Shown here: in pieces, positions 1 through 64,000 of the stretch
How the letters are laid out: every line of letters starts with the position of its first letter
Numbering within the stretch: the first letter of the stretch is position 1
NCBI GenBank assembly: GCA_965248765.1
Contig: CBDFKF010000003.1
Location: 457,484-521,483, forward strand
Direction of reading: 5' to 3'
DNA length: 64,000 bases
Source: Alphaproteobacteria bacterium
GTDB lineage: Bacteria; Pseudomonadota; Alphaproteobacteria; VGEJ01
Program-made: the position numbers and the translations under genes
The notes under the pieces: generated by a model
Told to the model about the DNA's origin: nothing
The model's database searches: none
The model's input: the letters and a program-made list of their open reading frames with translations, nothing else

Positions 1-582
1 GGTGTGGATGGGCACTTTGACCACCGATTGGATCGGCGTGGTGATGGCGTATTGGTTGTTCTCACAGACAAAGATGACCGGGAGCTCCCAGATCGCCGCG
101 AGATTCATCGCCTCGTGGAAGAGACCGTGGTTGACGCCGCCGTCGCCAAAGAAGCTGGCGGCAACCCGATCCTCGCCGCGCGATTTGAAGGCAAAGGCGG
201 CACCACAGGCCATCGGCATGCCGGCAGTGACAATGCCGTTTGCGCCGTAAATGCCCAGGCTCATGTCGGCGATGTGCATGGAGCCGCCGCGACCCTTGTT
301 GTAGCCGGACTCGCGACCCATGAGCTCGGCGAACATGTAGCGGACCGAGCCGCCCTTGGCGATGATGTGGCCGTGGCCACGATGTGTCGAGGTCATGACG
401 TCGTCGTCGCGAAGCGCGCTGCAGACACCGACCGGGACCGCCTCCTGGCCTACCGATTCGTGTGTGACCCCGGCGATCTCGTCGGCCTCGACCAGCTCGA
501 CGACCCACTCCTCGAAACGCCGGATCAGTCGCATGGTGCGGTACATGTGGGCCGCGGTCTCAAGTGGAACGTCAATGCTCAT
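1..582 (-). CDS. TPP-dependent dehydrogenase E1 component alpha subunit (pyruvate/acetoin dehydrogenase E1-alpha family), N-terminal 194 codons; 3' end lies beyond window start
   Basis: Minus-strand translation from ATG at 580-582 reads MSIDVPLETAAHMYRTMRLIRRFEE...GRGGSMHIAD...FFGDGGVNHGLFHEAMNLAA...VCENNQYAITT, the TPP-binding E1-alpha signature; open to position 1. Confidence 0.8.
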   Translation of the reverse strand, partial: MSIDVPLETAAHMYRTMRLIRRFEEWVVELVEADEIAGVTHESVGQEAVPVGVCSALRDDDVMTSTHRGHGHIIAKGGSVRYMFAELMGRESGYNKGRGGSMHIADMSLGIYGANGIVTAGMPMACGAAFAFKSRGEDRVAASFFGDGGVNHGLFHEAMNLAAIWELPVIFVCENNQYAITTPIQSVVKVPIHT

Positions 583-699
583 GGGGGCTCCCTGGGTCTC
601 CCTGGCAGGCGCTGCGCCAGTTAGTATCGCAGATCGCGCACCCGCCGCATTCTGCCACAGCAGCTCACCCTTTCAATGCCACCAAGGAGGCTCGAGAAC

Positions 700-1488
700 A
701 TGGCGCATCCCAGCTTCAAGGACATGGCCCGCACGCGCGGCCCCAAGATCGGCACCGTAGTGCTCGAGTTCGACACGCCCGGTATCGGTCAGATCCTCAA
801 GGCCGCCGGCCTTGATTTCATCTTCCTCGACATGGAGCACTCGGGCTTCAGCATCTCTGACCTCAAGCGCACGCTGCGCTATACCCAGGCGGCAGAGATG
901 CCGGTGCTGGTGCGCGTCCCGTCCGACCGCTACGACCATATCGCGCGCGCCCTCGATGCCGGCGCCGATGCGCTCATGGTGCCGATGGTAGGCACGGTCG
1001 AGCAGGCCAAGCACATCATCGCGTGCGCCAAATACAGCCCCCAGGGCATGCGCGGCTTCGCACCCCAGGTCGCGCACGATCGCTACATGCCCGGCCCGAT
1101 CCTCAAGAAGATGCGCGCGGCCAACCGTCACACCTCAATCTGGGCCCAGATCGAAACGGCGGAGGGCGCGGCCAATGCGGATGGCATCGCCGCGGTGCCG
1201 GGGATCGATTGTTTATGGGTGGGCCACATGGACCTCAGCACCTCGCTCGGCATTCCCGGTCAGTACGACCGGCCCGAGGTGAAACAAGCCTTCCAGAGCG
1301 TGGTCACGGCAGCGAAAAAGGGTAGGAAGTTACTCGGCCGCATGGTGCAGGACGTGAAGGCGGGCGCCCGCGCCCATGCCGACGGCTTTAAATTCCTGGC
1401 CTATCACGTCGATGCGTGGGCACTGCATGAGTTCATGCAGGCCAACGTGGCGGCGATGCGGGCCCGCTGCCGTCGGCGCGCGGCGTGA
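700..1488 (+). CDS. HpcH/HpaI family aldolase (2-keto-3-deoxy-acid aldolase family)
   Basis: ORF 676..1488; internal ATG at 700 preceded by AAGGAGG; translation MAHPSFKDM...LDFIFLDMEHSGF...WAQIETAEG is typical of HpcH/HpaI aldolases. Confidence 0.75.
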   Translation: MAHPSFKDMARTRGPKIGTVVLEFDTPGIGQILKAAGLDFIFLDMEHSGFSISDLKRTLRYTQAAEMPVLVRVPSDRYDHIARALDAGADALMVPMVGTVEQAKHIIACAKYSPQGMRGFAPQVAHDRYMPGPILKKMRAANRHTSIWAQIETAEGAANADGIAAVPGIDCLWVGHMDLSTSLGIPGQYDRPEVKQAFQSVVTAAKKGRKLLGRMVQDVKAGARAHADGFKFLAYHVDAWALHEFMQANVAAMRARCRRRAA

Positions 1489-1519
1489 GTCGGCGCTCGT
1501 CGTCTCGCGGTTGGGCCGT

Positions 1520-2158
1520 TCAGTCGAGCCAGGCGCGCCAAGCGTCCCACGCGCTGATGCGCTCGGCCATCATGGCGTAGCCCGCGGTGGTCGGGTGTAC
1601 CGAGTCGCCCTTGGTGTGCTCTGCCGTCCAAGCGGGATCATCGATGAAAGCGGAGAACAGATCGAGGAACGGAACCTTGAGCTCGGCCGCGATCGCCTTG
1701 AAGGCATCGTTGGTCTCGCGGATGCGCTCGTTGGTGAACCAGAACTGGACGCCCATGATGGAATCGAGCGGCTGGTTGGTTTCATCGACCGGCACCTGAC
1801 CGACCCACAACGCTGGTTTCTGCCAGGCGAGCCCTTCCTCGACCATGGCGCGGGCATTGGCGGCGCTTTCCTCGGCCGGCAACTCGATCTTGCCGTCGAC
1901 CACGCGGGTGTCATTGGTACCGAAGTTGAAGACCAGATGACCGGGCAAGTGATCTGGCAAGCGCTGCTCGCACTCGGCGCGCCAGCGGGCGCGAATCTGT
2001 GCGGTGGTGTGGGCCCGAACTCCGAGGTTGTAGACGGTGATGTCATGGCCGCGGGCGCCCTCGGCGGCGGCGATCCGCGCCGGCCACCCCAGGCACTCCC
2101 CATCGCCGGTGCCGAGCGTGATCGAATCGCCTACGAAGCTGGTCACGAGAAACGTCAT
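1520..2158 (-). CDS. SGNH/GDSL family hydrolase (lipase/acylhydrolase-like), paralog 1
   Basis: Translation MTFLVTSFVGDSITLG...NFGTNDT...DSVHPT carries GDS(L) block I and DxxH block V; AAGGAGG precedes ATG at 2158. Confidence 0.7.
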   Translation of the reverse strand: MTFLVTSFVGDSITLGTGDGECLGWPARIAAAEGARGHDITVYNLGVRAHTTAQIRARWRAECEQRLPDHLPGHLVFNFGTNDTRVVDGKIELPAEESAANARAMVEEGLAWQKPALWVGQVPVDETNQPLDSIMGVQFWFTNERIRETNDAFKAIAAELKVPFLDLFSAFIDDPAWTAEHTKGDSVHPTTAGYAMMAERISAWDAWRAWLD

Positions 2159-2229
2159 AGCGGGCCTCCTTGACTGACGGGTGATCATACGCGGTCCCGC
2201 GCCCGAGGCTCTTGATTATCGTAGTGCGC

Positions 2230-2478
2230 CTAGTGTCTGGCGATGACGCCGAGCGAGGGCCAGTTGGGCATGGCATCGATGTTGCGCGAGCCGCACCGGG
2301 TGCAGCGGGTAATAGTCTTGACCTTAGGCACGGGGAAGCCAGGTCCAAGCCGAGCGAGCAACGCATCGATAGAAAGGATGGCGTGGTGACTGCAATCCTC
2401 ACACCACGCCCACATGTCGAGGTGCTCAGCACGAAGCTCAGCAAGCGTTGCCGGCGGCAGTTCTGCACGCGATTTCAT
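2230..2478 (-). CDS. small hypothetical protein with CxxC...CxxC zinc-ribbon-like motif
   Basis: 82-codon ORF MKSRAELPP...WCEDCSHH...CTRCGSR; sits immediately upstream of GDSL paralog 1 on same strand; an AT-rich patch lies upstream; no family recognised. Confidence 0.4.
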   Translation of the reverse strand: MKSRAELPPATLAELRAEHLDMWAWCEDCSHHAILSIDALLARLGPGFPVPKVKTITRCTRCGSRNIDAMPNWPSLGVIARH

Positions 2479-2628
2479 ACGACCGTCCGGCCGCTCTTCT
2501 ATCAGAAGAACATAAATAGAACAATAACTGTATACGACCACGGCCGCCGACGAGCGCTGCTCCGGCAGTCTCCAGCTCAGAGAACGGCGGCGGAACGCGC
2601 CCTTAAAGGACGCGCTCCGCCTCGCCAG

Positions 2629-2920
2629 TCAGACTTGGCCGACCGAGAGTTCCTCGAGCCGCGAACGATCGCGGATCTCGATGCTCCTTCGCCGTCGTTC
2701 GAGAACCCCGGCATTCTCAAGATTCGCGAGCGTGCGGCTCACCGTTTCACGGGTGGTGCCGCTGAAGCTCGCGATCTCAGCCTGGGTCCGCTTCGGGTAG
2801 ATGTGCCAGAAGCGGTTGTCCACCGGGTTCTGCTTCGCCAAGCGCAGCAGACCGAGGCAGATCCGACCCTTCGCATCAAGACTGTAGAGTTCCTGAATGC
2901 GTTCATAGCAGCACCAAGCC
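2629..2920 (-). pseudogene. Crp/Fnr family transcriptional regulator, C-terminal HTH fragment only (N-terminal cNMP-binding domain missing)
   Basis: Translation ...YERIQELYSLDAKGRICLGLLRLAKQNP...RTQAEIASFSGTTRETVSRTLANLENAGVLE is the Crp-family DNA-binding helix-turn-helix; reading frame opens with no upstream domain and abuts an IS256 transposase fragment. Confidence 0.6.
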
Positions 2921-3196
2921 GAGCCCGACGTGCTGGCCTATATGAGCTTCCCCAAGGAGCACCGCACCAAGCTCCACTCGACCAATCCCCTGGAGCGCCT
3001 CAACGGCGAGATCAAGCGCCGCACCAACGTCGTCGGCATCTTCCCCAACGAGGCCGCCATCACCCGACTGATCGGCGCTATCCTCGTGGAGCAGAACGAC
3101 GAATGGGCGGTGCAGAGGGCGCGCTACATGACCCTGGAAACCATCGCGCCGGTGAGCGACAATGCCCTCATCAAGATGCCTCCCGAGGCCGCTTGA
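2904..3196 (+). pseudogene. IS256-family transposase, C-terminal ~95 codon fragment (no start, N-terminal ~300 codons absent)
   Basis: Frame opens after a TAG at ~2901; translation EPDVLAYMSFPKEHRTKLHSTNPLERLNGEIKRRTNVVGIFPNEAAITRLIGAILVEQNDEW is the conserved IS256/mutator transposase tail. Confidence 0.7.
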
Positions 3197-3388
3197 GCGA
3201 TCCGGCTCAGCCCGCCGGACACCGCGACCCGCTCGCGGCTCTTACACCACGTCCCGGGACACGATCTCTTTCGGCAAGCCAGCGAAGATAAAAACACCTC
3301 CGACACTAGGCCTGATCGGAGGTGTAAGCGGTAACTCAACACTCCTCCTTTTGCGTGGTCTCATGGAAAGTCCTCCCTTCTCTACAAA

Positions 3389-3408
3389 CCCTGCGGCGTC
3401 CCGCAGGG
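3389..3408 (-). terminator. perfect 8 bp GC-rich hairpin (ccctgcgg-cgtc-ccgcaggg) ~115 nt downstream of GDSL paralog 2; candidate terminator or IS-remnant structure
   Basis: Inverted repeat read directly; followed on the minus strand by a partly U-rich tract (GGUUUGUAGAG). Confidence 0.35.
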
Positions 3409-3523
3409 GAGACCACGCTAGCATTCCTGCCGGCGTATGTTGTAACCAAATTGTCACAGCAACCTATGCGCGCGCCCGACGGCAATGAGCGGCTTGCCCT
3501 GGTCACTGCACAAAGTGCGCTGA

Positions 3524-4162
3524 CTAGTCGAGAAGAGCGCGCCAGGCCGGCCAGGCGGCGATGCGCTCGGCCATCATGGCGTAAGCGGGTGCCGTCGGAT
3601 GGATGCCGTCGCCTGAGGCGATGGCGGCGCGCCACGCGCCTTCGTCGACCAGCCCGGCGAAAAGATCGAGATAGGGCACTCCGATCTCAGCGGCGAGCGC
3701 TGCGTATGCAGCGTTGTAGTCGCCGATCCGGGAGTTGGTGTAGTCGTAGACGGCGCCAGTGAACGCGGTGATCGGCATCTTCGTCTCGTCGATCGGCGTC
3801 GGACCGATCCACATCGAGGGCTTCCAGTCCACAGCCTCGGCGAAGATGCCTCGCGCGGTTGCTACGGCTGCTTCGAGTGGAACGCGGATGCCGGCTCCCG
3901 CCTCCTCGGCGGTTTCGTTCAAGCCGAAGGCGAAGAGAAGAACCCCCATCACCCCATCCGGCAAACGGGCCGTGCACTCGGCACGCCAACGGGTGGCGAT
4001 CTCCACCCCGGTGTCGGCCCGTATGCCGATGTTGTAGAGGCCAGGGTCGTGGCCGCGGTCGGCCTCGATCCGAGCCAGACGTCCGCACCAGCCGAGCGCC
4101 TCGCCGTCGCCGCGGCCATGGGTGATCGAATCGCCCACGCAGCACGTCACCAGTGCAGTCAT
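3524..4162 (-). CDS. SGNH/GDSL family hydrolase, paralog 2 (~50% identical to paralog 1 by eye)
   Basis: MTALVTCCVGDSITHG...AFGLNET...DGIHPT...YAMMAERIAAWPAWRALLD aligns along its whole length with the 1520..2158 product; start ATG overlaps cca stop (ATGA). Confidence 0.7.
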   Translation of the reverse strand: MTALVTCCVGDSITHGRGDGEALGWCGRLARIEADRGHDPGLYNIGIRADTGVEIATRWRAECTARLPDGVMGVLLFAFGLNETAEEAGAGIRVPLEAAVATARGIFAEAVDWKPSMWIGPTPIDETKMPITAFTGAVYDYTNSRIGDYNAAYAALAAEIGVPYLDLFAGLVDEGAWRAAIASGDGIHPTAPAYAMMAERIAAWPAWRALLD

Positions 4163-5403
4163 GTAGTTTCCTTTTTGATCAATTGCTCAAGCCGTTCGAG
4201 GCAGGCGGCACGATCGGCGCGATAGTCGGTTTGCTGCCACCAGTCCTCGACCGCGCGCACGAGCCGGCCGACGTCCGGCCCCGGCGGCACGCCGCGGGCG
4301 AGGGTATCAGCGCCGCGCACCGGAAGCATCGGCGCCTCCCACGACGATGCTTCGGCCAGCAACGCGGGCCAGTCGTCGAAGTCCCGAGCCTCGGCCTGGG
4401 CTAGCAGAACGAGATCGACAAAGCGTTCCACGCCGAGGCGATAGAGCGCACGGCGGCGGGCACGTCGGTCCATGCCGACGAGACTGACGGGCAGCTCGGC
4501 CAGCACCTCCAGGCGCTCACGTTGGCGCGCCGATAGACGGAGCCGCTCCGCCACCGCGCGCGCGGCCGCAACATCGCTCCTGAGGAGCGCGGCCAGCCGG
4601 CGCTCAGCATCCGGTTCATCCTCGAGCTCGATCAGCTGCCGGAGGCGATCCCGACGGTCCGCCTCAGGCAGGATGACACCGAGGATGTCCGCCTCGGCCA
4701 TCTGGTCCACTACCTCCGCGGCGCGTGCACTCGCCAAGAGCCGCAGCAATTCCGCCGCGATCCGCTCGCCCGATAGCCGGCGCAGATCATCCGCGGCGGC
4801 GCTGCAGGCGGCGTACCCCGGCGCGTCGAGCGGACCGCGGCCGTACGAGGAATGAAACCGGAAGAACCGGAGGATGCGGAGCGCATCCTCCTTAATGCGC
4901 CGCGCCGGCTCACCGACGAAGCGAACACGGCCGGCCTTGAGGTCGGGGAGACCGCCGGTGGGATCGTAGAGCGTGCCATCAGGATCGCAGTAGATCGCGT
5001 TGATCGTCAGGTCGCGTCGCGCGGCATCCGCCTCCCAGTCATCGGTGAACGCGACCCGGGCACGGCGGCCAAAGGTCTCAACATCCTGTCGCAGGCTGGT
5101 GACCTCGGCCTGCCAATCGGCGATGACAACGGTGATCGTGCCGTGCTCGATGCCAGTCGGCACGGTCTTGATGCCCGCCGCCTCCAGCAAATGACGGGCG
5201 CGTTCGGGTTCGATCGGCGTCGCGATATCGATGTCCTTGATCTCGCGCCCGACAACGGAATCTCGGACGCAACCGCCCACGAAGCGCGTCGGACCGGCAG
5301 CGGCGAGCGCCGCCACGGTCGCCGTCGTTTCCGCTGCCGTCATCCACGGCAGGGGATCGATCTTTCCCGCGGGAGTCAAAATGGGGCGACCGCCCGTGAG
5401 CAC
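4159..5403 (-). CDS. cca: CCA tRNA nucleotidyltransferase (poly(A) polymerase / CCA-adding enzyme family)
   Basis: ...RFVGGCVRDSVVGREIKDIDIAT...EHGTITVV...RRDLTINAIY... is the head domain of class II nucleotidyltransferases with the CCA-enzyme C-terminal region; alternative start at 5343. Confidence 0.8.
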   Translation of the reverse strand: MLTGGRPILTPAGKIDPLPWMTAAETTATVAALAAAGPTRFVGGCVRDSVVGREIKDIDIATPIEPERARHLLEAAGIKTVPTGIEHGTITVVIADWQAEVTSLRQDVETFGRRARVAFTDDWEADAARRDLTINAIYCDPDGTLYDPTGGLPDLKAGRVRFVGEPARRIKEDALRILRFFRFHSSYGRGPLDAPGYAACSAAADDLRRLSGERIAAELLRLLASARAAEVVDQMAEADILGVILPEADRRDRLRQLIELEDEPDAERRLAALLRSDVAAARAVAERLRLSARQRERLEVLAELPVSLVGMDRRARRRALYRLGVERFVDLVLLAQAEARDFDDWPALLAEASSWEAPMLPVRGADTLARGVPPGPDVGRLVRAVEDWWQQTDYRADRAACLERLEQLIKKETT

Positions 5404-5416
5404 TCAGTTCGCGCGC

Positions 5417-5698
5417 TCACTCTGTCTCCGCGGGGATGACCTCACCATCCTCGCCAAGGCGCGGAGCGGTGTAGGTGCCGCCCGGCTCGAACCGGCCGAC
5501 CTGGCTCACGGCGAAGAACGAGATGATCATCAATACGAGCCCGGCAGTGGTCAACCAGACCAGCGGCGCATCACGCCACGACACCGCTCCCGCCGTGCCC
5601 ATCAGCCTGGCCCGGCGCCGCTCATACCAAAACCACAGCGCATAGACGATGAAGGGCAGAGCAAAAAATAGCCCGTGAAGCAGTATCTTTCTCAACAT
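5417..5698 (-). CDS. small hypothetical membrane protein (two predicted TM helices)
   Basis: 93 codons, MLRKILLHGLFFALPFIVYALWFWYERRR...; start overlaps nudL stop; co-oriented with cca. Confidence 0.45.
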   Translation of the reverse strand: MLRKILLHGLFFALPFIVYALWFWYERRRARLMGTAGAVSWRDAPLVWLTTAGLVLMIISFFAVSQVGRFEPGGTYTAPRLGEDGEVIPAETE

Positions 5699-6315
5699 CC
5701 GTCGGTGAGCTTGTCGTGGAGATTGACGAGCATGCCGGCCGTTGCGCCCCAGATCCGCCGGCCGTCGTAAGGCAGCACGTAAAACTGACGCTCGACGCCA
5801 CGAATGACCATCGTCTCGCGACGGTGGTTGTCGGCGTCGAGGACGAAAGCGAGCGGCACTTCGAACGCGTCGGCGACCTCGAAGGGATCGAGCCTCAAAT
5901 GGAGTTCGGGATCGACGATGCCGACCACCGGAGTTATGCGGAATCCGGTGCCGGTCTCGTAGATATCGAGACGACCGATCACCTCGACGTGGTGCGGCGC
6001 CAACCCGATCTCCTCTTCGGATTCACGAAGTGCGGTTGCGATCGGCCCGTCATCGTGAGGCTCCTCGCGACCACCCGGAAAACTGATCTGGCCGGCGTGG
6101 TCGCGAAGATGCTCGGTACGCTGGGTCAACAGCACCGTCATGCCGCCAGGCCGCGCCACCAACGGCACGAGCACGGCGGCCGCGGTGAATGAGAGACCCT
6201 TCCACGCCCCGGGATTGAGGTCATAATCGCCGCGGAGCCTGGCCAGCGCACGCTTTTCATCGATTCGCACCGCCTCGCCAACGGGATGAAGGCGCGATCT
6301 CAGGAGCGTCTGCAT
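5692..6315 (-). CDS. NUDIX hydrolase, CoA pyrophosphatase-like (NudL family)
   Basis: Nudix box GGREEPHDDGPIATALRESEEEIGL plus upstream LLTQRTEHLRDHAGQISFPGG characteristic of CoA pyrophosphatases; start chosen at MQTLL (6315). Confidence 0.75.
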   Translation of the reverse strand: MQTLLRSRLHPVGEAVRIDEKRALARLRGDYDLNPGAWKGLSFTAAAVLVPLVARPGGMTVLLTQRTEHLRDHAGQISFPGGREEPHDDGPIATALRESEEEIGLAPHHVEVIGRLDIYETGTGFRITPVVGIVDPELHLRLDPFEVADAFEVPLAFVLDADNHRRETMVIRGVERQFYVLPYDGRRIWGATAGMLVNLHDKLTDGC

Positions 6316-6346
6316 GTCGCTACAACTGGCGCCGCCGAGCGCCGCT

Positions 6347-6937
6347 TCAAGAGCCAACCGCCTCGAGACGGCCGAGGGCGAAGAAGGAGCCACTGCTCCA
6401 GACGCCGAACACGCGATCGTGACTCGGCCCCACTTCGACACCGAGCTCAACCAAGTCATAGTAAACAGAGCGGGCAATCAGCGCTTCCAGCCCGTCCCGC
6501 ACGAGGACGTAAGGCGCCGGCTCGTCTGTGCCCGGATCGAAGGTCACGCGTATCGGGTGGTCGGCATCGGCGGTGACGTGCTCGTCGAGGTTGGTGCGAA
6601 ATCGGAGTGCCTGTTCCTGTCCGTCATGCTCACGGAACAATTCGACGGCGATGAACGGCGCATCGTCCACTTCGATGCGCCCTTTCTCGACCGGTGTAAC
6701 GAGGTAATAGCAGCCGTCGGGCTCGTGCCTCAGCACGCTCGCGAACAGCTTGACCAACGGTTTGCGGCCGATGAGCGTGCCGTGATAGTACCAAGTTCCG
6801 TCCCTGGCAATCCGCATATCGAGATCATCGCAGGCGACGGCCGACCGATCGTCGGCGGGCCGCCGCGTCCCTGCGGAATCGGCGCCGCTGCCGCTCTGAG
6901 CTGGAGTTGCGATGGTTTCGCCGTCGTTCTCGATCAT
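6347..6937 (-). CDS. DUF1285 domain protein
   Basis: ...IARDGTWYYHGTLIGRKPLVKLFASVL...YYLVTPVEKGRIEVDDAPF... matches the conserved DUF1285 core; divergent from the moxR-like gene. Confidence 0.6.
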   Translation of the reverse strand: MIENDGETIATPAQSGSGADSAGTRRPADDRSAVACDDLDMRIARDGTWYYHGTLIGRKPLVKLFASVLRHEPDGCYYLVTPVEKGRIEVDDAPFIAVELFREHDGQEQALRFRTNLDEHVTADADHPIRVTFDPGTDEPAPYVLVRDGLEALIARSVYYDLVELGVEVGPSHDRVFGVWSSGSFFALGRLEAVGS

Positions 6938-6978
6938 CGGTCGCCAGGGCAAACGAGTGTGCCGGCGGGAGTTCCACG

Positions 6979-8010
6979 ATGAGTATAACTGACGACACCA
7001 CTGCCGCCACCGCCGCCCCATCTACGGTGAGTGAGCCGGCAGCAGTGCAGGAGATCGAGGCGCTCGCGACGCAGATCAAGGCCGTACGCGACCACGTCGG
7101 CCAGTTCATATTCGGCCAGGAGGAGGTCGTCGATCAGGCGCTGATCACCTTGCTCTCGGGCGGTCATGCACTGGTGATCGGCGTTCCGGGGCTGGCCAAG
7201 ACCAGACTCGTCGAGACCCTTGCGGTCGTCCTTGGCATGATGGAGAAGCGCGTCCAGTTCACCCCTGATCTCATGCCTGCCGACATCCTCGGATCGGAGG
7301 TGTTGGAGGAATCGGAGAGCGGGCGCCGCTCGTTCCGCTTCATCGAGGGCCCTGTGTTCTGCCAGCTGCTGATGGCCGATGAGATCAATCGCGCCAGTCC
7401 GCGAACGCAATCAGCGCTGCTACAAGCCATGCAGGAGAACGAGGTCTCGGTTGCCGGCCGGCGACATCCCCTGCCCCGCCCCTTCCACGTGCTGGCGACG
7501 CAGAACCCGCTGGAGCAAGAGGGAACCTACCCACTGCCCGAGGCTCAGCTCGATCGCTTCCTGATGCAGATCGACATCGGCTATCCCGACCTCGAGGCCG
7601 AGCGCCGGATGTTGATCGCCACCACGGGGATCGAAGAGCACGCGCCACAGCAAGTGATGACCGCCGATGATCTACGCGCGGCCCAGCGTCTCGTGCGGCG
7701 TGTTCCGATCGGGGAGAGCGTGGTCAAGGCGATCCTCGCGGTGGTCCGGTCCGGACGCCCTGAAGACACCGATATCGAAACGGTACGCGACCACGTGGCG
7801 TGGGGACCGGGGCCGCGCGCCAGCCAAGCTCTTATGCTTGCCTGTCGTGCCCGGGCGCTGTTGGAGGGGCGCCTGGCCCCGTCGGTGGACGACGTCATCG
7901 CGCTCGCCCCGCCAACGCTGCGCCACCGCATGGCGCTCACGTTCGCGGCACGCGCCGAAGGCATCACGATCGTGCAGGTGATCGCGCGCCTGTGCCAGCC
8001 CCTCGGCTGA
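6979..8010 (+). CDS. MoxR-family AAA+ ATPase
   Basis: GHALVIGVPGLAKT (Walker A), LLMADEINRASPRTQSALLQAMQE (Walker B/sensor), classic MoxR layout; start at MSITDD. Confidence 0.85.
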   Translation: MSITDDTTAATAAPSTVSEPAAVQEIEALATQIKAVRDHVGQFIFGQEEVVDQALITLLSGGHALVIGVPGLAKTRLVETLAVVLGMMEKRVQFTPDLMPADILGSEVLEESESGRRSFRFIEGPVFCQLLMADEINRASPRTQSALLQAMQENEVSVAGRRHPLPRPFHVLATQNPLEQEGTYPLPEAQLDRFLMQIDIGYPDLEAERRMLIATTGIEEHAPQQVMTADDLRAAQRLVRRVPIGESVVKAILAVVRSGRPEDTDIETVRDHVAWGPGPRASQALMLACRARALLEGRLAPSVDDVIALAPPTLRHRMALTFAARAEGITIVQVIARLCQPLG

Positions 8011-8028
8011 CCGGACGCGATCGAGACG

Positions 8029-8919
8029 GTGGCTGAATCCGGGAGCGAACAGGCCGAAGTCTTACGTCAGCGGGCGGAACAGCTCGCGGCGCCGTTGCCG
8101 CCTTTGTTGGTCTCGGCCGAGCGAGTGGCCATGACCGTCGCCCAGGGTGTACACGGTCGGCGCCGCGTCGGCTCCGGCGAGACATTCTGGCAGTTCCGGC
8201 GCTATCAGACCGGCGATCCGGCCAGCGCAATCGACTGGCGCACATCGGCCAAGACCCAGCGTCTGTATGTGCGCCAGACCGAGTGGGAGGCGGCCGAGAG
8301 CGTGTGGCTGTGGCGCGATGCCTCGCCCTCGATGCACTACCGCTCGTCGGTCTCAGAGGTCGAGAAGATCGATCGGGCAAACTTGCTGACGCTGGCGCTG
8401 GCGGTGCTGCTGGCGCGCGCCGGCGAGCATGTCGCCCTGTTGGGCACCGATCGCCTGGCCCGGACCGGGCGGGCGGCGATCGCGGGGATCGCGGATGCCT
8501 TCATGCGCGTGCGCGAAGGGCCGAGTCTTCCCCCCTTTGAGCAACTGCCACGGGATGCGCAGATCGTCATCATCGGTGATTTCCTGTCGCCGGTCGCCGA
8601 CCTCGAGAACCGACTGACCCAGTACGCGGGCATCGGCCTTCAGGGACACCTTCTCCAAGTGCGAGATGCCGCCGAGGAGGATCTGCCGTTCACCGGCCGC
8701 GCCCGGTTCGAAGGCTTGGAGGCCGACGGCCAGGTGATGGTGGGCCGAGTGGAAGTATTGCGCGAGAGCTACTTCGAGCGCTTGGCCGCGCGGCGGGCCA
8801 ACCTTACGGCGCTGGCCAGTCGGCTCCATTGGACATTCGCCACCCACCGCACCGACCGACCGCCGGAGACGGCGTTGATGGCGTTGTATGCCGCCCTGTC
8901 GGGAGGTCGGCTACACTGA
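8029..8919 (+). CDS. DUF58 domain protein (MoxR-associated, vWA-like)
   Basis: GETFWQFRRYQTGDPASAIDWRTSAKTQRLYVRQTEWE is the DUF58 hallmark; immediately downstream of moxR-like gene. Confidence 0.8.
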   Translation: MAESGSEQAEVLRQRAEQLAAPLPPLLVSAERVAMTVAQGVHGRRRVGSGETFWQFRRYQTGDPASAIDWRTSAKTQRLYVRQTEWEAAESVWLWRDASPSMHYRSSVSEVEKIDRANLLTLALAVLLARAGEHVALLGTDRLARTGRAAIAGIADAFMRVREGPSLPPFEQLPRDAQIVIIGDFLSPVADLENRLTQYAGIGLQGHLLQVRDAAEEDLPFTGRARFEGLEADGQVMVGRVEVLRESYFERLAARRANLTALASRLHWTFATHRTDRPPETALMALYAALSGGRLH

Positions 8920-8923
8920 TGCC

Positions 8924-11680
8924 ATGCTGAGCATCGGCGGCCTTGCCTTCGCCAGCCCGTGGATCCTGCTCGGCCTTGGGCTGTTGTCGCTGCTGTGGTG
9001 GCTGTTGCGGGCGACGCCACCCGCGCCGCGCCAAATCCCGTTCCCGGCCACGCGGCTGCTCCTGGGCCTCAAGCCGACCGAGGAAACGCCGGCCCGTACG
9101 CCATGGTGGCTCCTGCTTCTGCGTCTTGTCATCGCCGCGCTTATCATCGTCGCGCTGGCGCGGCCGCTCTTGAACGCCGTGGGCGCGTTCGGCGGCAGTG
9201 GTCCGGTCGTTCTGGTCGTCGACGACGGCTGGGCCTCGGCACCGGATTGGGAGAAGCGGCGCGCCGCGCTGGCGACGCTCATCGACCGGGCTCGCCGCGC
9301 AGATCGTCCGGTCCGCCTGCTGACCACGGCCGTGCCGGTGAGCGGCGTTCCGGTCTCCGCGCCGCCGCTGATGACCGCGGACGAGGCCCAGGATGCGGTC
9401 CGGTCGCTGGCGCCAAAGCCCTGGCCGGTAAAGCGGGCGGCCGCGCTGGCCGCCGTCGAGGCGGCGGCCCTAAGCGGACCCGCGGATGTCGTGTGGATCG
9501 CCGATGGGCTGATGGGGCGCGACGACGATGCAGGGATCGTCGAGTTCGCGGCATCGCTACAGCGGATGGGCCCCGTGGCAATGATCAGCGACGAAGAGCC
9601 GGCCCTGGCGATGGCGCTGCTGCCACCGGAGAGCGATGGTAACGCGCTGCGCGTCAGCGCCTTGCGGGCAAGCGCCGCCGCCGAAGAGACGCGGTGGCTG
9701 CGGGCGACCGGCGAGGGCGGTGTCGTTCTCGGCCGCGAACCCTTGAAATTCGACGCCGGCGAGTCGAGCGCGGCGGCGCTCCTCGATCTACCGCGGGAGG
9801 TGCGCAATCGATTGACCCGGCTCGAGATCGAGGGCGAGCAAAGCGCCGGCGCGGTGGTGTTGATGGACGAGCGCTGGCGCCGTCGGCCGGTGGGTCTGGC
9901 TTCGGGCGAATCGGTCGAATCGGCGCAACCGCTTCTTTCTGATCTCTTTTATCTCGAACGCGCTCTCGAGCCATTCGGTGAAGCCTTCCGCGGCAGCCTC
10001 GCAGATCTCCTGACGCGGCAGCTCGCGATCATCATCCTCGCCGACATCGGCCAGATCGTCGGCCCTGGTCGCACCGCCCTCGAGGAGTGGGTACGTGACG
10101 GAGGTGTCTTCGTACGCTTTGCCGGACCGCGGCTCGCCGAGCGGGTCGATGACCTGGTGCCCGTCGCGCTGCGGAGCGGCGGCCGCCTGCTGGGCGGCGC
10201 GATGACCTGGCCTCAGGCCGCGAGCATCGCGCCGTTCGCGGCCGACAGCCCGTTCTTCGGCCTGTCAGTACCCCAGGACGTGCGGGTGGAACGCCAGGTG
10301 CTGGCGCAGCCCTCGCTAAATCTTGCCGACAAAACCTGGGCACGGCTCGAGGACGGGACACCGCTCGTCACCGCCGAACGGCGGGGCGCAGGCTGGATCG
10401 TCCTGTTCCACATCACCGCCAACACCGAGTGGTCGAACCTGCCGCTGAGCGGTCTGTTCGTCGACATGCTGCGGCGAGTGACGGACCTGAGCCGCGGCAT
10501 TGCCGGGCTGGGCGGCGATACACCGCTTCCACCGCTCCTAAGTCTCGATGGCTTCGGCCGGCTCGGAGCGCCGCCTCCGGGGGCGCGCGCGGTCGTCCCA
10601 ACTGCCATGGCCGTGAGCACGGTCGGGCCGACGTTGCCGCCCGGGTTCTACGGCACCGAGGAGGCCCGCCACGCGATCAATGTCGGCGCCGAGCTGACCG
10701 AGCTGCGGCCGATCGCGGCGCTCCCCCAAGGCGTCAAACGAGCCGGCTTCAGCGCGAGCCGGGAGGTCGACCTGATGCCATGGCTGCTGGCAGCGGCGGT
10801 CGTGCTGGGGCTGTTGGACCTTGTCGCCAGCTTCGCCCTGCGCGGCTATCTGCTACCGCGCCGCGGGCTCGCCGCGGGCATACTGCTGGCCGCGGTGCTC
10901 GCGCAGGAGCCGGTGTCCGCCGCCGAGTTCGAAGATCAGTTCGCCATCGAGGCGACCCGCGAGACGCGGTTTGCCTATGCGCTGACCGGCGACCGCGAGG
11001 TCGATGTGATGAGCGCCGCTGGGCTGCGCGGCCTCACGCGCTGGCTCGCCGAACGCACCGCCGTGGAGGCGGCGCCACCGATGGGCGTCAACGTCGAGAC
11101 CGACGAGCTCGTGTTCTTCCCACTTCTCTACTGGCCGATGATCCCCGAGCAGCGCCCGCTGTCAGGGTCGGCGTTGGCCAAGCTTGATGCCTACATGAAG
11201 AACGGCGGGCTGATTCTGTTCGATACCCGCGATCAAGGGGAGATCGGCGCGCTGCCGCAACGGCTGCGGAGCCGCCAGGGCGGCGTGGTCGGTGCCGGGA
11301 CCCAGAGCCTGCGACGCCTCTTGCGGCGACTGGATATTCCGCCGCTGATGCCGCTGCCGCCCGATCACGTGCTGACCAAGACGTTCTATCTGCTGGACGT
11401 GTTTCCGGGCCGCTGGGAGGGCGGCAAGGTCTGGATCGAGCGCGATCCGGCCAGCATCAACGATGGTGTCTCCTCGCTCGTCATCGGCGCCAACGACTGG
11501 GCCGCGGCATGGGCAGAGGATGCCTCCGGGCGGCCGCTGGCGGCGCTGGTGCCGGGTGGCGCGCGCCAGCGCGAGCTCGCCTTTCGCTTCGGCACCAACG
11601 TCGTCATGTACGCCCTGAGCGGGAACTACAAGGCCGATCAGGTGCACGTGCCGGCGATCCTCGAACGGCTCGGCCAGTAG
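8924..11680 (+). CDS. large membrane protein with BatA-like N-terminal double-transmembrane domain (~918 aa)
   Basis: N-terminus MLSIGGLAFASPWILLGLGLLSLLWWLLR...WWLLLLRLVIAALIIVALARP (two TM helices) then long soluble region; stop TAG 4 bp before next ORF. Confidence 0.7.
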   Translation: MLSIGGLAFASPWILLGLGLLSLLWWLLRATPPAPRQIPFPATRLLLGLKPTEETPARTPWWLLLLRLVIAALIIVALARPLLNAVGAFGGSGPVVLVVDDGWASAPDWEKRRAALATLIDRARRADRPVRLLTTAVPVSGVPVSAPPLMTADEAQDAVRSLAPKPWPVKRAAALAAVEAAALSGPADVVWIADGLMGRDDDAGIVEFAASLQRMGPVAMISDEEPALAMALLPPESDGNALRVSALRASAAAEETRWLRATGEGGVVLGREPLKFDAGESSAAALLDLPREVRNRLTRLEIEGEQSAGAVVLMDERWRRRPVGLASGESVESAQPLLSDLFYLERALEPFGEAFRGSLADLLTRQLAIIILADIGQIVGPGRTALEEWVRDGGVFVRFAGPRLAERVDDLVPVALRSGGRLLGGAMTWPQAASIAPFAADSPFFGLSVPQDVRVERQVLAQPSLNLADKTWARLEDGTPLVTAERRGAGWIVLFHITANTEWSNLPLSGLFVDMLRRVTDLSRGIAGLGGDTPLPPLLSLDGFGRLGAPPPGARAVVPTAMAVSTVGPTLPPGFYGTEEARHAINVGAELTELRPIAALPQGVKRAGFSASREVDLMPWLLAAAVVLGLLDLVASFALRGYLLPRRGLAAGILLAAVLAQEPVSAAEFEDQFAIEATRETRFAYALTGDREVDVMSAAGLRGLTRWLAERTAVEAAPPMGVNVETDELVFFPLLYWPMIPEQRPLSGSALAKLDAYMKNGGLILFDTRDQGEIGALPQRLRSRQGGVVGAGTQSLRRLLRRLDIPPLMPLPPDHVLTKTFYLLDVFPGRWEGGKVWIERDPASINDGVSSLVIGANDWAAAWAEDASGRPLAALVPGGARQRELAFRFGTNVVMYALSGNYKADQVHVPAILERLGQ

Positions 11681-11699
11681 ACGGCGCCGGGGAACCGCG

Positions 11700-13769
11700 T
11701 TGACGGCCGTTACGGATATCGCCTTCGCGCCAGCGCTGCCATGGCCGGTGATCGTGGTTCTCGCAGCAGCCGCGGCGCTCTTGCTGGGCTTCGGGCTTTG
11801 GCGCCGCGCCGGAGGCTTGGGATGGCGCGCGCTCGGCTTAGCGGCGCTGCTCCTCGCGCTCGCCAACCCGAGCCTGATCTCGGAGAAGCGCGAGCCCCTG
11901 AACGACGTCGCCGCGGTCATCGTCGATCGCTCCGCGAGCCAGCGGATCGGCGATCGCCTGGCCGACGCTGCCACAGCGGCTGAGCGACTCGAGGCGGCGT
12001 TGGCGGGATTGAGCGATCTCGAGGTGCGCATCGTCGAAGTCGGCGCCGAAGAGAGCGAGGGCGGCGACGGCACGCACCTGTTCGCCGCACGTGAGCGGAT
12101 CCTCGCCGATACCCCGCCTGAACGGGTCGCGGGCACAGTCTTCATCACCGATGGCCAGGTGCACGACGTGCCGCCGCAGGCCAAGGGGCACGGCGGGCCG
12201 GTCCACGTCCTGCTCACCGGCCAGCCCGGGGAACGCGACCGGCGCTTGATCGTCGAGACGGCGCCGCACTACGGCATGGTCGGCGGCACCCTCGGCCTGC
12301 GCGTCCGGGTAGACGACGGCACCGACGAACGCCGCACGGTGCGGCTCGGGCTGCGCCAGGACGGCGGCGAAGTGCGCAGCCACATGGTGCGCACCGGGAT
12401 CGTCACGACCGTGCCGTTCCGGCTGGACCACGGCGGCCCGACGGTGATCGAGCTTGAGGCAGCGCCAGCCGAGGCCGAGCTCACACTCGAGAACAACCGG
12501 GCCGCGATCATCGTCAACGGAATCCGCGATCGGCTTCGGGTGCTGCTGGTCTCGGGCGAGCCACACCCCGGCCAGCGGACTTGGCGAGCACTGCTCAAGG
12601 CCGATCCTTCGGTCGATCTGGTCCATTTCACGATTCTGCGGCCGCCCGAGAAACAGGATGGCACCCCTGTGCGCGATCTTTCGCTGATCGCGTTTCCGGT
12701 ACGCGAGCTGTTCGAGGTCAAGCTCAATGACTTCGACCTGATCATCTTCGACCGCTATCGCCGCCGCTGGCTGCTGCCGGGGCTCTATCTGCAGAACATC
12801 GCCGATTACGTGTATGGCGGCGGCGCCGTGCTGGACGCCGCGGGGCCCTCGTTCGCCTCATCTTTGAGCCTCTATCGAACGGCGCTTGGCCAGGTGCTGC
12901 CGAGCGCGCCGACCGGCGTGGTGATCGACGAGCCCTACCGGGCCGAGCTGACCGCCCATGGCTGGCGCCACCCGGTGACCGGCGAGCTTGCCGGCGCCGA
13001 ATCGGCTGACAGCGCCGATGGCACAAGCTGGGGGCGGTGGTTCCGTCTGATCGAGGCGCAGGCAAACGCTGGCACGGTGCTGATGTCTGGACCCGGTGCT
13101 CGGCCTCTGCTGGTGCTCGACCGCGTCGGCGAGGGACGGGTCGCCCAGCTCCTCTCGGACCATGGCTGGCTGTGGGCGCGCGGCTACGAAGGCGGCGGGC
13201 CGCAGGCGGAACTCCTGCGCCGGGTAGCTCATTGGCTGATGAAGGAGCCGGATCTCGAGGAGAACGACCTACGCGCTCACGCGGCCGGTCGACGTCTCGA
13301 GATCGTTCGCCGCAGCCTCGAGCCGGACGACAGCCCGGTCCGTGTCACCGCGCCGTCCGGCGGCGTCAGCGAGGTAACCCTGGAGGCCGATCGGGCGGGA
13401 CGCGCGGTCGCCACGGTCCGCGCCGAGGAGGCCGGGCTCTACCGTGTAGAGGACCGCCTCCACCACACCGTGGCCGCCGTCGGTGCAGTCAATCCGCTTG
13501 AATTCGCCGACGTACGCGCCAGCGCGGAGGTCCTGGCACCGATCGTCGAAGCGACCGGCGGCGCGGTGCACTGGCTACAGGACGGCGTGCCGAGTATCCG
13601 GCGCGTGCGCCCCGGCGTCGAGGCGGCAGGCTCGGGTTGGATCGGGCTGCGCGCGAACAGCGTCTACGTCGTGCGCGGGTTGCGCCAATATCCGCTCCTG
13701 CCGGCGGTGCTGGTGCTAGCGCTCGCCCTCGGCGGCCTGATGGCAGCGTGGTGGCGCGAGGGGCGCTAG
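11700..13769 (+). CDS. large membrane protein, second BatA-like/N-terminal double-TM protein of the MoxR cluster (~689 aa)
   Basis: TTG/GTG-type start; N-terminal TM pair (VIVVLAAAAALLLGFGLW..., LGLAALLLALANP) and C-terminal TM (LLPAVLVLALALGGLMAAWW). Confidence 0.65.
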   Translation: MTAVTDIAFAPALPWPVIVVLAAAAALLLGFGLWRRAGGLGWRALGLAALLLALANPSLISEKREPLNDVAAVIVDRSASQRIGDRLADAATAAERLEAALAGLSDLEVRIVEVGAEESEGGDGTHLFAARERILADTPPERVAGTVFITDGQVHDVPPQAKGHGGPVHVLLTGQPGERDRRLIVETAPHYGMVGGTLGLRVRVDDGTDERRTVRLGLRQDGGEVRSHMVRTGIVTTVPFRLDHGGPTVIELEAAPAEAELTLENNRAAIIVNGIRDRLRVLLVSGEPHPGQRTWRALLKADPSVDLVHFTILRPPEKQDGTPVRDLSLIAFPVRELFEVKLNDFDLIIFDRYRRRWLLPGLYLQNIADYVYGGGAVLDAAGPSFASSLSLYRTALGQVLPSAPTGVVIDEPYRAELTAHGWRHPVTGELAGAESADSADGTSWGRWFRLIEAQANAGTVLMSGPGARPLLVLDRVGEGRVAQLLSDHGWLWARGYEGGGPQAELLRRVAHWLMKEPDLEENDLRAHAAGRRLEIVRRSLEPDDSPVRVTAPSGGVSEVTLEADRAGRAVATVRAEEAGLYRVEDRLHHTVAAVGAVNPLEFADVRASAEVLAPIVEATGGAVHWLQDGVPSIRRVRPGVEAAGSGWIGLRANSVYVVRGLRQYPLLPAVLVLALALGGLMAAWWREGR

Positions 13770-14281
13770 GCATGACGAGATGCCACGCGGCCGGGCCCGA
13801 CCGCTGGCGCCACCGGGCCGGCGAGGCCACCGAGCGCACCCGGTTTCAGCTCCAGCACAAGAAAGCGCGCCGCATCGAGCGGAAACGGCAGGCGTAGCGG
13901 CCCCTCGACCGCGGTGAAGCCGAAACGGCCGAGAAAGCCGACATCGCCGATCGCCAGCACGACCGGCTCATCGCGCCGGCGCGCGGCCGCAAGGCCCTGT
14001 TTCATGAGAGCGCTGCCGATGCCGTGCCGTTGGCACTCTGGATCGGTCGCGACCGGCCCGAGCAGGAGGGTCGGCGTCTCGGCGATGCGAACGGCGTGAA
14101 AACGGATGGCGCCCCGCAGCTCCGTGCCGATCACGGCGACAAAGCCGAGCCCTTGGACCGGAGCGCCGCCGACACGCAGGCGATAGGACTCTCGACGATG
14201 ACGCTGGGGCCCGAAAGCGCGATCGTAGAGCGCCTCGATGGCAATGGCGTGGCCCGGGTTTTCCGACGCGATAGTGAACAT
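13766..14281 (-). CDS. GNAT family N-acetyltransferase
   Basis: ...QRHGIGSALMKQGLAAARRRDEPVVLAIGDVGFLGRFGF... acetyl-CoA binding motif A (Q/RxxGxG/A); convergent with previous gene sharing a CTAG stop. Confidence 0.7.
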   Translation of the reverse strand: MFTIASENPGHAIAIEALYDRAFGPQRHRRESYRLRVGGAPVQGLGFVAVIGTELRGAIRFHAVRIAETPTLLLGPVATDPECQRHGIGSALMKQGLAAARRRDEPVVLAIGDVGFLGRFGFTAVEGPLRLPFPLDAARFLVLELKPGALGGLAGPVAPAVGPGRVASRHA

Positions 14282-14525
14282 GGCTAACCTCCGATCCTTC
14301 AGGGACCAGGGGCGGCGGCCTCACCTGCCGGCTGGAGGTACCGATGTTCGAATTTCGTGGAAGAACTACCGGCTCAGGCGGTCAGACGCGCGCGCCCCGC
14401 ACGCGTGCGCGGAGCCGTCGTCGTCGGAGCCGGGTGCGTGTTGCGCCGGGCAGTCCATGGCCGCATCGAGCCGTCATGGCGGGAGCGATAGCACGCGTGT
14501 GCGGGCAGGACCATGTTTTGACGCC

Positions 14526-15446
14526 TCAGCGCGGGTCGGCGCCCGGCGTATCCCAATAAGGCGTCGGTGCGAACCGCTCGGCGAAGTAATCGAGGAAGGC
14601 GCGGACCTTCGGCGACAGGTGGCGGTTGTGGGGGTAGACCGCGTAGACCGAGCGCTCCGCTGATTCGAAGTCGGTAAGGATCGCACGCAGTCGGCCGCTC
14701 TGAATGTCCGCGCCAACGATGAAGCTCGGCAGGTGGCCAACGCCGAGGCCGACGATCAGCGCATCGCGGAGCGCTTCCCCGTTGTCGGCCTGGAAGTTGC
14801 CCCGCACTCGCGCCGCCGTCGGGCCGTCCGCCCCGTCGAAACGCCATTCGTCCTGGGTGGTCAAGAGGGTGTAGTTGAGGCAGTTGCGGTCGGTGAGGTC
14901 GGCGGGTGTCCGTGGCGTGCCGTGCGTGTCGAGGTAGGACGGCGCCGCACAGGCGATCACGCGGCACGGCGCGAGCTTGCGCGCGATCAGACTGGAATCG
15001 GCGAGCTTAGCGACGCGAATCGCGAGGTCGTAACCCTCCTCGATCACGTCGACAAAATGATCCGTCATGCGCATGTCGATAGCGAGCTCGGGATAGCGCG
15101 CAACGAAATCGGGAATGGCAGGCGCAATGTGCATCTAGCCGAAGCTCATGGGCACGTTGACCCTCAGCGTGCCGCGCGGCTCGGCATGAAGTCGGGTCAC
15201 CGCGAGCTCGGCTGCCTCGACCTCGGCGAGCGCGCGAGCGCAGTGCTCGTAGTACGCGGCACCCACCTCGGTCAGACTCAACCGCCGGGTGGTGCGATTC
15301 ATCAACCGCGCGCCGAGGCGATCCTCGAGGCGCTTGACATGCTTGCTGATCGCCGATTTGGACAGGCCGAGCCGTCGCGCGGCGCCGGAGAAGCTCCGCG
15401 CCTCGACCACCTCGCCGAAGACCGCCATGCCAGTGAGCCGGTCCAT
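14526..15446 (-). pseudogene. LysR-family transcriptional regulator interrupted by an in-frame TAG (reverse-strand codon at 15135-15137)
   Basis: Two same-frame ORFs: HTH part MDRLTGMAVFGEVVEARSFSGAARRLGLSKSAISKHVKRLEDRLG...LRVNVPMSFG then TAG, then MHIAPAIPDFVARYPELAIDMRMTD... (LysR substrate-binding domain); read directly from sequence. Confidence 0.6.
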
Positions 15447-15560
15447 GACCGGGACCGATTATGCAACTGGGTACCCACGATTGGTAGTCTCAGAGAAACA
15501 ATCCCAGTGCCGCCGCAAGCGACCGCCTCGGAATCGAGATGATTCGCGGATGCCGGCCGG

Positions 15561-15908
15561 CTAGCGCGCGGCGCTGATAACGATCTCGACCTTGAGGTCG
15601 GGAAAGGCCAGGCGCGATTCAGCGGTCGCGCGCGCCGGCGTGTTCTCGGGGTCGACCCAGGCATCCCAGGCCTCATTCATCTCGTCATAGTAGGCAATGT
15701 GGGAGAGCCAGATCTGAGCGGTCAGCAGCTTGGACTTGTCGCTGCCGACTCGGGCCAAGAGGCCGTCGATCTTCGCCAAGATCTGCGCGGTTTGGACTTT
15801 AGCCGAGGCCGCGCTGTCATTGGCCACCTGCCCAGCGAGAAAAACGTGATCGCCATGTACCACCATCTGGCTCATGCGGGGTCCGACGTCGTGTCGCTCA
15901 ATCGTCAT
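15561..15908 (-). CDS. RidA/YjgF/TdcF family protein (reactive intermediate deaminase-like)
   Basis: MTIERHDVGPRMSQMVVHGDHVFLAGQVA...; AGGAGG precedes ATG at 15908. Confidence 0.75.
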   Translation of the reverse strand: MTIERHDVGPRMSQMVVHGDHVFLAGQVANDSAASAKVQTAQILAKIDGLLARVGSDKSKLLTAQIWLSHIAYYDEMNEAWDAWVDPENTPARATAESRLAFPDLKVEIVISAAR

Positions 15909-16053
15909 CGCTCTGTAACCTCCTAGGGGATGAAAAGGGTAGTGATCATCGTGCGCCGAGTGCTCTGCCCGGGAGAGATATCTCCTTGAGCGTACCCCCG
16001 CCGACACCCGCGCAAGGAACCGCTGCGGCAAGATCATCGCGAAGTTGGGGCGC

Positions 16054-16326
16054 CTAAGCGGTGCGGCGCAACGCCGGCTGACGCAACAGCACGCTCTCGA
16101 CCAGCACGATGTTGCGCAACCGCGCCGCGAGATGATTGGCCTGGACGTCGCTCAACGCCGCCACAGAAACGTCGACACGTAGTCCGCCGCCGGCGACGGC
16201 TCGACCCTCGAAGCGGTACGGCACGAGACCGCGCAGCGCAAACAGCTCGAGAACACGCGGCATCACCTGCGGCTCGGCCTCAGCGCGTATGGTGAAGTCG
16301 GTGGTACTTCGGTCAGGTGTGGGCAT
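16054..16326 (-). CDS. small hypothetical protein, possibly ACT-like
   Basis: 90 codons MPTPDRSTTDFTIRAEAEPQVMPRVLELFALRGLVPYRFEG...; no strong family signature. Confidence 0.4.
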   Translation of the reverse strand: MPTPDRSTTDFTIRAEAEPQVMPRVLELFALRGLVPYRFEGRAVAGGGLRVDVSVAALSDVQANHLAARLRNIVLVESVLLRQPALRRTA

Positions 16327-16462
16327 GGCACACAGTCTCCTTCTTGCAAGCGCGGACGACAGCAACCCGGTCCCTCGGCAGGACCGGGCGACTAATTCGT
16401 GCGCTCGCTACGCGATGGAGCAACGTGTGCATGCGGCTAGATAACAGTGGCCCCGCCGGGCG

Positions 16463-17656
16463 TCAAGCAAAGGCGCGCCGGCGCTCGATAAGCAGAATAA
16501 GGAGCGTCAGGCAGGCGGCCACCATGAAGCCGGCGACGATCAGCGTGAGCGGGACTTGGGTACCGTCACGCAACAGCCCCACTGTCATGGTGGCGAGCGC
16601 CGCCATCGCCATCTGGGCGAAGCCCAACAGCGCCGAGGCGGTGCCGGCGATCTCGGGGAACGCGCTCAGCGCGCCCGCCGTGGCGTAGGGGAACACCAGC
16701 CCGATGCCGACGGCGACAACCATGATCGGACCAAGGATAACGACGGCATTGAAGACGCCTGAAAGCGCGAAGGCGGCCATGGCCACACCGCCGATCAGAG
16801 AGATAGCGGTTCCAGCGACCACTGCTGCGTCGATCCTGAGACGATGGGAGAAGCGCCCGGCCATCAGTGAGGAGAGCGCGTAGGCGCCGACGCCGAGCAG
16901 CGCGAACCAGCCGTAGACGGTTTCCGGGTAGCCGAGCATTTCAACGAAGATGAATGGCGATTCGGACATGTAGGCGAACAGTCCACCAAAGACGAAGCCC
17001 GAGTTCACTGTATAGCCGACGAACGCCGGCGACCGTATGAGGCGGAGGTAGCTTGATGCCATGCCGGCGAACGCCGAGGGCCTTACCCCGACAAAGCGAT
17101 TGGTCTCTGTCAGCGCGCGGAAACTCCACATCCCGATGGCAGTGCCGACCACGGCGATGAACAGGAAATTGGCGGGCCAGCCGAACCAGACGTGGAGATA
17201 GGCGCCGATCGCCGGCGCGAAGGCCGGCGAGACGCCGAGCACCAGACCGACATAGGCCATAACCCGAGCCGCCTCTTCGCCGTCGTAGAGATCGCGGATG
17301 ACGGCGCGGCCGACCACGGAGCCGGTGCAGGCGCCTATCGATTGCGCGAAGCGGGCGGCGATCAAGGCCTCGACCGATGGGGCCACAGCGCAGGCGATGC
17401 TCGCGAGCACATACAGACCGAGGCCGATCAACATCACCGGCCGCCGACCATAGCGGTCCGACAGCGGACCGAGGACGAGTTGGCTGATGGCAAAGCCGGC
17501 GAGATAGACGGTGAGCGTGAGCTGCAGAATTGCGGCGGTGGTGTCGAGCTCCACCGTCATCGCCGGCATCGAGGGCATGTAAATGCTGGTGGAAAGCTGA
17601 CCGATGGCGATCAGCGATGAGACCAGCGCGATGACGAGGCCGGGGCGGGATTCCAT
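16463..17656 (-). CDS. MFS transporter, Bcr/CflA drug-resistance subfamily
   Basis: 12-TM profile, LGPLSDRYGRRPVML motif after TM2, overall Bcr/CflA-like. Confidence 0.85.
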   Translation of the reverse strand: MESRPGLVIALVSSLIAIGQLSTSIYMPSMPAMTVELDTTAAILQLTLTVYLAGFAISQLVLGPLSDRYGRRPVMLIGLGLYVLASIACAVAPSVEALIAARFAQSIGACTGSVVGRAVIRDLYDGEEAARVMAYVGLVLGVSPAFAPAIGAYLHVWFGWPANFLFIAVVGTAIGMWSFRALTETNRFVGVRPSAFAGMASSYLRLIRSPAFVGYTVNSGFVFGGLFAYMSESPFIFVEMLGYPETVYGWFALLGVGAYALSSLMAGRFSHRLRIDAAVVAGTAISLIGGVAMAAFALSGVFNAVVILGPIMVVAVGIGLVFPYATAGALSAFPEIAGTASALLGFAQMAMAALATMTVGLLRDGTQVPLTLIVAGFMVAACLTLLILLIERRRAFA

Positions 17657-18189
17657 GGGAGACGATGGCGGTGGCAGGGCGGAACTTCGCCGGTTCTAGC
17701 TGCCCCGTAGCGCGAGGTCCATCCGCTCCCTTGCAGAAACCGTGACGGCGGTCCAGCGCGCCCGCGATATGAGGGCATGCTTCATGGTGGCAAGCATGGC
17801 CTCGGCACAGCCGGCCCGACGGTGCTGAGTTTATCGATCTCGGCCCTTGGGCGGCGGTATGGCTGTTGCCCGCCCGGCTCGGAACCGAGAACTGCGGCTA
17901 AGCCGCGTCCCGATCAGGAATTGGAGTCGGCTTCGGTAGGTGTACGGGGCTTCCGCGGCGCAGGAGCGGTGACCGGCTTCACCGGTAGAGTGGCAGGACG
18001 CCGCAGATCGGGGATTATCCATACGTCGGCTGTGACGGCCGGCGCGAACGTATCGATATCGTCGGAATGCCCAGGAAACATTGCTCATCCATCGTGGGTC
18101 AAACGAAGCTCACACCCTAACCGGACGCATTTGGGATTGCTGTCGCAGTTGTCACATCCCGGCCTGGGTTTCACGCCACCGCACGGACC

Positions 18190-18315
18190 GGCGGCGTCAT
18201 CCTATTCGGCACCCACCGACCAGGATCGAAGTATGCACAAACCGCTTCTTTACCTTCGCTCAAGTTTGCCTTATTTGTTGCGCCACAACATATTTTACGG
18301 TCGGAAAGGTCGAAA
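18190..18315 (+). promoter_or_regulatory. AT-richer leader/promoter region upstream of small ORF 18316..18621 (end of a ~660 bp non-coding stretch)
   Basis: Local composition drops well below window average (tttaccttcgctcaagtttgccttatttgttgcgccacaacatattttacgg); GGAAAGG precedes ATG. Confidence 0.35.
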
Positions 18316-18621
18316 ATGGCGAAGAAACCCACCTCGGGAACTGGAAAGAAACTTGATGAGACCGCCCTCACAAAAGGGCAAATCCGGAAGCTCAATGCTC
18401 TACGTAAATCCATAGGCGATGACATCGGCCGGCGCGCATTTGCCGAGTGGCTCTCTAAGCAGGAGACCGGCGCTGCGGGCGCGGTGGACAAGAACGCCGA
18501 GAACATTAAAGCCGCGCTCGAACCCCTTATTAAAGGTGGGAAATTGACGATTCCCCGCGGGGGGTATCTTCTGCGACGCGGCCGCGGCCGTGTGATTCTC
18601 ACCCCCGCGCGGTCGAGTTAA
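18316..18621 (+). CDS. small lysine-rich hypothetical protein (101 aa)
   Basis: MAKKPTSGTGKKLDETALTKGQIRKLNALRK...; codon usage rich in A/T-ending codons unlike neighbours; followed by twin terminator hairpins. Confidence 0.5.
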   Translation: MAKKPTSGTGKKLDETALTKGQIRKLNALRKSIGDDIGRRAFAEWLSKQETGAAGAVDKNAENIKAALEPLIKGGKLTIPRGGYLLRRGRGRVILTPARSS

Positions 18622-18634
18622 AGGCTGCTTCGAC

Positions 18635-18662
18635 GCGCGGGGCATGAGCCGATGCCCCGCGC
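18635..18662. terminator. GC-rich hairpin 1 between convergent genes (11 bp stem gcgcggggcat/atgccccgcgc)
   Basis: Perfect inverted repeat read directly; 14 nt after stop of 18316..18621. Confidence 0.5.
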
Positions 18663-18679
18663 GCCGCATCCTTTAACGG

Positions 18680-18707
18680 GGGCGATGCAGGCGGGGCGGC
18701 ATCGCCC
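18680..18707. terminator. GC-rich hairpin 2 between convergent genes (9 bp stem gggcgatgc/gcatcgccc)
   Basis: Perfect inverted repeat read directly; 5 nt from stop of minus-strand gene 18712..19122. Confidence 0.5.
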
Positions 18708-18711
18708 GATG

Positions 18712-19122
18712 TCATCCTCCAAATAGAAAACTGTTGAGAAATCGCCCCGGCGCGAGCGCGAACACACCGGCGCTGATTAAGCCGATGTAGGTGCCGACCA
18801 TGAAGCCACGATGCGCGCGCCGGTTGCCGCGTCGGATGTAGATAATCGCACACGTCACGGCAAACAACGTCCACACCGAGATCAAGTGGATGACGCTCGG
18901 GCCGGCGCCCTGCCGGATGTCGAAGATCGCAAACGATGACATGGCGGCGAGCGCGACAAGCACGACCCAGACACGTCCTAGCGCTTTGTGAAGACGCGTT
19001 CCCTTGCGCAGCGCGAGAATGCTGCCACCGAGCACCAAAGCCGGCACCGCGGCGGCGAGGTGAACAGCGATCTCCGGACTCACGGCACGACCACCGCGGG
19101 TGTCACGGCCCCGGTGGACCAT
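18712..19122 (-). CDS. hypothetical integral membrane protein (start uncertain, probably internal GTG)
   Basis: Three or four hydrophobic helices (VWVVLVALAAMSSFAIFDI, VIHLISVWTLFAVTCAIIYI, FMVGTYIGLISAGVFALAP); annotated ATG would collide with divergent gene start at 19136. Confidence 0.45.
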   Translation of the reverse strand: MVHRGRDTRGGRAVSPEIAVHLAAAVPALVLGGSILALRKGTRLHKALGRVWVVLVALAAMSSFAIFDIRQGAGPSVIHLISVWTLFAVTCAIIYIRRGNRRAHRGFMVGTYIGLISAGVFALAPGRFLNSFLFGG

Positions 19123-19135
19123 TTATAGTCGTCTG

Positions 19136-19333
19136 ATGTCATCATTCCTTGGCGCGCTCGTAATCGCTGCGTTGATCGCGACGGCCGGCGTGCTGGCGGT
19201 CGGCCTTTTCTCGATGGTGCGCGGCGGCGAGTTCAACCGTCGCCACGGCAACCAGCTGATGCGTGCGCGAGTCATCACGCAAGGTGTGACCTTGTTGTTG
19301 GTTCTCATTTACTTTTTGGCCGAGCGGAGTTGA
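19136..19333 (+). CDS. twin-transmembrane-helix small protein (HIG1/hypoxia-induced-protein N-terminal domain family)
   Basis: MSSFLGALVIAALIATAGVLAVGLFSMVRGGEFNRRHGNQLMRARVITQGVTLLLVLIYFL matches the HIG_1_N pattern. Confidence 0.6.
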   Translation: MSSFLGALVIAALIATAGVLAVGLFSMVRGGEFNRRHGNQLMRARVITQGVTLLLVLIYFLAERS

Positions 19334-19527
19334 AGCTCGTTCGGCCGCAACGCGCGGTCGAGAAGTTTCGCGACCATGCGCGAAGTGCGCCTCGTCCGTG
19401 CGCGGCCCTTCGGGCAAGCGTAACATGACCGAGGCGCGCTGGTCCTAATCACCGCGATAGCACGTCCCAACTGCTCGTCATCAAGGCCCTGGCCGATTAT
19501 GATTCATCGGCGCGCAACGGGAACGAC

Positions 19528-20082
19528 ATGGTCAAACTCACCCGCATCTATACGCGCGGCGGCGATCGAGGCGAGACGTCGCTCGGGGACGGTACGCGCG
19601 TCCCCAAGCAGACGCTGCGGGTCGCCGCGTACGGCACGGTCGATGAGGCCAACGCCGCGGTCGGCATCGCGCGCCGCCACACAGATGGTGAGCCCGACGC
19701 CATGCTTGCCCGCATCCAGGATGACATGTTCGACCTAGGCGCCGACTTGTGTACGCCGGGTGCCGACGACCAGGCTCTCCGCATCACCCAGGCTCAGATC
19801 GACCGTATCGAGGCCGAGATCGACTCTTTGAACGCAACACTTGATCCGCTCGGGTCCTTCGTCCTTCCGGGGGGCAGCTCGGCGGCGGCCCATCTGCATT
19901 TGGCCCGCGCGATCACCCGCAGAGCCGAGCGATTAGTGGGCGAACTCGCCGAACGCGAACCAATCAACGCGCTGGCGCTGATCTACCTAAATCGGCTCTC
20001 CGACCATCTGTTCGTGCTAAGCCGCGCGCTCAACGCCGCCAACGGGGGCGATGTTTTGTGGCGACCGGGCGCCAATCGCTGA
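19528..20082 (+). CDS. ATP:cob(I)alamin adenosyltransferase, PduO type
   Basis: MVKLTRIYTRGGDRGETSLGDGTRVPK...LPGG...HLARAITRRAER is the PduO/MMAB-type adenosyltransferase signature. Confidence 0.8.
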   Translation: MVKLTRIYTRGGDRGETSLGDGTRVPKQTLRVAAYGTVDEANAAVGIARRHTDGEPDAMLARIQDDMFDLGADLCTPGADDQALRITQAQIDRIEAEIDSLNATLDPLGSFVLPGGSSAAAHLHLARAITRRAERLVGELAEREPINALALIYLNRLSDHLFVLSRALNAANGGDVLWRPGANR

Positions 20083-20127
20083 GCCGCGTCGGCACCGGCC
20101 CGATTAATCGAAGGGACGAGCGGCTCG

Positions 20128-20970
20128 TCAGGCCGCGGCGAGTTCGTGCCGCTTGGTATTGAGGCGGAAGAAGGCCCAGCCAAGCGTGGTGAGCCAACGA
20201 CCAAGACGGCTGCGCGGCCGTAAGCCGACCGCCCTCAGTGCCATCGCCAGCGCTTTGGCGAAGTGCTCATAGCGATAGAGGGGCATCGTCCGGCGAGCAT
20301 ACGCGCCGCCGTGGCGGCGGCGGTGATAGGGCTCAGAAAGACCGTTGCCGCAGTAGTACGCATAGGCGAGTTCATCGTCAGCACTCTCGGCGAGTCGGCC
20401 GACGACGACCTTGAGGCCGGCCCACACCCCCGGTTTCTCGACCGCACGGTAGCGCTTCATGTTGCTGTAGAAGAGCTTGAAGTGACGGTACTCATCGCCG
20501 GCGATGCGGTGACAGATGTGTCGGAGTACCGGCTCCTCGGCGGCATCGCGCATGGCGCTGTAGAACGAGCTGGTGGCGACCTCGACGATGCAGCGGGCGA
20601 TGAGCTCTTTGGTGCGCGTTCCACGCACCGACAGCCGCGCATCCAGCGGCAGAATATGGCCCGCTGTGTAACGTCTGAAGCTCCGCTCGAAATCGAAGGC
20701 GGGATCGGCGAGCTCGCACCAGCGGCGCAGCACGGCGCCATGCTGTATCTCTTCGATGCCCCAGGCCCGGGCCTCGGCCTGGAACGCTGAATCGCCGTCG
20801 AACACCGAACAGAGATACGTCACATAGTCGTCAGCGTGGTGTTCGACCAGGCAGGCACCCTTGACCGCCTTGAGCATCTCCGGATCGACCTTACTCGGAT
20901 CGAACCGATCCCAAGGGATCTCGTCGACCGACCAGTGCCCGCGCCCCGGCTTTCCCTGTTGCGTCGTCAT
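20128..20970 (-). CDS. ferritin-like diiron-carboxylate family protein, unknown function
   Basis: Two ExxH motifs (EEIQHG, DEYRH) in a helical ~280 aa protein; start chosen at MTTQQ. Confidence 0.5.
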   Translation of the reverse strand: MTTQQGKPGRGHWSVDEIPWDRFDPSKVDPEMLKAVKGACLVEHHADDYVTYLCSVFDGDSAFQAEARAWGIEEIQHGAVLRRWCELADPAFDFERSFRRYTAGHILPLDARLSVRGTRTKELIARCIVEVATSSFYSAMRDAAEEPVLRHICHRIAGDEYRHFKLFYSNMKRYRAVEKPGVWAGLKVVVGRLAESADDELAYAYYCGNGLSEPYHRRRHGGAYARRTMPLYRYEHFAKALAMALRAVGLRPRSRLGRWLTTLGWAFFRLNTKRHELAAA

Positions 20971-21057
20971 GAACTCACTGGAGATCCACGCCGCGCGCTG
21001 CGCCCCCAACCATCCCCTTCGCCGCTGGAGTGTAGCGGAAAGATCGATTCGCGCCAA

Positions 21058-21073
21058 GGCATCGACCAGCCGG
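21058..21073. repeat. direct repeat copy 1 (ggcatcgaccagccgg, preceded by shared a) flanking IS
   Basis: Identical 16-17 nt string recurs at 22470/22471..22486 immediately outside the IS inverted repeats. Confidence 0.7.
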
Positions 21074-22470
21074 TGTCACTAACACACGATATGTCCGGTT
21101 TATGTACCAGACGATCTGTCCGGATTTAGAAGCTCTCCAGGCTATGGAGGGTTTGGATGCGCCGGACAGAGCAGTTGCAGGGACTGAGATTGATGAAGTT
21201 CGAGGAGGTTTACGGCCGCACCCATCGGGGTTGCTTGAGCCAAGCCGAGGCGGCGGAGGTTCTCGGCGTTTCAGAGCGCACCTTCCGGCGCTGGCGCGAC
21301 CGCTATGAGGCGGACGGCGCGGAAGGGCTCTACGATCGCCGTCTGGGCCGGGTCTCGGCGCGGCGCGCGGCGGTCAACGAGGTGACGGCGCTGTTGGCGC
21401 TGTTCGACACCCGCTACTGGGACTTCACCGCCAAGCACTTCCACGAGAAGCTGGTCGCGGACTATGCCTTCAAGCGCAGCTACAACTGGGTGCGGCTGAG
21501 CTTGCAGGCCCATGGGCGAAGACGGGCGGCGCCCAGGCGCGGGGCGCACCGGCGCAAGCGGCCGCGCCGCGCGCTGCCCGGCATGATGCTGCATCAAGAC
21601 GGCTCAAGCCACGCGTGGGTCCCCGATCAGTGGTGGGACCTGATCGTCACCATGGACGACACCACCAGTGAGATCTACTCGGCCTTCTTCGTCGCCGAAG
21701 AGGGCACGATGTCGAGCTTTCAGGGGGTGTCCGAGGCGATCCGGGCCAAGGGGCTGTTCTGCTCGCTCTATGCCGACCGCGCCGGCCACTACTGGCACAC
21801 CCCTGAGGCCGGCGGCACGGTCGACAAGGACAATCCGACCCAGTTCGGCCGCGCCCTGGCCCAGCTCGGCATCGAGCTGATCCCGGCCTACTCGCCCGAG
21901 GCAAGGGGGCGCTCGGAACGCATGTTCGCCACCCTGCAGAAGCGCCTGCCCCAGGAGCTCAGGCTCGCCGGCATCACCGACATGGCCCAGGCCAACCGCT
22001 TCCTCAAGGAGCTCTACCTGCCAGGCCACAACGCCCGCTTCGCGGTGCCGCCGGAAGCCGAGGGCACCGCCTTCGTGCCCTTCGCCGGTACCCTCGACGA
22101 CATCCTCTGCGTGCAGCAGGAGCGCACCGTCTCCAACGACAACACCGTGCGCTACAAACGCCTGGTGCTGGCGATCCCGCCCGACCGCCATCGCCGCCAC
22201 TACGTCAAGGCAAGGGTCCGGGTCCACGAATACCCCGACCGCACCCTCGCCGTCTTCCATGGGCCGCGCTGCCTGGCCCGATACCAGGCCGACGGATCGC
22301 CCATCAACACAAGCCACAGACAGGCCGCGTGATCCGCTTCGACGCGACCGGCCAGTGGATAAGGGGACGGCCGCTCCGCGCCCGACCCCTTATCCACTGG
22401 CCCAACAACCACAACTGAAGCGGTCAATTCATATGGTACATAAACCGGTCAATTCAGTTTGTTCTCGACA
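21074..22470 (+). mobile_element. intact insertion sequence, ISNCY-type (IS1202-group-like), ~1.4 kb, imperfect ~45 bp terminal inverted repeats beginning TGTC
   Basis: IRL tgtcactaacacacgatatgtccggtttatgtaccagacgatctgtccgg vs reverse-complement of right end tgtcgagaacaaactgaattgaccggtttatgtaccatatgaattgaccgc (15 bp perfect core ccggtttatgtacca); single transposase ORF inside; flanked by direct repeats. Confidence 0.8.
21157..22332 (+). CDS. ISNCY-family DDE transposase (HTH + integrase-core domain)
   Basis: N-terminal HTH (LSQAEAAEVLGVSERTFRRWRDRY) and DDE region (LHQDGSSHAW...VTMDDTTSEIYSAFFV...YADRAGHY...GRSERMFATLQKRL) resembling IS1202-group transposases. Confidence 0.85.
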   Translation: MRRTEQLQGLRLMKFEEVYGRTHRGCLSQAEAAEVLGVSERTFRRWRDRYEADGAEGLYDRRLGRVSARRAAVNEVTALLALFDTRYWDFTAKHFHEKLVADYAFKRSYNWVRLSLQAHGRRRAAPRRGAHRRKRPRRALPGMMLHQDGSSHAWVPDQWWDLIVTMDDTTSEIYSAFFVAEEGTMSSFQGVSEAIRAKGLFCSLYADRAGHYWHTPEAGGTVDKDNPTQFGRALAQLGIELIPAYSPEARGRSERMFATLQKRLPQELRLAGITDMAQANRFLKELYLPGHNARFAVPPEAEGTAFVPFAGTLDDILCVQQERTVSNDNTVRYKRLVLAIPPDRHRRHYVKARVRVHEYPDRTLAVFHGPRCLARYQADGSPINTSHRQAA

Positions 22471-22486
22471 GGCATCGACCAGCCGG
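22471..22486. repeat. direct repeat copy 2 flanking IS (putative target-site duplication)
   Basis: See copy 1. Confidence 0.7.
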
Positions 22487-22530
22487 CGATGCGCTTTGCG
22501 AGGACGCTGTTGAAGTGTTGAGCCCCGCCG

Positions 22531-22931
22531 TCAGCTGGCGACGCGGAGCATTTCTTCGAAGAGCTGGATCGCCACCTCGGCGCGATGGCGATCGGTATCG
22601 GTTTCGGCGTCTTCGAGGTCTTCGCGGACGTTCTGAAGGCGCTGCTCCAGGTCGGCGCGGTCAAGTTCCTCGACCGGGACCGACTCCTCGGCAAGCACCG
22701 TGCAGCGCGTCGGCGTGACCTCGCAGAAACCACCCGAGAGGAAGATGCGGCGAACCTCGGCTCCCTCATTGTGAATTTCCAGAACACCCGGGCGCACTAC
22801 CGCCATCACCGGCGCATGGTCGACCAGGACGCCGAAGTCACCCTCGGTGCCTGGCACCACAACCATCTCGACCTCTTCAGAAGCGACAAGCCGCTCGGGC
22901 GAGACCAGCTCGAAGTGGACGGCATCTGCCA

Positions 22932-22932
<1 letters not shown>
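22531..22932 (-). CDS. atpC: F0F1 ATP synthase subunit epsilon
   Basis: MADAVHFELVSPERLVASEEVEMVVVPGTEGDFGVL... and position after atpD. Confidence 0.9.
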
Positions 22933-25267
<2,335 letters not shown>

Positions 25268-25316
25268 GGGTCTTGCCGTCTAGGTTATGGATTCGGCCCC
25301 GTCGATCGACGGGCGA

Positions 25317-27406
<2,090 letters not shown>

Positions 27407-27660
27407 CTGGTCCGGTCCCGGTTTGTTGCGATGGGGCTCGCCTGCGTGAAAGCGCACAAGCAAAAGAAACGACGGACACGGCCGTCACCGCGCCGTCGAT
27501 CAGGCCGCGGTTTCCTACCACAGCGCCTGGGGCCTTGCAAGCAGCGCCAGCCGGGGCTTTCGGCGCCCCGGCCGGGCCGCGGAAGACTGCCCCGACGGCG
27601 GCCGCGGCGGTCTGGAAAGAGCCCGCCCAACAGCCCCTGCGAAAGCCGCCAGCAGGACGC

Positions 27661-29085
27661 TCAGACCACCTTGCCGGGGTTCATGATGTCGTCCGGGTCG
27701 AGCGCGCGCTTGATCCGTCGCATGAGCTCGATCTCGATCTCAGACTTGTAGCCACGGATGGTGTCGCGCTTGAGGCGGCCAACCCCGTGCTCGGCACTGA
27801 TGCTGCCGCCAAAGTCGGCGACGATGCCATGGACCAGCCCGTTGAACTCGTCCCAACGGGCAAGGAATGTCGCAGCCTCGATGCCGGTTGGTTGGGTTAG
27901 ATTGAAGTGGATGTTGCCGTCGCCGAGATGGCCGAACGCGACGGGTCGAATACCGGGGAGCTCGGCGCAAACGGCCGCATCGGCCCGCGCCATGAACTCA
28001 GCGATGCGCGAGATCGGTACCGAGATGTCGTGCTTGATGCTCGCCCCCTCGTAGCGTTCCGCCTCGGGGATGGACTCGCGGAGCCGCCAAAGTGCGCGCG
28101 CCTGCGCCTCGCTCCCGGCGATCACCGCATCACGAACGATTCCAGCGCTCAGGCCGGCCTCAAGCGCCGCCTCGAGCACAGGTCGCAAGCTCGCGCCCTC
28201 GCCCGCGGTCGAAAGGCCGGTTAGCACGTACCAGGCGTGAGGCTCAGTCATCGGGTCGGCGCAGCCGGGAATGTGCGCGAGCACGAGGTCGAGGGCGATC
28301 CGGGGGATCAGCTCGAAGGCATCGACCATGCCGCCGCTCGCACGGGCAAGTGTCCCGAGCAGATCGAGCGCGGCGCCAGGATCGGTCACCGCCACCAATG
28401 CCGTCTGGGTCTCGCGCGCAGCCGGGAACAAGCGAAGCACGGCGGCGGTAATGATACCGAGCGTTCCTTCGCCGCCGATGAAGAGCTGTTTGAGGTCGTA
28501 GCCGGTGTTGTCCTTGCGCAACCCCTTGAGACCGTCCCAGACGCTGCCGTCGGGCAGCACCACCTCGAGGCCGAGGACCAGCTCGCGCACGTTGCCGTAG
28601 CGCAGGACGGCGATGCCGCCCGCGTTGGTGGAGATGTTGCCGCCGATTTGGCAGCTACCTTCCGCTGCCAAGCTCAATGGAAACAAACGATCGGCGTCAG
28701 CCGCCGCCTGCTGCACCTCGGCCAGCACACAACCCGCCTCGACCGTGACCGCGTTGTTGACCGTATCAACCGCGCGGATGCGTTTGAGCCGCGTGAGCGA
28801 GACCACGATCTCATCGCCGCTCTCGTGCGGCACCGCGCCGCCCATCAATCCGGTGTTGCCGCCTTGCGGCACGATCGGCGTCCGCGATTCCGCACAGATC
28901 GTGGTGATGGCGGCCACTTCCGCGGTGGTGTGGGGTCGCAGGAGGAGCGGCGTCCGGCCGTGGAACAGGCCGCGGAGCTCGCTGAGGTAGGGAGCGAGCT
29001 CGGCTGGGTCGTCTATGTAGCCCCCGGGTCCGACCGTCGCCTTCAGACGATCGATGACCTCAGGCGGTACCGCGCCCGCGCTCAT
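27661..29085 (-). CDS. FAD-linked oxidase (GlcD / D-lactate dehydrogenase-like, FAD-binding PCMH domain)
   Basis: ...VPQGGNTGLMGGAVP... FAD-binding domain and C-terminal oxidase domain. Confidence 0.8.
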   Translation of the reverse strand: MSAGAVPPEVIDRLKATVGPGGYIDDPAELAPYLSELRGLFHGRTPLLLRPHTTAEVAAITTICAESRTPIVPQGGNTGLMGGAVPHESGDEIVVSLTRLKRIRAVDTVNNAVTVEAGCVLAEVQQAAADADRLFPLSLAAEGSCQIGGNISTNAGGIAVLRYGNVRELVLGLEVVLPDGSVWDGLKGLRKDNTGYDLKQLFIGGEGTLGIITAAVLRLFPAARETQTALVAVTDPGAALDLLGTLARASGGMVDAFELIPRIALDLVLAHIPGCADPMTEPHAWYVLTGLSTAGEGASLRPVLEAALEAGLSAGIVRDAVIAGSEAQARALWRLRESIPEAERYEGASIKHDISVPISRIAEFMARADAAVCAELPGIRPVAFGHLGDGNIHFNLTQPTGIEAATFLARWDEFNGLVHGIVADFGGSISAEHGVGRLKRDTIRGYKSEIEIELMRRIKRALDPDDIMNPGKVV

Positions 29086-29130
29086 GGCGCGGTGTAGCGC
29101 ACCACCACAGCTCCCGGCAAGCGGGCCGTA

Positions 29131-30123
29131 TCAGCGCGCGCGTCGGCGCTTGTTCTTGGGGCGCGGTGCGGCGGCGCGACGCAGCCGATCGTTGACCGCA
29201 CGGCCGATGCCGCGATCGGGAATCGGCATGACGGCGATGGTCTTGATCTCGGGGCGATCGAGCCGTCGCAGCATCGTGAAGAGATTGCCCGCGGCTTCCT
29301 CAAGATCCCCCGTGGGGCTCAAGTTGAGACCGTTGCAGTAGGTTTTCGGCACGTTCGGCCCGAAGGCGAGAAGCACCTCGCCTGGCATGAGCTCGGTCGC
29401 GTTCACGCGGACGGGCCGATTAGGCGCATAGTGGCTCTTGAGCATGCCGGGGCCGAGCGCTACCAGATGTTGATCGGATGGCGGTGCCAAGGCGCCGATC
29501 TCTGCCTCGATGGCTTCGGTTGGGATCCCGCCCGGTCGCAAGAGCTGCGGCACGTCCGAGGCGAGATTGACCACCGTCGATTCAACACCGATCGGGCAGA
29601 CGCCACCGTCGAGAATCATGTCGGGCTTGCCGTCGAGGCTTTCGGCAACATGCTCAGCGCATGTCGGGCTGATCGAGCCCGAACGGTTGGCGCTGGGCGC
29701 CACGATCGGTCGTCCGGCAGCCTTGAACAGCGCGAGTGCAACGGCGTGGTCGGGTACTCGCACCGCGATGGTCTCAAGACCCGCACTCGCCAACCAGGAC
29801 ACCGCGCATTCGGCCGCCCGGGGCAGCACCATAGTCAGCGGTCCCGGCCAGAGGCAGTCCGCCAAGGCCTCCGCCCGGGCATCGAAGGCGGCTACCTCGC
29901 GGGCGCTCTTGGTGTCGGCGAGATGGACGATGAGAGGATTGAATTTCGGGCGCTCCTTGACCGCGAAGATGGCGGCCACGGCGCGGTCGTCAATGGCGTC
30001 GGCACCAAGTCCGTACACCGTCTCTGTGGGGAAGGCGACCAGCCGGCCCGCACCGATCAGACGCCCCCCCTTGGCAATCGCCTCGGGGGTTGCCTCTACA
30101 ACATTGATGGTGGCGACAGACAA
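29131..30123 (-). CDS. L-threonylcarbamoyladenylate synthase, Sua5/YwlC type (YrdC domain + Sua5 C-terminal domain)
   Basis: VAFPTETVYGLGADA...KERPKFNPLIVH...SANRSG... YrdC motifs plus ~130 aa C-terminal Sua5 domain. Confidence 0.8.
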   Translation of the reverse strand: MSVATINVVEATPEAIAKGGRLIGAGRLVAFPTETVYGLGADAIDDRAVAAIFAVKERPKFNPLIVHLADTKSAREVAAFDARAEALADCLWPGPLTMVLPRAAECAVSWLASAGLETIAVRVPDHAVALALFKAAGRPIVAPSANRSGSISPTCAEHVAESLDGKPDMILDGGVCPIGVESTVVNLASDVPQLLRPGGIPTEAIEAEIGALAPPSDQHLVALGPGMLKSHYAPNRPVRVNATELMPGEVLLAFGPNVPKTYCNGLNLSPTGDLEEAAGNLFTMLRRLDRPEIKTIAVMPIPDRGIGRAVNDRLRRAAAPRPKNKRRRAR

Positions 30124-30303
30124 GAGCCGTACGCTCGACTCGCAATCAGAGGAAGGTCGGTTTTTAGCACAGGGCGCTCGGCCCGACCTGTGACAGTGCT
30201 ACATTTCGTACAGTTCGCGCAACAGGACGGGACCCGCCCCGCGCGACCCGCCGCGCTCCCGTGTGGCAAGGTTTGAACGGCCTACCCGGCCAGCGCCCAA
30301 CGC

Positions 30304-31119
30304 TCATGTGAACAGCTGCAACACGAGCGACGGCGCTGCGTTCGCGATTGCAAGCCCCTGGACACCGAGCTGCTGCTGGATTTCCAGCGCCTGAAGGCGA
30401 GCTGCCTCCTCGGCGAGGTTGGCATCGACCAAGTTACCGATCCCGACCTCCAGCGTACCAATGAGGGAGACTGTGAAGTCGCTCTGCACCTCTATCCGCG
30501 TAGCCGCCGCACCGAGCGAGGCGAGGCGGTTGGAGGACAGCGTGACGGTTGAGTCAATCGCGGTTAACGCCAGCGCAGCGCTAGCGGAGGTCGCGAGCGA
30601 CGAATTGAGGATGCCGAGGCTGGTGCTGCTCAAGTCCTGCGCGGTGACGGCGATGTTCGAACCACTGACGCTGCTGAGCACATTCAAATCGGTCGCGCCG
30701 GAGGCGATAAGATTGACGTTGTTGAAGTCGGCCGTGAGAACAATCGTCTCGATCTGGTCACGTAGCACGACGAAGTCCGCCTGAATGGCCGAGCGCGATG
30801 CCGAGTCGAGGCCCGCTTGGTTGGCCTGAGTAACCTTGGCCTTGATCTCGATCAACAGATCGGCCACTGACTGGCCAGCGGAAACGGCGACGGCCACCGC
30901 CGATTCGCCGTTCGCGAGCGCAAGCTTCACTGCTGTGAGCCCGCCGACATCGCCGCGTAAGTTCTGGGCGATGGCGAAGGCCGAGGCATCGACCTGCGGT
31001 CCGGTGACGCGCAGGCCGGTGGTAATGCGAAGCTGGGTCGCCTCGAGCTCGCGAGTCGTGCGCGTGAGCGCCTGGAGCGCGAGAAGACTACTCGCGTTGG
31101 TGTTGACTGATATCGCCAC
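30304..31119 (-). CDS. fliC: flagellin, short (D0/D1-only, ~271 aa); GTG start with GGGAGG RBS
   Basis: N-terminal MAISVNTNASSLLALQAL...RITTGLRV and C-terminal ...AEEAARLQALEIQQQLGVQGLAIANAAPSLVLQLF conserved flagellin segments. Confidence 0.85.
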   Translation of the reverse strand: MAISVNTNASSLLALQALTRTTRELEATQLRITTGLRVTGPQVDASAFAIAQNLRGDVGGLTAVKLALANGESAVAVAVSAGQSVADLLIEIKAKVTQANQAGLDSASRSAIQADFVVLRDQIETIVLTADFNNVNLIASGATDLNVLSSVSGSNIAVTAQDLSSTSLGILNSSLATSASAALALTAIDSTVTLSSNRLASLGAAATRIEVQSDFTVSLIGTLEVGIGNLVDANLAEEAARLQALEIQQQLGVQGLAIANAAPSLVLQLFT

Positions 31120-31197
31120 CGCGGTTGCCTCCCTGTCCGCGGCCCCGAGCGTCTTATTTAAGCGCTATCCTGACTCCTGCGCGGCACCTCAACAACC

Positions 31198-32220
31198 ATG
31201 ACGGCACGAACCATGCCGAGTACCCACACGATCGAGGCCGTCTATACCCACACCGAGGGGGAGCCCACCTGCATCGTCCATAGCGGCATTCCGTGGCCGG
31301 CCGGCGATATTCTGGCAAAGCGCCGTTTCATCGAAACCGACTTCGACTGGCTGCGCCGCGCCTTGATGCAGGAGCCGCGCGGTCACAAGGACATGTTCGG
31401 CGTCTTCCTCGCACCGTCGACCGAGCCCGGCAGCAGCGGCGGCATGGTGTGGATGGATGGTCGCGGCTACATGCACATGTGCGGCCATGGAACGATCGGC
31501 CTTACGACCGCCATGGTGGCGGAGGGCTGGGTGACGGCGGAGGCGCCAACCACCTCCATCCGCCTCGAGAGTACGGCCGGACCGATCCACGCCGAGGTCG
31601 GCATCGAGGATGGCCGCGCCGTTTGGTGCCGCTTCGAGAACGTCCCCGCCTTCGTTGCCGAACAGGACGTGCCGCTTACGCTGCCCTATCACGGCGAGGT
31701 GCGCGCCGACATCGCCTTCGGCGGCAACTTCTTCGCGCTGATCCGTTGGGATCCCAAACAGCTGGCGATCTGCCCCGAAAACGGCCACCACTTCCGTCGG
31801 TTGGGCACGCTCGCGCGCGATCTCCTGGCGAGCAAAGTGCGCCTGCGCCACCCGACCGAACCCCATATCGCCGATCTGTATGTGGTCACCTTCTGGCACG
31901 ACTCGGTCCGTCCCGAGGCGCGTTACCGCTGCGTCCACGTGTTCGCCGACGGCCAGCTCGACCGCTCGCCGGGCGGCACCGGCACCAGCGCCATGATGGC
32001 CATGCTGGAAGCGCGGGGAGATCTGCGGGTAGGCGAAGTGCTGCACGCCGAAGGACTCCTGGGGAGCGGCACTTTCGAGGGGCGGTTGATCGGCGAGACC
32101 AGGCTGGGCAATCAGCGGGCCGTGGTGCCAACCATCAAAGGGACGGCGCATGTGCTCGGGCGCGCGACCTGGACCGTCGACCGCAATGACCGTGTCGGAT
32201 TGGGTTTCGAGATCAGTTGA
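31198..32220 (+). CDS. proline racemase superfamily protein (4-hydroxyproline epimerase / 3-hydroxyproline dehydratase-like)
   Basis: First catalytic motif MCGHG retained; second motif reads DRSPGGTGTSA (Gly where racemases/epimerases have Cys). Confidence 0.8.
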   Translation: MTARTMPSTHTIEAVYTHTEGEPTCIVHSGIPWPAGDILAKRRFIETDFDWLRRALMQEPRGHKDMFGVFLAPSTEPGSSGGMVWMDGRGYMHMCGHGTIGLTTAMVAEGWVTAEAPTTSIRLESTAGPIHAEVGIEDGRAVWCRFENVPAFVAEQDVPLTLPYHGEVRADIAFGGNFFALIRWDPKQLAICPENGHHFRRLGTLARDLLASKVRLRHPTEPHIADLYVVTFWHDSVRPEARYRCVHVFADGQLDRSPGGTGTSAMMAMLEARGDLRVGEVLHAEGLLGSGTFEGRLIGETRLGNQRAVVPTIKGTAHVLGRATWTVDRNDRVGLGFEIS

Positions 32221-32291
32221 GGCGTTTGCGCGCAGCCAGCACGCATAATAGCTTCGGTCGGTAGCGTCCAGACGGCGCCAAGGGCATCCCG

Positions 32292-34103
32292 TTGACCGAA
32301 TATCGCGCACCGCTCACCGACATGCGGTTCACACTCACCGATATCGTCGGGATCGAGGAAACCGGGCGGCTGCCGGGCCTGGGCTCTATGGGCACCGATG
32401 TTATCGATGCTGTTCTCGAGCAGGCCGGCAGGCTCGCCAGCGAGGTGATCGGACCGCTCAACGAAGTCGGTGATCGCGAGCGCAGCCGGCTTGAAAACGG
32501 CGCGGTCCGCACGCCGACTGGCTACCGCGAGGCGTATCAGGAGTTCATCGCCGGCGGCTGGAACGCGGCGCCGTTCGACACAGCGATCGGCGGCCAGGGG
32601 CTGCCGTGGTCGCTGACGATGGCGCTGTTCGAGATGTGGGAGGGCGCAAGCCTCGCCTTCAGCCTGTGCCCGACGCTGACCCAGGCCGCGATCGAATGCC
32701 TGAACCAGCACGGCAGCGAGGAGCTCAAGGCGCTCTATCTCGACAAGCTGGTCTCCGGCGTGTGGCCCGGCACCATGAACCTGACCGAGCCGCAGGCGGG
32801 CTCGGATCTCGGCACCATCGGCACCCGCGCCGAGCGATTCGGCGATCACTACCGGCTGCGCGGGACCAAGATCTTCATCACCTATGGCGATCATGACCTG
32901 GCCGAGAACATCGTCCACATCGTCCTCGCCCGATCGCCGGACGGCCCGCCAGGGGTCAGGGGGCTGAGCTGCTTTTTGGTTCCTAAGTTCATCGTCGAGC
33001 CGGACGGCTCGCTGGGCGCACGCAACGACGTCAAGCCGATTTCGCTCGAACACAAACTCGGCATCCACGGCTCGCCTACCCTGACGATGGCTTACGGCGA
33101 GGACGGGGGCGCCGTTGGCTATCTGCTTGGCGCGGAGAACGCTGGCATCGAGGTGATGTTCACGATGATGAACAACGCGCGCCTGCTGGTCGGCTTGGAA
33201 GGCGTGGGCCTCGCCGAGCGCGCCTATCAACAGGCGTTGGCGCATGCTCGCGAGCGGCAACAAGGCCGGCCTCGTGGTACCGATGCCGCGGTCAGCACCG
33301 CGATCATCGGGCACCCCGACGTGCGTCGGATGTTGATGCTGATGAAGGCCAAGACCGAAGCCGCGCGGGCCGTCGCCTACCTCGCAGCAAGCTGTCTCGA
33401 CCACGCGCGCCGCAATCCAGACGCGGAGGCGCGGTCCGCGAACCAGCGGCGACTCGATCTGCTCACGCCGGTGGTCAAGGCATGGTGTTCGGAGGTTGGG
33501 GTCGAGGTCACCTCGCTCGGCCTGCAAGTGCACGGCGGCATGGGCTACATCGAGGAGACGGGCGCGGCGCGGCTCTATCGTGACTCCCGGATCGTCCCGA
33601 TCTATGAGGGCACCAACGGCATTCAGGCCCTTGACCTGGTCGGCCGCAAGGTGCTGCCGGACGATGGCGCCGCCATGGCGGCGTTTCTTGGCGATGTGGA
33701 CGCGCTGATCGACGAACTGGGTACAGTAGCCGACGCGCCGGCACGAGACGGCGCGGCTGACTTGTCTGTCATACGGCGGGAGCTCGCCGCGGCGCGCGGC
33801 GCCCTCGAAGCCGCGACCAGCTGGCTCACGGGCGGCGCGGACGGGGTGTCATCGGCGGTCGCCGGCGCGACGCCATTCCTCCATCTGTTCGGCGCGGTCG
33901 CCGGCGGTCACGGCTTGGCGCGCGGTGCCATCGCCGCCATGCAGCATCTCGCGGACGGCAGCAACGACGCGTTCTATCGGGCGAAGATCACCACGGCCCG
34001 CTTCTATGCCGAGCAGATCTTGCCACCAGCAAGCGCGCTGCTCGGACCCATCACGCGCGGTACCGACACGCTGTTCGCGATCGCGCCGGAGCACATGGGC
34101 TAG
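32292..34103 (+). CDS. acyl-CoA dehydrogenase, long (~600 aa) AidB/FadE-like form
   Basis: N-terminal extension plus ACAD N/middle/C domains (...TEPQAGSDLG...IFITYGDHDL...YEGTNGIQALDLVGRK...). Confidence 0.8.
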   Translation: MTEYRAPLTDMRFTLTDIVGIEETGRLPGLGSMGTDVIDAVLEQAGRLASEVIGPLNEVGDRERSRLENGAVRTPTGYREAYQEFIAGGWNAAPFDTAIGGQGLPWSLTMALFEMWEGASLAFSLCPTLTQAAIECLNQHGSEELKALYLDKLVSGVWPGTMNLTEPQAGSDLGTIGTRAERFGDHYRLRGTKIFITYGDHDLAENIVHIVLARSPDGPPGVRGLSCFLVPKFIVEPDGSLGARNDVKPISLEHKLGIHGSPTLTMAYGEDGGAVGYLLGAENAGIEVMFTMMNNARLLVGLEGVGLAERAYQQALAHARERQQGRPRGTDAAVSTAIIGHPDVRRMLMLMKAKTEAARAVAYLAASCLDHARRNPDAEARSANQRRLDLLTPVVKAWCSEVGVEVTSLGLQVHGGMGYIEETGAARLYRDSRIVPIYEGTNGIQALDLVGRKVLPDDGAAMAAFLGDVDALIDELGTVADAPARDGAADLSVIRRELAAARGALEAATSWLTGGADGVSSAVAGATPFLHLFGAVAGGHGLARGAIAAMQHLADGSNDAFYRAKITTARFYAEQILPPASALLGPITRGTDTLFAIAPEHMG

Positions 34104-34212
34104 CTACCGCGTCGGCGCGCCACCCTGTGCCAGGAGCCGCGAGGACTATGGTGGTCATGCGCACTCGGCCTAGAATGCCGTCCGGGCGGCTCTCATCGCG
34201 AAAGGACACGCT

Positions 34213-34794
34213 ATGAAACGCAGGTTGGTGGCGGCTGTCGGGCTCTGCCTCCTCGCCGCACCAGTTCTGGCCGGCACCGAGGACGGCCGATACGTTATCA
34301 AAGGTGCCGGCAACGGCACCTGCCAGCGATTCGTGACGGAGCGCGAGGCCGAGTCGCAGGCCTACGCGCTATTCGGCGGCTGGCTCGCCGGCTACCTCAC
34401 CGCCTACAACCAGCTCTCCGAACAAACCTTTGACATCGCGCCGTGGCAGAACCTCGACCTACTCGCCGCCTTAATCGATAACTTCTGTCGCCAGAACCCG
34501 GACGTCCGTTTCATCGCGGCCGTCGGCTCCATGATCGTCCAGCTCCAGACCACCCGACTGCGCACCGCCTCGGAACAGATCGAGGCAACCGCCGGCGAAC
34601 ATACGATCACGATCTTTCGCAACGTTCTTCGCGATGTGCAACAGCTTCTCAAGGACCTCGGCTACTACGAGAGCGAGGTCGATGGTCTGTACGGCGAGGG
34701 CACGCGGCTCGCGCTCGAGAGTTATCAACAGGCCAAGGGTCTGGCCACGACAGGCGTGCCCGATCAACGCACGTTATTCCAGCTCTACCGCTAG
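34213..34794 (+). CDS. secreted protein with C-terminal peptidoglycan-binding (PG_binding_1-like) domain
   Basis: Signal peptide MKRRLVAAVGLCLLAAPVLAG; C-terminus LGYYESEVDGLYGEGTRLALESYQQAKGLATTGVPDQRTL is the PGBD pattern. Confidence 0.6.
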   Translation: MKRRLVAAVGLCLLAAPVLAGTEDGRYVIKGAGNGTCQRFVTEREAESQAYALFGGWLAGYLTAYNQLSEQTFDIAPWQNLDLLAALIDNFCRQNPDVRFIAAVGSMIVQLQTTRLRTASEQIEATAGEHTITIFRNVLRDVQQLLKDLGYYESEVDGLYGEGTRLALESYQQAKGLATTGVPDQRTLFQLYR

Positions 34795-34837
34795 AGCTCG
34801 CGTGATTGACGTTTACGTAAACGTAAAGTAAGACGGA

Positions 34838-35890
34838 GTGGTGGACCCCGAGCTTGAGTATCCGTTCGCCCTAGCGCCCGACTATGGCACCGTCACGGAG
34901 GTCGCCGACGGTGTCGGCTGGTTGCGTATGCCGCTGCCGTTTCAGCTCGACCACATCAACCTGTGGCTATTGCGGGACGGTCCCGGCTGGACGATCGTCG
35001 ACGCCGGCCTGCGTAGCCGCAAGGTCCAGGGCCTGTGGGAGCAGATACTCGCGACCGCCCTGGAGGGGCAACCAGTTCGGCGATTGATCGTCACCCATTT
35101 CCATCCCGATCATGCCGGCCTTGCCGGCTGGCTGTGCGAGCGCCTCAAGGTCCCGTTGTGGATGCCGCGGACCGAGTGGCTTTATGCGCGGATGCTGACC
35201 TTGGATGCGCCGGAGGAGGTGCCCGACGACGTCATCGCCTTCTATCGCAGCGCCGGGTTCGAAGAGCCGATGTTGGCGATGATGCGGGCCGCCGGCTACG
35301 CCCACTACCGCAAAGGTGTCGCACCACTGCCCCGGCAGTTCCGCCGGCTGCAGGATGGCGATGCGATCGATATCGATGGGCGCGCCTGGCAGATCATGGT
35401 CGGCACCGGGCACAGCCCGGAACACGCCTGTCTCTATTGTAGCGAGCTCGGCGTGCTGATCGGCGGCGATCAGCTGCTTGCGAAGATATCGCCGCACATC
35501 GGGGTCTATCCGACCGAGCCCGAAGCCAATCCTCTCCAGGACTATCTAGGCTCGCTGCCGCGCTTCCGCCATCTGCCGGCCGAAACCTTGGTGCTGCCAT
35601 CACACATCCTGCCCTATCGCGGCGTGCACAAGCGGCTCGCTTCGCTGGCGGCGCACCATGAGGAACGCCTGGGCCGCCTCAAACGCGCGTGTGCGACACC
35701 ACACACCGCCACTGAGCTCGTGCCGATATTGTTCGACCGCAAGCTCGACGCGATGGGCTTCTATATGGCGACCGGCGAGACGCTGGCCCACCTCAACCAC
35801 CTGCGCGCGGACGGTGTGATCGAGCGGCACAGCGAGCCCGGTAGCGTGGATCGCTACCGGCTCAGCGCCCGCGCCGCCGACGCCGCCTGA
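34838..35890 (+). CDS. MBL-fold metallo-hydrolase (lactonase/glyoxalase-II-like)
   Basis: THFHPDHAG (HxHxDH) followed by downstream His ligands (GTGHSPEH, PSHILPY). Confidence 0.75.
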   Translation: MVDPELEYPFALAPDYGTVTEVADGVGWLRMPLPFQLDHINLWLLRDGPGWTIVDAGLRSRKVQGLWEQILATALEGQPVRRLIVTHFHPDHAGLAGWLCERLKVPLWMPRTEWLYARMLTLDAPEEVPDDVIAFYRSAGFEEPMLAMMRAAGYAHYRKGVAPLPRQFRRLQDGDAIDIDGRAWQIMVGTGHSPEHACLYCSELGVLIGGDQLLAKISPHIGVYPTEPEANPLQDYLGSLPRFRHLPAETLVLPSHILPYRGVHKRLASLAAHHEERLGRLKRACATPHTATELVPILFDRKLDAMGFYMATGETLAHLNHLRADGVIERHSEPGSVDRYRLSARAADAA

Positions 35891-35898
35891 AGCCGGCC

Positions 35899-36720
35899 AT
35901 GGCCAACCTCGGCGGCAAGACGCTATTGATCACCGGAGCCTCGCGTGGCATCGGCAAGGCAATCGCGCTTCGTGCCGCCGCCGATGGCGCCAACATCGCG
36001 ATAATCGCCAAGACCGTCGAGCCGCACCCGAAGCTGCCTGGCACCATTCACAGCGCCGCGGCGGAGATCGAGGAGGCCGGCGGCAAGGCACTTGCGCTGG
36101 CGGTGGACATTCGCTTCGAGGATCAGATCGCTACCGCCGTGGCACGCACGATCGAGACGTTCGGTCGTCTCGATGTGCTCGTCAACAACGCGAGCGCCAT
36201 TAGCCTGACCAGCACCCCGCAGACACCGCTCAAGCGCTTCGATCTGATGTTCGGCGTCAATGTGCGCGGCACCTTCGCTTGCTCGCAGGCCTGCCTCCCG
36301 CACCTCAAGCTGGCGCCGAACCCACACATCCTCAACATCGCGCCGCCACTCAACATGGAGGCGAAGTGGTTCCAGAACCACGTCGCCTACACCATGGCGA
36401 AGTACGGCATGAGCCTCTGTGTGCTCGGCATGGCCGAGGAGTTCCGGGCTGACGGTATCGCCGTTAACGCCTTGTGGCCGCGCACCGTAATCCTGACGGC
36501 AGCGCTCCAAATGATTGGTGCGCCGATCAAGCCGGAGAACTGCCGCATCCCCGAAATCGTCGCCGATGCCGCGCACCACGTCCTGTGCCGCGACGCCAAG
36601 GAGACGACCGGCAAATTCTTCATCGATGACGAGGTGCTGGCCGAGGCCGGAGTCTCCGACATTGAACAGTACCGGGCGGCCCCGGGCGGCACCCTGCTCC
36701 CCGACTTCTTCCTCGACTGA
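35899..36720 (+). CDS. SDR family NAD(P)-dependent oxidoreductase
   Basis: TGASRGIGKAIA (TGxxxGIG), NNAS, YxxxK region. Confidence 0.8.
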   Translation: MANLGGKTLLITGASRGIGKAIALRAAADGANIAIIAKTVEPHPKLPGTIHSAAAEIEEAGGKALALAVDIRFEDQIATAVARTIETFGRLDVLVNNASAISLTSTPQTPLKRFDLMFGVNVRGTFACSQACLPHLKLAPNPHILNIAPPLNMEAKWFQNHVAYTMAKYGMSLCVLGMAEEFRADGIAVNALWPRTVILTAALQMIGAPIKPENCRIPEIVADAAHHVLCRDAKETTGKFFIDDEVLAEAGVSDIEQYRAAPGGTLLPDFFLD

Positions 36721-36831
36721 CGCTTGTCGCTCCGGATCGGCGCCGGCCCATCGCTATTCGGGGCCCGGTGGCGGGCCGAGCGTGTTCGCACTAACATGAG
36801 CCCAACCGAGGCAGGAGAGCGGAGGCGCACC

Positions 36832-38523
36832 ATGAGCACCGATCCTTGGTTCAACGCGTACCCACCAGATGTCGATTGGCACGCCGAGATTCCGGCACGG
36901 CCGCTTTACGCGTTGCTCGACGACGCTGCCCACCGGTTTCCCAGCCACCGGTGCATCGACTTCATGGGTCGCAAGTTCACCTTTGCCGACGTCGCTCGGC
37001 AGGTCGAGCATGCTGCGAGCGGCTTCCAACGGCTCGGCGTCGGCAAGGGGACCAAGGTCGGGCTGTTTCTGCCCAACTGTCCGCAGTTCGTCGTTGCCTA
37101 CTACGGCATCCTCAAGGCCGGCGGCACGGTGGTGAACTTCAGCCCGCTCTATTCGGAACAGGAGATCCTCCACCAGGTCGAGGACTCCCAGGCCGACATC
37201 ATGGTCACCCTGAACCTCAAACAGCTCTACCCGAAGATGGCATCGATGCTGCGCCAGAGCAGGGTGCGCCAGCTAGTCGTCGGCACCCTGCCCGAGGTGC
37301 TGCCGTTTCCGAAGAGCCTTCTCTACCCGATCGTCAAAGGCAGAGACATCGCCAAGGTCCCGAACGACCGCGAGCACACCTCGTTCAGGGAGCTACTGCA
37401 CAATGACGGCTCGTACGAGCCGGCCCCCCTCGACCCTGAGAAAGATGTCGCGGTCCTCCAGTACACCGGCGGCACCACCGGGGTCTCCAAAGGGGCCATG
37501 CTCACCCACGCCAACCTCTACATCAACACCCAGCAGACGGCACTGTGGTTCACCGACGTCGAGCCCGGTGCCGAGCGTATCCTTGGGGTGTTGCCATTCT
37601 TTCACGTGTTCGCCATGACCGTGGTCATGAACCAAGGTATCCACATCGGCGCCGAGATCATCATGCACCCGCGGTTCGAACTGGAGGCGGTGCTGAAGGA
37701 CATCGTTGCCAAGAAGCCGACGCTGATGCCGGGCGTCCCGACGATGTTTGCGGCGATCAACAACCATCCGAAGCTCTCCGATTTCGACGTCAGCTCGCTC
37801 AAGGGCTGCATCTCGGGCGGCGCACCGCTGCCACTTGAGGTCAAGCAGCGCTTCGAGGAACGCTCGGGCTGCAGTGTGTTCGAAGGCTACGGGCTGACGG
37901 AGTGCTCGCCCGTGGCATCGGCCAACCCGATGCAGGGGTCGAGCAAGGAGAACTCGATCGGCCTCCCCGTCCCCGGCACTCGCATCGTCATCACCGACCG
38001 CGACGATCCGCACAAGGTGCTGCCGCTCGGTGAGACCGGTGAAATCTGCATCGAGGGGCCGCAGGTAATGGCCGGGTATTGGCGCAACGACGAGGCAACC
38101 GAGAAAACCATCGTCGACGGCCGACTGCACACTGGCGACGTCGGCTACATCGACGAGGACGGCTACACCTTCATCCTCGACCGCATAAAGGATCTGATCC
38201 TCACTGGCGGCTTCAACGTGTATCCGCGCAATGTCGAGGAAGCGATCTATCAGCACCCCGGCGTTTCCGAGTGCACCGTGATCGGCGTTCCCGACGATTA
38301 TTACGGGCAGTCCGTCAAGGCCTTCGTCAAACTCGGGGAGAGCCAGACTTTGACGGCCGATGAGCTCACCGACTTTCTAAAGGACAACCTCGGCAAACAC
38401 GAGATCCCGAAGCACATTGAGTTCCGTGCCGAGCTCCCCAAGACGATGATCGGCAAGCTCTCAAAGAAGGAGCTGGTGGCCGAGGAGATGGAGAAGTACC
38501 AGAAGGCCAAGGCTGCCGAGTAA
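36832..38523 (+). CDS. long-chain fatty-acid--CoA ligase (AMP-dependent synthetase/ligase)
   Basis: YTGGTTGVSKGAMLTH AMP-binding motif, GYGLTE, ...TGDVGYIDEDGYTFILDRIKDLI...; GGAGG before ATG at 36832. Confidence 0.85.
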   Translation: MSTDPWFNAYPPDVDWHAEIPARPLYALLDDAAHRFPSHRCIDFMGRKFTFADVARQVEHAASGFQRLGVGKGTKVGLFLPNCPQFVVAYYGILKAGGTVVNFSPLYSEQEILHQVEDSQADIMVTLNLKQLYPKMASMLRQSRVRQLVVGTLPEVLPFPKSLLYPIVKGRDIAKVPNDREHTSFRELLHNDGSYEPAPLDPEKDVAVLQYTGGTTGVSKGAMLTHANLYINTQQTALWFTDVEPGAERILGVLPFFHVFAMTVVMNQGIHIGAEIIMHPRFELEAVLKDIVAKKPTLMPGVPTMFAAINNHPKLSDFDVSSLKGCISGGAPLPLEVKQRFEERSGCSVFEGYGLTECSPVASANPMQGSSKENSIGLPVPGTRIVITDRDDPHKVLPLGETGEICIEGPQVMAGYWRNDEATEKTIVDGRLHTGDVGYIDEDGYTFILDRIKDLILTGGFNVYPRNVEEAIYQHPGVSECTVIGVPDDYYGQSVKAFVKLGESQTLTADELTDFLKDNLGKHEIPKHIEFRAELPKTMIGKLSKKELVAEEMEKYQKAKAAE

Positions 38524-38569
38524 GCCGCAGCTTGAGGGACGGATTCCATACGGCCCGGACCGCGGCCAG

Positions 38570-40325
38570 CTAATCGACGAGACCGGCCTTGCGCACGCCG
38601 TCCATCACGTGATCCAAATCTTCGCCATTTCGGTAAGGAAGGAAGCCAACCATCCCGGATACGTTGATCCGCGGATTGATCCTCTGCACCTCAGCCACAG
38701 CGGAGCCGGCCTCGTCGCGCAGACCGAGGTGGGCATACGCCGCCGCCGCGAAAAGGTGGTTGGGCATAAAATCTCGAAACCGCTCCGTGGACCTGCGCAG
38801 GGCCACCGCGGCGTCCTCGTAGTGGCGCGCCTGAAAGTAAGCGTGGCCGAGCGCCCATAGATACACGGGCGGATAGTGCGGGTTGCCGCGCTGGGCCCGC
38901 AGGATCAGCCCGATCGCCTCGTCCGGCTCGCCGGACCAGCCCCAGGTTGAAATAGCCGTCCGGATCGTTCGGATCGAGGTCGATCGCGCGACGCGCCTCG
39001 ATCACAGCGTCGTCGTGCTGCTTTCGCCACAGCAAGACCTGCGAAAGGATCATGCGTGCGAGCGGAAGCGTATCGTCGAGGGCGATTGCCCGCGTCGCGA
39101 ACTCGTAGGCCGGATCGAGCGTCTCCTCCGGCTTGAGATTCCAGCGCTGATGCCAGGGGATCAGGTAGGTGGCGGCGATACCCGAGTAGGCCCGCGCGAA
39201 ACCGCCGTCGAGCTCTACTGCCCGCCGGAACCACTCCTGCGCCTTCGCCATGCCCTCCTCTGTGTACAGGCTCAGCTGGTCGCGCCCGCGCAAGGTACAG
39301 TCATAGGCCTCGAGGTTATCCGTGCCGCGGCGCGCGACACGCTCCTCTTCCTCGGGGCTCAAATGGACCTTGAGCGCGGCGACGATCTCGCCGCTGAGCT
39401 CGTCCTGGAGATCGAATATGTCGCCCAGCGCTCGGTCGTAACGTTCGGCCCATAGATGGTGTCCGGTCTCGGCGTCTATGAGCTGCGCTGTCACCCGTAC
39501 GCGCTCGCCGGCGCGCCGGACACTGCCCTCGAGCACGTAGCGCACGCCGAGGTCGCGCGCGACCTCCTACACCTTCACCGAGCGCCCCTTGTAGGTGAAG
39601 CTCGAGTTGCGGGCGATGACGAACAGACCGGCGATCTTGGAGAGGGTTGTGATGATGTCCTCGGACATGCCGTCGGCGAAGTAGCCTTGCTCGGGATCGC
39701 CACTCATGTTGTCGAACGGGAGAACGGCAATGGAGGGGTGCTCCGAAGCGGCCTGCGGCGCAGGAGACGCCCCGCGACCACTCTCACCATCGCCGAGATC
39801 GACATCGAAAACGTGAACCGCTTTGTCCATGTTCTTGACGGTGCGCCGACCGAGATCGCGGAAGGCGTGCGGCAGCTTGCCCTGGGCGTGCTCGACGACA
39901 GTGCCCGATACGTAGACCCGACCCGGAGAGGCGATCTCCTGCAGTCGCGCCGCCAGGTTGACACCGTCGCCGTAGATGTCGTCGTCCTGAATGATCACAT
40001 CGCCGAGGTTGACGCCGGCGCGAAACTCAATCCGCCGCTCGACTGATACATCATGGTTCTGCACGCGCATCGCGCGTTGAAAGGCAACGGCACAGTTAAG
40101 CGCGTCGACGACACTGGAGAACTCGACCAACAGGCCATCGCCGGTGGTCTTGACGATGCGCCCGTTGTGATGCGCGACCGTGGGCTGGATCAGCTCGTCG
40201 TGGAGCGCCGTGAGTGCGGCGAGCGGTCCCGATTCATCTGCGCCCATGAGCCGGCTGTAGCCGACCACATCGGTGCTGAGAATCGCCGCCAGACGGCGCG
40301 TCTCGGCCACTACCGCCACGCCCAT
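38570..40325 (-). pseudogene. class III adenylate/guanylate cyclase with TolB-like and TPR regions, disrupted by an in-frame TAG (39567-39569, reverse strand) and a frameshift in a C/G homopolymer near 38938-38946
   Basis: Three co-linear ORFs align end-to-end with the intact paralog at 51872..53602 (cyclase domain ...VKTTGDGLLVEF...; then RYVLEGSVRRAGERVRV...; then YLWALGHAYFQARHYEDA...). Confidence 0.7.
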
Positions 40326-40457
40326 TCCATTCAGCGACTCTAGGAGGCAGCCAATAGTGTGTCCACTTGGAGGGGTGTCCGCTGCTGGCGGAGGTCACCG
40401 CTTGGCCGGTCAGCGTGCTATAGTCAGACCGTTGCGGCACCTGACAAGGCGATACCC

Positions 40458-41228
40458 ATGACATCGGCCGAGATCATCGACATTGACGGCGATACGACTT
40501 CCGAATGCGTGCTCAGGGTCCAGCTCGCGGCGGCTTATCGATTGGTGGACTACTTCGGCTGGACCGAGCTGATTTACGGCCACCTCACGGTGCGAGTCCC
40601 GGGGCCTGAGCGACACTTCCTCATCAACCCCTACGGGCTCAATTATGACGAGGTCACCGCCTCGAACCTCGTCAAGATTGACTGCGACGGCAACATCATC
40701 GGCAACACCGAGTATCCGGTGAACGCCGCTGGCTTCGTCATCCACTCGGCGATCCACATGGCAGACACCGCCAACAAATGCGTGATGCACACCCACAGCC
40801 GCGCGGGCATGGCGATTGCCGCGATCAAAGAAGGCCTGCAGCAGGTCAGCATGTGTGCGACCACCTTCTACGGGCAAATTGCCTACCACGATTTCGAAGG
40901 GCCCAGCCTGCACCTCGACGAGCGCGAGCGCCTGCTTGCCGACCTCGGTGGCAAAAAGGCGATGATCCTGCGCAACCATGGCCTACTGACCGTCGGCAAA
41001 ACGGTGGCCGAGACGTTCGTGCGCCTCCACCGGCTTGAGCGCGCCTGCCAAGTGCAGCTCGACGCGGCTGCGGCAGGTACCCTCAACCACCTGGCGACCG
41101 AGGTCTCACGCAAGGCCCATGAGGACACCCAGGCGTTCGTCGATCAGGAAGGCTATGGGCCCGGTGCGCTGGAGTACGCGGCGCTCGTCCGCAAGGTCGA
41201 TAAGATCGATCCGACCTACAGCACCTGA
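40458..41228 (+). CDS. class II aldolase/adducin domain protein
   Basis: ...HLTVRVPG...HTHSRAGMAIAA...RNHGLLTVGKT... class II aldolase fold motifs. Confidence 0.75.
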   Translation: MTSAEIIDIDGDTTSECVLRVQLAAAYRLVDYFGWTELIYGHLTVRVPGPERHFLINPYGLNYDEVTASNLVKIDCDGNIIGNTEYPVNAAGFVIHSAIHMADTANKCVMHTHSRAGMAIAAIKEGLQQVSMCATTFYGQIAYHDFEGPSLHLDERERLLADLGGKKAMILRNHGLLTVGKTVAETFVRLHRLERACQVQLDAAAAGTLNHLATEVSRKAHEDTQAFVDQEGYGPGALEYAALVRKVDKIDPTYST

Positions 41229-41250
41229 AGGCCGCCTGGCCGCGGGCGGC

Positions 41251-42066
41251 CTATAGCGTGGTACCCGGCATGGCCAACGCATGGGCAGTGAGTTCGCGGG
41301 TAACAAACTCGTAGGCCTCGTCGACCGAATCCGTGCGGAAGAAGAGATCGGTGTCGTACGGATCGATCATCCCGCGACGCGCCAGGACGTCGAAATCGAC
41401 GACCTCTGACCAGAACTCGGTACCGAACAGGACCACGGGCATCCGCTTCTTCAGCTTGAGCGTCTGGATCAGCGTCATCAGCTCGAACAGCTCATCGAGT
41501 GTGCCAAAACCGCCCGGCATCACCACGACCGCCTTGGCAAGATAGGCGAACCAGAACTTGCGCATGAAGAAGTAATGGAACTCGAAGGCGAGTTGGCGGG
41601 TCACGTAGGGGTTATCGAACTCCTCAACCGGGATCGAGATGGTGAGGCCGATGTTCAGGCCCTTGGCCTCCGAGGCGCCGCGGTTGGCCGCCTCCATGAT
41701 GCCCGGCCCGTCGCCGGTGCAGACGACGAAGCGACGGCCGCCTGATTTGAGGTTCTTCGACCACTCGGTGAAGCGCGCGGCCAGCGTCCGCGCATCCTCG
41801 TAGTAGCGCGACATCTCGAAGCGGTTCTCGGCGTGCGCAAGATCGCCGTTGCCGGCCTGGGCGTCAGCAAGCTCCGCCTCGGCGGTCTCACGTGAAGGGA
41901 TGCGGGCCGAACCGAAGAACACGATGGTGTCCTCGATCTCGTAGTGCGCGAATCGCGATTCCGGTTCCAGATACTCCGCAAGAAAGCGCAGCGGCCGGCC
42001 GTCGCGGCTGTCGAGAAAGGCGCTGTTGCGGTACGCCTTCGGCTTACGCTCAGTCGGCTCGGTCAT
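41251..42066 (-). CDS. LOG-family / TIGR00730-type Rossmann-fold nucleotide-binding protein
   Basis: VVCTGDGPGIMEAANRGA and PGGFGTLDELFE motifs. Confidence 0.75.
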   Translation of the reverse strand: MTEPTERKPKAYRNSAFLDSRDGRPLRFLAEYLEPESRFAHYEIEDTIVFFGSARIPSRETAEAELADAQAGNGDLAHAENRFEMSRYYEDARTLAARFTEWSKNLKSGGRRFVVCTGDGPGIMEAANRGASEAKGLNIGLTISIPVEEFDNPYVTRQLAFEFHYFFMRKFWFAYLAKAVVVMPGGFGTLDELFELMTLIQTLKLKKRMPVVLFGTEFWSEVVDFDVLARRGMIDPYDTDLFFRTDSVDEAYEFVTRELTAHALAMPGTTL

Positions 42067-42078
42067 GGCGCGAGAGTA

Positions 42079-45000
42079 CTATTCCGCGGGCGCAGCGACG
42101 AACTCGCCATGCTCGACCTCCATCGCACTCAGGCGGCGCGCGATATGGCCGGACGGCTTGGTGAAGCGGGCGAGCAGAAAATAGAGGATAGGTACGAGGA
42201 ACAGGCTCAAGAGAGTGGCCACGCTGATGCCGCCGATGATGACGATGCCGAGCGCGCGGCGGGACTCGGCGCCGGCGCCGGAGGCGAGCGCCAACGGCAT
42301 GGCGCCGAAGGCGGTGGCAATGGTGGTCATGAGGATCGGGCGCAGGCGGGTGACCGCCGCCTCGCTGACAGCCGAGCGGATGTCGTAGCCACGATCGCGA
42401 AGTTGGTTGGCAAACTCCACGATGAGGATCGAGTTCTTCGCGATCAGACCGATCAGCATGATTATCCCGATCTGGGTATAGACGTTGAGCGAGAGATCGG
42501 TCAGCAACATTGCTCCGAACGCACCGGTCACGGCAAGCGGCACCGCCAGCATGATGATAAGCGGGTGCATGAAGCTCTCGAACTGCGCGGCGAGCGCCAG
42601 GAACACGATCAGAAGCGCGAGCCCGAAGGTCACATAGAGCGCCGTGGTCGACCGCTTGAACTCGCGCGATTCGCCTTGGTAGGTGACCCGCGCCTCGGGC
42701 GGCATCACATCCGCGGCGACCTGATCGAGATAGGCGACCGCATCACCGATCGGGTAGCCCGGCGCCAGCGAGGCCGAGACCGTGACGGCGCGCAGGCGGT
42801 CGACGCGCTTGAGCTCGCGGGCGCCAGCCGCCTCCTCGAACGTGACGAGGTTCGAGAGCGGGATCAGCCGGCCCGTCGTCTGCGAACGCACATAGAGGCG
42901 GTGGAGGTCGTCGGGGTTGGCGCGATCCTCGGCCCGCGCCTGTAGCACGACGTTGTACTCCTTGCCCCCGCGCACGAAGGTCGTGACGAAGCGCGCGCCG
43001 AGCAGCACTTCGAGCGTGCGCCCTATCTCCTCGATCGAGATGCCGAGATCGCCGGCACGGTTGCGGTCGATCTCCACCTTGAGCTCGGGGCGAGTCTCCT
43101 TGTAGTCCAGGTCAACATTGATCAAGCTCGGATTCTCCGCCCGCGCTCTGTCGACAATGCGCCCACCCCACTCGGCGAGCACCTCATAGGTCGGGCCGCC
43201 TATCACCATCTGGATCGGCGCGCTGAAAAAGCGCTGGCCGAGGCTTGCTGGATTGATCGCGTAGGCGCGCACCCCGGGCACCGCGACGAGCTTCGGGAAG
43301 ATCTCACCCACCACCGCCTGTTGGCTGATCTCCCGATCGCCCCAATCCTTGAGGCGCACGAGCGAGAACGCAGAGTTGACCTGGCCGGGGCGACCGAACG
43401 AGGGCGCCAGGATGGTGAAAATACGAACCGCGTCGCCGCGGTCACGAAGCGGCTGAAGCGCTTCCTCGATTTCGAGAACGTAGCGCCGGGTGTACTCGAG
43501 GCTCGCACCCTCAGGTGCCAAGATCGGGATGAAGATCACGCCACGATCCTCGACCGGCGCGAACTCTCGCGGTAGCCGCTGAAACAGCTCATACGCGAGG
43601 CCCGAGACCGCGATACCGATGGCCAGGACCACGATTGGCATGTTGAGCGAGCGCGCCACGAGCCACCCATAACCCCGGTGCATCGCCGCAAAACCGATCT
43701 CCGTCAGTCGGTATAGGACCGCCTCCTCGCGCGCCGGGCGCAACAGCTTCGAGCACATCATCGGCGTGAGAGTGAGTGCCACGAGCGAGGAAAAGATGAC
43801 GGCGGCCGCTACCGCGATGCCGAACTCGCGGAACAGGCGCCCGGTGTTGCCCTCCATGAACGAGATCGGCACGAACACCGCCACCAGCACGATCGTGGTG
43901 GCGATTACGGCGAACGCGATCTGCCGCGCCCCGCGCACCGCCGCCAGGAGCGGCGGCTCACCGCGCTCGATGCGACGGTGGATGTTCTCCAACACCACGA
44001 TCGCATCGTCGACGACCAAACCGATGGCCAGCACCATCGCGAGCAGAGTCAGGACGTTGATCGAGTACCCCAGCGCGGCAAGCACCATGAACGAGGCGAT
44101 CACCGAGACCGGGATCGCCATCACCGGGATCAGCGTCGCACGGAACGAGCGTAAGAAAACGAAGATGACCGCAAGCACCAGTGTGAGCGCTATCCCGATG
44201 GCGACGAAGACCTCCTGGATCGACTGACGGATAAAGATGGATTGGTCGTAGGAGACATCGAGCGCCATCCCTTCGGGCAAGGTCGGCCGAAGGCGCTCGA
44301 CCTCATCGGCGATGCCGTTGGCGACATCGAGGGTGTTGGCCTTCGACTGCTTAACGATGCCGAGGCCCACCGCGTTCTGGCCGTTGGCGCGGAGCTCGCT
44401 CCGCACATCCTCAGGCCCAAGCTCCACGCGGGCGATCTCGCCAAGACGTACGAGATAGTCATTGCCCTGTTTGACCACCACGTCGCGGAACTCCTCGGGC
44501 GTCTTCAGCGCTGACTCGGTACGCACCGAGACCTCTCGCCGGATCGATTCGATGCGCCCCGACGGCAGCTCGACGTTTTGTCTGCGAAGCGCCGTCTCGA
44601 CATCTTGGGCGGTGAGCTCCCGCGCTGCCATAGCGGCGGCGTCGAGCCAAATGCGCATGGCGTAGCGGCGGCCGGCGCCGACCCGGACTCGGGCCACACC
44701 AGAGACCGTCGACAGCGGATCGACCAGGAATCGCTCGGCGTAGTCGGTCAGCTCGAGCTGACTCAATCGATCGCTCGTCATCGCCACCCAAATGATGGCG
44801 CGAGCATCCGAATCTGTCTTGGCCACCCGTGGAATCTCAGCTTCCTCCGGCAGGCGGCCGATCGCCCGTGCGACACGGTCGCGCACATCGTTGGCAGCCC
44901 CGTCGATATCGCGGTTGATCTTGAACTCGATACTGACCGACGACGACTCCTCGCGACTGTTCGAGGTGATGGTGTCGATTCCCTCGATGCCGGCAATCGC

Positions 45001-45207
45001 CTCCTCGATGATCTGCGTCACCTGGGTCTCGATGATCTGTGACGAAGCGCCACGGTACGTGGTGTTGACCGAAACCACCGGCTTGTCGATGTCGGGGTAC
45101 TCCCGCACCGTGAGCTGATCGAAGGCGAATAGTCCGAAAATCAGGAGGACCGCGCTCAAGACCGTCGCCAGCACCGGTCGGCGGATGGAGACGTCGGAGA
45201 GGATCAT
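42079..45207 (-). CDS. RND efflux transporter permease (AcrB/AcrD/AcrF family)
   Basis: ~1040 aa, 12 TM, two large periplasmic loops, conserved RND motifs. Confidence 0.9.
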   Translation of the reverse strand: MILSDVSIRRPVLATVLSAVLLIFGLFAFDQLTVREYPDIDKPVVSVNTTYRGASSQIIETQVTQIIEEAIAGIEGIDTITSNSREESSSVSIEFKINRDIDGAANDVRDRVARAIGRLPEEAEIPRVAKTDSDARAIIWVAMTSDRLSQLELTDYAERFLVDPLSTVSGVARVRVGAGRRYAMRIWLDAAAMAARELTAQDVETALRRQNVELPSGRIESIRREVSVRTESALKTPEEFRDVVVKQGNDYLVRLGEIARVELGPEDVRSELRANGQNAVGLGIVKQSKANTLDVANGIADEVERLRPTLPEGMALDVSYDQSIFIRQSIQEVFVAIGIALTLVLAVIFVFLRSFRATLIPVMAIPVSVIASFMVLAALGYSINVLTLLAMVLAIGLVVDDAIVVLENIHRRIERGEPPLLAAVRGARQIAFAVIATTIVLVAVFVPISFMEGNTGRLFREFGIAVAAAVIFSSLVALTLTPMMCSKLLRPAREEAVLYRLTEIGFAAMHRGYGWLVARSLNMPIVVLAIGIAVSGLAYELFQRLPREFAPVEDRGVIFIPILAPEGASLEYTRRYVLEIEEALQPLRDRGDAVRIFTILAPSFGRPGQVNSAFSLVRLKDWGDREISQQAVVGEIFPKLVAVPGVRAYAINPASLGQRFFSAPIQMVIGGPTYEVLAEWGGRIVDRARAENPSLINVDLDYKETRPELKVEIDRNRAGDLGISIEEIGRTLEVLLGARFVTTFVRGGKEYNVVLQARAEDRANPDDLHRLYVRSQTTGRLIPLSNLVTFEEAAGARELKRVDRLRAVTVSASLAPGYPIGDAVAYLDQVAADVMPPEARVTYQGESREFKRSTTALYVTFGLALLIVFLALAAQFESFMHPLIIMLAVPLAVTGAFGAMLLTDLSLNVYTQIGIIMLIGLIAKNSILIVEFANQLRDRGYDIRSAVSEAAVTRLRPILMTTIATAFGAMPLALASGAGAESRRALGIVIIGGISVATLLSLFLVPILYFLLARFTKPSGHIARRLSAMEVEHGEFVAAPAE

Positions 45208-46307
45208 CCTTCGCTCTCGCCAGCCTCCGGGCCGGACTCAGCCGGATTGACCACCTGGATCGGCGAGCCGTCGCGCACTTTCTGCACGCCACCGATAATG
45301 ACGTCGATGCCGGGTGCGAGGCCTGAGGAGACCTCTACCTTGCCGCCGCGATGCACGCCGATCTCGACCGGCGTGCGCACCGCCATCCCTTCGATCACGG
45401 CGAACACGTACTGGCTATCGCCGCTGCTGATGATCGCCTCTTCCGGGATCAGCACCGCGTCCTCGCGGCGCGAGACCACCAGCGTTGCGGACAGGAACAT
45501 GCCGGGCTTGAGAAGGTCGTCGGGATTGGGCAGAACGGTGCGTACCTGGACGGAGCGGGTGTCGGTATCGATTCGCGAATCGATGGTCTCGACCCGGCCC
45601 TCGAAGCGACGGTCAGGGTAGGCAATACTGCGCGCCTCGACGGTCTGCCCGACCTCGACGGCGGCAAGCGCGGTCTCCGGCACACGGAAGTCGACCTTGA
45701 TCCGGGTGGTGTCGTCGAGCGTGGTGATCTCATCGCCTGGCCGAATGAGAGTGCCAACACTGATCCGGCGCAGGCCGAGTCGTCCGGAGAACGGTGCGTC
45801 GACACGATAGTCCGCGAGCATCAGCTCGCGCGCACGCACCCGCGCCTCGCTGGTCTGCACCTCAGCGTCAAGCTCATCGAGGCGCGAGGCCGAGACATTG
45901 CCGCTCTCGCGGAGCTTGCGCGCGCGATCATGGAGCCGACGGGCGATGTCGAGCTCGGCGCACATCTCCTCGAACTCGGCGTGCATGGCGCCAGCATCGA
46001 GCTCGACCAGAACAATGCCCTTCTCCACCCATTGCCCTTCGCGAAAGCTGATGCTGGTGACGATGCCGGAGACCGAGGAGGTAAGACTAACCGCCTCGTA
46101 GGCCCGCGCGGTTCCGACTGCCTCCACCGACGTCGTGACCTCGCCGGTTGCTGCGGTCGCCACCTCCACCAGCACGGCCTGGTCGCCGCCGCCGCGGGCA
46201 GCCTGGGCACCATCACCGTCAGGAAACAGTTGGTCGCGGTAGTGCCACGCACCGGCGGCACCCGCAGCCAGTACAGCGACGACAACAATTTGCGATATGG
46301 CTCTCAT
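45204..46307 (-). CDS. RND efflux periplasmic adaptor (membrane fusion protein)
   Basis: Signal/anchor, coiled-coil hairpin, beta-barrel segments; 4 bp overlap with permease gene. Confidence 0.85.
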   Translation of the reverse strand: MRAISQIVVVAVLAAGAAGAWHYRDQLFPDGDGAQAARGGGDQAVLVEVATAATGEVTTSVEAVGTARAYEAVSLTSSVSGIVTSISFREGQWVEKGIVLVELDAGAMHAEFEEMCAELDIARRLHDRARKLRESGNVSASRLDELDAEVQTSEARVRARELMLADYRVDAPFSGRLGLRRISVGTLIRPGDEITTLDDTTRIKVDFRVPETALAAVEVGQTVEARSIAYPDRRFEGRVETIDSRIDTDTRSVQVRTVLPNPDDLLKPGMFLSATLVVSRREDAVLIPEEAIISSGDSQYVFAVIEGMAVRTPVEIGVHRGGKVEVSSGLAPGIDVIIGGVQKVRDGSPIQVVNPAESGPEAGESEG

Positions 46308-46419
46308 GGCGGAACAGGCTCAAACGCCCAGCGGCGCGCGCTGCTCTGAGGGTAGCATTTCTCGGCTAAACCGTGGACAGTGCCCAACCTCAGCGCCCAT
46401 CACAACTCTGTCACCCGCC

Positions 46420-47346
46420 ATGACAACCCTTTATTACAGCCATCCGGCGTTTCTCGATCATGACACCGGCCCCGGACATCCCGAACGGGCCGAACGCCTG
46501 AGCGCCGTTGAAGCAGCGCTCGCCGGGCCAGCCTTCGCCGCCCTCGAGCGACGCGAGCCGCCCAAGGCCGAGATCGAGCAGCTCGCCCGGGTACATCCCG
46601 AGGAGCACGTACGGGCAGTGCTCGATGCCGTCCCCGAATCGGGTCATGTGCGGCTCGATCCCGACACGGTGATGTCGCCCGGATCGGGTGAAGCAGCGCT
46701 GCGCGCGGCCGGGGCGCTGGTGGCGGCTGTGGATGCGGTCGCCGGAGGCGAGGCGACAAATGCCTTCTGCGCGGTTCGCCCATGTGGCCACCACGCCGAG
46801 CCGGCACGGCCCATGGGGTTCTGTATCTTCAACAATGTCGCCATCGGCGCCTTGCACGCGCGCGAAAACCACGGCCAGAAGCGGGTGGCGGTAGTCGATT
46901 TCGACGTCCACCACGGCAATGGTACGCAGGCCTCGTTCGCCGAGGACGCAGCGCTGTTCTTCGCTTCGTCGCACCAGTACCCCTTCTACCCGGGCACCGG
47001 CGCCCGCTCGGAGAGGGGCGTCGGCAATATCTTCAACGAGCCGTTGGCAGCGGGCGCGGGTTCGGACGAGTTCCGCGCCGCCTGGGGCGATCGCCTGCTG
47101 CCGGCGCTCGAGACGTTCGGTCCAGACTTCCTCCTGATCTCGGCCGGCTTCGACGCCCACGCCGACGACCCGCTGGCCGGCCTCAATCTCACCGATAACG
47201 ACTTCGCGTGGGTGACGCGGGAGCTGCTCGGCATCGCTGGCCGGGTCTGCGGCGGCCGCGTGGTGTCGGTGACCGAGGGTGGCTATGACCTGGACGCCCT
47301 TGCGCGCTGCGCCGCGATCCACGTCTCCGGACTGATGCCTGCCTAG
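46420..47346 (+). CDS. histone deacetylase-family protein (AcuC/Aph-like)
   Basis: ...FCAVRPCGHHAEP...VVDFDVHHGNGTQ...GGYDLDAL... arginase/deacetylase fold motifs. Confidence 0.8.
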   Translation: MTTLYYSHPAFLDHDTGPGHPERAERLSAVEAALAGPAFAALERREPPKAEIEQLARVHPEEHVRAVLDAVPESGHVRLDPDTVMSPGSGEAALRAAGALVAAVDAVAGGEATNAFCAVRPCGHHAEPARPMGFCIFNNVAIGALHARENHGQKRVAVVDFDVHHGNGTQASFAEDAALFFASSHQYPFYPGTGARSERGVGNIFNEPLAAGAGSDEFRAAWGDRLLPALETFGPDFLLISAGFDAHADDPLAGLNLTDNDFAWVTRELLGIAGRVCGGRVVSVTEGGYDLDALARCAAIHVSGLMPA

Positions 47347-47434
47347 CATCTGACTGTCACGCCTCGCCCCTAGCGAACGGGCGAGTGCCTCCCATATATG
47401 AACGAGCGCTTCGATGTGAACTGGGAGGCTAGTT

Positions 47435-47788
47435 GTGGACGAGATCAACCGGGAGCATCTGACCAAAGGCAGCACCTGGCGGCGGGCCATCTACATGGTC
47501 CTGTTTGCTGTGATCTACCGTATCACCGAGTTTGTGCTGTTCGCAGTCGTGGTCATTCAGTTCCTGTTCAAGCTGTTGACGGGCCGCGCCAACGAACAAC
47601 TGCGCACGGCGGGCCAGAATCTCGGCGCCTACATCCGCGAAATGGTGCTGTTCCTCACCTTCGCGACCGAGGACATGCCCTACCCCTTCGGTCCCTGGCC
47701 CAGCGCTGGCGCCGTCGTGGCCAAGCCAAGCGGCACCGGCCGGCGCCGTCCCAAGGGTCCGCCAGCCAGCCAGACGAGCAACGCCTAG
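47435..47788 (+). CDS. DUF4389 domain membrane protein
   Basis: GTG start after GGGAGG; ...YRITEFVLFAVVVIQFLFKLLTG...EDMPYPFGPWP conserved block. Confidence 0.55.
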   Translation: MDEINREHLTKGSTWRRAIYMVLFAVIYRITEFVLFAVVVIQFLFKLLTGRANEQLRTAGQNLGAYIREMVLFLTFATEDMPYPFGPWPSAGAVVAKPSGTGRRRPKGPPASQTSNA

Positions 47789-47809
47789 CCGATACCCAGA
47801 GCGCCCACC

Positions 47810-47836
47810 GCGACCGCCCGAGTCGGGGGCGGTCGC
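47810..47836 (+). terminator. GC-rich hairpin (gcgaccgccc/gggcggtcgc, 10 bp stem) downstream of DUF4389 gene; no U-tract
   Basis: Inverted repeat read directly, 22 nt after stop. Confidence 0.35.
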
Positions 47837-47897
47837 GAGCCGGCGAGCACCAGTTGCCTCGCGCCGTGCCGCGCCCTAGAGTGCAGCGGGGCCGAGG

Positions 47898-48170
47898 ATG
47901 GGTAGCGACGACGGTTCGGCAGAACGGGGGGACATCCCCCGCGAAATCCAAGAGATGAGCTTCGAACACGCGCGCGAGGCCCTTGAGGCCATAATTGCGC
48001 GTCTCGAAGCGGGCGATGTGAACCTCGACGAATCGATCGAGATCTACAGCCGCGGAACGCAACTGCTGCGCCATTGTGAAGCCAAGCTCAAAGGTGCGCA
48101 GGAGCGCGTGGAGAAGATCGTCGCTGGCCCCGACGGCACGGTGACCGCCGAGCCGACCAAGCTTGAGTGA
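47898..48170 (+). CDS. xseB: exodeoxyribonuclease VII small subunit (start may be 47958)
   Basis: MSFEHAREALEAIIARLEAGDVNLDESIEIYSRGTQLLRHCEAKL is the XseB signature. Confidence 0.8.
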   Translation: MGSDDGSAERGDIPREIQEMSFEHAREALEAIIARLEAGDVNLDESIEIYSRGTQLLRHCEAKLKGAQERVEKIVAGPDGTVTAEPTKLE

Positions 48171-49065
48171 GACGAGTGTGGCCTCGTTCGCGGACGTCCT
48201 CGGCGAAACCGCCGAATCGGTTGACGAGGTAATGCGGCGGCTCCTGCCGGACCCCGATGGCCCGGAAGCACGGCTATTGGAGGCCATGGCCTACTCGACA
48301 CTGGCCGGAGGCAAGCGTTTGCGTCCGTTTCTGGTCGCCGCGAGTGCCGATATGTTCGGTGTCGCCAGGAGCAGCTCGCTACGGGTCGGAGCCGCGGTCG
48401 AGATGATTCATACCTACTCGTTGGTTCATGACGATCTTCCGTGCATGGACGACGACGACGTGCGGCGCGGCAAACCGTCGCTCCATGTCGCGTTCGACGA
48501 GGCCACCGCGATCCTCGCCGGCGATGCCCTGCAGGCGCGCGCCTTCGAAGTGCTGGCCTCCACCGAGACCCACCCCAATCCGGCCGTGTGTTGCGAGCTC
48601 GTACGCTCACTTGCGGGGGCCTGCGGCTGTCACGGCATGGTCGGCGGCCAGATGATCGACCTCGAGGCGGAGCACGAGACCCTCAACGCAAGCGAGATCA
48701 CCCGGCTCCAACAGCTCAAGACCGGAGCCCTCATCGCCTTTTGCTGCGAGGCGGGCGCAATCCTGGGCAAAGGTGCGATGACGCTGCGCCAAGCGTTGCA
48801 CCAGTTCGCCCATGACCTGGGACTCGCGTTCCAGATCACCGACGACCTTCTAGACGCCGAAGGCGACGGCGAAACGCTCGGCAAGCGCGTCCGCAAGGAC
48901 AGTGGGCTCGGGAAGGCCACGTTGGTCTCGGTCCTCGGACCGGAGCGGGCACGGACCCAGGCCGACATGTTGGCGCGCCAAGCCAGCGCTCACCTTGATC
49001 CGTTCGGGGAAAAGGCAGACATTATGCGCGGTGCCGCCGACTTCGTGATCAACCGAGACCGCTAG
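48163..49065 (+). CDS. ispA: polyprenyl synthetase (farnesyl/geranyl diphosphate synthase)
   Basis: [17 protein letters not shown] (FARM) and FQITDDLLD (SARM) motifs. Confidence 0.85.
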
Positions 49066-49093
49066 ACCCGCGCCTCCCGCGAAGGAGACCCCG

Positions 49094-51010
49094 TTGAGCA
49101 ACAGCCGCGCGACCCCGCTTCTCGACACGGTCAACCATCCAGCAGACCTGCGGAACATCCCGGCCGACCAGCTGCGCAAACTGGCGGACGAACTGCGGAG
49201 CGAGATGATCGATGCGGTGTCGCTGACCGGTGGGCACCTCGGCGCAGGCCTCGGCGTCGTGGAGCTGACGGTTGCCCTTCATTACATTTTCGATACGCCG
49301 CGCGACCGCCTGGTCTGGGACGTCGGACATCAGGCCTATCCCCACAAGATCCTCACCGGCCGCCGCGACCGTATCCGCACACTACGCCAAGGCGGCGGCC
49401 TGTCCGGCTTTACCAAGCGCGCGGAAAGCGAATACGACCCGTTCGGCGCGGCCCACGCTTCGACTTCGATCTCCGCCGGCCTCGGTATGGCCGTCGGCCG
49501 CGACCTCGAGGGCGCCAAAAGCAATGTGGTCTGCGTCATCGGCGATGGAGCGATGACCGCTGGGATGGCCTTCGAAGCCATGAACAACGCCGGCTCGTTG
49601 CGAAGCCGGCTGATCGTCATCCTCAATGACAACGACATGTCGATTGCGCCACCCGTGGGCGCCATGAGCGCATATCTCTCGCGGTTGATCTCCTCGCGCT
49701 CCTATCGCGGGCTGCGCGAGATCGCCAAACAGCTCGCCAAGCGCCTGCCTGAACCGATCGAGCGAACGGCGAGGCGGGCCGAGGAGTATGCGCGCGGGAT
49801 GGCCACAGGGGGCACTCTGTTCGAGGAGCTCGGCTTCTATTACGTCGGCCCGATCGACGGCCACGACTTCGACCACCTGCTGCCGGTGCTGCGTAACGTG
49901 CGAGATTCGAACAATGACGGCCCCGTGCTTGTGCATGCGGTGACGCACAAGGGGCATGGCTACCCACCGGCCGAGGCCTCGGCCGACAAATACCACGGCG
50001 TCAGCAAGTTCGACATCGTCACCGGCGCCCAGGCCAAGTCCAAGGCGGCGGCGCCCAGCTACACCACGGTGTTCGCCCAAGCGCTGATCGCGGAAGCAGA
50101 GCACGACGACAAGATCGTCGGCATCACCGCCGCGATGCCGTCAGGAACCGGCATCAACCTGTTCGCCGAGCGGTTCCCCGAACGGAGCTTCGACGTCGGG
50201 ATCGCCGAGCAACACGCGGTGACGTTTGCGGCCGGACTGTGCACCGAGGGCTACAAGCCGTTCGCGGCGATCTACTCGACCTTCCTTCAGCGCGCCTACG
50301 ACCAGGTCGTGCACGATGTAGCTATCCAAAGACTGCCTGTTCGCTTCGCGATCGATCGCGCCGGCCTTGTCGGCGCCGACGGACCGACCCATGCCGGCGC
50401 CTTCGACATCGCCTATCTCGGGACGCTGCCAGGCTTCGTCATCATGGCGGCGGCTGACGAGGTTGAGCTTATGCATATGGTGGCGACGGCTGCCGCGATC
50501 GACGACCGGCCGTCCGCGGTACGCTACCCGCGCGGCGAAGGGACTGGCGTGCTGTTGCCCGAGCGCGGCGTGCCCCTCGAGATCGGCAGGGGGCGGATCA
50601 TCCGGGAAGGCAGCACGGTGGCCGTCCTGAGCTTAGGCGCCCGATTGGCGGAGTGCCTCAAGGCCGCCGATGAGCTGGGCCAGCGCGGTCTCTCGACGAC
50701 GGTAGCGGATGCGAGGTTCGCCAAGCCCCTCGACGAAGAGCTGGTGCGCCGACTCGCGGCTGAGCACGAAGTCCTCATCACCGTCGAGGAGGGCGCGGTT
50801 GGCGGCTTTGCGAGCTATGTCCTCGACTTCCTCGCCCGCAACGACCTTCTGGAGACCGGCCTCCGAGTCCGACCGATGGTATTGCCCGATGTGTTCGTCG
50901 ACCAGGACAGCCCCGCTCGCATGTACGAGGTGGCCGGGCTGAATGCGCAGCACATCGTGGCGACGGCGCTAGCGGCCCTGGATAAGGCCTCCGAGCGCGC
51001 CCGCGCCTGA
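49094..51010 (+). CDS. dxs: 1-deoxy-D-xylulose-5-phosphate synthase
   Basis: [14 protein letters not shown]..., [21 protein letters not shown] motif, classic xseB-ispA-dxs order. Confidence 0.95.
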
Positions 51011-51013
51011 TCC

Positions 51014-51790
51014 ATGGCCACTGCGGCGCCCAAGCCAGCGCCTCACCACTGTCACAAGCCGCGGCTCGATCAGCTGTTGGTCGCACGCGGACTGGCCGAG
51101 AGCGGGACGCGCGCGCGTGCCCTGATCATGGCAGGCCTGGTGTTCTCGGGTGAGCACCGGCTCGACAAGCCAGGTCACCGCGTTGCATCCGAGACGGCCC
51201 TCGAGATCCGCGGGCGCGACCACCCCTGGGTCAGCCGCGGCGGCATCAAGCTCGACCACGCGCTAACCCATTTCGGAATCGAGGTGCGGGATCGTGTCGC
51301 ACTCGACGTCGGCAGCTCGACCGGCGGCTTCACCGACGTTCTGCTGACGCGCGGGGCAAAGCGGGTGTTCGCGGTCGATGTCGGCCACGGCCAGCTCGCC
51401 TGGAAACTCCGCAACGACCCACGCGTTGTCGTGCGCGAGCAGACCAATGCGCGTTATTTGAGCGCCAAGGAAATACCTGAGCCGGTCGATCTGATCACCT
51501 GCGATGCAAGCTTCATCGGGCTGCGCACGGTCTTGCCGGCAGCATTTGCGCTCGCCGCCACGGGCGCCCACCTGGTCGCCTTGATCAAGCCGCAGTTCGA
51601 GGTCGGGCCCGCGGCGGTCGATCGCGGTGGCGTGGTGCGCGAGACGGCTGAACAGGAACGTGTGTGCGAGGAGATCCGCGAGTGGCTCGCCCGGCACGCG
51701 CTCTGGTCCGTGCTCGGCATGGTCGAGAGTCCGATCACCGGCCCAAAGGGCAATCGTGAATTCCTGATCGCCGCTACGCGGAGCCCGTAA
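51014..51790 (+). CDS. tlyA: TlyA-family rRNA 2'-O-methyltransferase
   Basis: S4 domain (RLDQLLVARGLAESGTRARALIMAG) plus FtsJ-like MTase (DVGSSTGGFTDVLL). Confidence 0.85.
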   Translation: MATAAPKPAPHHCHKPRLDQLLVARGLAESGTRARALIMAGLVFSGEHRLDKPGHRVASETALEIRGRDHPWVSRGGIKLDHALTHFGIEVRDRVALDVGSSTGGFTDVLLTRGAKRVFAVDVGHGQLAWKLRNDPRVVVREQTNARYLSAKEIPEPVDLITCDASFIGLRTVLPAAFALAATGAHLVALIKPQFEVGPAAVDRGGVVRETAEQERVCEEIREWLARHALWSVLGMVESPITGPKGNREFLIAATRSP

Positions 51791-51871
51791 CGCCGCTTCA
51801 AAACGGCAGGGTCACGCGAGTTGATGGACTCGCCCAGGCGACTTTCCTAGACTTCCTGCCCCCACGATCAC

Positions 51872-53602
51872 GTGATGGGGGCGGCGATCACGCAGCTCGA
51901 AGTCAATCGCCGGCTCGCCGCCATCCTCGCCGCTGACGCCGCCGGCTATAGCCGGCTAATGGGCGAGGATGAGGAAGCAACGCTGCGGGCCCTGTCGTCG
52001 CAGCGCGCAGTCTTGGCGCGCTGTATCGACCGGCACCACGGCCGAGTGGTGAGCACGGCAGGCGATGCGGTGCTCGCCGATTTCGCCAGTGTCGTCGACG
52101 CTGTTGCCTGTGCGCTCACAGCGCAGGAGGAGCTGGCGACGGCCCAGGCTGACGAGGCCGAGCGACGGCGGCTGCGCTTCCGAATCGGCGTGCACCTTGG
52201 CGATGTGCTCGCTGCAGGCGGGGAGGTCTACGGCGAGGGCGTCAACATCGCGTCGCGGCTGGGAAGCATCGCCGAGCCGGGCGGCATCTGCGTTTCGGCG
52301 ACCGTCTATGATCTCATCCGCAATAAGCTCCCCGTGGCTGTCGAGCCGTTGGGAGAGCAGCGCTTCGAGAACATCGCGGAGCCGATCAGCGCCTATCGCG
52401 TGCGCCAGCTCGGCGCCGTGCCGCCGGCGCCGTCTGGCGAGCAACTCCGGCCCGACAAGTCGATCGCTGTATTGCCCTTCGAGAACCTGAGCCGCGATCC
52501 TGAACAGAACTACTTCGCTGATGGCATGACCGAGGAGATACTCACCTCACTCGCCCGCCTGCCAGAGCTGTTCGTCATCGCCCGCAACTCGAGCTTCGTC
52601 TACAAGAACCAACCCACGGACGTACGCGAGGTCAGCCGCCAGCTCGGCGTCAAGTACATCCTCGAAGGCAGCGTCAGGCGGGCCGGCGAACGCGTACGTA
52701 TCTCGACCCAGCTCGTGGACGGGGAGGCGGGGGTGCAGATGTGGGCGGAACGCTATGACGGCGTCCTCGACGATGTCTTCGGGCTGCAGGACGATGTCAC
52801 CCAGCAGATCGTCTCCGCCTTGGAGCTGCGCCTCTCGCGAGAACAGCGTGCCGGGCGGCTGGTCGAGACCGGCACCGCACAGGTGCAAGCGTACGATTAC
52901 TTCCTACGCGGACGCGAGCAGGTTCTCCGCTACACCCAGGAAGCCAATGAAACGGCACGCGCCATGTTCGAGAAGGCGATCGAGATCGACCCGAGCTACG
53001 CGCCCGCCGTGGTCGACCTGGCCGAGACGTGCTATTATGAGTCGGTCCACAACTGGGTGGTCCCCACCGACTCCACGCCTCTCGACCGCGCCGAGCAATT
53101 TGCACACCGAGCTTTGCAACTAGACGCGCGGTTGCCAGCTGCTCACATGATCCTGGCGGCCGTCCTGCTGTGGCGGAAGCGCTTCGACGAGGCCATCGCA
53201 TCCTATCGCCACGCCATCGCCCTCGATCCCAATGACGCCGATGGCTATGCCGGCCTTGCCGAGGCGCTAACGTGTGACGCCGAGGGCCAAGCGGCGCTCG
53301 CCGAGATTGGCCACGCCAAGCGCCTCAACCCGCACTTTTCCCCGTGGTACCTGACGGTCGAGGGTGAGGCGTACCTGTCGCTCGAGCGCTACGAGGAGGC
53401 GATCGCGGCCTTTGAGCGGAGCGCGATACGCAATCCCGACCTCGTGGGCAACCACTTGCTGCTAGCGGCCTGCTACGACGAGATCGGCGAAGAAGCGAAG
53501 GCACGCGCCGCGATGGCGTGTTGCCTCGAGCTCAGCCCGGCGCTGAACATGCGGTCGGTCATCGAACAAGCGCCGATCCGCCAGCCGGCCGTGGTGGAGT
53601 GA
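51872..53602 (+). CDS. class III adenylate/guanylate cyclase with TolB-like linker and TPR repeats (intact paralog)
   Basis: ...VVSTAGDAVLADF...GVHLGDV... cyclase domain; TPR-like C-terminus. Confidence 0.8.
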   Translation: MMGAAITQLEVNRRLAAILAADAAGYSRLMGEDEEATLRALSSQRAVLARCIDRHHGRVVSTAGDAVLADFASVVDAVACALTAQEELATAQADEAERRRLRFRIGVHLGDVLAAGGEVYGEGVNIASRLGSIAEPGGICVSATVYDLIRNKLPVAVEPLGEQRFENIAEPISAYRVRQLGAVPPAPSGEQLRPDKSIAVLPFENLSRDPEQNYFADGMTEEILTSLARLPELFVIARNSSFVYKNQPTDVREVSRQLGVKYILEGSVRRAGERVRISTQLVDGEAGVQMWAERYDGVLDDVFGLQDDVTQQIVSALELRLSREQRAGRLVETGTAQVQAYDYFLRGREQVLRYTQEANETARAMFEKAIEIDPSYAPAVVDLAETCYYESVHNWVVPTDSTPLDRAEQFAHRALQLDARLPAAHMILAAVLLWRKRFDEAIASYRHAIALDPNDADGYAGLAEALTCDAEGQAALAEIGHAKRLNPHFSPWYLTVEGEAYLSLERYEEAIAAFERSAIRNPDLVGNHLLLAACYDEIGEEAKARAAMACCLELSPALNMRSVIEQAPIRQPAVVE

Positions 53603-53626
53603 CCGCCCGGGCGAAGGCGGGCGGTC
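53601..53626. terminator. GC-rich hairpin (gaccgcccg/cgggcggtc) between convergent genes, overlapping the cyclase stop codon
   Basis: Perfect 9 bp inverted repeat with 8 nt loop read directly. Confidence 0.45.
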
Positions 53627-53655
53627 ACGGGCCGGAACGCACGCTTCTCGGCGAC

Positions 53656-53952
53656 CTAGTCAGCCGTTGAGGCGAACCGATCGAGGCGCGTGACCGACGG
53701 CCCCTCCTCGGCGCGGCCCTTCAACCCCTCAGCGAAGGGCTTGAAGTGCGGCTGTGCCTGAAAGCGCTGCTGCGCAGCTTCATCGGACATCCAGGCGTGA
53801 TGCACGAACGAGACGCCGTCCTCCTTGCGGTAGACGGTGTAGCGATAACCCGGATCCGGCTGCTGCTTCATCGCACCGATGAATTCGCCGATCGCGGCCT
53901 CTTGGTCGGCCACTTTGTCGGCGGGAACGCGGTATTGGATCAGGAAGTCCAT
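53656..53952 (-). CDS. ABM (antibiotic biosynthesis monooxygenase)-like / Dabb-fold small protein
   Basis: 98 codons MDFLIQYRVPADKVADQEAAIGEFIGAMKQQPDPGYRYTVYRKEDGVSFVHHAWMSDEAAQQRFQAQPHFKPF; GGAGG before ATG. Confidence 0.55.
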   Translation of the reverse strand: MDFLIQYRVPADKVADQEAAIGEFIGAMKQQPDPGYRYTVYRKEDGVSFVHHAWMSDEAAQQRFQAQPHFKPFAEGLKGRAEEGPSVTRLDRFASTAD

Positions 53953-54041
53953 CAGTCTTTCCTCCGTGGTTGGGGTGGACGTCGGGTCGTGCGAGCCGCC
54001 TCCCATTCGGCAAGCTCGCGAAAGAGTTGGTCGTGGAGGGC

Positions 54042-54806
54042 CTACGCGGTACCGCCCTCGAGATCGGCTTCGCGAACGATCGCCGCGCGCCGAGCGAAGT
54101 TCTCGCCCGCCTCGGCGGTCGCTGGCCCGATCGCATCGATGTCGGCGTCGCGGCGCTCGGGCGCCGCGCGATCGCGAAAGCCTTTGCACTGCTGGCAGAC
54201 ACCGGTCTTGCCGATCAGCGCGCACATCCCCTCGAAGGTCGCCTGCATTGCGCCGCGCCCGGCACTGAGATGGTGGCGAAGCACCGATTCAGTGATATCG
54301 AGCACCTTGGCCGCCTCGCGGTTGGAGAGCTCGAACACTTCGCGTAGCAGCACCGCCGCTTGTTGCTCGGGCGGCAAGGACCGGCTGACGCAGCTAAAGC
54401 AAAAGGCGACATGCTCGGCGACCTCGTAGCGGTAGTGCGGATCGCCCTCGATCGCCTCGAGACTCGCGAGGTGCTCGGGAGAGGTGCTGCCGACACGCTG
54501 GCCATTGACCTGCGCATCCGGCCCCCAGCGCCCGCGGTGCCGTAACATATCGAGGCAGATGTTGGTCGCGATCCGGAACAGCCAGGTCTTGAGGCTGGCC
54601 TCGCCGCGGAAGCCGTCGATCTCGGCGAGGGCGCGGACGAGCGTCTCCTGCACCGCGTCCTCTGAATCGGCCCGGTTGGCGAGCAGCCGATAGGCAAGCG
54701 AGCGCAGGAGCTTGAGGTGCGGCGTGATCAAAACCCCGGAGGCATCGCCGTCGCCCGCCTGGGCAGCCGCGAGGAGTGTCGTCGTCTCTGTCGGTCGTGC
54801 ATCCAT
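54042..54806 (-). CDS. ECF-type RNA polymerase sigma-70 factor with Cys-rich C-terminal extension
   Basis: Sigma-2 region (LLRSLAYRLLANRADSEDAVQETLVRA...LKTWLFRIATNICLDMLR) and sigma-4 (LPPEQQAAVLLREVFELSNREAAKVLDITESVLRHHL) followed by ~60 extra residues containing C-x8-CxxC; additional CxxC in the linker. Confidence 0.8.
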   Translation of the reverse strand: MDARPTETTTLLAAAQAGDGDASGVLITPHLKLLRSLAYRLLANRADSEDAVQETLVRALAEIDGFRGEASLKTWLFRIATNICLDMLRHRGRWGPDAQVNGQRVGSTSPEHLASLEAIEGDPHYRYEVAEHVAFCFSCVSRSLPPEQQAAVLLREVFELSNREAAKVLDITESVLRHHLSAGRGAMQATFEGMCALIGKTGVCQQCKGFRDRAAPERRDADIDAIGPATAEAGENFARRAAIVREADLEGGTA

Positions 54807-54901
54807 GGATTGCCCCTTCATAGTTTGACGATCGGCCGACGGAAACCCGCCAAACCATTGACATGACGTAATTTTTTTCGCTACCGCCTTGGCCGTGCAA
54901 C

Positions 54902-55279
54902 TCAGTCCGTGGTGTGCTCCACTCGGACCGGATCGCCCGCCGCCACCGCGCTCAAGGCGCGAACGTCGGACAGCGCGCGTCCCCAGATGTTGCAGGGCGA
55001 GGCCAGCCGGATTTCATCGCCTATCGAGATCGGCGTCCTTCCATAGCCGAGCGCGATAGCATCGCCGTCGGGCCAAAACGCGAGCTCGCCCACGTCCACG
55101 ACCGCCCGCGCAGCGGGCTCGGGCTCAGCCTGAATCGGCGTCGAGAAATATACCTCCTCGCCCCACGTCTGCGCCCGCGATTCGAACGGTGCCGCGGCCA
55201 ACAAGGCATTGGCGGTCGGGGTATCGAAGAGCTCGGCCTCTATGGTGACCGTGCCGCACACCAGCCTGAGTTTGCGCAT
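54902..55279 (-). CDS. DUF3830 (cyclophilin-like fold) protein
   Basis: MRKLRLVCGTVTIEAELFDTPTANALLAA...WGEEVYFSTP...GELAFWPDGDAIALGYGRTP conserved pattern. Confidence 0.55.
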   Translation of the reverse strand: MRKLRLVCGTVTIEAELFDTPTANALLAAAPFESRAQTWGEEVYFSTPIQAEPEPAARAVVDVGELAFWPDGDAIALGYGRTPISIGDEIRLASPCNIWGRALSDVRALSAVAAGDPVRVEHTTD

Positions 55280-55317
55280 TGTTCCATCCTGCTCGGTGAC
55301 CGACCCCGAGCCCGTCC

Positions 55318-56388
55318 TTAGCCGCACTGGGCGCGGTGACGCAGCAGGTGATCGGCCAGGACACATGCCATCATGGCCTCGCCGACCGGAACGGCGCGAA
55401 TGCCCACGCAGGGATCGTGGCGGCCGGTGGTCGCGATCTCGGTTTCACTGCCGTGCACGTCTACGGTGCGGAGCGGCTTCGGGATCGACGATGTCGGCTT
55501 GACGGCAAAGCGCACGACTACGTCCTGCCCGCTCGAGATGCCACCCAGGATCCCGCCCGCGTTGTTCGTGAAGAAACGGACCGCGCCGTCCTCCATGTGC
55601 ATCTCGTCGGCATTCTCCTCGGCCGACAATGCCGCCGCGGCAAACCCCGCGCCAATCTCGACGCCCTTGACCGCATTGATCCCCATCATCGCCGTAGCGA
55701 GCTCGGCATCGAGCTTGCCGTAGATCGGCGCCCCGAGTCCTGCGGGCACGCCACTTGCCACCACCTTGATGACCGCGCCGGCAGAAGAGCCCTGCTTGCG
55801 CAGGCCGTCGAGGAAGCCCTCCCACGTTTGGGTCATCTCGCGGTCCGGGCACCAGAAGGGGTTGTCATGGACGGCGTCCCAATCCCACCGGTCACGTTCC
55901 ACCCGGTGCGGGCCTATCTGCACGAGCGCACCGCGTATCACAACTTCGGGCCCGAGCACCTTGCGAGCGATCGCACCGGCGGCGACCCGCATCGCCGTCT
56001 CACGCGCCGAAGCACGGCCACCGCCACGATAATCGCGCCGGCCATATTTGTGCTGGTAGGTGTAGTCGGCGTGGGCGGGGCGGAACTTGTCCTTGATGGT
56101 TTCGTAGTCGCGCGAGCGCGAATCGACGTTGTCGACGATCAAGGCGATCGGTGTGCCGGTGGTCACACCATCGAATACTCCGGACACGATGCGCGCCTGA
56201 TCGGGCTCGCGGCGTTGGCTCGTGAACCGCGACTGCCCTGGACGGCGGCGGTCGAGCCAGACTTGGACATCCGATTCAGCGAGCGCGATACCGGGCGGCG
56301 TGCCGTCGACCACGCACCCGATGGCCGGCCCGTGGCTCTCGCCCCAGGTCGTTACGCGGAACAGGTGACCGAAGCTGTTGTGCGACAT
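55318..56388 (-). CDS. aroC: chorismate synthase
   Basis: [29 protein letters not shown]...[14 protein letters not shown]... Confidence 0.9.
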
Positions 56389-56408
56389 GGTCGCGCGACG
56401 CCGACCGC

Positions 56409-57221
56409 CTACACGGTCGCGATGTCAGGCGCATCCGCGGCCTTCATGCCGACTACGTGGTAGCCGCCATCGACGTGGTGGATCTCGCCAGTCACGCTAC
56501 GGCCGAGGTCGCTCACTAGATAAAGGGCGCTGCCGCCGACCTCATCGGTGGTAACGGTCCGCTTGAGCGGTGCGTTGTACTCGTTCCACTTCAGAATATA
56601 TCGGAAATCGCCGATGCCCGAGGCGGCGAGGGTTTTGATCGGGCCGGCGGAAATGGCGTTGACGCGGATCCCATCGGGCCCGAGATCGGCCGCGAGGTAC
56701 CGGACCGAGGCCTCGAGGGCGGCCTTGGCTACACCCATCACGTTGTAGTGCGGCATAACCTTCTCCGCTCCGTAGTACGTCATCGTCAAGAGGCTGCCGC
56801 CGTTTTTCATCAAACGCTCGGCGCGCTGGCAGACGGCGATGAAGGAGTAGCACGAGATCTGAAGCGTGAGCGCGAAGTTGTCGAGCGAGACGTCCACGAA
56901 CCGACCCTTGAGCTGCTCCCGCTCTGAATAGGCGATGGCGTGCACGACGAAATCGAGCTCACCCCACGCCTTGTCGAGATCGGCGAACACCTTGTCGAGG
57001 CTCGCAACGTCGGTCACGTCGCACGGCATCACGAGATGCGAGCCAACCGACTCGGCGAGCGGAGTCACGCGCTTGCCAAGCGCTTCACCCTGGTGGGTGA
57101 ATGCGAGCTCCGCGCCATGGGCGGCGAGCGTGCGCGCGATGCCCCAGGCGATGGACCGATCATTGGCTACGCCCATGACCAGGCCGCGCTTGCCAGCCAT
57201 CAGCGGGGTGACGCCGGTCAT
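56409..57221 (-). CDS. fabI: enoyl-[acyl-carrier-protein] reductase (NADH)
   Basis: [20 protein letters not shown]..., Y-x6-K catalytic pair region, overall FabI. Confidence 0.9.
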
Positions 57222-57374
57222 TCGCTCCTCGCCGCAGTATCAAAGGCTTAGCCCGCCGGTGATGAGATCGAAGCGGGCAACGGCATCCTACACGAAAGGC
57301 GGGGGCCGCTCAAAGAAACGGCTGCTTTGACTGCTCTGGAGAATAATCGGGGCGACCGCGGCGGGGAGGTCGCC

Positions 57375-60053
57375 TCAGTCGGCGTCGGGACCGCGACCCT
57401 CGAGCGCCGCCTGCGCCGCCGCAAGTCTCGCGATCGGCACGCGATAGGGCGAACACGAGACGTAGTCCAGTCCGATGCGATGACAGAAGCGCACCGATTC
57501 GGGGTCGCCGCCATGCTCGCCGCAGATACCGAGCTTGATGTCGGCGCGAGCCTTGCGCCCGCGCTCAACCCCGATTCGCATGAGCTCACCCACCCCATCC
57601 GGATCGATCGTGACGAAGGGATCCGCCTTAAAGATGCCCTGACGCAGGTAGTTTTCGAGGAAGCGCCCCGAATCATCACGGCTGATGCCGAAGGCGGTTT
57701 GGGTGAGATCGTTGGTGCCGAAGCTGAAGAACTCGGCGGTCTTGGCGATTTCCTCGGCAAGCAGACAGGCGCGCGGCAGCTCAATCATCGTGCCCACGAG
57801 ATAGCGGAGCTTGCCGTTCTGCTCTTCCTCCACGGCTCGCGCCACACCATCGATGCGGGCTTTGAGGAGGTCGAGCTCCGTTCGTGTTGCGATCAACGGC
57901 ACCATGATCTCAGGCTCGATCGTCTCGCCAAGCTCGCCACTGACGGTGAGCGCCGCCTCGAAGATGGCCCGTGCTTGCATCTCGCAGATCTCAGGGTAGG
58001 ACAGCGCCAGCCGACAGCCACGATGGCCCAACATCGGGTTAGCCTCGTCAAGCTCGCGTACCCTGTGGCGAAGCGTCGCTTCGTCCACGCCGGCGGCCTT
58101 GGCGACGGCGGCGATCTCGGCATCCTCGTGCGGCACAAACTCGTGGAGCGGCGGATCGAGCAGGCGGATCGTCACCGGCCGTCCCTTCATGATCCGGAAC
58201 AGCTCGACAAAATCGGCCCGCTGCATCGGCAACAGCTTGGCCAGGGCCGAGCGCCGGCCCTCCTCGCCTTCCGCCAGGATCATCTCGCGCACCGCCGCGA
58301 TGCGCGAGGCATCGAAGAACATGTGCTCGGTGCGAGACAGACCGATGCCCTCCGCTCCGAAACGAAGCGCGGTGCGCGCGTCCAGTGGAGTCTCCGCGTT
58401 GGTGCGCACGCCGAGGGTGCGCACTCGATCCGCCCATTCCATGAACGTCGCGAAATTGCCGGTGAGCTCGGGCTGCACGGTCGTCACCTCGCCCAGCATG
58501 ATCTCGCCGGTCGAGCCATCGATGGTGATCATCTCGCCCTGCTGGACGGTGCTGCCGCCAATGAAGAAGGCGTTCTCGTCGTAGTCGACCCGAATGGTCC
58601 CGGCGCCGGCGACGCACGGCCGCCCCATCCCCCGTGCAACGACCGCGGCGTGGCTCGTCATGCCGCCCCGACTGGTGAGGATACCGCGCGCCGCGTGCAT
58701 GCCGTGGATGTCCTCGGGGCTGGTCTCGACGCGGACGAGGATCACCGCCTCGCCCTTTGCTGCCATCGCCTCGGCTTCATCGGCGTGGAAAACCGCACGC
58801 CCTGAGGCAGCCCCCGGCGAGGCCGGAAGCCCGCGTGCCAGTACCTCGCGCGGCGCGTCCGGATCAAGGGTCGGGTGGAGAAGCTGATCGAGCGATGCCG
58901 GATCGATGCGCAAGAGCGCCTCTTCCTCGCTGATCACGCCCTCCTTAACGAGGTCGACGGCGATCCGCAAACCGGCCGCCGCGGTGCGCTTGCCGGTGCG
59001 GGTCTGCAGCATCCAGAGCCTACCCTTCTGCACCGTGAACTCGATGTCCTGCATGTCGCGATAGTGGGCTTCCAGCTTCTCGTAGGCCTTGGTCAGCTCC
59101 GAGAAGACGGCGGGCATGGTCTCCTCCATCGAGGCGGTGGATTGGCTATCGGCGACCTGCCCCAGTTTGGTCAACGGCTGCGGGGTGCGGATGCCGGCGA
59201 CCACGTCCTCACCTTGGGCGTTCACCAGGTACTCGCCGTAGAACTCGGGTGCACCGGTCGAGGGATTGCGCGTGAAGGCGACGCCGGTCGCCGAGTCCTC
59301 GCCCATGTTGCCGAACACCATCGCCTGGACGTTGACCGCCGTGCCCCAATCGCCGGGGATGCCGTGAATTCGCCGGTAGGTGATCGCCCGTTGGTTCATC
59401 CACGAATCGAAGACGGCGCCGATGGCACCCCACAGCTGTTGCTTCACGTCCTGCGGGAACGGTTGGCCGCCCTCATGCTCGACCATGGAGCGGTAGGCCG
59501 CGATGATCTCGCGCCAGCCCTCGCTGTCGATTTCGGTGTCGAGCCTCACACCGCGCTCGTCCTTGGCGGCCTGGAGAATCTCTTCGAAATGGTGGTGGCC
59601 GACGCCCAAGACGACGTCGGAGTACATCTGAATGAGGCGGCGGTAGCTGTCATAGGCGAAACGGCCATCGGCACTCAGGCTCGCCAGCCCCGCCACGGTT
59701 TCATCGTTCAGCCCAATGTTTAACACCGTGTCCATCATGCCGGGCATCGAGGCACGGGCCCCGGACCGTACGGAAACGAGCAGCGGCGCTCTGGGATCGC
59801 CGAAGCGCGCGCCCATCGCGGCCTCGATCTCGGCGAGCGCGGCCTCGACCTCGGCTTCGACCCCATCGGGATAGCGCCGGTCGTTCGCATAGAACGCGGT
59901 GCAGACCTCGGTGGTGATGGTGAAGCCGGGTGGGACGGGCAGTCCCAGGCTCGCCATCTCGGCGAGGTTCGCGCCCTTGCCGCCGAGTAACTCCTTCATC
60001 TCGGCACGACCCTCGGCCCGGTTGGCCCCGAAGTTGTACACGCCTTTGCTCAT
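57375..60053 (-). CDS. ppdK: pyruvate, phosphate dikinase
   Basis: MSKGVYNFGANRAEGRAEMKELLGGKGANLAEM N-terminus, phosphohistidine region GGMTSHAAVVARG, PEP-utilising C-terminus. Confidence 0.9.
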   Translation of the reverse strand: MSKGVYNFGANRAEGRAEMKELLGGKGANLAEMASLGLPVPPGFTITTEVCTAFYANDRRYPDGVEAEVEAALAEIEAAMGARFGDPRAPLLVSVRSGARASMPGMMDTVLNIGLNDETVAGLASLSADGRFAYDSYRRLIQMYSDVVLGVGHHHFEEILQAAKDERGVRLDTEIDSEGWREIIAAYRSMVEHEGGQPFPQDVKQQLWGAIGAVFDSWMNQRAITYRRIHGIPGDWGTAVNVQAMVFGNMGEDSATGVAFTRNPSTGAPEFYGEYLVNAQGEDVVAGIRTPQPLTKLGQVADSQSTASMEETMPAVFSELTKAYEKLEAHYRDMQDIEFTVQKGRLWMLQTRTGKRTAAAGLRIAVDLVKEGVISEEEALLRIDPASLDQLLHPTLDPDAPREVLARGLPASPGAASGRAVFHADEAEAMAAKGEAVILVRVETSPEDIHGMHAARGILTSRGGMTSHAAVVARGMGRPCVAGAGTIRVDYDENAFFIGGSTVQQGEMITIDGSTGEIMLGEVTTVQPELTGNFATFMEWADRVRTLGVRTNAETPLDARTALRFGAEGIGLSRTEHMFFDASRIAAVREMILAEGEEGRRSALAKLLPMQRADFVELFRIMKGRPVTIRLLDPPLHEFVPHEDAEIAAVAKAAGVDEATLRHRVRELDEANPMLGHRGCRLALSYPEICEMQARAIFEAALTVSGELGETIEPEIMVPLIATRTELDLLKARIDGVARAVEEEQNGKLRYLVGTMIELPRACLLAEEIAKTAEFFSFGTNDLTQTAFGISRDDSGRFLENYLRQGIFKADPFVTIDPDGVGELMRIGVERGRKARADIKLGICGEHGGDPESVRFCHRIGLDYVSCSPYRVPIARLAAAQAALEGRGPDAD

Positions 60054-60183
60054 GTCAGTCCTTGCTCTTCGCAAAGTGGGGCGCCCGCCGATTATGCCAT
60101 CGCGCCTGGCGAGCCGGCGATAGAAGCCCACGCATAACGACCCCGTAAAGTCACATTGTCACAATTAGTCGCGTCGGCGCGCC

Positions 60184-62259
60184 TTACCCCTCGATCTGCC
60201 CGAAATCCGCAAGCAGGAGGAACCACGACCGGATCATATCGAGCAGCCTCAGCCGGTTCTCGCGTAAGCGCGAGTCGTCAGTGTTAACGGTCACCCGGTC
60301 GAAGAAGGAATCGACCGATGCGCGCAGTGTGGCGAAGGCGCGGCAGGCGCCCACGAAGTCTTCGCCATCAACGGCGGCCATCACGTCCTCCTGCACTTTT
60401 CGAAGCGCGCCATGCAAGTGTTTCTCTTCGGCCTCGCTCAGTAGCCCGTCGTCCACATGGTTGCCGTCATAGACCTTGCCATCCTTGCGCTCCTCGATCT
60501 CGACGATGTTGTTGGCGCGCTTGAAGGCGGTGAGCAGGTTGGCGCCATCATCGGTGCCGAGGAACGCCCGCAGGGCTTCGACTCGGGCCAGTAGTCGCAC
60601 GAGGTCGTCCTCGCCGGCCACGGCGAACACCGCGCTGACGAGGTCGTGCCGCACCCCTTCTTCCCGCAAATGGACCTTGAGCCTGTCGGCGAAGAAGCTC
60701 ATCAAGCCAAACAGATCGGACTCACCCCCCTCGATCTCCTCTTTCCATCGGTAGAGATTGAAAGCCGCCACGAAGACCTCGTTGAGAGGAATGCGGAGGC
60801 TGTTCTCGGTAATCAGGCGGATCACGCCGAGGGCGGCGCGGCGCAACGCGAACGGATCCTTCGAACCGGTCGGCTTTTCGTCGATCGCGAAGAAGCCAAC
60901 GAGGGTGTCGATCTTATCCGCGAGCGCCACCGCAACGCTCGTCGGCGCCGAAGGACAGCGATCGGCCGGTCCCTGCGGCGCGTAGTGCTCGGCGATGGCA
61001 TTCGCCACCTCCGGCTGCTCTCCCTCACCGAGGGCGTAGTAGCGCCCCATGGTGCCTTGGAGTTCCGGGAACTCGCCGACCATCGCGGTGACGAGATCCG
61101 CCTTGCACAGCCGCGCGGCCGAGCGCACCCGATCGTGGTCGGTCCCCGATAGGTGCGCGGTCAGCCGTTCGGCTAGCGCCTCGATGCGATCGACCTTGGC
61201 GTCCAAGGTCCCGAGCTTGGCTTGGAACACCATTTCGGCAAGCTTGGGCACCCGGTCTGACAGAGATACCTTGCGATCCTGATCCCAAAAGAACCGGGCA
61301 TCGGCAAGGCGGGCGCGCAAGACACGCTCGTTGCCGGCGACGATCTCGCTGCCACCGTCGTCCGCCTCGATGTTGGCCACCACAATGAAATGCGGCGCGA
61401 GTTCGCCGTCGGCAGTCTCGGTCGCGAGATAGCGCTGGTGGTTGCGCATGGCCGCGGTCAGCACCTCGGGCGGGAGCATCATGTACGCCTCATCGATCGC
61501 GCCCATGAGCACCACTGGCCACTCGACCAGACCCGCGAGCTCGTCCAGCAGCGCCTCGTCGTGGCGTAGCCGTAGGCCCGAAGATTGCGCGAGCCCGTTT
61601 GCTTTCTCGAGGATCGTCTGGCGCCGCTCGGCGGCATCGAGCATCACACGCGCCGCACGGAGCTTGTTCTCATAGTCCGCGAAGCTCGTAACTACCAGCG
61701 GCTCCGAGCCGTGGGTACGATGCCCGCGGGTCGCGTCGTGCGCCTGTGTTCCGGCGAACGTGATCGGCACTACGTCGCCGTTGAGCAGGCAGAGGAGGCC
61801 ATGGATCGGCCGCACCCAGCGGATCTCTCCCGCCCCCCAGCGCATCGATTTAGGCCACGGGAGCGCAGACAACGCGGGCGGCAGCATATCCGTCAGGACC
61901 GCCATGGTGGTCCGCCCCTCTCGCTCGACGACGGCAAAGTAAAAACGCCCTTTATCGGTCTCGCGTTCTTCGAGGTCGGCTGGTGTGATGCCGTTGGATT
62001 CGCAAAAACCAGCGAGCGCTTTCTCCGGCGCGCCGACCCGCGGACCGCGTTTTTCCGTCTTTGTATCGGGCTGGGCGAGCGGCAGAGCATCGACCATCAG
62101 CCCTAGCCGGCGCGGCGTTACGAACGAGCGCATGCTTCCGAATGGGAGCTCCGACTCCGTGAGCCCCTTGGCGATCAGACGCTCCAGATTCTCAGCGGCG
62201 CCCTTCTGCACTCGCGCCGGCATCTCCTCGGAGAGGAGCTCGAGCAGAAACTCCGCCAT
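60184..62259 (-). CDS. glyS: glycine--tRNA ligase beta subunit
   Basis: MAEFLLELLSEEMPARVQ... typical GlyS N-terminus, ~690 aa. Confidence 0.9.
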   Translation of the reverse strand: MAEFLLELLSEEMPARVQKGAAENLERLIAKGLTESELPFGSMRSFVTPRRLGLMVDALPLAQPDTKTEKRGPRVGAPEKALAGFCESNGITPADLEERETDKGRFYFAVVEREGRTTMAVLTDMLPPALSALPWPKSMRWGAGEIRWVRPIHGLLCLLNGDVVPITFAGTQAHDATRGHRTHGSEPLVVTSFADYENKLRAARVMLDAAERRQTILEKANGLAQSSGLRLRHDEALLDELAGLVEWPVVLMGAIDEAYMMLPPEVLTAAMRNHQRYLATETADGELAPHFIVVANIEADDGGSEIVAGNERVLRARLADARFFWDQDRKVSLSDRVPKLAEMVFQAKLGTLDAKVDRIEALAERLTAHLSGTDHDRVRSAARLCKADLVTAMVGEFPELQGTMGRYYALGEGEQPEVANAIAEHYAPQGPADRCPSAPTSVAVALADKIDTLVGFFAIDEKPTGSKDPFALRRAALGVIRLITENSLRIPLNEVFVAAFNLYRWKEEIEGGESDLFGLMSFFADRLKVHLREEGVRHDLVSAVFAVAGEDDLVRLLARVEALRAFLGTDDGANLLTAFKRANNIVEIEERKDGKVYDGNHVDDGLLSEAEEKHLHGALRKVQEDVMAAVDGEDFVGACRAFATLRASVDSFFDRVTVNTDDSRLRENRLRLLDMIRSWFLLLADFGQIEG

Positions 62260-62262
62260 GTT

Positions 62263-63138
<876 letters not shown>

Positions 63139-63151
63139 GGCGGTCGCCCGC

Positions 63152-63397
63152 TCAGGCCGTGTAGGGGCAGTCCTGGCGGCCGCACGATTCGGGCTCGGCC
63201 GAGGCAAAATAGGTATGGCAGACCGCGCATTGGCGCATGTCCTCGACGCCGCCCTTGCTAGCACCTTTCGCGTCCTTGGCGGCGGCGTCGCGGCCCGGAT
63301 CGAGCATCGCGGCGCGGCGCTGGAACAGCTTGAAGCCGAACCACACCGCCCCGACGATCAGGCCGAGGAGGATGAATTTGCCGAGGCCGCCGGACAT
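63152..63397 (-). CDS. small hypothetical protein: N-terminal TM helix plus C-terminal Cys cluster (CAVCH...C...C)
   Basis: 81 codons; ends 13 nt before glyQ start, same strand. Confidence 0.4.
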
Positions 63398-63450
63398 GTG
63401 CCCAGGTTTAGAAGCCGGGAGCGGCTCCGGTCAAGCCATCCGCCCGCGTT

Positions 63451-64000
63451 TCACAGTCCGAAACGGCTCCAATGTTCGCGCGCCTCCACGGCCTCGATCA
63501 GCTCCTCCGCCCAGCCCGGACCGGCGGCGGCAAACGGCCAGCGCAGCCGCCGGCCGAGCCAGCCGCGGCGATCGGCGATCACTTTTAGCTGGACCTTGTC
63601 GCCGTAGCGCTCACGCATGACCGAGCGCAGATCGCCGATCCCGTCGATCAGCCCGAGCTTGAGCGCCTGCCCCCCGGTCCAGAACTCGCCGGAGAACAAC
63701 TTACGAGCGCCGCCCTTGAGACGATCGCCACGGCGCTCGCGGACATGGGCCTTGAAGCTTTCGTGGATTTCCTTTTGCAGCGCGTTGAGCCGGGTCACGT
63801 CCTCGGGCTTCTCGGGCGCGAACGGGTCGAGCATGGCTTTCTTGTCGCCGCGGGTGTGCATCCGGCGCTCGATGCCAGCCTTTTCCAGCAGGGCCTGGAA
63901 GCCAAAACCGGCGTAGACCACGCCAATCGAGCCGATGATCGAGCTCTCATCGGCAAAGATCTCATCACCCGCGCAGGCGAGCCAGTAGCCGCCCGAGGCA
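63451..64000 (-). CDS. signal peptide peptidase SppA-like (S49 family), C-terminal part; 5' end beyond window
   Basis: ...IGLVYAGFGFQALLEKAGIERRMHTRGDKKAMLDPF...EFWTGGQALKLGLIDGIGDL... S49 protease conserved region. Confidence 0.7.
   Translation of the reverse strand, partial: ASGGYWLACAGDEIFADESSIIGSIGVVYAGFGFQALLEKAGIERRMHTRGDKKAMLDPFAPEKPEDVTRLNALQKEIHESFKAHVRERRGDRLKGGARKLFSGEFWTGGQALKLGLIDGIGDLRSVMRERYGDKVQLKVIADRRGWLGRRLRWPFAAAGPGWAEELIEAVEAREHWSRFGL

Follow-up and report, generated by a model that had tools for sequence, protein, structure and literature searches.

The cmd operon in the window

In the window, the whole stretch of 64,000 nucleotides that was analysed, four plus-strand genes constitute the local orthologue of RL3499-RL3502 (cmdABCD) of Rhizobium leguminosarum. 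The module is real, conserved and already known. A preliminary description had listed these genes together with a divergent DUF1285 gene, and for all five, open reading frames and family matches were present where it had placed them. The genes encode a cmdA-like MoxR (MRP-type) AAA+ ATPase (6979..8010, 343 aa), a cmdB-like DUF58 protein without a TM segment (8029..8919, 296 aa) and the cmdC-like and cmdD-like inner-membrane proteins of 918 aa (8924..11680) and 689 aa (11700..13769). They are as tightly packed as reported, separated by gaps of 18, 4 and 19 bp, and the first gap, given earlier as 19 bp, needed only a trivial correction. Thousands of full-length homologues were found for each of the two large proteins, which are thus genuine gene products and not chance ORFs.

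In the record of R. leguminosarum bv. viciae, genes for the CCA enzyme, a CoA pyrophosphatase and DUF1285 reside on the minus strand, followed on the plus strand by genes for MoxR, DUF58, a 937-aa DUF4159 protein and a 689-aa hypothetical protein. An N-acetyltransferase gene on the minus strand comes after the operon, and this layout of eight genes is the same as in the window. The upstream genes and the operon of Sinorhizobium meliloti were also alike, within the extent of its gene table. Identities to the R. leguminosarum proteins amounted to 63% for MoxR, 44% for DUF58 and, over the full length, 39% and 43% for the 918-aa and the 689-aa protein. The first three operon genes of the R. leguminosarum record contain 13, 20 and 42 TA dinucleotides; the INSeq tables of strain 3841 give 14, 18 and 42 for RL3499, RL3500 and RL3501. 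Apart from its host, the window copy is not set apart from the Rhizobium operon by anything structural, as there too the third protein is a BatA_N/DUF4159 protein of approximately 920-940 aa and the fourth comprises 689 aa. The genes bab1_1573-1576 of Brucella abortus, a predicted cmd operon, also belong to the closest systems.

The order MoxR-DUF58-918-689 was colinear in 63 of 64 alphaproteobacterial loci (Rhodospirillales, Parvibaculales, Hyphomicrobiales and Rhodobacterales) possessing enough upstream DNA to be informative, and the conserved synteny on which the preliminary description had made its proposal depend was thereby found. The closest relatives are alphaproteobacteria, the named ones being of the Rhodospirillales type (Stella, Inquilinus and Azospirillum, at 55-57%).

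For the Rhizobium operon a function has been reported. RL3499 is an MRP-subfamily MoxR protein important for membrane integrity and morphology, and INSeq insertions in RL3499, RL3500 and RL3501 impair growth on TY medium. Papers citing the cmd publication name the four genes of the operon cmdA-cmdD ('complex media growth deficient'); mutants are reported to exhibit defects in envelope integrity and morphology and not to grow on complex medium. It has been described as a "broadly conserved operon", and its kinship with the Bacteroides aerotolerance (Bat) operon is recognised. The earlier statement that function and substrate are undefined therefore holds for the biochemical substrate, but not for the function in the genetic sense.

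The MoxR ATPase and the DUF58 protein

The MoxR protein matched Pfam AAA_3 (E 2.6e-58), AAA_lid_2 (E 8e-14) and the structure PDB 2r44 (E 3e-66). Gene callers chose the ATG at 6979 within the longest ORF (6907..8010); the alternative GTG at 7045 yields 321 aa, and both lengths have been called in public assemblies. The Walker A (GVPGLAKT) and Walker B (LLMADEINRA) motifs were kept in 62-63 orthologous loci. The DUF58 protein was assigned to PF01882 (E 1e-29). It contains a MIDAS-type D-x-S-x-S motif at residues 97-101, which was preserved in all 65 orthologues, and a sequence search did not disclose a solved structural relative.

Domains of the two large membrane proteins

Both large proteins are BatA/BatB-like. 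Each combines its double-TM hairpin with a vWA and a beta-sandwich domain and with a class-I glutamine-amidotransferase-like domain of the non-catalytic kind. The double-TM anchors of the preliminary description were corroborated by family matches in the 918-aa protein and by hydropathy and model helices in the 689-aa protein. Its remark that the soluble regions match nothing was not, since vWA, GATase1-like and DUF4159 domains are recognisable.

For cmdC, homologues of 900-925 aa support the ATG at 8924 within the longest ORF (8888..11680). The protein is composed of a BatA_N hairpin, a vWA-like domain, a beta-sandwich, a GATase1-like domain, a beta domain, TM3, a signal-peptide-like segment and DUF4159. 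Its hairpin (8942..9175, aa 7-84) was recognised by TIGR02226 ('N-terminal double-transmembrane domain', E 3e-17) and, in Pfam, by BatA_N (E 8e-21). The conserved loop of 32 aa between TM1 and TM2 has the pattern TPPxP..FP..LL.L..EETPA.TPWW; of the 27 homologues, 24 have E53 and 21 have E54, and R. leguminosarum possesses the two residues as well. The MIDAS of the vWA-like domain is degenerate (DDGWA). Hydropathy located TM3 (aa 618-639), a short Arg-rich loop and the signal-peptide-like segment (aa 648-667) at 10775..10924. The segment ends in a small-x-Ala motif; by eye, the alignment revealed an Ala/Leu h-region of variable sequence and, after it, (A/V/G/L)-x-A in approximately 21 of 27 homologues, and residues 647-668 of the model had a pLDDT below 50. 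DUF4159 follows at 10967..11617 (aa 682-898). This family (PF13709) has been solved as Hoch_4089 (PDB 4i66), a stand-alone protein of about 200 aa with no assigned function, whereas in the window it is fused to a BatA-like protein behind the signal-peptide-like segment. The position of that segment ahead of DUF4159 agrees with a periplasmic placement.

The 689-aa protein comprises a double-TM hairpin, a vWA domain, a beta-sandwich, a GATase1/GIFT-like domain, a second beta-sandwich, a small alpha/beta domain and a C-terminal TM. Hydropathy supported the first TM span and the C-terminal span, and the AlphaFold2 model contained both N-terminal helices (15-34 and 40-55). The vWA domain (11868..12224, aa 57-175) harbors a full MIDAS (D76-x-S78-x-S80, G124-T125 and T150-D151-G152), which is conserved in homologues. 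The GATase1-like (ThuA/GIFT-like) domain is located at 12531..13244 (aa 278-515). The best structural matches to the GATase1-like fold were the uncharacterised 3rht and 2gk3 (STM3548), the N-terminal domain of IFT52, OST48 (OST48/WBP1) and ThuA-like proteins, all of the non-catalytic kind, from which the window domain differs by its location within multi-domain inner-membrane proteins; it lacks a catalytic Cys. Neither large protein contains a cysteine, and neither family has a conserved Cys column. Thus, the Cys-His-Glu triad is absent, and the proteins are neither thiol-based amidotransferases nor redox enzymes.

To assess the topology, net charges were averaged over 25 or 27 homologues. The TM1-TM2 loops carried +3.1 and +3.3, the latter value belonging to cmdC (27 homologues), whose loop is on this ground predicted to be cytoplasmic. 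Values of +2.8 and +1.7 were obtained for the TM3-TM4 loop and the C-tail, while four of five measured domain flanks were net negative and the fifth was about neutral. From the positive-inside rule and by analogy, we infer that in CmdC and CmdD the loops are cytoplasmic and the large domains periplasmic. For BB0173, a BatA-type protein, experiments have placed the vWA domain in the periplasm.

A possible mode of action and related systems

We consider it rather probable that the window operon, as the alphaproteobacterial cmdABCD, is a relative of the Bat operon serving envelope integrity and cell shape, in which MoxR-DUF58 acts on loops of CmdC and CmdD. Our analysis established gene content and orthology, synteny, motif conservation and the predicted folds; the literature supplied the phenotypes of mutants, the pairing of MoxR with VWA proteins and the finding that a BatA-type vWA domain lies in the periplasm. 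CmdA would form a cytoplasmic MoxR-type AAA+ hexamer, on whose ring CmdB may dock as a cytoplasmic vWA-like adaptor, by analogy with NorQ-NorD, where a VWA finger lies in the ATPase pore and the MIDAS has been proposed to bind acidic residues of the membrane-bound target. Likewise, the MIDAS site of CmdB might hold an acidic residue of its target. The putative targets would be short, conserved loops on the cytoplasmic side of CmdC and CmdD; the most promising is the BatA_N loop of CmdC, which is 32 residues long and contains the conserved 'EETPA' motif. The predicted periplasmic parts, comprising vWA (with an intact MIDAS in CmdD), beta-sandwiches, non-catalytic GATase1/GIFT-like domains and DUF4159, may provide a binding scaffold for envelope components. 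We infer both the contact between DUF58 and the loops and the nature of the periplasmic ligand. ATP hydrolysis would then drive assembly or a conformational switch of the inner-membrane complex and not chemistry. In Francisella, inactivation of moxR is reported to have caused no detectable change in Bat protein levels, which argues against a simple stability-chaperone role. The earlier suggestion of a remodelling pair with the two anchored proteins as partners is reasonable.

The Bat operons of Bacteroides, spirochaetes and Francisella (MoxR, DUF58, BatA, BatB, BatC, BatD and BatE) also begin with MoxR followed by DUF58. In both systems the membrane proteins combine a BatA_N double-TM hairpin and a C-terminal TM with a vWA domain whose MIDAS reads DxSxS...TDG, an architecture also described for BB0173. 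However, the alphaproteobacterial proteins have two to three times the size of the Bat proteins and possess additional beta-sandwich, GATase1-like and DUF4159 domains; TPR, BatD and SH3 components are missing in cmd, and its reported phenotype concerns envelope and shape, not aerotolerance. In NorQ-NorD, CbbQ-CbbO and RavA-ViaA, a MoxR-class AAA+ gene likewise lies beside that of a MIDAS-type DxSxS protein, and cNOR, the target of NorQ-NorD, is membrane-bound like the presumed cmd targets. In contrast to these pairs, the cmd partner is a DUF58 protein instead of a canonical VWA protein, the neighbourhood has no gene for a client enzyme, and the presumed targets are vWA membrane proteins with predicted periplasmic domains.

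Alternative explanations

Alternatively, it might be the intact MIDAS of CmdD that engages the MoxR system, for which it would have to lie in the cytoplasm. In such an arrangement the large domains would be cytoplasmic, MoxR would pair directly with the vWA of the 689-aa protein, DUF58 would serve as a second adaptor, and a metal or cofactor would be inserted into an unlinked enzyme. The complete MIDAS fits this, NorQD, CbbQO and RavA-ViaA act on the cytoplasmic side in maturing enzymes, and loading of metal into Bat MIDAS sites by MoxR has been postulated. We regard it as unlikely, though, because the charge distribution places loops inside and domains outside, DUF4159 is preceded by the signal-peptide-like segment, the BB0173 domain is periplasmic, and no conserved client enzyme was found beside the operon in the loci compared or in the R. 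leguminosarum record. Quite unlikely, too, is a Bat-type module for aerotolerance or oxidative stress, whose complex supplies or manages periplasmic reducing power as first proposed for Bacteroides fragilis. The 918-aa protein does carry the 'aerotolerance regulator N-terminal' domain, MoxR, DUF58 and vWA membrane proteins form the core of the Bat operon, Riemerella batA and moxR mutants are altered in oxidative-stress survival, and DUF1285 and Nudix offer a speculative tie to oxidative-stress signalling. But the lack of cysteines excludes direct thiol redox chemistry, batABD deletions in Leptospira biflexa caused no defect in oxidative-stress survival, the characterised alphaproteobacterial orthologue affects envelope and morphology, and cmd lacks the Bat components that have TPR, BatD and SH3 domains. 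It is extremely improbable that the large proteins work on envelope precursors as catalytically active glutamine amidotransferases or hydrolases related to them: one homologue is named 'Glutamine amidotransferase domain-containing protein' in UniRef, yet the catalytic triad is absent and the non-amidotransferase structures outranked true amidotransferases.

Whether DUF1285 belongs to the module as a functional, perhaps nucleotide-sensing, component or regulator, making it the five-gene unit of the preliminary description, is doubtful, and the case for it turned out weak. The protein (6347..6937, minus strand) matched DUF1285_N (E 2e-24) and DUF1285_C (E 6e-35). Translation probably begins at the ATG at 6937, giving 196 aa, since the longest ORF, extending to 7021 (224 aa), would overlap the MoxR start. 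DUF1285 adjoined the operon divergently in 57 of 62 loci, L006 and L008 being scored as adjacent since their match coordinates abut MoxR. In the window the start codons of DUF1285 and MoxR are 41-107 bp apart, so that both units must share a control region, and DUF1285 structures suggested a nucleotide-type ligand. On the other hand, five loci kept the operon without an adjacent DUF1285 gene, and the published cmd operon, judging by the title of its publication, has four genes. Moreover, DUF1285 is co-directional with the CCA-enzyme gene and with a gene 31 bp downstream, outside the cmd module (5692..6315, minus strand), for a Nudix CoA pyrophosphatase (NCBIfam PRK10707, E 8e-45, above the curated cut-off), an arrangement also present in R. 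leguminosarum. The structure paper on this family, which includes Sbal_2486 of Shewanella, states that most DUF1285 genes have Nudix genes alongside. Thus, DUF1285, though a conserved neighbour of cmd, is probably a member of a DUF1285/CoA-pyrophosphatase/CCA-enzyme transcription unit; in 47 of 54 loci the CoA pyrophosphatase gene adjoined it in the same orientation.

Gene content and sequence motifs of the module

A DUF1285 gene and four genes running in the opposite direction, which encode a MoxR ATPase (CmdA), a DUF58 protein (CmdB) and two large membrane proteins of 918 aa (CmdC) and 689 aa (CmdD), had been proposed to form a five-gene unit. All five were found where the preliminary description had placed them, both as ORFs and by their family matches. 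The DUF1285 gene (minus strand, longest ORF 6347..7021) matched Pfam DUF1285_N (E = 2e-24) and DUF1285_C (E = 6e-35). It likely starts with the ATG at 6937, yielding a protein of 196 aa, because the 224-aa reading runs into the start of MoxR and because the orthologue in R. leguminosarum is 207 aa long. The MoxR gene (plus strand, ORF 6907..8010) was recognized by AAA_3 (E = 2.6e-58), AAA_lid_2 and the PDB entry 2r44 (E = 3e-66); in the gene calls of public assemblies it begins with ATG 6979 (343 aa) or GTG 7045 (321 aa). On the same strand it is followed by the DUF58 gene (8029..8919; PF01882, E = 1e-29), the gene of the 918-aa protein (ORF 8888..11680; TIGR02226 and BatA_N matches), whose start was assigned to the ATG at 8924 because homologues are 900-925 aa long, and the gene of the 689-aa protein (11700..13769), the last one of the operon. 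The tight packing of the co-oriented genes was borne out by gaps of 18, 4 and 19 bp. The double-TM anchors were likewise recovered, in the 918-aa protein by TIGR02226/BatA_N and in the 689-aa protein by hydropathy (first span) and by the model helices 15-34 and 40-55. The GC content around the cmd genes is 64-72% in the window.

The Walker A (GVPGLAKT) and Walker B (LLMADEINRA) motifs of MoxR were conserved in 62-63 loci. Among its Pfam scores, bpMoxR (42 bits) lay far below AAA_3 (196 bits), and there is no beta-propeller gene at the cmd locus, which is a stable core-genome block. The DUF58 protein, whose family we take to belong to the vWA-like clan of Pfam, has no TM segment, and its D-x-S-x-S motif was kept in all 65 orthologues. 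Searches of the PDB with the single sequence or a 20-sequence profile did not disclose a solved DUF58 relative.

Scanning of positions 5500-14500 for promoters and terminators was uninformative, as it gave three promoter-like sites, none of them between DUF1285 and MoxR, and terminator-like sites at chance level. No Rfam family and no tRNA was detected when the window was scanned over its entire length.

Relationship to the cmd operon of Rhizobium leguminosarum

We take the module to be the match of the R. leguminosarum operon RL3499-RL3502 (Vanderlinde et al. 2011, J Bacteriol 193:2684). That operon reportedly encodes two hypothetical transmembrane proteins besides a moxR-like ATPase and a DUF58 protein, and its expression is reported to be highest in the stationary phase and chvG-dependent. 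To examine this relationship, the 689-aa protein was compared with PLSDB by tblastn, which yielded records of R. leguminosarum bv. viciae and S. meliloti, among others. The R. leguminosarum record carries on its minus strand genes for a CCA tRNA nucleotidyltransferase, a CoA pyrophosphatase and a DUF1285 protein, and on its plus strand genes for MoxR, DUF58, a 937-aa DUF4159 protein and a 689-aa hypothetical protein, followed by an N-acetyltransferase gene on the minus strand. The arrangement in the window, with the CCA enzyme at 4159..5403, is exactly the same. The S. meliloti record lists the same genes, beginning with the CCA enzyme and DUF1285 and ending with DUF4159, and MoxR, DUF58 and DUF4159 are in the same order; the Nudix and 689-aa genes are unlisted in its gene table (PLSDB tables are incomplete), and the tblastn match sits at the position of the 689-aa gene.

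Between the window and R. leguminosarum, identities within the operon were 63% (MoxR), 44% (DUF58), 39% (918-aa protein) and 43% (689-aa protein), and those of the flanking products 46% (DUF1285), 50% (Nudix), 44% (CCA) and 33% (GNAT). Both large proteins aligned over their full lengths with their counterparts of 937 and 689 aa. Furthermore, the Rhizobium MoxR, DUF58 and DUF4159 genes contain 13, 20 and 42 TA dinucleotides, compared with 14, 18 and 42 potential insertion sites published for RL3499, RL3500 and RL3501 of strain 3841, which fixes the correspondence of the locus tags. Since layout, identities and TA counts all agree, the module is, judged from these sequence comparisons, very probably the orthologue of the known cmdABCD operon.

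The module is thus already known; it was described genetically in 2011 and has been recognized as a relative of the Bat operon. In papers citing the 2011 work, RL3499 is described as a MoxR protein of the MRP subfamily that is important for membrane integrity and morphology, cmdA-cmdD are named for 'complex media growth deficient', and a genetic interaction of the operon with the TPR gene ttpA is mentioned. Loss of cmd in R. leguminosarum is reported to cause envelope sensitivity, enlarged or distorted cells and failure to grow on complex medium, and in B. abortus the operon is predicted as bab1_1573-1576 and uncharacterised. By transposon sequencing, RL3499, RL3500 and RL3501 were growth-defective on TY medium. 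For Brucella, Caulobacter, Agrobacterium and Sinorhizobium, a literature search for more recent studies of how cmd or MoxR works only led to the CenR-regulon table of Rhodobacter sphaeroides, in which RSP_1024, a 'putative MoxR family protein', is listed as a direct target of this essential envelope and division regulator (PMC9275681). Database labels already exist for parts of the module (MoxR family ATPase, DUF58 domain-containing protein, DUF4159 domain-containing protein), and one homologue bears the UniRef name 'Glutamine amidotransferase domain-containing protein'. The copy in the window is nothing new in kind. Many Alphaproteobacteria carry the operon in their core genome, among them Rhizobium, Sinorhizobium and, by prediction, Brucella, and it is one of a small number of MoxR systems for which genetics has given a clear phenotype but no client is known.

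Conservation of the gene order

At least 8000 close relatives of the 689-aa protein, each about 690 aa long, are in the databases, and 967 clusters at 50% identity were matched with E<=1e-30. A scan of one genome per species gave more than 555 relatives, and 80 loci were compared by tblastn of the window proteins. Conservation of synteny in the Alphaproteobacteria had been left to be checked in the preliminary description; the order MoxR-DUF58-918-689 was colinear in 63 of the 64 loci having enough upstream DNA. The module is real and very well conserved. The taxa included Stella, Azospirillum, Inquilinus, Parvibaculum, Pelagibius, Methyloceanibacter and other Hyphomicrobiales as well as Roseicyclus and Actibacterium (Rhodobacterales). 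DUF1285 was adjacent and divergent in 57 of 62 loci (55 by script plus L006 and L008, where DUF1285 matches abut MoxR), and a Nudix gene adjoined DUF1285 on the same strand in 47/54. The downstream GNAT gene was adjacent in just 17 of 75 loci.

Exceptions were the homologous loci L077, L056, L063, L069, L070 and L021. Five exception loci kept the four-gene operon and had no adjacent DUF1285 gene; in L077 the Nudix gene lies directly beside MoxR. At L021 just the end of the 918-aa gene was found ahead of the 689-aa gene, perhaps owing to faulty assembly or masking.

Architecture and topology of the two large proteins

AlphaFold2 models of the 689-aa and 918-aa proteins, for which alignments of 25 and 27 homologues served as input, reached mean pLDDT values of 83 for the 689-aa and 75 for the 918-aa protein. 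Both models follow a shared plan: a double-TM hairpin, a vWA domain of alpha/beta type, a beta-sandwich, a domain with a GATase1-like fold (likewise alpha/beta), one or more beta-rich domains and a TM segment. In the 918-aa protein a second hydrophobic segment and DUF4159 come after these. Alignment by hhalign of the full-length proteins with each other gave a probability of 29%, restricted to the region of TM2 and the first domain, and comparison domain by domain at most 6%. The likeness of the two proteins is one of predicted folds only, because sequence profiles detect no homology. Pfam and NCBIfam searches with the 689-aa protein gave nothing above threshold, with faint matches to DUF7408, DUF7144 and DUF7406.

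Of the two large proteins only the 689-aa one has an intact MIDAS, the metal-site motif type of vWA domains (D76-x-S78-x-S80, G124-T125, T150-D151-G152 in its family), and the R. leguminosarum protein shows DRSQS at the corresponding place. In the 918-aa family the corresponding site is degenerate and reads DDGWA. Cysteine is absent from both large proteins, and no alignment column of either family reaches 50% Cys; therefore the GATase-like domains cannot have a Cys-His-Glu triad. An active class-I glutamine amidotransferase was thus rejected.

Net charges, averaged over the homologue alignments, were +3.1 for the TM1-TM2 loop, +1.7 for the C-tail, -0.7 for the N-tail, -1.5 for the flank following TM2 and +0.1 for the flank preceding TM3 in the 689-aa family. 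In the 918-aa family they were +3.3 (TM1-TM2 loop), +2.8 (TM3-TM4 loop), -1.6 (flank before TM3) and -1.9 (flank after TM4). By the positive-inside rule we infer a cytoplasmic location for the loops and the C-tail and a periplasmic one for the large domains. The description of TIGR02226 likewise predicts that the N-terminus lies outside and that the loop, of about 25 residues, is cytosolic. The predicted location of the domains agrees with that of the BatA-type protein BB0173, which is built on the same plan (TM / BatA / vWA-MIDAS / C-terminal TM) and whose vWA domain was found by experiment to be periplasmic.

Positions 10775-10924 of the window encode residues 618-667 of the 918-aa protein, comprising TM3 and then a signal-peptide-like segment. 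This segment was signal-peptide-like in all 27 homologues, being rich in Arg at its start and having an Ala/Leu core that varies in length and is poorly conserved; in about 21 of the 27, judged by eye, a small-x-Ala motif precedes the conserved start of DUF4159. In the model the segment has a pLDDT below 50. The arrangement suggests that the 918-aa gene is a fusion of a BatA-like gene with a gene for a secreted DUF4159 protein, and periplasmic cleavage may separate DUF4159 from the rest.

Possible function of the module

The cmd operon resembles the Bat operon in that MoxR and DUF58 genes adjoin genes for membrane proteins with a BatA_N hairpin and vWA/MIDAS; unlike in the Bat operon, no Pfam matches to TPR (BatB/BatC), BatD or SH3 (BatE) were found in the operon and the nearest flanking ORFs. 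A Bat-type role in redox balance or aerotolerance could be supposed from the oxidative-stress phenotype of bat-type mutants of Riemerella. We do not favour it, as both large proteins lack cysteine, L. biflexa bat deletions showed no oxidative-stress phenotype and the Rhizobium mutants exhibit envelope phenotypes. With the MoxR-VWA chaperones the operon shares a MoxR protein with intact Walker A and B motifs. Its large domains might be cytoplasmic and part of a classical maturation chaperone of the NorQD, CbbQO or RavA-ViaA type. This explanation is also disfavoured: the charge distribution, the signal-peptide-like segment and the BB0173 topology speak against it, and no gene for a client enzyme consistently accompanies the operon, which is flanked upstream by DUF1285, Nudix and CCA and downstream by a variable GNAT gene.

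It is possible that DUF1285 forms a five-gene unit with the operon by shared regulation, the DUF1285 and MoxR start codons being just 41-107 bp apart. However, DUF1285 is generally tied to Nudix, is co-directional with Nudix and CCA, and is not located beside the operon in five loci. An anti-phage or conflict system was rejected, since none of the five proteins had a PADLOC match.

For the function of cmd we prefer a mechanism transferred from NorQ-NorD. In that system the MoxR hexamer holds a VWA finger in its pore, acidic residues of the membrane-bound target are proposed to be bound by the MIDAS, and ATP hydrolysis twists the partner. By transfer, CmdA and CmdB would work in the cytoplasm, where the conserved parts of CmdC and CmdD would be short loops only. 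Conservation is striking in the 32-residue BatA_N loop of CmdC (TPPxP..FP..LL.L..EETPA.TPWW); E53 is present in 24 and E54 in 21 of 27 homologues, and the loop of R. leguminosarum reads 'KREETPAQSPWW'. Because of the NorQ-NorD model and this conserved acidic cytoplasmic loop, we propose that the DUF58 MIDAS may hold the acidic motif of the loop. MoxR would then drive the assembly or a conformational switch of a CmdC-CmdD complex in the inner membrane, whose periplasmic vWA (MIDAS) and GATase1-like/DUF4159 domains would bind envelope components. Being built by analogy, this mechanism is tentative, and we give it somewhat less than an even chance.

A further-reaching version, which we think unlikely, is that cmd is an ATP-driven device signalling or transmitting force across the inner membrane: MoxR-DUF58, as a motor in the cytoplasm, would use the DUF58 MIDAS to grip the conserved acidic EETPA loop of the BatA_N hairpin and thereby switch or assemble a periplasmic scaffold that binds peptidoglycan or outer-membrane components. 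The scaffold would consist of the MIDAS vWA domain, GIFT-like domains of GATase1 fold and DUF4159, possibly released by signal peptidase. If true, cmd would represent a new class of energised envelope-maintenance machine beside Tol-Pal and TonB, and the force device would account for the phenotypes that cmd mutants show in shape and on complex medium. The picture of domains and topology, with two BatA-like proteins of parallel architecture, turns the question of the MoxR/DUF58 target into specific tests with point mutants and of topology.

Flanking regions

Upstream of the operon, a tightly packed run of minus-strand genes occupies positions 3524-6937. It comprises genes for a GDSL lipase (3524-4162), whose ORF overlaps by 4 bp with that of the CCA-adding enzyme (4159-5403), a CoA pyrophosphatase of the Nudix type (5692-6315) and the DUF1285 protein (6347-6937). 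The order CCA, Nudix, DUF1285 is the same in R. leguminosarum, and the S. meliloti table lists CCA and DUF1285 and no Nudix gene. CCA, Nudix and DUF1285 look like a separate conserved unit lying back-to-back with the cmd operon. Within positions 6938-7044 the divergent starts of DUF1285 and MoxR are separated by 41 bp, or by 107 bp if MoxR begins with GTG 7045; in R. leguminosarum the spacing is 158 bp. A consensus scan of 6938-7044 did not reveal a sigma-70-like promoter.

Downstream, a GNAT acetyltransferase gene (13766-14281, minus strand) converges on the 689-aa gene with an ORF overlap of 4 bp; the R. leguminosarum operon is likewise followed by a related acetyltransferase gene. The two ORFs past the GNAT gene (14374-14967, minus strand; 14733-15542, plus strand) gave no Pfam match; beyond them lie genes for a RidA/L-PSP protein (15561-16037) and an MFS transporter (16463-17656), both on the minus strand.

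Two of the PLSDB 'plasmids' with the operon, L081 (NZ_CP022567.1) and L082 (CP090106.1), both contain housekeeping genes, those for the CCA enzyme and leuA, and L081 also hemF; one of them is a 3.7-Mb S. meliloti record labelled pSymB. Both look like chromosomal sequence that was labelled as plasmid.

Follow-up and report, generated by a model that had tools for sequence, protein, structure and literature searches.

An intact IS1202-family element of probable ISTde1 type, recently inserted beside atpC in an alphaproteobacterium, and a candidate oriented target motif

Results

An insertion sequence in the atpC/ferritin-like spacer

The insertion sequence found in the 64-kb stretch of DNA analysed here (the window) is very probably (roughly 90%) one intact copy of an IS1202-family element (formerly the IS1202 group of ISNCY) of ISTde1 type, recently transposed into the spacer between atpC and a ferritin-like gene. 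The host is an uncultured high-GC alphaproteobacterium, in which the native spacer between the two genes measures 108-147 bp. The window contains one copy of the element, whose GC content is 65.8% vs 65.5% in the window. The element, its flanking duplication and its neighbours are placed as follows.

20128-20970, minus strand: ferritin-like or acyl-ACP-desaturase-like gene (Pfam PF03405, weak match; homologues are named "ferritin-like domain-containing protein")
21058-21073: left copy of the 16-bp target-site duplication GGCATCGACCAGCCGG, present as a single copy in empty sites L082-L085 and L087
21074-22470, plus strand: complete insertion sequence of 1,397 bp, TGTCAC...CGACA, with termini 5′-TGT...ACA-3′
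22471-22486: right copy of the 16-bp target-site duplication GGCATCGACCAGCCGG, an exact repeat of the left copy
22531-22932, minus strand: atpC, encoding ATP synthase epsilon (Pfam PF02823, E = 8.6e-28), the last gene of atpHAGDC

The 17-nt string AGGCATCGACCAGCCGG is found at 21057-21073 and 22470-22486 with 100% identity. The 16-mer GGCATCGACCAGCCGG has exactly two occurrences in the 64 kb, and shuffled sequence gave a mean of 0.2 matches when up to two mismatches were allowed. The original prediction described a direct repeat of 16-17 bp. An exact repeat does abut the ends of the inverted repeats; however, the 17th base, A, belongs to the ACA terminus of the element. In relatives with a non-A flanking base the repeat begins right after ACA; therefore, the duplication is 16 bp long and A22470 is part of the element's ACA end.

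The empty site was found in five metagenome contigs (L082-L085 and L087), with flanks 99.2-99.5% identical on both sides. These sites read GCGCATCG, CCGGCTGGTCGATGCC and TTGGCGCG in succession, with the 16-mer single. Aligned to the window, the contigs break off at 22470 and at 21073/21075, exactly at the element borders, with a 17-19-nt overlap. The single 16-mer at the empty site of the sister strains identifies the flanking repeat as a true target-site duplication and shows the insertion to be recent and polymorphic. The original prediction had attributed the repeat to a recent insertion and had suggested a search for the empty site in related strains; that search found it, and a pre-existing duplicated sequence was not seen there. 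Metagenome scans for the reconstructed empty site and for the IRL junction gave no match; the junction pattern had one base too many between CCGG and TGTC and could therefore match only a 17-bp version.

Ends and internal parts of the element

Within and at the edges of the element, the following parts were recognised.

21074-21123, plus strand: left inverted repeat (IRL), with TGT, AACA, and two TG(T/A)CCG repeats (21092-21097 and 21117-21122) on either side of a 15-bp core
21146-21151, plus strand: Shine-Dalgarno-like GGAGGG, 6 nt 5′ of the transposase ATG, read directly from the sequence
21157-22332, plus strand: transposase gene (391 aa), with an N-terminal HTH (residues about 25-65), a DDE core, and no long C-terminal domain
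22350-22402, plus strand: strong stem-loop, lying after the transposase stop codon and before IRR
22418-22431 and 22443-22456: direct repeat CGGTCAATTCA, corresponding to the two TGACCG repeats in or at IRR
22421-22470, minus strand: right inverted repeat (IRR), reading TGTCGAGAACA... on the minus strand, with two TGACCG repeats

IRL and IRR are imperfect repeats of ~50 bp, both opening with TGTC and identical at 36 of 51 aligned positions. They agree with the earlier description of inverted repeats of about 45 bp that start with TGTC and share a perfect 15-bp core; the core, CCGGTTTATGTACCA, was found nowhere except in IRL and IRR. In the IRL and IRR of five variants, positions 1-3 are TGT and positions 19-36 carry the invariant block TG.CCGG..TATGTACCA. 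The TG(T/A)CCG motifs, two per inverted repeat, are probably transposase-binding sites. Both ends of the element could be aligned with those of 79 related copies.

The stem-loop has a predicted fold of -61.8 kcal/mol (z = -5.8). Among 10 variants, 6 of its 22 predicted pairs showed compensatory changes, and the structure has been precisely deleted from some related copies. Scans with Rfam and for tRNA genes covered the whole window and matched nothing.

The transposase and family placement

The transposase scored 346.5 bits with NCBIfam NF033594 (ISNCY family transposase, ISNCY_2 model; cutoff 250). The best named relatives by tblastn were transposases annotated to the ISLad2 (33.3% identity), ISKpn21 (32.6%) and ISEsa1 (30.8%) families, matched over 79-89% of the protein with E = 1e-26 to 2e-31. 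The catalytic and signature residues are D148, D207 and E254, together with D167-D168 (in TMDDTTS) and Q261, which is E254+7. Alignment with ISKpn21 and ISLad2 shows no variation at D148, D167, D168, D207, E254 or Q261; across 25 homologues drawn from two clades, D148 and Q261 are at least 90% conserved and the other signature residues are invariant. Pfam recognised the HTH domains; its rve model did not match the transposase. The AlphaFold model has a mean pLDDT of 59, falling below 50 over residues 125-260, and the best Foldseek matches of this low-confidence model were IstA, TnsB, MuA and retroviral integrases. The DDE core is thus indicated by the NCBIfam match and the conserved catalytic residues, and weakly by the fold search with the predicted structure. 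This bears out the HTH and DDE integrase core that had been read from the sequence at the outset.

The protein is identical at 389 of 391 positions to that of a multi-copy relative (P0001). Together with the full-length reading frame, the NF033594 score and the retained catalytic residues, this agrees with the original description of an intact ISNCY-type element. A PDB sequence search with the transposase gave no relevant match, and exact-protein look-ups with the window transposase, AtpC, P0001, P0121 and P0243 matched no record.

Features of the IS1202 family present in the element are a homologous transposase, Q rather than K/R at E+7, two extra D residues, and TGT...ACA ends; the second conserved end block (positions 19-36 here, around position 20 in the family) and a single ORF in 1,397 bp also fit the family, whose members range from 1.32 to 1.99 kb. 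Assignment to the ISTde1 subgroup was based on the lengths of the duplication and the protein and on the sequences of the ends, with ISTde1 compared by its published description. In the literature, this subgroup (ISTde1, ISCARN53, ISCARN62, ISCARN63 and others) is characterised by duplications of 16-17 bp, ends in TGT, and a Q seven residues after E (Siguier et al., bioRxiv 10.1101/2022.12.17.520857; Harmer et al., PMC10132070). The window element shares the 5′-TGT ends, the DDE triad with Q at E+7, the two extra conserved D residues, and the absence of dif/xrs targeting, and its 16-bp duplication falls within the expected 15/16-17 bp. It also shares the subgroup length of about 1.33-1.40 kb (ISTde1 is 1,327 bp; ISCARN53 is 1,404 bp, the length of most relatives found here) and a short transposase (394 aa in ISTde1 vs 391 aa here), both lacking the C-terminal domain of the ISAjo2/ISKpn21 type. 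The original prediction had taken the length of the duplication to imply a wide stagger and a recent, intact insertion. The recent insertion was upheld; however, because 16-17 bp is a published hallmark of the subgroup, a 16-bp duplication is typical rather than exceptional.

Three points of comparison with the ISTde1 subgroup are less close. The subgroup indel is just partly recognisable: relative to ISKpn21 and ISLad2, the window transposase has 3-4 extra residues between the second D and E (TPEAGGTVDKDN vs NKHATG---GDG), and the published insertion is 5-10 aa. Alphaproteobacteria are absent from the hosts listed for this subgroup by Siguier et al. (bioRxiv 10.1101/2022.12.17.520857), whereas the host of the window element is alphaproteobacterial. 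The two family papers cited above report no conserved target for the long-duplication members, whereas an oriented (G)(T)CAA motif was seen here.

The ISAba32/ISAjo2 subgroup (ISKpn21, ISLad2 and ISAjo2) has transposases 31-33% identical to that of the window over about 86-90% of length, the same catalytic signature, TGT...ACA ends, and a second internal repeat per end. Its members likewise insert in an oriented manner, with the recognised sequence adjoining the duplication on the IRL side, and likewise insert repeatedly at one site, giving tandem copies. In contrast to the window element, they make duplications of 3-6 bp, recognise XerC/D (dif, pdif) sites and insert 5 bp from them, occur mostly on plasmids in Gammaproteobacteria, and encode transposases of 441-467 aa with an extra C-terminal domain of 65-75 aa; our alignment accordingly stops about 65-75 residues short of the ISKpn21 and ISLad2 C-termini. 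Membership of this subgroup was rejected on the 16-bp duplication and on the absence of an ATAA-N6-TTAT core within 80 bp of either end.

The Tn7 TnsB, Mu MuA and IS21 IstA systems share the architecture of HTH, RNase H-fold DDE core and beta-barrel, and, like the window element, end in TGT...ACA and contain several binding repeats inside these ends; TnpAjo2 has been modelled on TnsB (Harmer et al., PMC10132070). Those systems have a stagger of 5 bp vs 16-17 bp here, and the window element lacks TnsA, TnsC, TnsD and IstB. A Tn7-like transposon was rejected, despite the TnsB/IstA-like predicted fold, since the 1,397 bp contain one ORF with transposase homology and no accessory transposition genes.

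Three other explanations of the element were weighed against a recently transposed IS1202-family copy. The flanking 16-17-mer might be a pre-existing repeated host sequence, such as a repeat or part of a terminator; the 16-mer is contained in a short inverted repeat of the native spacer (GCATCG-N9-CGATGC), and a repeat-rich spacer was conceivable. However, the five sister contigs have exactly one copy between the same flanks, the 16-mer is found nowhere else in the window, and 44 related copies at unrelated sites have exact flanking repeats of 16-18 bp. The empty sites rule this reading out, and we give it next to no weight. That the element belongs to another DDE family, IS481 or IS3, is highly improbable. 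IS1202 transposases are published as distant relatives of both, TGT ends are common to them, and the NCBIfam IS481 model matches residues 27-269 (E = 5e-27) through the distant HTH and DDE homology. This match reaches 95.1 bits, far under the cutoff of 224, and the IS3 model reaches 15.7 bits vs 160, whereas ISNCY_2 exceeds its cutoff; IS481 has K/R at E+7 where the window transposase has Q, this Q and the extra DD are IS1202-family signatures, and the best named relatives are those listed above.

A decaying, immobile relic, with a transposase pseudogene or defective ends, is improbable, although slightly less so than another family. The private substitution N74 (D in all relatives), the lack of a Pfam rve match, and the single copy in the window could be read in its favour. 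On the other side, the ORF is full length, like most of the >8,000 homologues; identity to multi-copy relatives is 99%; every catalytic and family-signature residue is present; both ends keep all positions that are invariant among relatives; and the duplication is perfect, at a site that is polymorphic among ~99% identical strains.

Related copies and an oriented target motif

Exact duplications of 16-18 bp were found in 44 of the 79 related copies. With the window included, the lengths were 16 bp (n = 18), 17 bp (n = 24) and 18 bp (n = 3); a second clade, 53% identical, also had duplications of 16-17 bp. The 90% cluster to which P0001 belongs has 18 variants, and one 2.94-Mb contig carries many of them. 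Homologous proteins numbered >8,000 and loci in species-representative genomes 430, and individual MAGs contain dozens of copies. The alphaproteobacterial clade of ISTde1-type elements is apparently large and very active, and it widens the host range known from the survey that defined the family.

The base composition beside the duplications revealed a motif, present at the window site as follows.

21053-21057, plus strand: GCCAA, the motif at the target site, which abuts the 5′ end of the duplicated segment on the IRL side; host DNA, present in the empty sites

The 45 insertions with exact duplications gave the consensus G(-5) T/G(-4) C(-3) A(-2) A(-1), which GCCAA fits. C(-3) was found at 40/45 sites, A(-2) at 36/45 and A(-1) at 41/45. 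CAA occupied positions -3 to -1 at 31 of the 45 sites, the window included (binomial p about 3e-46), and the mirror-image TTG was found on the opposite side at one. Many of these sites come from a few MAGs, and duplications of larger segments could inflate the counts, though the flanks differ. The motif was also present in 6 of 7 second-clade sites and in a truncated plasmid copy (L090). These data support the view that insertion is oriented and that the duplicated segment begins right after (G)(T)CAA on the IRL side, as the aligned sites suggest. An oriented (G)(T)CAA target goes beyond the published accounts consulted here. At ~5 bits, the motif alone is insufficient to account for the choice of sites in a genome of about 4 Mb.

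We propose that the transposase would bind both element ends, and that the two 3′-OH ends (...ACA-3′) would attack target strands 16-17 bp apart, with gap repair producing the duplication. The IRR-joined cut would fall immediately 3′ of (G)(T)CAA on the strand of the transposase gene, and the IRL-joined cut 16 or 17 bp further along. Such a stagger would be roughly 5-6 bp plus one helical turn; the duplications of the three subgroups, 5-6, 16-17 and 27-28 bp, are spaced in steps of about 11 bp. In our data, 16-bp events occurred solely where the 17th base is a pyrimidine.

We consider it somewhat better than an even chance that ISTde1-type elements are oriented, motif-anchored inserters of this kind, cutting the second strand 16 or 17 bp away by a "ruler" of one and a half turns. 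The motif would survive insertion, and the same site could therefore be hit again. One tandem array (L043), GTCAA-X16-IS-X16-T-IS-X17, has the arrangement predicted from re-targeting. Re-hitting, if true, would account for this X-IS-X-IS-X array and for a possible second hit in L086. The model also resembles the way in which ISAba32-subgroup elements insert next to an xrs on their IRL-proximal side, except that a 5-bp sequence would take the role of the Xer site. If confirmed, the oriented motif would be a handle on how the family sets its 16-17-bp stagger and on the differences of about one helical turn among the three subgroups.

It is very unlikely that the site was chosen instead for DNA structure or function, as a hairpin or terminator after atpC or as a dif/Xer site. 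The target does overlap an inverted repeat with a 6-bp stem just downstream of atpC, and relatives in the ISAba32 subgroup target XerC/D sites. However, the 45 reconstructed targets form weaker folds than do control windows taken from those loci (mean z = +0.74), the window's own site is unremarkable (z = -0.56), and a scan of the junctions revealed no terminator-like site; hairpin or terminator targeting was rejected because the targets are less structured than controls. Targeting of dif/Xer was rejected because no dif-like ATAA-N6-TTAT core, with one mismatch allowed, lies within 80 bp of either end; published accounts likewise report no xrs targeting in long-duplication members (bioRxiv 10.1101/2022.12.17.520857; PMC10132070).

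A separate contig, L086, contains a candidate second insertion at the same atpC site. At 5x coverage, this contig combines filled and empty haplotypes in a mosaic, and it was set aside as a lead rather than as proof of an independent second insertion.

Neighbouring genes

The atp gene order was seen in L082-L087. In the window, 60 nt separate the end of the element (22470) from the atpC stop codon (22531), and 103 nt separate its start (21074) from the ferritin-like ATG (20970), or 64 nt with the 293-aa start at 21009. These distances match the ~60 and ~100 bp given originally.

A regulatory effect, in which the element stops atp read-through from reaching the ferritin-like gene, or itself drives or silences the latter, is speculative and rather unlikely, and the element may or may not be polar on the ferritin-like gene. 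The geometry would fit, both genes being on the minus strand; the very stable palindromic stem-loop would form in a minus-strand transcript too; and -35-like hexamers (TCGACA and GTGACA) face outward from the termini. However, a consensus scan of 20850-22650 on both strands revealed no sigma-70-like promoter and no intrinsic terminator at the junctions (two chance-level terminator-like sites lie inside the element), and no -10 follows the terminal hexamers at a 16-17 bp spacing in the flanks or IRL. The 103 nt of native upstream DNA are kept, and the native hairpin is preserved in the atpC-proximal copy of the duplication.

For the host genome, the insertion is of little consequence: it adds one more IS, a candidate active one. 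Since it is polymorphic among ~99% identical strains, it is usable as a strain marker.

Boundaries of the element and its target-site duplication

Region 21058-22486 was found to consist of the 16-bp sequence GGCATCGACCAGCCGG, a 1,397-bp insertion sequence (IS) and GGCATCGACCAGCCGG again. The element starts with TGTCACTAACAC... at 21074 and ends with ...GTTCTCGACA at 22470; the window contains no other copy of it, and the GC content of the element (65.8%) is the same as that of the window (65.5%). The main features are as follows.

21057-21073 and 22470-22486: direct repeat as detected by repeat search (17 nt, 100% identical)
21157-22332, plus strand: transposase ORF (391 aa)
22350-22402: stem-loop between the transposase stop codon and the right terminal inverted repeat (IRR)
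22531-22932, minus strand: atpC (PF02823, E = 8.6e-28)
20128-20970, minus strand: ferritin-like/acyl-ACP-desaturase-like gene (PF03405, weak)
21060-21080 and 22471-22492: native inverted repeat (about 5930-5955 in L083, a contig with the empty site)
about 18130 and about 18848-19020: differences from the IS-free contigs L082-L085, which carry mobile DNA that the window lacks

In addition to the direct repeat, this search detected a 25-nt hairpin (22350-22402) and the inverted repeat at the termini. The target 16-mer occurred exactly twice in the 64-kb window; when up to two mismatches were allowed, shuffled sequences gave an average of 0.2 matches. The left terminal inverted repeat (IRL) and IRR matched at 36 of 51 aligned positions, and the 15-bp core CCGGTTTATGTACCA was present at the two ends of the element only, in agreement with the imperfect repeats and perfect core of the original prediction. 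An internal TG(T/A)CCG(G) motif appears twice at each end with a spacing of 25 bp, a doubling that may be analogous to the additional internal transposase-binding site of ISAjo2. The sequence GGAGGG is located 6 nt upstream of the transposase ATG.

To look for the locus without the IS, we used the ferritin-like protein, which is 100% identical to database entry P0121. Look-ups of P0241 and P0242, from the 90% cluster of P0121, gave six metagenome contigs sharing the atpHAGDC-ferritin-like gene order. Five of these (L082-L085 and L087) lack the IS and read, on the atp sense strand, ...GCGCATCG/CCGGCTGGTCGATGCC/TTGGCGCGAATCG..., with a single target and both flanks matching the window. Their identity to the window was 99.2-99.5% across 2-6 kb on each side. 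The alignments end at 22470 and 21073/21075 with a query overlap of 17-19 nt, because the single target copy matches both duplicates. The flanking repeat is thus a target-site duplication, as had been proposed, and the presence of five near-identical contigs with a single target demonstrates that the insertion is real, recent and polymorphic in a population of near-identical strains.

The remaining contig, L086 (ENA ERZ25067264, 5x coverage), is at 4900-6050 a mosaic in which empty-site sequence alternates with IS fragments. These fragments share only ~91% identity with the window IS, against 98-99% identity to the window in the flanks, and IRL adjoins the same target (GGCATCGACCAGCCGGT/TGTCGG). 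This may reflect an independent hit of another IS variant at the same site or an assembly artefact, and is a lead only.

Length of the duplication in related elements

When one genome per species was scanned, 430 relatives of the transposase were returned. The best 80 of these (loci L002-L081), with 79-96% amino-acid identity to the window protein, derive mostly from long-read alphaproteobacterial and Paracoccaceae MAGs, some of which hold dozens of copies each. Their ends were placed by alignment to the inverted repeats of the window element, and all related copies end in ...GACA. Where a relative has a base other than A on its left flank (L007, L026, L029, L061 and L065), the duplication begins directly after ACA; therefore, A22470 is the terminal base of the IS. 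The A at 21057, by contrast, belongs to the host and was also seen in empty sites. The direct repeat, predicted as 16-17 bp, is accordingly an exact duplication of 16 bp, since A22470 belongs to the IS.

Among 79 relatives and the window, exact duplications were 16 bp (n = 18), 17 bp (n = 24) or 18 bp (n = 3) long. The 17th base was a pyrimidine in all 18 of the 16-bp events vs. 16/27 of the longer events (Fisher p = 0.0014). In ten of these 18 events the base is T and could formally also be the initial T of the IS. When the 17th target base was a purine, the duplication was always at least 17 bp (45 sites, window and L003-L080).

Several copies without a duplication have exchanged flanks: the left 17-mer of L022 is the right 17-mer of L054, and the reverse. 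The two copies lie at 4.03 Mb and 1.67 Mb, respectively, of the same MAG contig (CBDEFM010000002.1). This reciprocal exchange points to recombination between IS copies, and the sequences indicate an inversion of ~2.4 Mb; such recombination accounts for copies that lack duplications. A copy 84% identical in protein and without flanking duplication was also found in a MAG labelled Dehalococcoidia (L021, CBDHFB010000011.1). Its presence in a MAG of another phylum (Chloroflexota) may be due to horizontal spread or to a binning or assembly contaminant.

Family assignment and integrity of the transposase

Pfam models matched only HTH domains in the transposase (HTH_28/29/23, residues about 25-65), and Pfam rve gave no match in this protein. 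The NCBIfam equivalog NF033594 ('ISNCY family transposase') matched residues 18-369 with 346.5 bits (cutoff 250). The IS481 family model (95 bits, cutoff 224) and the IS3 family model (15.7 bits, cutoff 160) both remained under their cutoffs, and these assignments are very unlikely. Searches of plasmids by tblastn gave transposases annotated as members of the ISLad2, ISKpn21 and ISEsa1 families (33.3%, 32.6% and 30.8% identity; 79-89% of the protein covered). D148, D167-D168, D207, E254 and Q261 (E254+7) were invariant in the alignment with ISKpn21 and ISLad2, whose transposases run about 65-75 residues past the C-terminus of the window protein. The predicted HTH plus DDE core was thus recovered, the HTH from Pfam and the DDE triad from NF033594 and the invariant D148, D207 and E254.

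The IS1202 group of ISNCY has been raised to the IS1202 family (Siguier et al., bioRxiv 10.1101/2022.12.17.520857; Harmer et al., PMC10132070), both papers using as signatures TGT ends, another conserved inverted-repeat block near position 20, and a DDE triad with Q at E+7 plus two additional conserved D. The invariant residues of the window protein are those that define this family. Duplication length is the basis of the subdivision in both papers; the ISAba32, ISTde1 and IS1202 subgroups have 5-6, 16-17 and 27-28 bp, respectively (Siguier et al.). ISTde1 measures 1,327 bp, makes a 17-bp duplication and encodes a 394-aa transposase without the C-terminal domain; ISCARN53 measures 1,404 bp and makes a duplication of 16 bp (PMC10132070). 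With 1,397 bp, a 391-aa protein and a 16-bp duplication, the window element matches the ISTde1 type, ISTde1 being compared by its published description; the published ISTde1-subgroup indel between the second D and E amounts to only 3-4 residues in the present alignment. The ISNCY-type assignment therefore holds with NF033594 above its cutoff; the long duplication, pointed out in the original prediction, is the norm for the ISTde1 subgroup. In an AlphaFold model from a shallow alignment the core was poor (mean pLDDT 59); Foldseek matched this model best to IstA, TnsB, MuA and retroviral integrases (E = 3e-9 to 1e-3), in weak support of a predicted HTH, RNase H-fold and beta-barrel transposase. 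This is an ordinary, well-explained IS insertion of a known family.

The length of 391 aa is modal among >8,000 homologues, and 389 of 391 residues are identical to database protein P0001. The 90% cluster of P0001 contains 18 sequence variants, mostly on one 2.94-Mb contig; a very close genome therefore holds many copies. Of the two differences from P0001, one (N74) is unique to the window copy (relatives have D) and lies outside the catalytic core. Positions invariant across five variants (TGT, AACA, TG.CCGG..TATGTACCA and the second TG.CCG) are all kept at both ends. Judged from sequence, the IS appears intact, as first described, and nothing suggests decay of the element.

Target preference

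The 45 targets with exact duplications were rebuilt and oriented by the transposase gene. They showed a strong one-sided signal at the IRL end, in the bases directly preceding the duplication: G(-5) in 29/45, T or G(-4) in 33/45, C(-3) in 40/45, A(-2) in 36/45 and A(-1) in 41/45; the duplicated segment itself began with C or G in 40/45. CAA occupied -3 to -1 in 31 targets (binomial p about 3e-46), and the mirror-image TTG past the duplication was found in one. The window site, GCCAA/GGCATC..., conforms, and is host sequence according to the empty sites. CAA was present at the right distance in 11/30 copies without an exact duplication, and at L090, a truncated copy with only 53% identity on a Mesorhizobium plasmid. 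In the second clade, to which L090 belongs, 6/7 insertions have CAA, with TGTCG...CCGACA ends and 16-17 bp duplications.

In L043 (981-3838; Paracoccaceae MAG CBDEFR010000009.1), two head-to-tail copies (99.43% identical, 8 differences) form the array GTCAA-X(16)-IS-X(16)-T-IS-X(17). This order is consistent with two successive motif-anchored insertions; it may also have arisen by unequal crossing-over or assembly error. Harmer et al. found no conserved target sequence for long-duplication members, Siguier et al. reported targeting for ISAba32 only, and our literature search revealed no later report on target preference of long-duplication members. With an information content of only about 5 bits, the motif amounts to a local preference and does not specify a unique address. 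This oriented, CAA-anchored preference is a modest side finding, of interest to IS specialists.

Two other modes of targeting were considered and rejected. Targets were not more folded than control windows from the same loci (mean z = +0.74; window site z = -0.56), and no dif-like core was present within 80 bp of either end. Neither Rfam families nor tRNA genes were found anywhere in the window.

From established DDE chemistry, 3′-OH ends would attack two phosphates separated by 16-17 bp, and the gaps would then be repaired. The top-strand nick would be joined to the IRR 3′-OH directly after CAA, and the bottom-strand nick to IRL 16 or 17 bp downstream of the CAA-side nick. The 16-17-bp duplication was observed group-wide, together with the boundaries, empty site and family signatures of the window copy. 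The staggers of the three subgroups differ in steps of about 11 bp, roughly one helical turn, which suggests that the same active-site geometry reaches over zero, one or two extra turns; a keyword search of the Siguier et al. preprint found no comparable statement. Copy-out-paste-in has been proposed for the family on the basis of ISKpn21 circles, and may apply to the ISTde1 subgroup.

Neighbouring genes and minor features

The IS ends 60 nt from the atpC stop; its start lies 103 nt from the ferritin-like ATG, all of this upstream stretch being native DNA. Both distances are close to those first estimated. An influence of the insertion on atp operon termination or on expression of the ferritin-like gene, as first suggested, is possible. 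The ferritin-like neighbour (20128-21057, minus strand) scored 25.7 bits with PF03405 acyl-ACP desaturase (threshold 22.7), and its start codon varies between assemblies (280 or 293 aa). Consensus scans of the IS and its junctions revealed no sigma-70-type promoter and only two terminator-like sites, at chance level and both within the IS. Outward-facing -35-like hexamers (TCGACA and GTGACA) are present at the IS termini, with no -10 following in the flanks. In the native spacer, an inverted repeat with a 6-bp stem (GCATCG-N9-CGATGC) overlaps the target a short distance downstream of atpC; owing to the length of the duplication, the copy next to atpC still contains the complete native hairpin.

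The stem-loop 3′ of the transposase gene had a predicted fold of -61.8 kcal/mol (z = -5.8). Ten variants supported 22 predicted pairs, six with compensatory changes (homologous regions from L012, L014, L015, L021, L041, L064, L075, L077 and L079), and the stem-loop is precisely deleted in L004, L005, L061 and L066. Candidate roles are terminator or stabiliser of the tnp transcript, or read-through barrier.

The population is highly polymorphic in IS content. The IS-free sister strains (L082-L085) carry mobile DNA absent from the window, namely IS21 (istA/istB), IS1595-type transposases and two phage-type integrases, and a 49-bp indel at 18848-18897 distinguishes the window from them.

Follow-up and report, generated by a model that had tools for sequence, protein, structure and literature searches.

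The sigma factor locus

The stretch of DNA analysed here (64,000 nucleotides, hereafter the window) carries at 54042..54821 (-) a maximal ORF of 259 aa that encodes an ECF sigma factor, with Pfam matches to Sigma70_r2 (residues 31-98, E 7e-19) and Sigma70_r4_2 (residues 147-191, E 8e-11). Its assignment to the ECF (group 4) sigma-70 factors is supported by scores of 22.8 bits against Sigma70_ECF (cut-off 21.1) and 73.9 bits against TIGR02937 (cut-off 42.9). Only such generic ECF models were matched above threshold, with every subfamily NCBIfam model far below its cut-off; the SigG-type model gave 123 bits, compared to 58 bits for the SigZ (ECF238) model. Translation likely starts at ATG 54806 (MDARP, with the ribosome-binding site AAGGGG ahead of it) rather than at 54821, since the predicted -10 element discussed below ends at 54827. 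The gene as it stands would therefore span 54042..54806 (-) and encode 254 aa, with both Pfam domains and 99% identity to the relative P0001.

Directly downstream, a 98-aa gene (53656..53952 (-)) encodes a protein of the dimeric alpha/beta-barrel type; it holds the same position in L001 (the contig of P0001) and in L002, where the orthologue is 84% identical. The first-pass annotation had placed an ABM/Dabb-fold protein here; the gene is indeed present, but its ABM match is borderline (23.0 bits against a cut-off of 23.1) and we refer to it as ABM-like. The 125-aa gene on the other side (54902..55279 (-)), previously described as DUF3830, gave no match to DUF3830/PF12903 and belongs instead to PF04126, Cyclophil_like (E 4e-37). 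Within 5 kb either side, the ABM-like gene is followed by a convergent Guanylate_cyc+TPR gene and then by TlyA/FtsJ and DXS, while beyond the PF04126 gene lie AroC, FabI and PPDK. The cyclophilin-like gene is syntenic with the sigma gene in close relatives only, and probably belongs to the aroC transcript, outside the sigma unit, because aroC ends 38 nt before it and the predicted promoter comes after it. The genes adjacent to the window sigma gene encode no anti-sigma factor, zf-HC2 protein or membrane protein, in agreement with the earlier remark that no anti-sigma gene was in sight.

The convergent Guanylate_cyc+TPR gene itself differs in length, encoding 576 aa in the window (51872-53602 (+)) and 345 aa with TPR hits only in L001 (7205-8242), and blastn pieces place two segments (~106 and ~488 nt) in the window that are missing from L001.

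A premature stop in the window sigma gene

P0001 (284 aa) extends 30 residues beyond the end of the window protein (QALHDQLFRELAEWEAARTTRRPPQPRRED). Alignment of the window DNA with L001, 99.3% identical over ~11 kb, traces this difference to a single C-to-T change that converts CAG (Gln255 in the 99%-identical relative) into a premature TAG at 54042-54044 (-). The 29 codons past the TAG stay in frame up to a TGA, which overlaps the start codon of the ABM-like gene (TGATG). The segment 53952..54041 (-) would thus be the 3' part of the ancestral sigma ORF, now cut off by the stop (ALHDQLFRELAEWEAARTTRRPPQPRRKD, then stop), encoding the last conserved helix (helix 255-275 of the model described below). 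By comparison with L001, the window sigma gene is a truncated allele that lacks this predicted last tail helix. The first-pass annotation had described sigma-2 and sigma-4 regions followed by ~60 extra residues carrying C-x8-CxxC; domains and motif were confirmed, but the figure of ~60 arises because the premature TAG shortens the window ORF, the family tail being ~95 residues long. Since the nonsense codon removes the last helix, the window copy could be either deregulated, by analogy with ECF41 and ECF56 truncations, or dead.

Across the sigma gene, window and L001 differ by five synonymous and five non-synonymous changes, the latter including the stop and F23S at a conserved position. The two 99.3%-identical strains carry different lesions: Q255 to stop and F23S (54738-54740) in the window, and an intact ORF with an altered -35 element in L001 (~5950-5960; TTGTCTG as against TTGGCGG, two mismatches). 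It may be that selection on the sigma system is changing, or that the system is decaying, in this lineage.

Predicted promoter and transcription unit

The spacer upstream of the sigma gene, where the first-pass annotation had suggested a promoter search, contains a predicted ECF-type promoter, TTGGCGG-N16-CGTC, at 54827..54853 (-), with the -35 element at 54847-54853 and the -10 element at 54827-54830. This is the only strong match in a PWM scan of the 64-kb window (27 bits at 54853..54827, next best 4.2), and both blocks are common to the window and L002, just upstream of sigma genes whose products are ~70% identical. The exact TTGGCGG motif, always with a 16-nt spacer, is found again ahead of sigma genes in unrelated contexts (L003, L007, L038 and L084), and in L031 the promoter motif precedes an SDR gene that overlaps the sigma start. 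In Acidobacteriota the sigma gene is preceded by a 117-aa Glyoxalase/VOC gene, and TTGGCGGAA-N14-CGAC lies ~60 nt ahead of the latter. When degenerate matches to the motif were counted on the sense strand up to 1.4 kb upstream, 66 of 86 non-duplicate loci had one, where 0.87 would be expected, and TTGGCGG-N16-CG(T/A)C is the predicted group-specific promoter. No motif dominated in a blind search for k-mer pairs immediately ahead of the sigma genes, because the promoter mostly lies ahead of the preceding gene; weak TTGGC/TGGCG…CGTC pairs led to the pattern, and TTGGCGG…CGTC was then confirmed by direct pattern search.

The position of the promoter therefore argues for a start at ATG 54806 and for a unit of the sigma and ABM-like genes from which the cyclophilin-like gene is left out. 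The two genes are predicted to be co-transcribed and, in the intact allele, translationally coupled.

An ECF41-like candidate in the same spacer, TGTCAAT-N15-CGTC, was rejected, as neither TGTCAAT nor that CGTC is conserved in L002. The A7 tract previously singled out as unusual (54872-54878 (-), 19-25 nt upstream of the -35 element) is present, but is not a conserved feature, being reduced to A5 in L001 (GAGAAAAATT) and absent from L002. Nothing supported its reading as a terminator or a sigma-70-type promoter element, and no such promoter or terminator was found.

Some clades (L005, L055, L072 and L087) have a variant -35 element, TTGGCAGG, with CCGTCT as the -10 element, upstream of the sigma gene or operon. 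In the acidobacterial VOC-sigma operons (L016-L088, ~60 nt from the -10 element to the VOC ATG) the 5' leader contains a conserved stretch, …ACAGCAGGCCAAATTCAAT…GGAG, which may be a regulatory 5'-UTR element or may reflect mere relatedness.

Conserved Cys/His motifs and predicted structure

The CFSC sequence of the window sigma factor (residues 141-144) belongs to H137-x3-C141-x2-C144 (HVAFCFSC, codons 54390..54413 (-)), in the predicted first sigma-4 helix, while CALIGKTGVCQQC (residues 200-212) constitutes C200-x8-C209-x2-C212 (codons 54186..54224 (-)), directly past the predicted sigma-4 recognition helix. Among 79 aligned homologues, H..xC[FL]xC is found in 77 and C-x8-C-x-Q-C in all, and the His always precedes the first Cys of C-x8-C-x-Q-C by 63 residues. 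W75, L88, H132, R184, C195, G202, C204, Q206 and C207 (P0001 numbering) are invariant in the 79 members, and C136, C139 and K200 are at least 90% conserved; judged from this alignment, the conservation of both motifs is far beyond chance. The first-pass reading had been made to depend on conservation of the C-terminal extension in orthologues, and this was borne out, the tail, five Cys and one His being kept across phyla. The H-x3-C-x2-C spacing is that of the Zn-binding redox-sensitive anti-sigma factors (ZAS; PMC8999054).

An AF2 model of the P0001-numbered protein, built with the family alignment, is compact (pLDDT 92.7, pTM 0.90). H132, C136 and C139 lie on helix 129-141, which we read as the first sigma-4 helix because three helices (146-157, 162-169 and 173-194) come after it. 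CFSC, earlier assigned to the sigma-2/sigma-4 linker, is thus present, but would form part of a conserved motif on sigma-4 itself. C195 is positioned directly past the last sigma-4 helix, taken as the recognition helix; the C195-C204 loop is the sole part of low confidence by pLDDT. C204 and C207 open helix 205-213, and helices 233-246 and 255-275 follow. From this arrangement we infer that the six Cys/His residues are mutually adjacent.

Fold comparison shows that the model resembles anti-sigma-bound sigma factors, including ZAS-bound SigW, while RNAP-bound SigH aligns over only 90 residues; the model therefore keeps sigma-2 and sigma-4 in a closed arrangement, in which the tail helices may occupy the place of the anti-sigma factor. 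A fold search with the modelled tail alone yielded nothing recognisable and no similarity to anti-sigma domains. The modelled tail is helical, and Pfam detected SnoaL_2 neither on the window protein nor on 32 tails.

A separate clade of ECF sigma factors

Among 5.8 billion proteins searched, ~85 full-length relatives (260-290 aa) were found, 73% to 35% identical; the hits after these are SnoaL_2-bearing ECFs. In a neighbour-joining tree of the sigma core alone all 77 full-length members (77/77) form one clade that excludes 34 SnoaL-type ECFs, and H-x3-C-x2-C is missing from every one of the latter (0/34). By these comparisons the family is a real, well-delimited and separate ECF clade. Searching with a profile of the tail gave 192 clusters at E <= 1e-3 among 1.84 billion representatives, the matches lying nearly all at positions ~180-270 of 260-300-aa proteins or in fragments, and the ~95-residue tail occurs almost only on the H-x3-C-x2-C sigma clade. 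No Pfam family was found for the tail, 32 isolated tails giving scattered chance hits only, and no sequence relative in the PDB, where the tail profile gave one chance hit (E 0.45). In P0152 (268 aa), P0204 (224 aa), P0176 (143 aa) and P0180 (448 aa) the tail is N-terminal in a longer protein, or within a much longer one; such cases could reflect wrong gene calls or different architectures.

With one genome scanned per species, at least 593 loci were located; the best 80 all come from MAGs, most of them of Acidobacteriota and Myxococcota with some of Proteobacteria and others. Bacteroidota members came from the protein search, and a few MAGs are labelled Clostridia or 'Heliomicrobium'.

Crude ORF calls in GC-rich loci gave spurious neighbours, and only recurrent or Pfam-confirmed neighbours were used, with functions inferred from broad family names. 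Co-directional neighbours in the seven curated neighbourhoods, some adjacent and some a few genes off, include an SDR overlapping the sigma gene (L005), GNAT, Zn-ADH and SDR (L003), DUF2269, YCII and OYE (L008), Zn-ADH and SnoaL (L010) and DUF1330 (L025). No anti-sigma gene was found in the seven Pfam-annotated neighbourhoods, nor among the adjacent genes scanned in further loci (nearby genes only), and no genes for metal efflux, P-type ATPases, CDF proteins or multicopper oxidases were found in the annotated neighbourhoods or among the scanned neighbours.

The gene directly after sigma encodes a small dimeric alpha/beta-barrel-type protein in three unrelated lineages: ABM-like in the window (53656-53952), YCII in L008 (5010-5378) and DUF1330 in L025 (5867-6193). 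ABM, YCII and DUF1330 presumably share one common Pfam clan. An alphaproteobacterial relative has, in the place of the ABM-like gene, a 30-aa ORF 3 nt past the sigma stop (L003 5584-5676, L004 4732-4824) that gave no family hit. Three acidobacterial-type loci (L015, L036 and L040) encode, on the opposite strand after sigma, a ~124-aa predicted membrane protein (MAENVERLERES…), which has no Pfam hit and is not family-wide.

Comparison with characterised sigma factor systems

In both sequence and fold the clade comes closest to sigma factors of the ECF56/ECF41 type, which have regulatory extensions fused to them. Activity in these groups is under the control of a fused SnoaL-type domain, and partial truncation raises it (PMC3426412; bioRxiv 10.1101/2020.01.30.927608), by 20-120-fold in the case of ECF41 (PMC3426412). 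We liken the present clade to the fused-extension regulation of ECF56 (M. tuberculosis SigG, Streptomyces SigG1/SVEN_4562) and ECF41 (SigJ, Ecf41Bli), with which it would also share small regulons and oxidoreductase- or glyoxalase-type genes adjoining the sigma gene; regulons of ECF56, a sister group, include glyoxalase-domain genes (bioRxiv 10.1101/2020.01.30.927608). The resemblance extends to the bipartite promoter of ECF41, TGTCACA-N16-CGTC (PMC3426412), in its 16-nt spacer and CGTC -10 element, but the -35 elements differ, being TTGGCGG in the present clade, TGTCACA in ECF41 and CGATGAGTT in ECF56. The extensions differ too, SnoaL/NTF2-like in ECF41 and ECF56, and here all-helical, Cys/His-anchored and free of SnoaL_2, placing the window sigma factor outside the SnoaL-extension groups ECF41, ECF56, ECF294 and ECF295. 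The layout of the locus had been likened at first pass to ECF groups in which a fused C-terminal domain replaces the anti-sigma factor; the conserved extension, the lack of an adjacent anti-sigma gene and these nearest relatives uphold that comparison, although the accompanying reading of the flanking genes does not hold.

Cys-rich extensions are known from CorE/CorE2 (former ECF44, now in ECF238), where a CxC motif, a short six-Cys domain and adjacent metal genes are typical (PMC4937300, PMC8999054). The present clade has H-x3-C-x2-C (77/79 members) in place of CxC, and, instead of a terminal Cys-rich domain of 28-38 aa with six Cys, three Cys followed by ~70 residues in three helices. Neighbours and targets of CorE/CorE2 concern metal homeostasis, whereas the partners here are VOC, SDR and barrel enzymes, and the core similarity is weaker (SigZ model, 58 bits). 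Neither by motif nor by the short terminal domain (20-38 aa) does the window protein belong to the ECF44/CorE-like (ECF238) group. OrbS, a sigma factor for iron starvation in Burkholderia that senses Fe(II) itself, has a Cys-rich C-terminal region that modulates activity without an anti-sigma factor (PMC9023288), as may be the case here; it is, however, of the FecI/PvdS-like clade, with another motif, no sigma-4 His/Cys motif and a siderophore regulon.

The clade shares with SigR-RsrA and other ZAS systems the H-x3-C-x2-C spacing, the proposed thiolate-Zn switch for oxidants and electrophiles and, in the model, a sigma-2/sigma-4 arrangement like that of ZAS-bound SigW. In those systems the motif is found in a separate anti-sigma domain, whereas here it is in the predicted first helix of sigma-4, with no zf-HC2 Pfam match on the window sigma factor and no anti-sigma fold similarity in the tail. 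The main text of the ECF reclassification describes Cys-rich extensions for ECF238, ECF287 (Actinobacteria) and ECF288 (Firmicutes; CGxxGxGxCxC) only (PMC7826278). The loci found here are mostly from Acidobacteriota, Myxococcota, Proteobacteria and Bacteroidota and lack CGxxGxGxCxC, and fit neither ECF287 nor ECF288. A literature search for an ECF group with a sigma-borne H-x3-C-x2-C, or with glyoxalase partners in Acidobacteria, gave only ECF41, ECF56, ECF238 and OrbS. Set against the numbered groups as the main text of PMC7826278 describes them, the clade is apparently an undescribed ECF group.

Proposed mechanism and alternatives

The most likely mechanism, to which we would give slightly better than an even chance, is that the clade comprises ECF sigma factors regulated in cis by a thiolate-metal switch. 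The ~95-residue helical tail after sigma-4 would regulate its own sigma factor, with the six conserved residues of H-x3-C-x2-C and C-x8-C-x2-C holding a metal, most likely Zn as in ZAS, in a thiolate centre that pins the tail onto sigma-4. The tail would come free once oxidants or reactive electrophiles had oxidised or alkylated the thiolates, and the released sigma factor would transcribe from TTGGCGG-N16-CG(T/A)C promoters. Such promoters would drive the sigma gene itself and those for small detoxification-type enzymes, ABM-like here, glyoxalase/VOC in Acidobacteriota and SDR, quinone-reductase-type or other barrel proteins elsewhere. In this scheme it is the metal binding, the identity of the signal and the direction of the switch that we infer. 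The partners and near neighbours (VOC/glyoxalase, SDR, Zn-ADH, OYE, YCII, DUF1330 and ABM, none of them metal-efflux) count in favour of the in-cis switch, as do the motifs conserved at fixed spacing, the ZAS spacing, the near-exclusive tail, the separate clade, the compact model, the promoter, the lack of a neighbouring anti-sigma gene and the glyoxalase-domain genes under ECF56, while the low pLDDT of the C195-C204 loop, and a set of six ligands that exceeds the need of one tetrahedral Zn, count against it.

Both of the latter points would suit an iron-sulfur cluster at the Cys/His site, sensing O2, NO or iron status directly in the manner of WhiB or FNR, given that five conserved Cys and one His exceed what a single Zn needs and that the C195-C204 loop is poorly defined without a cofactor. 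H-x3-C-x2-C is, however, the Zn motif of ZAS, and we know of no classical Fe-S motif that the present spacing fits, so that such a cluster seems very improbable. The conservation of the ligand set is also consistent with a metal-ion sensor of the CorE/CorE2/OrbS kind, in which the cluster would bind Cu, Zn/Cd or Fe and its occupancy would switch the sigma factor in metal homeostasis. We regard this as unlikely: the motifs of CorE (CxC plus C-x4-C-x2-C-x-C) and OrbS (C-x2-C-x3-C-x5-C) (PMC9023288) differ from H-x3-C-x2-C with C-x8-C-x2-C and then ~70 helical residues, no metal-handling genes are seen among the neighbours examined, the partners being VOC, SDR and barrel enzymes, and at 58 bits the SigZ (ECF238) model falls short of the SigG-type model (123 bits).

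Sites of the Cys4 or Cys3His type are often structural, and the metal site could be a purely structural, permanent staple for the tail, with control coming from operon autoregulation, a tail-bound small molecule, a partner protein or proteolysis. Autoregulation is predicted from the promoter, and the ECF41 extension is needed for activity while its signal is still unknown (PMC3426412). Positive autoregulation without an input would, however, be bistable or useless, and the extra conserved Cys beyond four ligands, together with electrophile-detoxification-type partners, would better fit a reactive-thiol sensor; a wholly structural role is in our view somewhat unlikely.

In the favoured in-cis switch the tail may be inhibitory or activating, because the extensions of CorE/CorE2 and of ECF41 are required for activity and are not simply inhibitory (PMC4937300, PMC3426412); an anti-sigma factor encoded at a distance would also speak against the scheme. 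A more specific version, put forward tentatively, would make the undescribed group a single-polypeptide equivalent of SigR-RsrA, in which a Zn-clamped, in-cis inhibitory tail is released by electrophiles or oxidants and a glyoxalase/VOC or barrel-enzyme operon is transcribed from TTGGCGG-N16-CGWC.

Implications

For the window itself, the practical message is that its sigma gene appears to be a truncated allele. More broadly, ECF sigma factors with fused tails are the one-component systems of the sigma world, of which few types have been studied (SnoaL, TPR and CorE-like Cys-rich), and the present clade would extend this list by a new kind of tail, combined with a ZAS-like motif within sigma-4 itself. 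The predicted promoter and a predicted regulon of one or two genes make the hypothesis directly testable, and the clade would give an orthogonal sigma/promoter pair for synthetic biology. Acidobacteriota are a dominant soil phylum that has received little study, and as the clade is common among them it may reveal how these bacteria sense reactive electrophiles or oxidants.
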